From positions 56,357,069 through 56,391,416 of the forward strand of contig NC_068992.1 in assembly GCF_001194135.2 (NCBI RefSeq): 34,348 bases of DNA. Reading direction: 5' to 3'. Within the stretch, counting starts at the first letter, position 1; every line of letters begins with the position of its first letter. Origin of the DNA: Octopus bimaculoides (lineage: Eukaryota). Of this stretch, positions 1 through 34,348 are shown piece by piece. The notes below the pieces were generated by a model. That model saw only the letters and a list, made by a program, of their open reading frames with translations. It did no database searches and was not told the DNA's origin. The position numbers were made by a program, and so were the translations under genes.

Positions 1-145
1 ATATATATATATATATATATATATATATAGCTGTTTTATATATACATAGATACACTCATGCACACGCACGCACACGCACGCACGCACACATAAACAGACC
101 ATATGTATATAAAGAGGATTATATATATATATATATATATATATG
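1..145. repeat. (AT)n and (GCAC)n microsatellites
   Basis: Directly visible tandem repeats. Confidence 0.95.
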
Positions 146-860
146 TATTATCTTCTTTTCACAGAACAATGAAACTCGTGCAGAGAAGCAGGATAACAGA
201 AATAAAGGTCAAGCTTATATATGTGTGTTTCTAGTTAAAACCTATTGAACGCCAGCTCCGTGGAAAGGTAAGAACAAACAATTAGGCGTCAATAAATGTC
301 AAAACATTTCTTAACAACAAAAAGAAATGGCGTCTGTACTTTAAGCAATGTGTTTAATTTTCACAGCGCGACCTATCATTTAAGATTTACTAAAAGAAAA
401 AACATTCTTAAGCTTATCTTAATTCCTTCACACANNNNNNNNNNTTTGAATGGTACAACAATGCACTATAATACAAAATATGGACTATATACCTATTGTA
501 ATTTAGTTATCTATAAGTCCGATGATATTTCGGACTACATTTCCTTCTTCAGATATTCTTAGATGGAGTCTCTGCTATAAACTGTTTTCCAACGGCTTTT
601 CTTTTTTCGGAAGCGTCTCAGTAGTGGTCTCACGAAGCCCCTTCCGGAATTCCTCATGAGAAGTGCGTGACGTCGGCTATTTTTCAATCTCATGTGTGTT
701 GGTACATCTGTGGCGCTGCTTCTAAGTTATGTGTTATACGTGCAGCTTCTCTTTTTCCCCCCTTCTTTTTTTTCTCTTTTTTTTTTATAAACAATACATG
801 AGCATGTTATTAAGAATGAACCTACACACATGCAGATGTAGCTAAATAATATATTGATTA

Positions 861-1230
861 AAAGTAAGGTGATGAAATGTTCGAGAGACGGTAGAATGGA
901 TGTGAGTATAAATGGTGAGATGTTAGAGGAAGTGAGTATTTTTATGTATATGGGATCACATGTGACAGTGGATGGGGGTTGACTGAGGAAGTGGAATACA
1001 GAGTGAGGGAGGGGAGTAAGATACTTAGAGTTGTGAAAGGTATGCTGAGAGATAATAGATTGAGTATGAAAGCGAAAAGAGGTGTGTATGAGGGCGTGAT
1101 TGTGCCGACAATGTTATATGGTGCAAAGATAGTGGGGCTGAAAAGGCGAAAAGGAGGCGACTAGATGATGTGTTTGAGATGAGATGTTTGAGGGCTATTG
1201 TTGGTGTGACACGGATGGACAGGAGTTAAC
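861..1230 (+). mobile_element. RTE-clade LINE reverse transcriptase C-terminal fragment (frameshifted)
   Basis: Joined frames read KSKVMKCSRDGRMDVSINGEMLEEVSIFMYMGSHVT / EEVEYRVREGSKILRVVKGMLRDNRLSMKAKRGVYEGVIVPTMLYGAK / VFEMRCLRAIVGVTRMDR. These match the RTE RT end motifs KxKVM, YLGS-like, PxxLYG and EMxCLR. Confidence 0.85.
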
Positions 1231-1384
1231 AAGAGTTAACAAGTGAGACAGAGACAGGCAGAAGCAACAAAAATGCCGCTGTTACTTGAATACTATACAA
1301 ATATGTCTTTAAAAAGACTTTTCTTTTAAATTTACCAAACTTTAATTTTTAAATAATTTTTCAAAAATCTATTATTAATATTTA

Positions 1385-1422
1385 CTGTTGAAAAGATCTC
1401 AAGGATCGAAACCGGTTCTGTA
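1385..1422 (+). ncRNA. Degenerate minimal hammerhead-ribozyme-like motif (Penelope pLTR type)
   Basis: CTGTTGA-AAA-GATCT-CAA-GGATC-GAAA-CCGG-TTC-TGTA: core-like CUGNNGA, stem II, GAAA and a palindromic CCGG stem III. A6 is non-canonical and stem I is not supported. Confidence 0.45.
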
Positions 1423-2069
1423 NNNNNNNNNNNNNNNNNNNNNNNNNNNNNNNNNNNNNNNNNNNNNNNNNNNNNNNNNNNNNNNNNNNNNNNNNNNNNN
1501 NNNNNNNNNNNNNNNNNNNNNNNNNNNNNNNNNNNNNNNNNNNNNNNNNNNNNNNNNNNNNNNNNNNNNNNNNNNNNNNNNNNNNNNNNNNNNNNNNNNN
1601 NNNNNNNNNNNNNNNNNNNNNNNNNNNNNNNNNNNNNNNNNNNNNNNNNNNNNNNNNNNNNNNNNNNNNNNNNNNNNNNNNNNNNNNNNNNNNNNNNNNN
1701 NNNNNNNNNNNNNNNNNNNNNNNNNNNNNNNNNNNNNNNNNNNNNNNNNNNNNNNNNNNNNNNNNNNNNNNNNNNNNNNNNNNNNNNNNNNNNNNNNNNN
1801 NNNNNNNNNNNNNNNNNNNNNNNNNNNNNNNNNNNNNNNNNNNNNNNNNNNNNNNNNNNNNNNNNNNNNNNNNNNNNNNNNNNNNNNNNNNNNNNNNNNN
1901 NNNNNNNNNNNNNNNNNNNNNNNNNNNNNNNNNNNNNNNNNNNNNNNNNNNNNNNNNNNNNNNNNNNNNNNNNNNNNNNNNNNNNNNNNNNNNNNNNNNN
2001 NNNNNNNNNNNNNNNNNNNNNNNNNNNNNNNNNNNNNNNNNNNNNNNNNNNNNNNNNNNNNNNNNNNNN

Positions 2070-2147
2070 CACACACACACACACACGCACGCACGCACGC
2101 ACACACACACGCACGCACGCACGCATGTATGTCTGTATGTATGTATG
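2070..2147. repeat. (CA)n/(GCAC)n/(TATG)n compound microsatellite
   Basis: Directly visible. Confidence 0.95.
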
Positions 2148-2577
2148 AAAAATTAATAATAACAGCTGTTTGCAACGTTATACCGTAAAGGAAAATTATA
2201 GCCGTTGACTAAACTTGACCAACACCTACGTTGCTAGAAATAGGAGCTAAAATACTCCACTGCTGTTATAAAGCACATGACATACTCTGATAGGGGCTGC
2301 AATCGTCCCGAACGCCGAACCGAGGATTCCTGACCGAGATGTGCGAGATTTAGTAATCCATTGTAAAATTTATGTTATATTAGCTATGAAGGAAGAGAAT
2401 CCCAATAGTGAAGGGGTAAATATATAATATGTAATTATTTAAAGTTTATAGATTAAAGGGGTTAAGGGTTATTAGAAAGGGATATTGAATAGATTTCGAG
2501 ATAACAGAGGATATTCTATGAATGATACGACACCCCAGATAACTCGTGCTATCAAATTACAGTAAATATACTTATTA

Positions 2578-3915
2578 TTAACTGATTCTGAAGTATTTAA
2601 AGGTACGGGTAATCCTATGAGCACATGACACTCTAAGATCTAATTTATTATTAGTTATTTTTTTTTTTATCTCTATAGTCGAATATTTCATGTATCTCCA
2701 TACATCATAGTTCACATTCATACCGGCTATTTGTGTATGGCTGAGCTCTACGGACTATATCCTATTTTGGGCTGAGTTTAATATTATTTTCATTTTTGTA
2801 GTTACTGCTGGTTTTATGCCCAAGTCCAAAGGACGAAAATGGTTATTCAGGCGTTTTTTCAAATTCCCGGAGCACCCAATGAAGTTATCAGTTTCTGTCA
2901 TTACTGTACATTTTTATATAATATTACCTGCTAAACATTGACCTAATAACGGGCATTAGGATCTTTCCCTACAATTGCAACTGCGATTATTATTATTATT
3001 ATTATTATTATCATTATTATTATTATTATTATTATTATCATTATTATTATTATTATTATTATTAGCATTACTTACCCTATTATTAATATTTATAGCGACA
3101 TCATTCGGGGATACTGCTCAAACTCGTAGAACTATCATCATGTCTTATGTCACCATTATTCGAGTTATTATAATAGGTATTATTACTTATATTTATATTA
3201 ACCCTACTGCTTTCGATTGTATCATTAGATGTTATGCCATCAACCTGTAATGGTTACATTTGGGATATTTGGTGTTTCATCTATGGTTTATTGGCTCCGT
3301 TAATATCAACTATGCTGATTGCATTGTTACTTGCTGAGAGTGGGTCATCAGTATTATCCTTGATATTATTGATTATTACACACCTACTGTTATTAGAATC
3401 ATTATTAGGCGTTAATCCACTATTACTATTATCATTATCAATTTCGCGGGCTGCGTTTATATTTTTTCAGTTCAAGCAGGTTATAATCCTACCTAGATGT
3501 GGAAGGATGGAATATGAGACTCCGATTCTCCTATGGGAGAAACGTTTGCTATATTTATGTGAAGCTGGGAAGTTCTTCTCCCAAATCGCCATAATTTATT
3601 GCATATATCAGTAGAAATTGCGTAATTGAAAGGAAGGTTATACCAGACCATATCACTCTTAGTATTCCTACATTTACGAAACGGATCAGTCCCTCTGCTA
3701 TCTCCGAAACTCTAGTTAGATTATCGTTATTGGTATTTATGTTATTGTTAAAATTGGCACCATTCTTCTCATTCTTGTCATTGCTATTATTATGCATGCT
3801 AGATATTTTACTGTCCTTAGTTTCTATTTTATTATTGTTATACATCCTATTCTTTATTTTAATAGCAACGTTATGGGCAATTCTAGTAGATCTTTATGCT
3901 AGATTAGCTGAACTA
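2578..3915 (-). mobile_element. Decayed Penelope-like element: RT-thumb/linker region plus Cys motif and GIY-YIG endonuclease
   Basis: Minus strand, joining frames: VI-WYNLPFNYAISTDICNK-MAIWEKNFPASHKYSKRFSHRRIGVSYSILPHLGRIITCLN*KNIN, then an Asn-rich linker. It continues CNCRERS*CPLLGQCLAGNII*KCTVMTETDNFIGCSGNLKKRLNNH / DIVRRAQPYTNSRYECEL* / ITNNKLDLRVSCAHRITRTFKYFRIS*. This matches the PLE motifs IWFNxPF, HK..IF...VSYS..N...I..HN, CNC..CP..G.CL, xIY..YIG and ELxSxCxH. Confidence 0.88.
2986..3063. repeat. (ATT)n microsatellite inside the PLE ORF (poly-Asn on minus strand)
   Basis: Directly visible; in frame with the CNCR motif. Confidence 0.95.
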
Positions 3916-3917
3916 TT

Positions 3918-4150
3918 AAGGTGGCGAGCTGGCCGAAATGTTAGAAAGCCGGGCGAAATGCTTAGCGGTATTTCGTCTGCCACTGCGTTCTGAGTTCAAA
4001 TTCCGCCGAGGTCGACTTTGCCTTTCATCCTTTCGGGGTCGATAAATTAAGTACCAGTTACGCACTGGGGTCGATATAATCGACTTAATCCGTTTGTCTG
4101 TTCTTGTTTGTCCCCTCTGTGTGTAGCCCCTTGTGGGCAGTAAAGAAATA
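3918..4150 (+). mobile_element. tRNA-derived SINE family B, tail type 1
   Basis: Head GGCGAGCTGGCCGAAATGTTAG with B box GAGTTCAAATTCC; core GCCTTTCATCCTTTCGGGGTCGATAAATTAAGTACCAG; tail CCCCTTGTGGGCAGTAAAGAAATA. Many related copies in the window. Confidence 0.9.
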
Positions 4151-4292
4151 GGTATTTCGTCCGTCTTTTCATTCTGAGTTCTAATTCCGCCGAGGGTCGA
4201 TAAATTAAGTACCAGTTGCGTACTGGGTCGATCTAATCGACTAGAACCCTCCCCCAAAATTTCGGGCTTGTGCCTAGAGTAGAAAAGATTAC
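4151..4292 (+). mobile_element. SINE B tail type 2 monomer, 5'-truncated, ~27-nt internal deletion
   Basis: Directly follows the previous copy. The deletion lies between the two GGTCGA motifs of the core; tail CCCCCAAAATTTCGGGCTTGTGCCTAGAGTAGAAAAGATT. Confidence 0.85.
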
Positions 4293-5170
4293 NNNNNNNN
4301 NNNNNNNNNNNNNNNNNNNNNNNNNNNNNNNNNNNNNNNNNNNNNNNNNNNNNNNNNNNNNNNNNNNNNNNNNNNNNNNNNNNNNNNNNNNNNNNNNNNN
4401 NNNNNNNNNNNNNNNNNNNNNNNNNNNNNNNNNNNNNNNNNNNNNNNNNNNNNNNNNNNNNNNNNNNNNNNNNNNNNNNNNNNNNNNNNNNNNNNNNNNN
4501 NNNNNNNNNNNNNNNNNNNNNNNNNNNNNNNNNNNNNNNNNNNNNNNNNNNNNNNNNNNNNNNNNNNNNNNNNNNNNNNNNNNNNNNNNNNNNNNNNNNN
4601 NNNNNNNNNNNNNNNNNNNNNNNNNNNNNNNNNNNNNNNNNNNNNNNNNNNNNNNNNNNNNNNNNNNNNNNNNNNNNNNNNNNNNNNNNNNNNNNNNNNN
4701 NNNNNNNNNNNNNNNNNNNNNNNNNNNNNNNNNNNNNNNNNNNNNNNNNNNNNNNNNNNNNNNNNNNNNNNNNNNNNNNNNNNNNNNNNNNNNNNNNNNN
4801 NNNNNNNNNNNNNNNNNNNNNNNNNNNNNNNNNNNNNNNNNNNNNNNNNNNNNNNNNNNNNNNNNNNNNNNNNNNNNNNNNNNNNNNNNNNNNNNNNNNN
4901 NNNNNNNNNNNNNNNNNNNNNNNNNNNNNNNNNNNNNNNNNNNNNNNNNNNNNNNNNNNNNNNNNNNNNNNNNNNNNNNNNNNNNNNNNNNNNNNNNNNN
5001 NNNNNNNNNNNNNNNNNNNNNNNNNNNNNNNNNNNNNNNNNNNNNNNNNNNNNNNNNNNNNNNNNNNNNNNNNNNNNNNNNNNNNNNNNNNNNNNNNNNN
5101 NNNNNNNNNNNNNNNNNNNNNNNNNNNNNNNNNNNNNNNNNNNNNNNNNNNNNNNNNNNNNNNNNNNNNN

Positions 5171-5222
<52 letters not shown>

Positions 5223-5427
5223 TTGAAAGTATGTTTGTTAACATCTGGTCGATTCCGAAATATGTCACTATGCTAAGGATGCCATGTCTTGTGCGCACCA
5301 TTAACATATAATATCCATTAAGAAACATGAGAAAATGAGAGACAAGAAACAAGAATTTGTTAACGATCGAAGTAGGTCTACATTTAGTAACAAGTTGAAG
5401 CCATAAAATAGCATCGTATATGTATGT

Positions 5428-5473
<46 letters not shown>

Positions 5474-5486
5474 GTAAACATATATC

Positions 5487-5531
<45 letters not shown>

Positions 5532-5542
5532 NNNNNNNNNNC

Positions 5543-5618
<76 letters not shown>

Positions 5619-5640
5619 CACACACGCACACATATATATG
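5171..5640. repeat. (CA)n, (TATC)n and (TA)n microsatellites around gaps
   Basis: Directly visible, with intervening unique sequence. Confidence 0.9.
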
Positions 5641-5902
5641 TATATGAAAAATGTAAGTGCGCATACATATGAATATATACCTATATATATAGGTGTTTAT
5701 GTCGATAAATATTGACTTGTATACCTGTATATGCATATGTACATAGGTATATGTTTGTTACATTTATGTACTTATACATGCTTATATACATACATTGTTG
5801 TGTCTGTATATGTGTGCGTGTGCGTGTGTATGTGTGTAAGTTTATATATATGTAGATGTTTACGCTGGGCGATTATTTAGTATTAGTAAAATTTAAAATT
5901 TT

Positions 5903-5982
5903 AAAATAAACAATTCTACTCGATTTTCTGGTTGACTATTTTCTCGCTGTCAGCCCGAAAATTGAGTAGAATTGTTTATTTT
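5903..5982 (+). other. 34-bp inverted repeat / pre-miRNA-like hairpin
   Basis: 5903-5936 pairs with 5949-5982 with one T-C mismatch and two G.T wobbles; 12-nt loop. Confidence 0.8.
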
Positions 5983-6233
5983 TCTTTGAAATTCACCCCC
6001 ACGTATATACATGTACAAGATAAAGAAACACAAAAACGTGGAGAAAGAACAAACAAGGGTGTTTAACGCTCGGGAAAATGGAAGAAGTCTATAACGTTTC
6101 ATTATGTATTACACACTAGAATGTATAATATTATATATTGTACACTAGAATGAAAAATGCGAGTGTAGAGTGCTAGAATATTTTTCTGAGATTATTTGGA
6201 AAAGTACAGGTTAAGAAAAAAAAACGTTAAGTG

Positions 6234-6411
6234 GGCGCAGGAGTGGCTGTGTGGTAAGTAACTTGTTTACCAACCACACGGTCCCGGCTTCAGTCCCACT
6301 GCGTGGCACTTTGGGCAAGTGTCTTCTACTATAGCCTCGGGTCGACCAAGGCCTTGTGAGTGGATTTGGTAGACGGAAACTGGAAGAAGCCCGTCGTATA
6401 TGTATATATAA

Positions 6412-6444
<33 letters not shown>

Positions 6445-6513
6445 TGTGTATGTGTTTGTGTGTCTGTTTGTCCCCCCACCATCACTTGACAACCGGTTCG
6501 GCAAAAGAGACCG
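6234..6513 (+). mobile_element. tRNA-derived SINE family A (CORE-like domain), internal deletion, 3'-truncated
   Basis: A box TGGCTGTGTGG and B-box-like GCTTCAGTCCC; CACTTTGGGCAAGTGTCTTC resembles the CORE domain (recalled); internal TATG/TG microsatellite. Confidence 0.9.
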
Positions 6514-6757
6514 CTTGTATTTATAATGTGATTCTTACGGCGTATCAATGTCATAAAGAATTACCCAGAGCCGACCTTTAAATTACAACTTCTGTCCTCC
6601 TGAATGTGGATTCCTACAGTTTCTGTTTTCATGTTTTCAGTCACACTCTTGGCTTCTTTAGAAGCTACGATAAAAGCTGCTTAAAGAAAATTCTAGAAGT
6701 ATTTTCGAGTGGGAACCCTTATAATTGTGAAACCAAATTCCTAATCAGTCTGCTTTG

Positions 6758-6758
6758 G

Positions 6759-6822
<64 letters not shown>

Positions 6823-7035
6823 TCATATATGTATATATATATATANNNNNNNNNNNNNNNNNNNNNNNNNNNNNNNNNNNNNNNNNNNNNNNNNNNNNNN
6901 NNNNNNNNNNNNNNNNNNNNNNNNNNNNNNNNNNNNNNNNNNNNNNNNNNNNNNNNNNNNNNNNNNNNNNNNNNNNNNNNNNNNNNNNNNNNNNNNNNNN
7001 NNNNNNNNNNNNNNNNNNNNNNNNNNNNNNNNNNN

Positions 7036-7070
<35 letters not shown>
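6758..7070. repeat. (TATC)n/(TA)n microsatellite spanning a gap
   Basis: Directly visible. Confidence 0.9.
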
Positions 7071-7627
7071 CAACAAATGTAATTATATACAAAACATGTA
7101 ATTGATGTATATTTCTCACATAACGGTATGTGTGTTAAAGTATGATTCTGATATCAAACAACTTGAATATTCTTCATCGTTTTTCTTTTCGTGTTTTTCT
7201 CTTCTTTTCTTCGATAAACGAAACCGATAACGTATTATTTTAAAAGACGTTCAATTATAAAAAGGAAAAATGAATGTAAAATCAACTTCAAGATTTGTAT
7301 TATCTGCTAAAAGCACAATAATATCAATGTAGGAGGCTGCAGTCACGAATTCAGTTTATTTATCTTTCCCAATGTACTGTCAATTTAGCTAAGCTAAACA
7401 TTGATAATAGTAAAGGAAAATATGGCAAGAAATTCCCCTCTCCCTATTACATGGGCAAAATCCAATAGCGGATGCTTTCTCTTCATCCGTTCTTGTTCCT
7501 TACATCCTGTGTTTCTATAGGAATGAGGTACATGACAAAATATATTCGGAAATTACACTCGCTTTAATTTACAATATGTTTAGTATTGGCGAAGAAGTTA
7601 CAATAGATTCTTTGGATAATAAAATAC

Positions 7628-8157
7628 GCCCTGATGCAGTACCAGACAGTGGATCTCATGGCTTCTGATCTTAACTGACTGGAAATATTATCATGTACAT
7701 TGTTTTGTCTTCATATAAAAGATGGGCTACAGCAAATATTCTGCTCAATACCACAGATTTGCTTGTCAGTTGTTTGACCTTAACCAACTGAACATGTCCC
7801 TTAGTGGCTGATGATATGTGCATCTTTGAACACGATCAGAAGTTGCGAGGAAGCATCATAGCCATGTGTTGAGAGGAATTCTTTGGGATTTGGATAATTC
7901 ACTTTTGGAAACACGGGTGTTTCGTTCATCATGCTTAAACAAACCTTATTCAGGGACCGTTTGCGCGGGATGGGCTACTCAACCAGACGAACATTTTGAC
8001 TGGGTCCCACCTACAAGGTCATGCGCTGTTTATCTTGATATGATATGAGATCATCATATCGTGCACATATGGTTGTTATGCATGTGCTTGGTGTACCATT
8101 ATTTGAAGGGTAATCATGATGGGTATATTGGATTTCATATTTTTACCCCAGTGACAC

Positions 8158-8159
<2 letters not shown>
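7628..8159 (+). mobile_element. Interspersed repeat family C (~530 bp), 3' end joined to (AAT)n
   Basis: Reverse-complement homology to 24626-24912 and 12296-12453. Preceded by GATAATAAAATAC and followed by (AAT)n; no tRNA A/B boxes seen. Confidence 0.8.

Positions 8160-8210
<51 letters not shown>
8160..8210. repeat. (AAT)n
   Basis: Directly visible. Confidence 0.95.
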
Positions 8211-8211
<1 letters not shown>

Positions 8212-8424
8212 GTTTTAAATTTTTCAACGAGGGCAGCAATGTTTTTTGATGGGGGAGGAGTCGATTACACCGACCCTAGTGCTCAACTGGTACTTATTTT
8301 ATCGACCCCGAAAGGATGAAAGGTAAAGTCGATCACAGCGGAATTTGAACTCAGAACGTGAAGACGGACGAAATACCGCTATGCATTTTGCCCGGCGTTT
8401 TAACGATTGTGTCAGCTAGCCGAC

Positions 8425-8427
<3 letters not shown>
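8211..8427 (-). mobile_element. SINE B copy
   Basis: Reverse complement of head and core (ATCGACCCCGAAAGGATGAAAGG, GAATTTGAACTCAGAACGT); flanked by (AAT)n on both sides. Confidence 0.9.
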
Positions 8428-8483
<56 letters not shown>

Positions 8484-8486
<3 letters not shown>

Positions 8487-8759
8487 CCTTTCTGCTATAG
8501 GCACACGGCCTGAAATTCGGGGGCGAGGGGGAGCCGATTACATTGACCCCCAGTACTCAACTGGTATTTGTTTTATTGACCCCGAAATGATGAACGGTAA
8601 TGTTGACCCCCGGCAGAACTTGAACTCAGAACGCAAAGACGGAGGGATGAAAGACAAAGCTGACCTGGGCGGAATTTGAACTCAAAATGTAAAGAGCTGG
8701 AAGAAATTCAGCTAAGCATTTTATCCGACGCGGTGATGATTCTGCCAGACAGCCGCCTT
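8484..8759 (-). mobile_element. SINE B copy with ~55-bp internal duplication of the B-box/core segment
   Basis: The segment GATGAA..GTTGACC..GAAYTTGAACTCA occurs twice (about 8590-8650 and 8646-8695). Confidence 0.85.
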
Positions 8760-8775
8760 TGTTATCATTAAGAAT

Positions 8776-8974
8776 GGTTTCGAAATTTGGCACGAAGCCA
8801 GCAACTTTAAAAGAGGTGGTAGGCCTATTACATCCACTCAGTATTCAACTGGTACTTATTTTATCCACTCCCCAAAAATGAAAGACAAATTCAATTTCGG
8901 TGGCATTTGAGCTCAGAACATAAAACCGGATATTTTTGTCCGGCGTGCCATCGATTCTGCCAGTTCACGGCCTT
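8776..8974 (-). mobile_element. SINE B copy (older)
   Basis: TCAACTGGTACTTATTTTATC...TTTGAGCTCAGAAC...TTCTGCCAG. Confidence 0.8.
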
Positions 8975-9739
8975 TATCATTATTAATAATGCAGTAGATT
9001 TTACAACACTTAATCTATTTCCGTGAGGTTCTTCCAAAATATGGACACTTTCTTTTGCTCTATGTTGATACTGTTTTAGCGATCAACTGAATGATCAATT
9101 TTTTTTTATTTCTATAAGGTATGAAAGCTATCATACTACATTATGCTTGCTGATATTGTGCTTTCACATTTCTTAATGCGTTTTATAATATATTTATTCA
9201 AGCTGTTTATTCAGTCAGTAACGATTTCTATTATATTCCAGTGATTCAATATGCATTCAATGCCAGAATATAGGCTGGTTCTCGTTTTATTTTCTTCATA
9301 TTCTACAATAGTTTCGTAATCTTCTCTCCCACGTTTCTTTTATTTCTTGTGCTATAATTAAATATTTAAGGATATAAACGATGAAAGCTGCCCCGTTTCA
9401 TTCAGAGGAAATATGCATATTATTTGGCATTTTCAAGGAAGCTGAGAGCGACATTATTTGATATCATATACTTCCGTTTTTCAAATATACTTTCTGTATT
9501 TAATATGAAATATATAAATATTTTATGCAAAAACAAGATTATAGAAAGGAGCAATAGTTTCTCAGGAAATAATAAAATCTTTACAAAAGTTAAAAGTATG
9601 CAAAGGAATATTCTGTAATCACGTATAAAATCCATATGTGGTAATTGCAATAGATTTATTTGCAATAAATACATGGGCAGCTCGCAATTAAAACCTTTGT
9701 GACCCCTCAAAATACTAGGCTTTACTATCGTTGAAGAAT

Positions 9740-10137
9740 TCTCTTTATTTCTTTATTCATTTGTTTCAGACATTTGATTGCAGCCATGCTGGAGCATCGC
9801 CTTTAGTCGAGTAAATCAACCCCAGGACTTATTCTTTGTAACCCTAGTACTTATTCTATCGGTCTCTTCCAAACCACTAGGTTACGCGGACGTAAACACA
9901 CCAGCATCGGTTATCAAGCGATGTTGGGGGGGGGGCAAACACAGACATGCACACACGCACACATATATATACACGATGAGCTTCTTTCAGTTTCCGCCTA
10001 CCAAATCCACTCACAAGGATTTAGTCGGTCCGAGGCTATAGTAGAAGACACTTGCCCAAGGTGCCACGTAGAGTGACTGAACATGGAACCATGTGGTTGG
10101 TAAGCAAGCTACTTACTACACAACCACTCCTGCGCTT
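9740..10137 (-). mobile_element. SINE A, full length, possible 8-bp TSD
   Basis: Head-to-tail homology with the other A copies. Flanks TGAAGAAT (9732-9739) and TGACGAAT (10139-10146) differ at one base. Confidence 0.9.
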
Positions 10138-10150
10138 CTGACGAATGATG

Positions 10151-10242
10151 CGCCCGCAGAAGGACTTGAACCCGCAACCCTCAGATCACTCTTGAGGATA
10201 ACTCTTAAAAGATTGATGATCTACCGACCGAGCTATGCGGGT
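10151..10242 (-). tRNA. tRNA-Lys-TTT: tRNA-Lys(UUU) gene/pseudogene with 19-nt intron at canonical 37/38 position
   Basis: Minus strand ACCCGCATAGCTCGGTCGGTAGATCATCAATCTTTTA[AGAGTTATCCTCAAGAGTG]ATCTGAGGGTTGCGGGTTCAAGTCCTTCTGCGGGCG gives a 73-nt mature form; intron at 10187-10205. Mismatches at 1:72, 11:24, 30:40, 31:39 and 50:64 plus A14G suggest an inactivated copy. Confidence 0.85.
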
Positions 10243-12295
10243 GGACAAATTCTTTGTGAATTTATATTCTAGATAAAGTAAAAACTGCTTCCTACATATA
10301 TATGTGCGTATATAATTCATCATATAACCATATCGGATTACACACAAGTTATCTAACAAGAACATTATAGACGATGGACCAACTTTTTCATTCCAGGTTT
10401 TAGAAAATATAGTCAAACTACTTTTCAAAGATACACTTGACAGACCAAGGAACTTAANNNNNNNNNNNNNNNNNNNNNNNNNNNNNNNNNNNNNNNNNNN
10501 NNNNNNNNNNNNNNNNNNNNNNNNNNNNNNNNNNNNNNNNNNNNNNNNNNNNNNNNNNNNNNNNNNNNNNNNNNNNNNNNNNNNNNNNNNNNNNNNNNNN
10601 NNNNNNNNNNNNNNNNNNNNNNNNNNNNNNNNNNNNNNNNNNNNNNNNNNNNNNNNNNNNNNNNNNNNNNNNNNNNNNNNNNNNNNNNNNNNNNNNNNNN
10701 NNNNNNNNNNNNNNNNNNNNNNNNNNNNNNNNNNNNNNNNNNNNNNNNNNNNNNNNNNNNNNNNNNNNNNNNNNNNNNNNNNNNNNNNNNNNNNNNNNNN
10801 NNNNNNNNNNNNNNNNNNNNNNNNNNNNNNNNNNNNNNNNNNNNNNNNNNNNNNNNNNNNNNNNNNNNNNNNNNNNNNNNNNNNNNNNNNNNNNNNNNNN
10901 NNNNNNNNNNNNNNNNNNNNNNNNNNNNNNNNNNNNNNNNNNNNNNNNNNNNNNNNNNNNNNNNNNNNNNNNNNNNNNNNNNNNNNNNNNNNNNNNNNNN
11001 NNNNNNNNNNNNNNNNNNNNNNNNNNNNNNNNNNNNNNNNNNNNNNNNNNNNNNNNNNNNNNNNNNNNNNNNNNNNNNNNNNNNNNNNNNNNNNNNNNNN
11101 NNNNNNNNNNNNNNNNNNNNNNNNNNNNNNNNNNNNNNNNNNNNNNNNNNNNNNNNNNNNNNNNNNNNNNNNNNNNNNNNNNNNNNNNNNNNNNNNNNNN
11201 NNNNNNNNNNNNNNNNNNNNNNNNNNNNNNNNNNNNNNNNNNNNNNNNNNNNNNNNNNNNNNNNNNNNNNNNNNNNNNNNNNNNNNNNNNNNNNNNNNNN
11301 NNNNNNNNNNNNTATATATATATATATATGAAATATTCCAGCAACATTTCCTAGTAACAAAAATATTTAAAAGCAAATTATCTCCCCTAACGTTTCAAAG
11401 AGTGAAAAATAATAACATGCTAATGTCATCCATTAATGGCGGTTTAATGGCTGAAAGAAGATACAAAATGGAAACTCAATCACTGAAAGAAAATAATATA
11501 TAAAATGTGAATAATGAACAGGAGAGCACTACTGAGAGCAAGGTTACATGACAAACCGATTGTTTTGAAGATATATGCTGGAAGAGTAGGGAGGGGGAAG
11601 TAATTACATGAAAATTACAGGTGTTTAGTTAAAACTAATATAACAAATGATTTATAGTACATAAAGTAAAATGTTTTTACGTTAAGCTTAATGATTTTTC
11701 TGTTCCATAGAAAAGAAATACATAAAAGAATAAGCATCAAATGTAAATAACATAACAACAGCCATTACCATCACGTTAAAGTAACTATTATAACTAATTA
11801 TGATGTTGCCAATGCAACCGAGGTCAGCCTTGGTTTTCTTTTGTTCAGCATCGTTAAAACAAAACACCAGACTAGTATTGGAATCGATATAAACGACTAA
11901 TCCGCATTCGTTTCTAAATTAACGGCCTCATGCTTAAATCAGAAACAAGTGTATTGTTGCGAATTAAAGATAACTACTCTGTGTGCTAGAAATAACAATC
12001 AAATCCTACTTCATTAAAAGAGGCCAGGCCACGTATTATCACATAATCAGGCAAGTTATAGCTGAACAACAGATGTCGACCGAAACAGAAGTAATATCAG
12101 CGATCATAAGTATGTTGAATGAGTGTTGACCTGGGAGATAAACAATAAAAGACAGCAACAGCAACACTATAATAAAGTGCATTACACAGCGTAACACGAT
12201 TTTTCTCCTTGGGTAGCAACTGTTACTTCCTATTTGCCTACGCCTAGAAATTATTAAAAATGGCTAATATTTCCTTCAAACTTTACTTTGGTTAT

Positions 12296-12453
12296 GTTAT
12301 TCAAACCCCAAAGAATCCCTCTCAACACATGGCTATTTTGCTCCCCTACTACTCCTGCTCATGGTCAGAGATGCACATATTTTCCGCCACTAAGGTGGTT
12401 AAGGTCAAGCAATTGATAGGCAAATCTGTGGTATTGAGCAGAATATTTGCTAT
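12296..12453 (-). mobile_element. Family C internal fragment
   Basis: Reverse complement of about 7725-7900 (GCAAATCTGTGGTATTGAGCAGAATATTTGCT; CTCTCAACACATGGCTAT). Confidence 0.85.
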
Positions 12454-13299
12454 AACAATATTTCTGCTTCAGTAACTCAGTGCTGAATCTGTCTGAAGTG
12501 TAATGGAAAATAGGTCAGTTTCAAAACATTGATGTCCAGGTCACAAAAGAAGAGTTTGAAGGGAATAATAGTCATTTCCTTTGATTTCTATATCGAAGCA
12601 AACAGAAAATAAATAACACTTACTGACCGAAGACAAGAAAAGAGTAAAACTTTTGTCAGTGTTATTTGTAATATAATAGCAATATCTGTTGAACAGCAGT
12701 GATGAAAAAACAAAAAAAAACAAACATATTCTTACTACACAGTCACGCCTGCGCCCACATATTTATAACATCTATAACTTCAGGTACATTTCAGACATAG
12801 AGGGAGAGAGAGAGGCAGATAAAATGATACAAATGAATGTTGACCAAAGCTGGTCGTTCTGAGAATTGAACTCATAGCAGAGTGGACTGAAACGAATGTC
12901 ACTATGCATCGAAACCGACACTCTAACAACTCAACATGTTTCCCTACTCAAACTTCCTTGGTATGATGTAATAAATATATCACATAATTTTCGCTCTCTA
13001 TATCTATCAGATGAAATACAATCTCTCATGCCTTCTGTGATATAATAGTCGTATATTTCTTAATTTATCATTTTTCGATTCTATCGAAATGGCAAGCAAC
13101 ACAGTGTAACCAGGTTGTCAAACGTTATAGCTGTTTCATTGCGCCTATCTTCTTTCATAGTTAACGTCTAGTGAGACATACATTCTACTTTTTGTTCTTT
13201 TGTTTCTCTTTGTCGTCAATGATTTGTTTGGAGGTTGAATGAAATGCATGCAGCAGTTATTATCGATTCTAATTACACACACATACATCAATATTCCGA

Positions 13300-13304
<5 letters not shown>

Positions 13305-13350
<46 letters not shown>

Positions 13351-13375
13351 CATTACTATTATTATTACTACTACT
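13305..13375. repeat. (ATT)n
   Basis: Directly visible. Confidence 0.95.
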
Positions 13376-13512
13376 AGTGTTTATTGCCAAAGAATGAAAA
13401 ATCGTGCGCAGATAAGACAAGTTTTGAAGAAACTTGTGCATTGTTATCGTTATTATAAAAGGGGAAAGAAAAATTAATTGCATTCTAGAAATATATATAT
13501 TACACACATATA

Positions 13513-13558
<46 letters not shown>

Positions 13559-13642
13559 ACATCTATCTCTCTCTATATATATACATCTATATACATCTCT
13601 ATCAATATCTATATACATCTATATATATATATATATATATAT
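13513..13642. repeat. (TATC)n/(TA)n
   Basis: Directly visible. Confidence 0.9.
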
Positions 13643-14264
13643 NNNNNNNNNNNNNNNNNNNNNNNNNNNNNNNNNNNNNNNNNNNNNNNNNNNNNNNNNN
13701 NNNNNNNNNNNNNNNNNNNNNNNNNNNNNNNNNNNNNNNNNNNNNNNNNNNNNNNNNNNNNNNNNNNNNNNNNNNNNNNNNNNNNNNNNNNNNNNNNNNN
13801 NNNNNNNNNNNNNNNNNNNNNNNNNNNNNNNNNNNNNNNNNNNNNNNNNNNNNNNNNNNNNNNNNNNNNNNNNNNNNNNNNNNNNNNNNNNNNNNNNTAT
13901 ACATGCATATACATATAGGGAAGGCTATAAATCAAATGCCATCAACTGAGTGATGGAAATGTAGTCATAAAAAAGAATTACAGCCTCAAAGCTACAAGAC
14001 GATATAACATATATTTTCTCATTTCTTGCTTTTCATATGCGGTGAATGGTTAGAACATTAAAAATCATTCCCACCATCTATCTTATCAGATTTATTTAAA
14101 ATCCACCGAGGGTAAATTTATATGTAATCCATTTAAATTCGATAAGATAACAAACGAGAATTTAATGACAAGTGACTGTACATCGTCTCCATAAAACCTG
14201 GCATTTCGTTGTTTTTTATTTTTTATTTTTACCAATTAAAAATGAAAATCAGTGTTACCTATTG

Positions 14265-14392
14265 AAGCGAAGGTGGTGAACAAATTGCTTAGCGATGTTT
14301 CTTCAAACTTTACGTTCTGAGTTCAAATTCCACAGAAGTCGAATGTGCATTTCATGCTTTCAGATTCTATAAAATTATCACCAGTTGAGCGA
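14265..14392 (+). mobile_element. Old SINE B fragment
   Basis: TACGTTCTGAGTTCAAATTCC B box and a degenerate core. Confidence 0.7.
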
Positions 14393-14420
14393 AATTTGAA
14401 ATCAATATTATTTGTTGAAG

Positions 14421-14657
14421 AGAAGCTGGTAATCGGGCATAATTGTTAGCACGCTCGATAAAGTGCTTTGCGGTATATCCTTTCGACCATACGTTCTTAG
14501 TTCAAATTCCGCCGAGGTCGACTTTGCCTTTCATCCTTTCGGGGTCGATAAATTAAGTAACAGTTACACACTGGGGTCGATGTAATCGACTTAATCCCTT
14601 TGTCTGTCCTTGCTTGTCCCCTCTATGTTTAGCCCCTTGTGGGCAATAAAAAAATAA
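14421..14657 (+). mobile_element. SINE B tail type 1
   Basis: Near-identical core and tail to 3918-4150. Confidence 0.9.
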
Positions 14658-14661
14658 GAAA

Positions 14662-14884
14662 GAAACGTTAGCACGCCTGGCAAAATGCTTAGCGGTATTT
14701 CGTCTGCCTTTACGTTCTGAGTTCAAATTCCGTCCAGGTCGACTCTGCCTTTCATCCTTTCGGGGTCGATAAATTAATTACCAGTTGTGTATCAGTACGC
14801 AACTGGTAATTAATTTATCTAATCGACTGGCCGCCTTCCCCAAAATTTCGGGCCTTGTGCCTAGGGTAGAAAGAATTATTATTA
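14662..14884 (+). mobile_element. SINE B tail type 2 with internal foldback inversion
   Basis: Follows the type 1 copy in tandem; 14768-14787 is the exact reverse complement of 14800-14819. Confidence 0.9.
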
Positions 14885-15663
14885 GACGGGGAAGAATTCA
14901 TTGCATTTTTAGAAATATATATTATAGATATATATTTCTGCTATAAATCAGAAGTCACCAAGAAAGTGATAAAAGTACTGCCATAAAAAACCCATAAGGG
15001 CAAATCTCAAGTGTTCTCGTATTTTCTCTCTTCTTTTTATATGCAGTGAATATATCATTGGAAAGTAGTATTATACTAATAGAATATCGTATTAACATCA
15101 TCCGTCTAACAAGATGAAATTTCATTCTGTTTTCTAAATCTACGGGGGGATGAATTACTATGTAATCTTTTTGGACTCAATAACATAATAAAAAAGAATA
15201 GAATCGGGACTGACTACGCATACTTTCTAAAAACTTTCGAATCTTGTCAAAATCGCTTTACCTCTGGGTCTTGTTTTTTCTGGAGTCGATAATTTAATGA
15301 CACAAGCAATTACTAGTATATTGATCATATTTATTGTTCCGTCTTCTAACCAAATTACAAATCCAGAGTTGTTGTTTAGCGCCATCCGTTATTAAGCAAA
15401 ACTATAACAGAAGGATTTTCAGCTGTGAATACCCGCCATCACTTTATTCAGATAAGATGTATCCCGGAATACGCTATCAAAAGTTTCTTCTTTTAAGGCG
15501 GGAAGGTGTGATATGCAGGAGAGTTGGCTACGATTTTTAGCAGGTCTATATTAGTTCAATCCAACATAACTAACCACAGTAAACCGTCATTCTGATTGTC
15601 TTTCACACAGTTTTCGTCTACCAGATTTCTCTCACAAAGCTTTGTTACACTCGAGTTTATAAT

Positions 15664-15874
15664 CTTTTGTACTCTAGGCACAAGGCCCGAAATTTTTGAG
15701 GAGGGAGCCAGTCGATTAGATCGATCCCAGTACGCAACTGGTTCTAAATTTATCGACCCCAAAAGGATGAAAGGCAAAGTCGACCTGGACGGAATTTGAA
15801 CTCAGAACGTAAAGACAGACGAAATACCGCTAAGCACTTCGCCCGACGTCCTAACGTTTCTGCCAGCTCGCCGC
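15664..15874 (-). mobile_element. SINE B tail type 2, intact, 20-bp TSD
   Basis: GTTACACTCGAGTTTATAAT is present exactly at 15644-15663 and 15875-15894. Confidence 0.95.
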
Positions 15875-16699
15875 GTTACACTCGAGTTTATAATAGCACA
15901 CACTTATCCAGTGTAGGAAACTAAAACTGAACCCGAAATTTCGTGGTAGAGAAGCAAAGTTTTTTTAACTATACAGCGATGCCTACAATATTTATTGTCG
16001 TTGATATATCTTCCTCTATTTGACTCAATTTCTATCGATCTATAGACTTGTCAGCATATTATTCAATAGTTCAGTTCGATAAATAGAGTTAATAACTGCA
16101 ACGTTTCTCTTAGAATTATTTCCCAACATGATAAAACTCTTTTAAGTTTAATCAAGACTGCTCGGCAACATCTGAGCCCAAGGGCTACGAGATAAAGAAA
16201 AATAAAGTATAACTCTATAAACGCTGTAGTCGAGAGACACATCTATGACGTATTTCAATCTGCTTGGTATAACAGGGAAATTTCTGTTTGGCCATATCAA
16301 ACGCTTCAATACAAGAAGCAAAACAAGGAGAGCAAAGCTGAAATATCTTTGATCTATGACCATAAATTTGCTCGATCAGGGATAATCTGGGGCTCACTGA
16401 CAATACAACAACAACAACACAACAGCAGCAAAAATAACAGCAGTCTTTTGCCTGTTTACAACAGTATACAGTACCTCAACAGAGTGCTATAAAGAAGTAT
16501 GTAGACCGAATCGTGTGACTGATTCTAATTTAAGTTTGCTTTGATCACAGCACAATGCATCTGCGTTGTTCTCCACTCAAACTGCTCATTCAAAATTTGT
16601 TCGTCTGAAGGTGAACATATTTCTCAATTTCTTCCTTATAAATTTCAAAGTCAGCAAAAGTGTATTGTTCTTGTAGAAGGTGTCTTAACCAGTATGCAC

Positions 16700-16850
16700 A
16701 AGCGTGACTGTGTGGTAAGAAGCTTGTCTTCCACCCACATGGTTCTGGGTTCAGTCCTACTGCTTGGGACACTGAACAAGTGTCTTCTATTATATCCTCG
16801 GACCGACCAGTCTTGCGATTGAATTTGGTAGGCGGAAACTGAAAGAAGTT
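16700..16850 (+). mobile_element. SINE A 5' half (diverged)
   Basis: GTGACTGTGTGGTAAG...GGGTTCAGTCC...CAAGTGTCTTCTA...GGAAACTGAAAGAAG. Confidence 0.85.
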
Positions 16851-17774
16851 CTTTCACTGTATATGATAGCTATTGTAGTAATGACTTGATTTGATCAAAA
16901 ACCATTTATGGGATATCGCGTATAATTATAGAGTGTCGTGTATTGTGGAATAATGTGTAATATCTCAACGTCTAAATTGGAAATACATGAAAGGAAAAGG
17001 TATCGCTCTCAGATCCCAAGGAAGGTGAGTTCAATCTCATTAGAAGGTTGACTCGTAGTTGGGCAAGATATTTAAAAAAAAATTATGATTGAATAACTTG
17101 GCATTGAATATGTTGTTGGTATTGATGTGTTGCCACTGATTAACCTTAATCCAGAAGACACTCATACTCCAGTCAATTCCATTTGCGAACGTTCAATCTT
17201 TTCTTTTAGACAGTGTGTTTTGGACGATATTATCCAATGAGCATGCATTTTGTAAAGATGGCAAAGCATGTGCTAAATGTGTTTTAAGATGGCAGAGTTT
17301 GTGTTTAATAATGGTTGAGTAGCAGTCAGTGAATACGTACAAGCTTTGCAGTAGTTAGTGAGCTACAAAGTAGGATCTCTTATTGATTTGTGAGTTCTTC
17401 AGGTCAATAACCAATAACACGGCAGACTTTATGATGCATTTCAAGTGAAAATTACATTGCTTCTCACTGACCAAGATAAATTAGTTCTTTTGTTGTGGTT
17501 ATTGTTTAACGTGTTTAACGCAGCAAGCCCTCATCAAAGCCATTGTCAGGTGACCTAGTTAGGGTAGTAAATATCAGATAATCGATATACAATTGTGGGT
17601 ACTTTACCAAAAATATTTACCGACAATTATCCAATATGATCGAACTGGAGTTAAGTAGCGGCTAAATGGACTCTTTCTTAATCGACAAAGAATTGTCTAA
17701 ATATCGTTCGTAATGTGTTCATTGTGACAGGACACGCATGCAATACGTCTCACTATATCTACAGTAATGTTGAA

Positions 17775-17898
17775 TACACACACACGCACGCACACACACG
17801 CACACACACATACACACAAAAATACACACGCAAATATATACATACACATACGCACATGTCTCATAAGCATCACTGTATATATATATATATATATATAT
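17775..17898. repeat. (CA)/(TA) compound microsatellite
   Basis: Directly visible. Confidence 0.85.
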
Positions 17899-18372
17899 NN
17901 NNNNNNNNNNNNNNNNNNNNNNNNNNNNNNNNNNNNNNNNNNNNNNNNNNNNNNNNNNNNNNNNNNNNNNNNNNNNNNNNNNNNNNNNNNNNNNNNNNNN
18001 NNNNNNNNNNNNNNNNNNNNNNNNNNNNNNNNNNNNNNNNNNNNNNNNNNNNNNNNNNNNNNNNNNNNNNNNNNNNNNNNNNNNNNNNNNNNNNNNNNNN
18101 NNNNNNNNNNNNNNNNNNNNNNNNNNNNNNNNNNNNNNNNNNNNNNNNNNNNNNNNNNNNNNNNNNNNNNNNNNNNNNNNNNNNNNNNNNNNNNNNNNNN
18201 NNNNNNNNNNNNNNNNNNNNNNNNNNNNNNNNNNNNNNNNNNNNNNNNNNNNNNNNNNNNNNNNNNNNNNNNNNNCCTTGAAAATTTCATGACAAACACG
18301 TAATGATTGTAAAAAAAGGCTCTTTAGGTTCCTTCGTCGACCCAATGGAATAGAAAGGGAAGGGAAATATCG

Positions 18373-18568
18373 ATTCTTTTATTCTTTTAACTTGTTTCAG
18401 TCATTTGACTGCGGTCATGCCGAAGCACCACCTTAAATTTTTTAGTTGAATGAATCGCCCCCAGGAATTATTTTTAAGCCTATTCCATCGGTTTATTTTA
18501 CCGAACCGTGAAGTTACGGGGACGTAAAGACACCATCAGCGGTGATTGGGGTGCAACAAACACGGACA

Positions 18569-18606
<38 letters not shown>

Positions 18607-18779
18607 TATATATATATAGATAGATATATACACGATAGGATGCTTTCAGTTTCCGTCTACAAGGCTTTAGTCGGCCCGAGGGTATAGTAGAAGACACTTG
18701 CCCACGGCACCATGCAGAGGGACTGAACCCGGAACCATGTGGTTGGGAAGCAAACTTCATACCACGCAGCCACGCCTAC
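18373..18779 (-). mobile_element. SINE A, near full length
   Basis: Tail ATTCTTTTATTCTTTTAACTTGTTTCAGTCATTTG through head ACCACGCAGCCACGCCT; internal (CA)n/(TA)n. Confidence 0.9.
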
Positions 18780-18919
18780 ATACATACATATATCTATCAT
18801 TAGTGAATTCACATTACACTAGGACCAGAAACAGATAGGTAACTTGTGCGGTTGCAATTGCACAGTTTTAATGATTTATTGTGTTCTTAAACATACTCAT
18901 CACCGACGCCGCCGCTAAA

Positions 18920-19210
18920 TCTAATAACGAAAGCAGCAAATGCGAAAGAAATGAAAACAAAATAACTCTACCAGCAACAACAGGAGGCGAAGCAATAACA
19001 TCAACGAAAATATTATCATCGCCAACGGTAACAACAACAATAGTTGACATATTAGCAACAGAAGCAAAAACAAGGGATGCAATACCTCTTCAACACCGAC
19101 GACAACAAGAACAACGAAGATAAAGCCGAGAGTAACAGTAACAACAGTAGAAGAACGAAGAACAAGAGTGACAACTACAACATTAACAGAAACAAAAATA
19201 CCGTTATTAA
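18920..19210 (+). repeat. Degenerate AAC/AAT triplet-periodic low-complexity region
   Basis: Period-3 Asn/Thr/Ser-like codon pattern. Confidence 0.7.
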
Positions 19211-19842
19211 CGTGACAATGGGTTTTTCATTGCAAGCAATCACCATTCAGAATGGCATAATATTATATCAATACTGTAAGAGTTTTCTGTTAATCACGGA
19301 AGTATTGAAGAAGCAGATACATCTCAGCTTTGTCTAACTTACTTAAATAATCTCAAAATGATTTAATTGAATAAACAAGCATTTTTGGTTCGTTTCAAGG
19401 AAACGTTTGCTATTGATTCTCGCAACGAAGAAAAATAATTCACAAAATCTTGCGCCGTTATAAAGTTTTTTTTCTCTTTTACGTATAAAACAGAGGAAAC
19501 AATTGTATTGTGGCGACTGCCGTAGTTTTTTAAAAAAATTATCGAGAAATGGAATGATTTATATTCCATATAATGTGAAACTATTTTTTTCTTTGAAGAC
19601 TTCAATGAAATTCACGTTATTTGCAAAAATAAAACTATCATGAGACGATGCCAAAATTTGTCCATTTTCGCTACTAGTTAGTTACATATGAAATCTTTCT
19701 TGAATAGTCAGACGTCAGTTTACTTGGAAAGTAACAATGCAGTCGTCAATAGGAATAGTTGAAATTAATGTATGCAAGACTTCACAGCTCTATAACATCA
19801 CTCCTTCCATAGTCAGCCTACAAACTTTTCAGCTCACTCTCG

Positions 19843-20066
19843 TACACACACACACACACACACACGCACGCACACACGCACACGCACACACATCCTTACT
19901 ATAATTACTTATATCTTAAATTTCCAAATATAACTACTCCAATTAACTTTACGCGCGTGTGCGCGTGTGTCCATATCCGTGTGTGTGCCTCTGTGTGTGT
20001 GTGTGTGTGCCTCTGTGTGTGTGTGTGCGCGTGTGTGTATGCGTGTCCCTGTGTGTGTGTGGGTGT
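19843..20066. repeat. Opposed (CA)n and (TG)n microsatellites
   Basis: Directly visible. Confidence 0.9.
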
Positions 20067-20356
20067 GGTGTTGATAGCTATTACAATGAAGTATTATCTT
20101 ATTTAATCTCATATACTTCACTGTTATAAGTAATGTCACAAATTATATTCAGTTTTATAGCCTGGAGAGATATCGTATAGTAGAACACACATGTCTACTC
20201 TGATCGCTGTAACAACGGGAGTAAGATATAAATTAATCAGCAAAGTGACAAATACATATTGTTTCCAGCACGTTCATTAATAAGAATAGGTCAATTAAAT
20301 TTAATCAGACTCTCAATGCACTGGTATGCAATAGAATTGACAACTGTTTTAGAAGA

Positions 20357-20415
<59 letters not shown>

Positions 20416-20416
20416 T
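20357..20416. repeat. (AAT)n
   Basis: Directly visible. Confidence 0.95.
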
Positions 20417-20520
20417 AGGGTTGTTACCTTAGTTCACCGGTAGTGAACAGCTGGTACCGTATTACACCGAAGGGTTAGAAGCTGTGAAAAGAAATAAATA
20501 ATAACAATAATGATAATAAT

Positions 20521-20567
20521 AATCCTTTCTACTATAGGTACAGGGCCTGGTTTTTTGTGGGGAGGGG
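20521..20567 (-). mobile_element. SINE B type 2 tail only (extreme 5' truncation)
   Basis: AATCCTTTCTACTATAGGTACAGGGCCTGG...GGGGAGGGG matches the tail at 8484, next to an AAT tract. Confidence 0.7.
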
Positions 20568-21642
20568 AAAATAGAGATAGTGGCGAAAGATAGCAAGAGC
20601 GTCAGTAACCAAAGTGACCTTTAAGAGAAACACTATAACTGTTATTGATGTTGCTGCTGCAACATCATCGGTTGTTGATTCGAGAAAATGCAGACCGGAA
20701 GTAAAGGCAAATTTAATCGTCTCGCTCTGTATTTGACCAGCAGCTTGGACTGACAGAGTCGGGAACTATCTCGATCTATAGCACAGCTGCAATTCTGTTA
20801 TATCGTCCTGTGGAGATTTAGAGAAAGTTTGCGAGGGTATGAACTGAAACAATCGGAGCAGAAAGAGAATAAAATGACAAGAAAAGAATAAGCTTCGATT
20901 GAAAAAAAATGCCAGTTGGATCTGGGAAGAAGCGCTCATGCCATGGATCGTATGAACTTCATAGTTAACCGAAATAGAATGCAAGACACATTGACACTAA
21001 CGTAAAACAAAAGATGAAAAAGAAAAAAAAACGTACTGTTGAGGTTGATCAGGAGAAAGGCACGATGACATCACATCGCAAGGAAAGAGGATAGTTTATT
21101 ATTGCAACTCACAGCAACAGTTTAACAGTTAATGGAACTCGACTTAGCGGATGTGGATGACAGTGAATTCGGTTAACCCGAAGATGTTCATAATCAGTTT
21201 CGCAGGATCCAGTTAGCAGAATATGACTGGAACGGATGGTAGTTGGTGGCATGTGTTGTCCTGATCTTACCAATGCGGCACTTCTAAAACACCCATTTTG
21301 GATGAGTGTACATTTGTTTCATGGACTTAATTTTTAATCAGAATGGTAGAATGATTAGTGAATCAAGCAGCATACTAATGTTTTCTTCCATATTTTTACG
21401 TTAAATATAACCGAGATCAATTTCGTCTTTCATCCTTCTGAAGTCGATAAAATAGGTACAGTGCCCACTGTTTTACTATTTTAGACAAGTAATGTCCCCT
21501 GATTGATCGCCCCTACGGCAAATGAATACTCGAATATAATTATTGTTGTATTAAATATTGAGGCATTTTTTATTCATGCTACTCTCGAAATCATTGTAAT
21601 TATTATATTTCACTGAATCCGATTTAGCAGCGCAATTGTTTC

Positions 21643-21755
<113 letters not shown>

Positions 21756-22979
21756 NNNNNNNNNNNNNNNNNNNNNNNNNNNNNNNNNNNNNNNNNNNNN
21801 NNNNNNNNNNNNNNNNNNNNNNNNNNNNNNNNNNNNNNNNNNNNNNNNNNNNNNNNNNNNNNNNNNNNNNNNNNNNNNNNNNNNNNNNNNNNNNNNNNNN
21901 NNNNNNNNNNNNNNNNNNNNNNNNNNNNNNNNNNNNNNNNNNNNNNNNNNNNNNNNNNNNNNNNNNNNNNNNNNNNNNNNNNNNNNNNNNNNNNNNNNNN
22001 NNNNNNNNNNNNNNNNNNNNNNNNNNNNNNNNNNNNNNNNNNNNNNNNNNNNNNNNNNNNNNNNNNNNNNNNNNNNNNNNNNNNNNNNNNNNNNNNNNNN
22101 NNNNNNNNNNNNNNNNNNNNNNNNNNNNNNNNNNNNNNNNNNNNNNNNNNNNNNNNNNNNNNNNNNNNNNNNNNNNNNNNNNNNNNNNNNNNNNNNNNNN
22201 NNNNNNNNNNNNNNNNNNNNNNNNNNNNNNNNNNNNNNNNNNNNNNNNNNNNNNNNNNNNNNNNNNNNNNNNNNNNNNNNNNNNNNNNNNNNNNNNNNNN
22301 NNNNNNNNNNNNNNNNNNNNNNNNNNNNNNNNNNNNNNNNNNNNNNNNNNNNNNNNNNNNNNNNNNNNNNNNNNNNNNNNNNNNNNNNNNNNNNNNNNNN
22401 NNNNNNNNNNNNNNNNNNNNNNNNNNNNNNNNNNNNNNNNNNNNNNNNNNTATATATATATTCTTCAGCATGAATAGTACTGACAGTGACTTTGAAGTTT
22501 CGGCAAGCTAAGCCATTATCGGTCTGTGATGCGTTAAGTGAATTTTGTATTTATATAGTCTCTGTTGAGATAACATTTTTCTGGGGTTTGTGAGATTCAG
22601 TTGAATGGTAGTGCGATTACAGGGATGGTTCGTGGTGAAGAGGTATTGTGGAGAAATATATATTGATTAAATTAGGGGTTATGTTATTGTTCAGAATTCA
22701 TTTTATAGTCCGCAGAGATATCATAAAGTAGATGTGGCAACGGGAATAAGATATGAATTAAGCAATAAAGTGAAAAATGTATATTCTTTGCACCATAGAC
22801 GCTGGTCGCACAACTTAAAATTTGTAGGTACAATAAGGCTCGCACATTACCTCACAGTCCCATCCCCACCCTGTTGACATGATCCAGAGATAAACCAGGG
22901 CAAGATATCCAGTCTCAATATGGGTTGCAGGATCAGGAGGTGGGGTGAAAAAATCTCGAGCGAAACAACCAAAATCTAA

Positions 22980-23017
<38 letters not shown>

Positions 23018-23651
23018 NNNNNNNNNNNNNNNNNNNNNNNNNNNNNNNNNNNNNNNNNNNNNNNNNNNNNNNNNNNNNNNNNNNNNNNNNNNNNNNNNNN
23101 NNNNNNNNNNNNNNNNNNNNNNNNNNNNNNNNNNNNNNNNNNNNNNNNNNNNNNNNNNNNNNNNNNNNNNNNNNNNNNNNNNNNNNNNNNNNNNNNNNNN
23201 NNNNNNNNNNNNNNNNNNNNNNNNNNNNNNNNNNNNNNNNNNNNNNNNNNNNNNNNNNNNNNNNNNNNNNNNNNNNNNNNNNNNNNNNNNNNNNNNNNNN
23301 NNNNNNNNNNNNNNNNNNNNNNNNNNNNNNNNNNNNNNNNNNNNNNNNNNNNNNNNNNNNNNNNNNNNNNNNNNNNNNNNNNNNNNNNNNNNNNNNNNNN
23401 NNNNNNNNNNNNNNNNNNNNNNNNNNNNNNNNNNNNNNNNNNNNNNNNNNNNNNNNNNNNNNNNNNNNNNNNNNNNNNNNNNNNNNNNNNNNNNNNNNNN
23501 NNNNNNNNNNNNNNNNNNNNNNNNNNNNNNNNNNNNNNNNNNNNNNNNNNNNNNNNNNNNNNNNNNNNNNNNNNNNNNNNNNNNNNNNNNNNNNNNNNNN
23601 NNNNNNNNNNNNNNNNNNNNNNNNNNNNACACACACACACACACACATATG

Positions 23652-23810
23652 TACGGCAGGTTTCTTTCAGTCTCCTTCATCAAAAACATTCACAAGGCTT
23701 TGGTCGGCCCGAGGCTATAATAGAAGACCCCTACTCAAGGTGCCACGTAGTGGGACTGAACTCAGAACCATGTGGTTAGGAACCAAACTTTTTACGACAC
23801 AGTCACGCCT
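23652..23810 (-). mobile_element. SINE A 5' half
   Basis: GGTCGGCCCGAGGCTATAATAGAAGAC...GTGCCACGTAGTGGGACTGAAC...CACAGTCACGCCT. Confidence 0.9.
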
Positions 23811-24321
23811 ATATATATATACACACATATATCTTTAGATAAGAATGTAAATGTGTATCTATATATCATGTTTATATACATATGTATATATACATATTTA
23901 CTTACGAGTATATATACCTATGTATACATTGTTCAAAATGACAGGTAATTGTAATATATGTCTTGGAGAAACAGCAAGTGTGTACTTCACTCAAAGTAGA
24001 TTGAATTAGACTCAGTTGATATACTTCAAGCAGAGGAATTCAGTTCATAGAGAACTAATGCTATGAAACTCTCCTTATTCACAGTATTCACGTACAATAT
24101 TTATCGCTGAATTGTCTGACAACCATTATTATTATAGTAAATCTTTTACATGACAGAACGCTCTAAGCTACAAACATTTCATTAGCATTTTATATGGCAG
24201 TTCTTAACTTGAACTACAGCTTTGTACGTCTGTGTGTATTCACAGTCATGTTTTAGCTTTATGCTTGTGTTTCAGGATTAATGTTGCTGTTGTGCTTGCT
24301 ATTGTTGCTGTTATGATTATT

Positions 24322-24450
24322 CATCTGTCTCTACGTTCTCATTTCAAATTCTGTCGTGGTCGACTTCTTTCATCCTTTCAGGGTCGATAGAATAAGCAGC
24401 AGTTGAGCACGGGTCGACGTACCCCATACAGCGAATTTGCTGTCCTTGTA
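24322..24450 (+). mobile_element. Diverged SINE B fragment
   Basis: TTCAAATTCTGTCGTGGTCGACTTCTTTCATCCTTTCAGGGTCGATA core. Confidence 0.75.
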
Positions 24451-24454
24451 TTGA

Positions 24455-24623
<169 letters not shown>

Positions 24624-24625
24624 CA

Positions 24626-24912
24626 GTGAAAGAGCAGTGCATGCCATCAAAGTGACACTGGGGTAAAATATACGAAGCCCAATATACCCATCATGACTAC
24701 CCGTCTGATAAGAGTACACCAGGCACATGCATCACAACCGTATGTGCGCAGCATAGTGATCTCATACCAAGATAAACGGTGTATAACCTTGCAGGTGGGG
24801 CCCAGTTAGAATTTTCTTCAGTTCGAGTAGCCCATCCTGCTCAAAAGGTCCCTGAATAAGGGTTGTTTCAGAATGTTGAACTAAACATCGATGCTTCACG
24901 ATGTGAATTATT
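24626..24912 (-). mobile_element. Family C 3' half, ending in (AAT)n on its sense strand
   Basis: Reverse complement of about 7893-8159 plus about 28 extra terminal nt. Confidence 0.85.
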
Positions 24913-25697
24913 CGTCTTCTCTCTTCATTGACTACAACCTTCGTATTTCTCCACTTCAAAGCGTCATAGTTGTTCAGTTTTTTCTTCTTTCTCATTGACC
25001 CTGTTGCTACAGTGACATGCGATGTCGATTATCATGCATGTTCTTTCTTTTTGTTCCCCCCCCCCCCCCCTCAGTAATGTCCGGTTTCTGATGTCTGGTC
25101 AAGTGATCGCACTGAATCATTGCACCCCAACAGACTTTGCAATTTTCATTCTCGTGACTCCTTCTGGGACATACTCATACCACGTCTTTGCTCTATGTAG
25201 ACCGTGATTTCCACTGAGGTCCCAATGGATTATTTTTGCCACATTGTCATGTCGTCTTTTGTATTCGCGTTGTGCCAGTTTCGGGCATTCGCTAATCATG
25301 TGCCATACCGTTTCATACCTCTCATCAGACATTCTGCATTTGTCGCTGTCGGTAGTGTTGTCGATTCTGCACTCCACATAGTCCTTAACTCTTGTTCCTG
25401 AGTTGTGCATATAAGTGCTTCTGTCTCTATAGTCAGGTCACTCTTTCTCATCCATAGCCACCGATCTTCCGTATCTGTCTTGGCGTTCGTATCGCTTGCA
25501 AACTAGCCGTACATTTTTTCCTTCCTCGCTGTTTCATTTTTAGAGTGTTCTTTTCCTCGTTAAGGATTTCTTTCTTTACACAGTTATCAGTTTTAATGAC
25601 GGTGGCCTTCTAACATGTTTCAACAATAATGGTTCCACGGCACGTTTTGCATACCACCCTAAACTGTTTTCCTCTGCCTCAATACAGTCCTGACAAC
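24913..25697 (-). mobile_element. R4/Dong-clade non-LTR retrotransposon C-terminal fragment (CCHC finger + restriction-like endonuclease)
   Basis: Joined frames: EAEENSLGWY / RWLWMRKSDLTIETEALIC / KCRMSDERYETVWHMISECPKLAQREYKRRHDNVAKIIHWDL..WYEYVPEGV / ENENCKVCWGAMIQCDH..KPDI / KKERTCMIIDIAC / KLNNYDALKW-EIRRL*SMKR. Confidence 0.9.
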
Positions 25698-25727
25698 TAA
25701 TCGAACCCCTTCTTTCCTTCCGTCCTT

Positions 25728-25841
25728 CCTTCCCTTCTTCTTCTTCTTCTTCTTCTTCTTCTTCTTCTTCTTCTTCTTCTTCTTCTTCTTCTTCTTCTTC
25801 TTCTTCTTCTTCTTCTTCTTCTTCTTCTTTCTTCTTCTTCT
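25728..25841. repeat. (CTT)n preceded by (CCTT)n
   Basis: Directly visible. Confidence 0.95.
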
Positions 25842-27006
25842 TTAAAATTTTTGAGTTTAATTAAATAAATACCTAATGTAGCATATAACATACATGTAGT
25901 TTTAAAATATCATTTCTACTNNNNNNNNNNNNNNNNNNNNNNNNNNNNNNNNNNNNNNNNNNNNNNNNNNNNNNNNNNNNNNNNNNNNNNNNNNNNNNNN
26001 NNNNNNNNNNNNNNNNNNNNNNNNNNNNNNNNNNNNNNNNNNNNNNNNNNNNNNNNNNNNNNNNNNNNNNNNNNNNNNNNNNNNNNNNNNNNNNNNNNNN
26101 NNNNNNNNNNNNNNNNNNNNNNNNNNNNNNNNNNNNNNNNNNNNNNNNNNNNNNNNNNNNNNNNNNNNNNNNNNNNNNNNNNNNNNNNNNNNNNNNNNNN
26201 NNNNNNNNNNNNNNNNNNNNNNNNNNNNNNNNNNNNNNNNNNNNNNNNNNNNNNNNNNNNNNNNNNNNNNNNNNNNNNNNNNNNNNNNNNNNNNNNNNNN
26301 NNNNNNNNNNNNNNNNNNNNNNNNNNNNNNNNNNNNNNNNNNNNNNNNNNNNNNNNNNNNNNNNNNNNNNNNNNNNNNNNNNNNNNNNNNNNNNNNNNNN
26401 NNNNNNNNNNNNNNNNNNNNNNNNNNNNNNNNNNNNNNNNNNNNNNNNNNNNNNNNNNNNNNNNNNNNNNNNNNNNNNNNNNNNNNNNNNNNNNNNNNNN
26501 NNNNNNNNNNNNNNNNNNNNNNNNNNNNNNNNNNNNNNNNNNNNNNNNNNNNNNNNNNNNNNNNNNNNNNNNNNNNNNNNNNNNNNNNNNNNNNNNNNNN
26601 NNNNNNNNNNNNNNNNNNNNNNNNNNNNNNNNNNNNNNNNNNNNNNNNNNNNNNNNNNNNNNNNNNNNNNNNNNNNNNNNNNNNNNNNNNNNNNNNNNNN
26701 NNNNNNNNNNNNNNNNNNNNNNNNNNNNNNNNNNNNNNNNNNNTATATATATATACATACATACACACACACACACACACATATATATACACATATTTAT
26801 ATGAACTGAATAATATCAGAAGTGCTATTGAACAATCGAATTAGCGGAAGTGGGGTTTGTCTGGTAACACATGAAATCTGTAAATCTATTCACTGTAGTT
26901 ATCTTTAACTTGTATTGTCTCCTCTTTTGATCTCTGGTACCTTGATCTTTGATTGAAGTATTACCAACCCACACTTATTCATATACATACCTATATGTGT
27001 AGGTCT

Positions 27007-27007
27007 A

Positions 27008-27080
<73 letters not shown>

Positions 27081-27098
27081 CATCTATCTATCTATCTA

Positions 27099-27150
<52 letters not shown>
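27007..27150. repeat. (TATC)n grading into (TGTC)n
   Basis: Directly visible. Confidence 0.95.
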
Positions 27151-27151
<1 letters not shown>

Positions 27152-27316
27152 GTAAATTTCTATCTATGCAATACTAATAGAAATATTGGTAGCAACTATC
27201 AGATGTATGTTTCCTGAAGTAAAATCCGCTCACAGTATGTATTTAGTAGTATACTAGAAAATGCTTCAGTTTTATTCATCTTGTTAAAAAGGCGTTTAAG
27301 ATCAGAACCTTTTGCC

Positions 27317-27415
27317 GTATGTATGTACGTATGTATGTATGTATGTATGTATGTATGTATGTATGTATGTATGTATGTATGTATGTATGTATATAATATA
27401 TATACATACATACAT
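27317..27415. repeat. (TATG)n
   Basis: Directly visible. Confidence 0.95.
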
Positions 27416-28071
27416 AGAAATATAAAAAGATATAAGGAGCAAAGATACTGAAGATTCAGTATACATTACGTGGCAAAATTATGAGTTGAAAATATGTGGA
27501 ATTTTTTTTTTTAAAAGTGGAAGAGAAATACCTTCGTTTCACATAGTTTAATATCTTTTTATAAATATATAGATATTATATGGATGTCGCGAAATCCAAC
27601 CGGTTTTCGCTATTTAAATTAGCTTTGCAATGGACATTGTACAGTAATGAATTCTCGTGACAGAGGGGTCTTGTCATTTTGGATGTTTGAAAAATAAGAA
27701 TGAGTCTAGAGAGTGAACCAAGGGAAGCAGCTGGTGGCAAGGGGGACAACTGGCTCCTTAATATAATTTTTAAAATGGTGAAATTTGTATTTTGAGGTAT
27801 GGTCTGTACTTTTGTATGAACAGTTTTCTTTGTTTAGGCGTTCTTGTACTGAGATTGAATCTTTGCACTGGTATAATGGGAAGATATGAAAATTTGGCGT
27901 TTTATTACTTGCGCATCTGCCGATATGTCCGCTCAGTGCTATCTGCCTGTATTGAGGGAAACGAATCTGTTTTTATGCAGCGTGACTCTGCGTCTCAAAG
28001 TAAGGCTCGTTTGGCCCACATAATTGTGACCACAACCTGAGAAGGTTAGAACATAGATAAGCTTCTGGGAA

Positions 28072-28113
28072 GCACAAGGCCTGAAATTTTAGGGGAGGGT
28101 GCAAGTTGATTAC
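28072..28113 (-). mobile_element. SINE B tail fragment
   Basis: GCACAAGGCCTGAAATTTTAGGGGAGGG. Confidence 0.65.
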
Positions 28114-28404
28114 AGTGAAAATACGAAAATAACGAAGAACAAAAAACATAAAACAATGAAACTAGGGCGAAATTACCCGTCTGATGTCCCACTGATCTTT
28201 GGAGGAAGACAAAATGATCCCCATAAAGTTAGAGGCAGAATATAAACAACATACAAAGCAGATTATTCATCTTCGTCTGTGGTTTCGTTATTTTCCTTTC
28301 GTACTTTCACTGAGTTTGAGAATTTCCGCATATAATTACTATTTCTTCATCTTCGCACGACGAAAGTATGGTACTAAAAGTTCGGGCTGTTAGGAGGCGA
28401 AATG

Positions 28405-28557
28405 TTTGCTCGTCTATTTCTGACATTCTTTAGTAAAAAGACATTCGATGCAATACAAAATAGGTTCAGACATTCCATAATCCAAGAATGTGGGATCCTA
28501 TCGTACGCCTTGCGATANNNNNNNNNNATGGCTAAGTTAGTTTTCCTCCTCTGGCAA
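28405..28557 (-). mobile_element. R4/Dong-clade RT fragment
   Basis: CQRRKTNLA[gap]YRKAYDRIPHSWIMECLNLFCIASNV..LLKN matches the (W)IDYxKAYD.VPHSW motif of RLE-clade RTs. Confidence 0.85.
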
Positions 28558-28571
28558 GGAGGAGAACTAAC

Positions 28572-28688
28572 TTCCGCCGCTGCCGCCGTTTCCACCGCTG
28601 CCGCCGCTGCCGCCGCTGCCGCCGCTGCCGCCGCTACTGCCACCACCACCACCACTACCACCTCTACTACTACTACTACTACTACAAC
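28572..28688. repeat. Compound (GCCGCCGCT)n-(ACC)n-(ACT)n microsatellite
   Basis: Directly visible. Confidence 0.95.
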
Positions 28689-28927
28689 ATTATTCTCAAG
28701 ATAATTTTTGCAATATATATGCACATATGCATACTAAGGCATACACATATGCATACACACAGACACAAACACACTCACACACACACGCATATACCGAATC
28801 CCATAAAATGCTTTAATATCCATTGATTAAATTGTAACAAGATTTGTCATAAATATGATACTTCAAACCAGAATCGAAGATGTGTGACATATTATATATT
28901 TGTCTTTTGTGATTAGTTTTTTTCAGC

Positions 28928-28949
28928 GATAATAATAATAATAATAATG

Positions 28950-28995
<46 letters not shown>
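28928..28995. repeat. (AAT)n
   Basis: Directly visible. Confidence 0.95.
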
Positions 28996-28997
<2 letters not shown>

Positions 28998-31419
28998 TGT
29001 AGCTGAAAGCAATGATTTATGTGCGCGATGGAAAAAAATAATACTAACATCCACATTTTTATTTGGTATTTTATTGTATTGTTCAATAAAAGACGAAATG
29101 TAAAGAAATAATAAAAAAAAAGAAATGAAAGACCACCCATCGTACAAAATCACATCGTATATTTTATTCTTTTTTATATCCAAAGAGAATTGTTGAATAG
29201 CTTGTGAGAGAAAAATAATGAAAGAATATTTCGTGAATTGTTTGAAATGAAAATAAACTAGTCACCTCTGAACTAGCTTTGTCATATATTATGCATGTGG
29301 ATGTTTTACGACTGTGTTTTTAGAAGCCAGGAATTTTATATATAGTTTGAAGATTTAATGCTCGTATATATTGTTCTTTTAAAGGAGAGTTACGTGAAGT
29401 AAATACCGTATACTAATAGTTTCGTCTCTCAGTGTACTAAGATCAAACCATACCTAGGTCGAGTTCATCTTTTAATCTTTTTCGTATCGCGATTGTAATT
29501 GCTGGTTTTGTATAGGTCGATGTCAGCTCAGCTACTAAATGATGGCTTTCTGCCAGTATAACCAATTAATGTTTGTTTGACATCTATTGGTCAATGGACT
29601 GACATTAACGGGTCAGGGTGTGTGATTAATATACCTTACAATATTTAGTTGCTTTCGGCCATGTTCTGATTATAAGCGTTTACGATCAACGTCAAATCGA
29701 TAGATTTTTTTTTCCATATATGAATAATATTATATTTCATAAATTTAGTACACTGTAGCTGTTTTCTGCAACAATATGATGGCCGCGTTCCTAGTCTGCT
29801 ATTATTTCGACGAACAGTTGCTTCGTCTGTTGTCCACAAAACCTATCCTCTCTTTTAATCCGCTTAATTACATGATCATGGTTAGTGACCATGGTCACTT
29901 TTAGGGGCTCCAATGGTAGGAGAGGACTTGAACTAAGTGCTTACAACAGAGTAACTCTGCTAATGGTATTCAAGGTTTCAGGTTCTAGATTTAAAACAGG
30001 GAGAAAAGTACGCTAAACATTTACTAAGATCGCTTTAAGATTTTTTTCGGCAAGTAATTAGGGCAGACAACTACCAGCGTATTTCGGTTATATTTGAACC
30101 TCACCAGTGAAACCTGAACTTCGCCTTATTTACCCGAATAGGGATGAAGGAATCACTATGTAGGAAACTAGAACTGTTTAAAGGAGAGATAACTCGGTGG
30201 CGCTATCTGTATATAAAAAAAAACCCAAAACAAAACAAAGCAAAAAATGTATTTAATTTTGCGTTAATATATTTAATACTGAGAAGTTTAAAAAGCTAAC
30301 TATAAATTATGTGGTGTGGAAAAAAAATAAACAAACACCGCTTGTCATTGAATATTATTATTTTCATGTTGCTGCAAATATGGGAAGCATGAATCAGTAT
30401 AGATTGAACTCAGATCGGTTTCATTACTAACAAGGACATTTAGCGTTGTCAGATCACATAGTTTGGTAGTTGAGTACAATGAAGAAACTAAAGAAACCAA
30501 AGAAAACGTATGTGAAAGACTCCTGTTCTGGATACTGAGCCGATACAGTTATTGCATACGGAGACGTCATCTTGTCTGGTTGTTGTCCTCAAGTTAAATC
30601 CACTTTGAATTAAATTTTTTCTTCGTAATTACGAAAATGTATCAGCTTTTAAATTGAAACATAAATGAAAAAAACAAAACATAAAGAAAAACTATTTCAT
30701 ACAGAGAAGATAAAGCAAATTAAAAAAGAAAAAGAAAAAGAAAAAGAGAACGTTTCACTTCTTCGCTTTGTAGTTGTGAAACAAATGAATATATCTCAAT
30801 TTTGTTGAGAACACTTAATTCTATTGTGTCCATGGTTGTACATGAATTGTTGAAGTACGCCAGATCTATAATGAAACGTTCTATGCTCATGGCGCCATTT
30901 TGTAGTTATTCATAAGTCTTTCGTTTTGGTATTCATTTGATGGCGTTTAAAAGCGAATATTAACAACAGAGATGTATTGATAATATCATAAAACAAAGCC
31001 AGATATACCTCACTCAACAAAAAGGAAAATAAGAAAAAATCCTGGAAAATAAATGCTAATAAGTTGATGCAGATTTTTCTCTTTTTTCATTTAGAAATTA
31101 CTAGAAAACGACGTGATCAACATCAGTTTGAATTCTATACAGCCTTTGATTGCTATGTTAATAAGTACTAAGTAATTCCATTTTCTCCTTAAAAGACAGT
31201 AATAGACAGCTTTCATCCAGACCGATCACCAGCATCAAATAAAGAACCATAACTACATGCATTTATGAATTTCATCACGTTTTTGAGTGATTATAATAAT
31301 GACAGTTTATTAAATGTTTCATTTTTATCTCTCCCCTTTTGTTGTTCACTTTTCGAAACCTCTTTTTGATGTCCGCAAATGAAATGCAATGTCTTGTATT
31401 TACTAACTTTCTATTGCAG

Positions 31420-31485
31420 ATAAAAGGGTGCGACGTGAGATATGCACAAAAAACTACTTGACTACACGAACGCTGAATACTGATG
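31420..31485 (+). CDS. Candidate internal exon (66 nt, phase 1/1), unknown product
   Basis: TACTAAC branch point and TTTCTATTGCAG acceptor; frame KRVRREICTKNYLTTRTLNTD; the donor G|GTCGGA is weak. Confidence 0.3.
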
Positions 31486-31585
31486 GTCGGAAGAAAGGAA
31501 AGTGCATCAAACCGATTGTAATAATTTTACTATGTAGTCTATCTGCAAAAGATAATTAATACAGTAGCTTATTTGGCACGTACAG

Positions 31586-31639
31586 GATCAATATATCGAT
31601 CAAGTACATGTTATGAGAGGGAATCATTCCAAGAGAAAG
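31586..31639 (+). CDS. Candidate internal exon (54 nt, phase 1/1), unknown product
   Basis: Acceptor GTACAG and donor AAG|GTAAAT; frame GSIYRSSTCYERESFQEK. Confidence 0.3.
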
Positions 31640-31743
31640 GTAAATATTCTAACAGTATACGCATTAGTATATGTATGTGTATCTCTGTGTACATGCGTAT
31701 GTACATAGATATGCGTTTATATACAGAAATATATGCATATGCG

Positions 31744-31775
<32 letters not shown>

Positions 31776-32442
31776 TATGCACACACACTCACACATTTAT
31801 GTATGTATGTATCTATGCATGTGTGTTTTACTCAGTACTCTTCATTTTCGTCGGAGAGTTGCTAGAGGCTGTTGTTATGATAGACCAAAGTCTTCAGCTC
31901 GCCCTTCCCAGTAAACACTTCGCGAAATTACTGCTGAAAACTCACATACAACTTCTTGGAATCGGATATTACGTGTCCACGCACTGCGCTCCGAACAGCG
32001 ATAAAGACGAAGCATAAAACTACACGTTTATTGAAGGTGGTGCAGAGAGAAAAATCAACCTTTAGTGGACATGACTTTCTCCCAGTGGAAATAAGACATT
32101 CGAAATGTCGCCTCATTAAGAAAATGATTGATGCGAGAAATTATCTGAAATGGATAAAGGCTTTTAACAATAAGTGTCAACTGGATCGTACAAGCTCATT
32201 AATCAACATTACACAATGCAAGAAATGTAATAAATTTAGATAAGAAAATTTGAAAAGATGAAGCAATAGCACGTATAATGAATATAGATAAAAACGGAAA
32301 ACAAATGACTAGAATACAGTATTGCGGTTACTGATTGTCAACAGAGTAAATGAAATGTATTGTAAGAATATAAGAATGGTAAATTGCAAACGAATCGAAA
32401 GTTTGAATTATGTAAGACTACTTACTGATTCCAGGCGATTAA

Positions 32443-32700
32443 CAGAGAAAATAATTGCAAATTAATGTGAAGTGGCTACATGAGTAAGGAAACTCCTTTG
32501 AACAAAATTACGAAACTCTTCTTGTTTATAGCAGAGAAATGGATTGCAAATTAGCGTGAAGTGGCTACATGAGTTAGAAAACTTCTTTGAACAAAATCAC
32601 GAAACTGTTGTTTATAGCAGAAAAAAGAATGTGAAATTAACATGAGGTGGTTACATGAATTAGAAAACTCCTTTGAACAAAATTATGAAACTTTTTATGT
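32443..32700. repeat. Minisatellite, ~3 units of 86-89 bp
   Basis: GAAGTGGCTACATGAG-like anchors at 32469, 32558 and 32644. Confidence 0.9.
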
Positions 32701-32757
32701 TTGTGGTAAATAAAAGTAAATACTAATTTAGTAGAAAATTTAGCTTTATTTTTCATG

Positions 32758-32831
32758 AAAATAAACTAAATCTAGCACTTCTTTATTCTAAATAAAAATA
32801 AACTAAACCTAGCCCTTGTTTGTCCTAAATA
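32758..32831. repeat. 37-bp tandem duplication
   Basis: ATAAACTAAA(T/C)CTAGC at 32761 and 32798. Confidence 0.8.
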
Positions 32832-33611
32832 GAACTAAAAACTGTAACCTACCACTAAATGAATGCTATCAAATAGTTAAGTGCTTTCAGTTGAGATATT
32901 TAAATGCTTGTACTACTTTTAGCTAGTGTATCCGAGCAGATGCGAATAAAAGTAAGAAAAATATGGAAGACTTTGTCAGAAGGAGAATAAAACATTTGAG
33001 CTGAACGATGTGTTAATGGTATTCTAGATGTTAATCTCGGTTTTAGAACTGTTTAATCTTGTAATGCCGGAATGGGTTTTTAATCCGAATAACAGTCAAT
33101 TGAATTGCAGTGGGCCGTACAACGCTTTTTCTCAAGTAGGAAATCTTCATCAAGACAACGATCAATAGGTCAAATGTTTTGTTGAAGTACAACATAGAAA
33201 ATCCTCGTGAGAACGGCGGTGAGGTAAGCGATGAAATATGTTCATTAAAGGATACAATATTTTCCACTATCCGACCAAAGTATTTGCTAGAAAAGACAGA
33301 ACTCTTGTCACCTTAAGACATATAAATTTGATGTTTACTGATGCAGACCTCTAATTAGTCCCCACGAGCTGGGTGCTAGTTGCTGATTGATAGTTACGTG
33401 ACATAGAAGCGTAGTAGATATATGTGGAGCAATATATAGTCTGAGTAGTATAATTTGTATTTGATAAATGAATCATATATAACATGAAATATCACCAAAG
33501 TTGTAACTTTATATCAGTCTATATATTTCGTTAGATTGGTCTCAAGGAAGGCAATGCGTCTATGGCTCTCCAAGGCTGGTAAAACAGATACCTTTAGTGC
33601 TCCCTTCAAGC

Positions 33612-34270
33612 AGCTACAGTCCGAATAGTGATTGGTGACGAGAAATGTGTTCTCTATAAAAATGTCAGGCGCCGAAGACAGTGGGTAAGGAAAGGAGAAA
33701 CACCGCCATACCAGGCTAAAGCAGGTCTGCACCCACGCAAGGTATTGGTATCTGTTTGGGGGGATATGAAATGTTTAATCCACTTTGAACTTTTAAACCC
33801 AAACCAAACGATAACAAAAGAGATCTACTGTGAGAAGCTTGAGAGGTTTAAGTCAGCGCCAGAAGAAAAATGATCATCTTTGGTTTCAAGACGAAAGGTG
33901 TTCTTCCATCAAGATAATGCTCGGCCATTTACAGCGAGGATGACATTACAAAAAGGCTGCAGTAGTTTGAATGAGTGACGATGCCCCACCCATCATATTC
34001 GCGGACATTGCCCAATCTGATTATCTTTTATTCTATAGTCTTCAAAATCATTTGGACAGAAAAATATGAATTCTGTAGACGATGTCAGAACAGTACTGGA
34101 GTAGTATATTTTGTCACGGACAAGTAAATTTTGCAAGTCTACCAGATAGATGAAAGAGCATTGCAGAAAACGAAGAAGAGTATATTTTAGATTTAAAAAG
34201 TACTTTGTTTATCTTAATTTTGAAAAATAAAATATTAAAAAACCGCCTTATTTATGCGATGACCAAATTA
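33612..34270 (+). mobile_element. Mariner-family (Tc1/mariner) transposon, 3' half, defective
   Basis: RIVIGDEKCVLY..RQW..LHPRKVLVSVWGD..FFHQDNARP..PHPSYS..SDYLLFYSLQNHL with stops and frameshifts. Right-TIR-like AAAAACCGCCTTATTTATGCGATGACCAAAT followed by TA at about 34238-34270. Confidence 0.92.
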
Positions 34271-34348
34271 TATGTATGCACATATGTAAATATATTTACA
34301 TTATATACGTATATATCTATATATATATCCATATATATATATATATAT

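What the first reader, a model, noticed from the sequence alone, without database searches (positions are those of the whole stretch)
10151..10242. Intron-containing tRNA-Lys(UUU) with intact splice architecture
Seen: a 19-nt insert exactly at 37/38. The intron 3' end AAGAG-TG pairs with anticodon-loop C32-U36 (C32 with the antepenultimate G), leaving the 3-nt bulge (U, G, A38) that TSEN requires. The acceptor pair C6-G67 is a compensatory variant. Established: animal tRNA introns are known mainly in Tyr(GUA), Leu(CAA), Ile(UAU) and Arg(UCU), whereas Lys(UUU) introns are typical of fungi. Inference: this lineage has, or had, an intron-bearing Lys(UUU) family that could yield a circular intron RNA. 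This copy looks decayed, and the retained intron implies DNA-level duplication or a pre-tRNA template.
Basis: partly seen in the sequence, partly recalled or inferred. Interest (0 to 1): 0.75.

Follow-up and report, generated by a model that had tools for sequence, protein, structure and literature searches.

The report
Decayed intron-bearing lysine tRNA pseudogene
This is a dead copy of a lysine tRNA gene in an octopus-like genome that still carries a textbook tRNA intron, which hints that this lineage has or had intron-containing tRNA-Lys(UUU) genes, unusual for animals; that could not be checked genome-wide here.

Summary
On the minus strand, 10151-10242 is a 92-nt tRNA-Lys(UUU)-like sequence with a 19-nt insert (10187-10205) at the canonical 37/38 site. 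It scores 24.2 bits on Rfam tRNA, below the gathering score of 29. ARAGORN does not call it by default, even with the insert removed. Seven point repairs make ARAGORN call tRNA-Lys(ttt) with a 19-nt intron at 37/38. With the anticodon stem repaired, the minimum-energy fold is the standard eukaryotic pre-tRNA: a C32-G proximal pair, a 5-bp anticodon-intron helix, a 3-nt bulge at the 3' splice site and a small intron hairpin. About 1% of random or shuffled 19-mers give this geometry, and only 2 of 72 junctions fit the site, so a chance indel is unlikely. The copy is dead. It has a broken anticodon stem, D-stem, T-stem and 1-72 pair, and G at position 14. An octopod CORE-type SINE lies 15 nt downstream, and the first T4 run is 439 nt away. 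It is the only tRNA-like sequence in the window. The lineage-level claim, a live Lys(UUU) intron family and circular introns, could not be tested because no cephalopod genome was searchable. The best reading is a pseudogene of an intron-bearing Lys(UUU) gene. Interest is modest.

The parts
10151..10242 (-). tRNA-Lys(UUU)-like pseudogene, 92 nt (73-nt tRNA body plus 19-nt insert)
   Evidence: Rfam tRNA 24.2 bits, full-length alignment. It is the only tRNA hit in the window. ARAGORN calls it only in relaxed mode. 61/73 identical to human Lys-TTT after the insert is removed.
10206..10242 (-). 5' exon, tRNA positions 1-37, including anticodon TTT at 10207-10209
   Evidence: Read directly from the sequence and from the ARAGORN drawing of the repaired version. 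Disabling changes: A1 (mismatch with C72), G14, U24 (mismatch with C11), A30 and U31 (mismatches with C40 and U39).
10187..10205 (-). 19-nt intron AGAGUUAUCCUCAAGAGUG at the canonical 37/38 site
   Evidence: With the stem repaired, the minimum-energy fold gives the proximal C32-G pair, a 5-bp anticodon-intron helix, a 3-nt 3' bulge and a 3-bp intron hairpin. Chance is about 1%.
10151..10186 (-). 3' exon, tRNA positions 38-73 (discriminator G73)
   Evidence: The T-stem has a C50.U64 mismatch and a G51.U63 wobble. The 3' strand of the acceptor stem pairs with positions 2-7.
10224..10235 (-). A-box-like internal Pol III promoter element, TAGCTCGGTCGG (positions 8-19)
   Evidence: Sequence compared with the known tRNA A-box consensus TRGCNNAGTGG (my own knowledge). 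It has G in place of the universal A14.
10162..10172 (-). B-box GGTTCAAGTCC (positions 52-62), intact
   Evidence: Sequence. Identical to the human Lys-TTT T-loop region.
10136..10150 (-). 15-nt 3' trailer CATCATTCGTCAGAA between the tRNA end and the SINE; no T-run and no CCA
   Evidence: ATTCGTCA (10139-10146) resembles ATTCTTCA (9732-9739) just past the SINE tail, a possible target-site duplication (7 of 8 bases, tentative).
9740..10135 (-). About 400-bp tRNA-derived CORE-type SINE inserted just downstream of the tRNA-like sequence
   Evidence: Four other copies lie in the window at 77-86% identity (6235-6407+, 16696-16851+, 18624-18777-, 23630-23810-); none has the Lys-like sequence upstream. 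A peptide translated from SINE copy 6211-6504 hits only an Argonauta hians protein. The copy at 9740-10135 matches that Argonauta locus at 88% over 95 bp.
10260..10266 (-). TATAAAT at -24 to -18 upstream of tRNA position 1
   Evidence: Sequence. The genome is AT-rich, so this may be chance.
9709..9712 (-). First run of at least 4 T downstream of the tRNA-like sequence (+439 nt), beyond the SINE

Best explanation
This is a dead nuclear pseudogene of an intron-containing tRNA-Lys(UUU) gene in an octopod-like genome.

How the parent gene worked (inferred): Pol III transcribed it from the internal A and B boxes. The intron's 3' part (AAGAG) paired with anticodon-loop positions 32-36. That placed the 3' splice site in a 3-nt bulge and the 5' splice site in a small bulge next to a 3-bp intron hairpin. 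TSEN cut at 37|i1 and i19|38, and RTCB joined the exons. The 19-nt intron was then degraded or possibly circularised.

What happened to this copy: it arose or stayed at the DNA level. It has no CCA, no poly(A) and it keeps the intron. It then picked up at least seven disabling substitutions. A SINE inserted 15 nt downstream and pushed the nearest terminator about 440 nt away.

Shown: the sequence, the Lys(UUU) identity, the insert position, the pairing geometry and the decay.
Inferred: that the insert was a functional intron in a parent gene, and that such genes exist or existed elsewhere in the genome.
For: 1. Rfam tRNA aligns full length with about 21 nt inserted in the anticodon loop.
2. 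The spliced sequence matches Lys-TTT best: 61/73, against 52/73 or fewer for eight other human tRNAs.
3. Seven point repairs (G1, A14, G24, G30, A31, C63, G64) make ARAGORN report tRNA-Lys(ttt) with a 19-nt intron at 37-38.
4. Two of those repairs, restoring the 5' strand of the anticodon stem, are enough for the minimum-energy fold to become the canonical pre-tRNA anticodon-intron structure.
5. That geometry satisfies the regularities described for all 16 Drosophila intronic tRNAs: a C-G proximal pair, an invariant 3-nt proximal bulge, and 6 nt from the proximal-pair C to the end of the exon (PMC6614914).
6. The geometry arises in about 0.6-2.2% of random inserts, and the site is 2 of 72 possible junctions. 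Jointly that is about 3e-4.
7. The actual sequence fails detection even when spliced and does not fold as a cloverleaf, so it is a pseudogene.
8. There is no CCA and no A-tail after position 73, so it is not a retrocopy of a mature tRNA.
Against: Only one copy was seen. No second Lys-like sequence lies in the 29 kb of non-N window. No related genome could be searched, so the parent family is inferred and not observed. A 6-nt direct repeat (AAGAGT, twice) spans the loop/insert boundary and the insert's 3' end, so part of the insert could come from a local duplication. The exons are about 10% decayed, yet every pair of the intron structure is intact. That is compatible with chance in 19 nt but is slightly surprising.
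Confidence: 0.78

Rival explanations
1. Private indel. An intronless tRNA-Lys(UUU) gene or pseudogene acquired a 19-nt insertion or local duplication in its anticodon loop, and this only happens to look like an intron. No intron-bearing Lys(UUU) family ever existed.
For: The copy is unique in the window. It is a decaying pseudogene in which indels are tolerated. The AAGAGT direct repeat at the insert's 5' boundary and near its 3' end hints at slippage or duplication. Covariance models score any anticodon-loop insert as an 'intron'.
Against: The site (2 of 72 junctions) and the splice geometry (about 1% of random or shuffled inserts) jointly give about 3e-4. The insert also forms the distal 3-bp hairpin expected of a bulge-helix-bulge-like motif.
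Confidence: 0.1
2. Repeat-family head. The sequence is a copy of a tRNA-Lys-derived mobile element and not a decayed single gene. Candidates are a SINE such as the octopus OK family of Ohshima and Okada 1994 (the tRNA-Lys origin of OK is recalled from memory), or a tRNA-bearing TRIM/Helenus LTR.
For: Cephalopod genomes hold very many tRNA-derived loci, about 17,000 in the giant squid (PMC6962438). Octopus tRNA-derived SINE families are described (refs in PMC4758252 and PMC4824008). Molluscan Helenus LTRs carry tRNA-Lys-TTT-like sequences (PMC10886601). The A and B boxes are kept while the stems are lost, a pattern typical of SINE heads (PMC8450103).
Against: There is no second copy in the window, whereas the neighbouring SINE has five. 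The full 3' acceptor strand pairs with positions 2-7 (6 of the 7 acceptor pairs), which is unusual for SINE heads. What follows after 15 nt is an independent SINE with its own head, and its other copies lack the Lys sequence. No LTR-like second repeat is present. Helenus has been reported in bivalves, not in cephalopods. Even if this rival were true, the founder would still have been an intron-bearing Lys(UUU) template.
Confidence: 0.1
3. A still-functional but atypical intron-containing tRNA-Lys(UUU) gene.
For: The B box is intact, the A box is nearly intact, a TATA-like element sits at -24, and the anticodon and the intron helix are intact.
Against: It scores below the Rfam gathering score. 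ARAGORN rejects it even when spliced. It has an A1.C72 mismatch, G14 in place of the universal A14, mismatches in the D, anticodon (two) and T stems, and no terminator for 439 nt.
Confidence: 0.02

Closest known systems
Canonical eukaryotic tRNA introns (TSEN/RTCB substrates), e.g. Drosophila and human Tyr-GUA, Ile-UAU, Leu-CAA and Arg-UCU genes
   Same: Position 37/38. Length is within the known 6-133 nt range (PMC4090602). A C32-G proximal (A-I) pair, a 3-nt bulge at the 3' splice site, 6 nt from the proximal-pair C to the exon end, and a relaxed bulge-helix-bulge-like fold (PMC6614914, PMC10485636).
   Different: The isoacceptor is Lys(UUU), which is not among the introns reported as widely conserved in Metazoa (bioRxiv 10.1101/2025.06.17.660180; PMC12168002). 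This copy's mature domain is broken, so it is not itself a plausible substrate.
Fungal tRNA-Lys(UUU) intron-containing genes (S. cerevisiae tK(UUU))
   Same: The same isoacceptor carries a short intron at 37/38. Yeast has 10 spliced tRNA species, Lys-UUU among them (PMC6582322, PMC13079951).
   Different: The exons here are of the animal type (84% identical to human Lys-TTT). No comparison with the fungal intron sequence was run. Whether the shared presence reflects ancestry or independent gain is unknown.
tRNA pseudogenes and tRNA-derived SINE heads of cephalopods
   Same: The internal promoter boxes are kept, cloverleaf pairing is lost, the covariance score is sub-threshold, and the element sits among SINEs (PMC8450103, PMC6962438).
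   Different: It is single-copy in the window and has a complete acceptor 3' strand. It has no attached tRNA-unrelated body or tail of its own, and it carries an intron.

Membership tests
Functional eukaryotic nuclear tRNA gene | Covariance-model score at or above the curated threshold, and a cloverleaf with paired stems | tested here: not met
   24.2 bits against a gathering score of 29. ARAGORN gives no call, with the intron or spliced. The minimum-energy fold is not a cloverleaf, z = -1.6. Mismatches at 1-72, 11-24, 30-40, 31-39 and 50-64.
Functional eukaryotic nuclear tRNA gene | Pol III terminator (at least 4 T) shortly downstream | tested here: not met
   The first T4 run is 439 nt downstream, beyond an inserted SINE.
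Functional eukaryotic nuclear tRNA gene | Internal A and B box promoter elements | tested here: met
   TAGCTCGGTCGG (A box, with G14) and GGTTCAAGTCC (B box) are read from the sequence. The consensus is from my own knowledge.
tRNA-Lys(UUU) isoacceptor | UUU anticodon at positions 34-36 and a body most similar to Lys-UUU tRNAs | tested here: met
   ARAGORN calls tRNA-Lys(ttt) after repair. 61/73 identical to human Lys-TTT, against 52/73 for Lys-CTT and 50/75 or fewer for seven others (references written from memory, no isotype-specific model available).
Canonical eukaryotic tRNA intron (TSEN substrate) | Intron located between positions 37 and 38 | tested here: met
   The alignment equally allows 38/39 because of the flanking A.
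Canonical eukaryotic tRNA intron (TSEN substrate) | Proximal anticodon-intron base pair (position 32 with intron -3) and a 3-nt bulge holding the 3' splice site | tested here: met
   C32-G17i, with a bulge of U18i, G19i and A38. This is the minimum-energy fold once the anticodon stem is repaired. Random expectation is 0.6-2.2%.
Canonical eukaryotic tRNA intron (TSEN substrate) | Intact mature domain and anticodon stem, needed for TSEN to measure the splice sites | tested here: not met
   In this copy, pairs 30-40 and 31-39 are mismatched, and the actual sequence does not adopt the motif. This is expected to hold only for the inferred parent.
Canonical eukaryotic tRNA intron (TSEN substrate) | Intron actually excised, with spliced tRNA and linear or circular intron detectable | not testable with these tools
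   This needs tRNA-seq, northern blot or RT-PCR on tissue.
Canonical eukaryotic tRNA intron (TSEN substrate) | Intron shared by other gene copies of the isodecoder family or by related species | tested here: inconclusive
   No other copy in the window. Metagenome scans returned 0 hits even when intronless animal Lys-UUU genes were allowed. The protein-database proxy found no candidates. No cephalopod genome was searchable.
tRNA-derived SINE | Multi-copy element: tRNA-related head joined to its own tRNA-unrelated body and tail, flanked by target-site duplications | tested here: not met
   Single copy in the window, against five copies of the neighbouring SINE. The downstream SINE has its own head, and its other copies lack the Lys sequence. 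Genome-wide copy number was not testable.
Helenus/TRIM (tRNA-bearing LTR retrotransposon) | Two LTRs each carrying the tRNA-like sequence, with a primer-binding site and polypurine tract between them, and 4-bp target-site duplications | tested here: not met
   No second copy of 10136-10300 in the window. The family is described in bivalves, not cephalopods (PMC10886601). A solo LTR cannot be excluded.

The most novel reading that the evidence does not exclude
Octopods, and perhaps cephalopods or molluscs more widely, carry a live family of intron-containing tRNA-Lys(UUU) genes. That would be a fourth or fifth intron class in an animal lineage, outside the metazoan-wide Tyr-GUA/Ile-UAU/Leu-CAA set and shared only with fungi. 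It would point either to retention from the opisthokont ancestor or to a lineage-specific intron gain. It could go with an intron-dependent step in maturation of the U34 anticodon, or with a 19-nt circular intron RNA.
Probability: 0.45. Interest if true: 0.5.

Novelty: new member of a known kind. Interest (0 to 1): 0.3.

Why it matters
tRNA introns in animals are thought to be confined largely to a few isoacceptors, where they direct intron-dependent anticodon modifications. A Lys(UUU) intron in a cephalopod would add a data point on how tRNA introns are gained, lost or retained across Metazoa, and would give a new substrate for studying tricRNA formation. The locus is a pseudogene, so its value is as a pointer: one tRNAscan-SE run on the source genome would settle whether the family exists. 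It also shows that default tRNA finders miss such copies and that relaxed ones mislabel them. Relaxed ARAGORN called this one 'tRNA-Stop(tta)'.

Tried and rejected
1. ARAGORN default and Rfam at gathering threshold found nothing. Relaxed ARAGORN called the locus 'tRNA-Stop(tta)' without an intron, and also gave two obvious false positives with 354- and 1375-nt 'introns'.

2. Two scans of JGI metagenome contigs used animal-type Lys-UUU patterns. The first required an insert. The second also allowed intronless genes as a positive control. Both gave 0 hits, so that collection says nothing either way.

3. Protein-database proxy. The strand antisense to the tRNA is an open reading frame (10093-10272). 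I searched its tRNA part, plus 'repaired' variants, for spurious ORFs lying over intron-bearing Lys genes in other assemblies. No candidate shared even three 5-mers. Unannotated eukaryotic ORFs are evidently not in that database.

4. An exact look-up of a window ORF, to find the source record, was not on record.

5. Ten literature searches found no report of Lys(UUU) introns in molluscs or any other animal. The supplement of PMC12168002, which tabulates intron frequency per tRNA species, is not held. PMC46908 (squid SINE) is not held.

6. The Helenus consensus file was searched for the Lys-type T-arm and for the intron. Only fungal elements matched the T-arm motif, and nothing matched the intron.

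7. One Argonauta hians locus (20 kb) was fetched and scanned. It holds a fragment of the SINE but no tRNA-Lys.

8. Pfam scans of eight window ORFs gave no hits, so no host gene is available to anchor an orthologous locus.

9. Considered and rejected: an Arg-UCU or Ile-UAU intron gene with a mutated anticodon (body only about 61% identical); and a retrocopy of mature tRNA (the intron is present and there is no CCA).

Full report
WHAT IS THERE

The feature lies on the minus strand. Read 5' to 3', 10242 down to 10151 is ACCCGCATAGCTCGGTCGGTAGATCATCAATCTTTTA-AGAGTTATCCTCAAGAGTG-ATCTGAGGGTTGCGGGTTCAAGTCCTTCTGCGGGCG.

- Default ARAGORN finds no tRNA in the window.
- Rfam at gathering threshold finds nothing.
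- In E-value mode the Rfam tRNA model aligns over its full length (positions 1-71), with about 21 nt inserted in the anticodon loop. The score is 24.2 bits against a gathering score of 29. E is 0.019 on 1 kb and 0.66 on the whole window.
- It is the only tRNA-like hit in the window. All the other sub-threshold hits there are below their gathering scores and lie mostly in microsatellite-rich stretches.

IDENTITY

With the 19 nt removed, the sequence is 61/73 identical to human tRNA-Lys-TTT. It is 52/73 identical to Lys-CTT and 50/75 or fewer to seven other human tRNAs, including the intron-bearing Tyr-GUA, Ile-UAU and Arg-UCU (the reference sequences are from memory, so this is indicative only). 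The anticodon is TTT at 10207-10209. An Arg-UCU or Ile-UAU gene with a mutated anticodon is therefore excluded.

DECAY

- The actual sequence is not called by ARAGORN, with or without the insert.
- Its minimum-energy fold is not a cloverleaf; z = -1.6 against shuffles.
- Seven substitutions restore a perfect cloverleaf: G1, A14, G24, G30, A31, C63 and G64.
- ARAGORN then reports tRNA-Lys(ttt), 73 bases, 'Intron Length: 19, Intron Insertion Position(37-38)'.
- So the copy is about 10% diverged from a functional form. It has mismatches at 1-72, 11-24, 30-40, 31-39 and 50-64, and it has lost the universal A14.

THE INSERT AS AN INTRON

I repaired only the 5' strand of the anticodon stem (UCAAU to UCAGA). 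The minimum-energy structure of positions 27-43 plus the insert then becomes the textbook eukaryotic pre-tRNA anticodon-intron domain:

- a 5-bp anticodon stem;
- a helix C32-G17i, U33-A16i, U34-G15i, U35-A14i, U36-A13i;
- a 3-nt bulge (U18i, G19i, A38) that contains the 3' splice site;
- a 2-nt bulge (A37, A1i) at the 5' splice site;
- a 3-bp hairpin, G2A3G4/C10U11C12.

This matches the regularities reported for all 16 Drosophila intronic tRNAs: a C-G proximal pair, an invariant 3-nt proximal bulge, and 6 nt from the proximal-pair C to the last exon base (PMC6614914). It also matches the conserved A-I pair described for TSEN substrates (PMC10485636).

Chance was estimated with composition-matched random 19-mers:

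- the proximal pair plus at least 4 bp arises in 2.2% by rule;
- it arises in 0.6% as the minimum-energy fold;
- shuffles of the insert itself give 1.0%;
- the insertion site fits 2 of 72 possible junctions, the ambiguity coming from the flanking A.

Jointly this is about 3e-4. I therefore accept that the insert is an inherited tRNA intron and not a random indel. One caveat remains: AAGAGT occurs twice, at the loop/intron boundary and at the intron's 3' end. Part of the intron could therefore have a duplicative origin.

SURROUNDINGS

- The sequence downstream of position 73 is CATCATTCGTCAGAA. It has no CCA and no T-run.
- A SINE of about 400 bp then begins (10135 down to about 9740, minus strand).
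- Four other copies of this SINE lie in the window at 77-86% identity. None has the Lys-like sequence upstream of it. The Lys element is therefore not part of the SINE.
- A weak candidate target-site duplication flanks the SINE: ATTCGTCA and ATTCTTCA.
- The first run of at least 4 T after the tRNA is 439 nt away, just past the SINE. The SINE thus separated the gene from its likely terminator.
- TATAAAT lies at -24. In an AT-rich genome this may be chance.
- An 855-nt N gap starts 215 nt upstream.

The window is a gap-rich draft scaffold: 12 N runs and 35% GC. Eight ORFs gave no Pfam hits. A peptide translated from one SINE copy hits a single database protein, 'hypothetical protein Ahia01_000201400 [Argonauta hians]' (77% identity, E = 4e-9). 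That Argonauta locus holds an 88%-identical fragment of the SINE next to the tRNA. The source is therefore an octopod or a close relative. By its conserved central sequence the SINE resembles the CORE-SINE type, to which the octopus OR family is assigned in the literature (the resemblance is my own reading).

WHAT COULD NOT BE DONE

The key question is whether other Lys(UUU) genes of this lineage carry the intron. That needs a cephalopod genome, and none was reachable.

- Metagenome scans with animal-type Lys-UUU patterns returned nothing, even when intronless genes were allowed.
- A protein-database proxy, using the open antisense frame across the tRNA, found no candidates.
- The literature held here has no report of Lys(UUU) introns in any animal. 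The Lys-UUU intron papers found are all about yeast.
- GtRNAdb was said in 2024 to hold only Aplysia among molluscs.

INTERPRETATION

The best-supported reading is a DNA-level pseudogene of an intron-containing tRNA-Lys(UUU) gene (confidence about 0.78).

- The parent's mechanism is inferred from the conserved architecture: Pol III transcription, anticodon-intron pairing, TSEN cleavage and RTCB ligation.
- This copy is almost certainly inert as a tRNA. Its B box is intact and its A box nearly so, so it might still recruit Pol III and read through into the SINE. That was not tested.
- Rivals are a private insertion that mimics an intron (about 0.10), a low-copy tRNA-Lys-derived repeat family (about 0.10), and a still-functional gene (about 0.02).

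VERDICT

- Its local interpretation is sound except for 'intact' splice architecture, because the anticodon stem beneath the motif is broken.
- Its lineage-level inference is plausible but untested.

The finding is a pointer, not a discovery. It is a new member of a known kind: a canonical tRNA intron in an isoacceptor that is unusual for animals. Interest is modest (0.3). It would rise to about 0.5 if a live intron-bearing Lys(UUU) family is shown in cephalopods.

Noticed in passing
window 9740-10135 (-), 6235-6407 (+), 16696-16851 (+), 18624-18777 (-), 23630-23810 (-): Five copies of a tRNA-derived, CORE-like SINE at 77-86% identity, apparently in two subfamilies (5' ends GCGCAGGAGTGG or AGGCGTG). 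A peptide translated from one copy matches an annotated 'hypothetical protein' of Argonauta hians, which looks like a SINE fragment mis-annotated as a gene.
   Followed up: partly
window 10136-10150 and 9732-9739: A SINE inserted only 15 nt downstream of the tRNA-like sequence, with a weak candidate target-site duplication (ATTCGTCA / ATTCTTCA). It separates the tRNA from the nearest T4 run. Whether SINEs here prefer Pol III gene neighbourhoods is unknown.
   Followed up: partly
window 435-444, 1423-2069, 4293-5170, 5532-5541, 6846-7035, 10458-11312, 13643-13897, 17899-18275, 21756-22450, 23018-23628, 25921-26743, 28518-28527: Twelve runs of N (5361 of 34348 bases), mostly bordered by microsatellites. 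The window is a draft scaffold. One gap starts 215 nt upstream of the tRNA-like sequence, so more distant 5' context is missing.
   Followed up: yes
window 25117-25410 (-) and 28374-28724 (-): Two ORF fragments that look, from memory of their motifs (…ECPKLAQREYKRRHDNVAK… and …YRKAYDRIPHSWIMECL…), like pieces of non-LTR retrotransposon reverse transcriptases. Pfam gave no hit, and the first is not on record as a called gene.
   Followed up: partly
window 32443-32692 and 32744-32839: Tandem repeats with 86-bp units (2.9 copies, 83% matches) and 37-bp units (2.6 copies). Nature unknown.
   Followed up: no
window 31663-31826, 27328-27419, 5574-5984, 2067-2151 and others: Several dozen sub-threshold Rfam 'miRNA' hits (mir-297, mir-466, mir-1277, mir-3149 and others). 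All are far below their gathering scores and cluster in a few microsatellite-rich stretches, so they are most likely artefacts of low-complexity sequence.
   Followed up: yes
window 12629-14088 (-) and 33280-33726 (-): Relaxed-threshold ARAGORN calls 'tRNA-Pyl' with a 1375-nt intron (which spans an N gap) and 'tRNA-Trp' with a 354-nt intron. Both are treated as false positives. Neither is supported by Rfam.
   Followed up: partly
window 10187-10211 (-): The hexamer AAGAGT occurs twice, 13 nt apart: at A37 plus intron 1-5, and at intron 13-18. The following bases are partly similar as well (9 of 13). This may be a trace of how the intron arose or grew.
   Followed up: no
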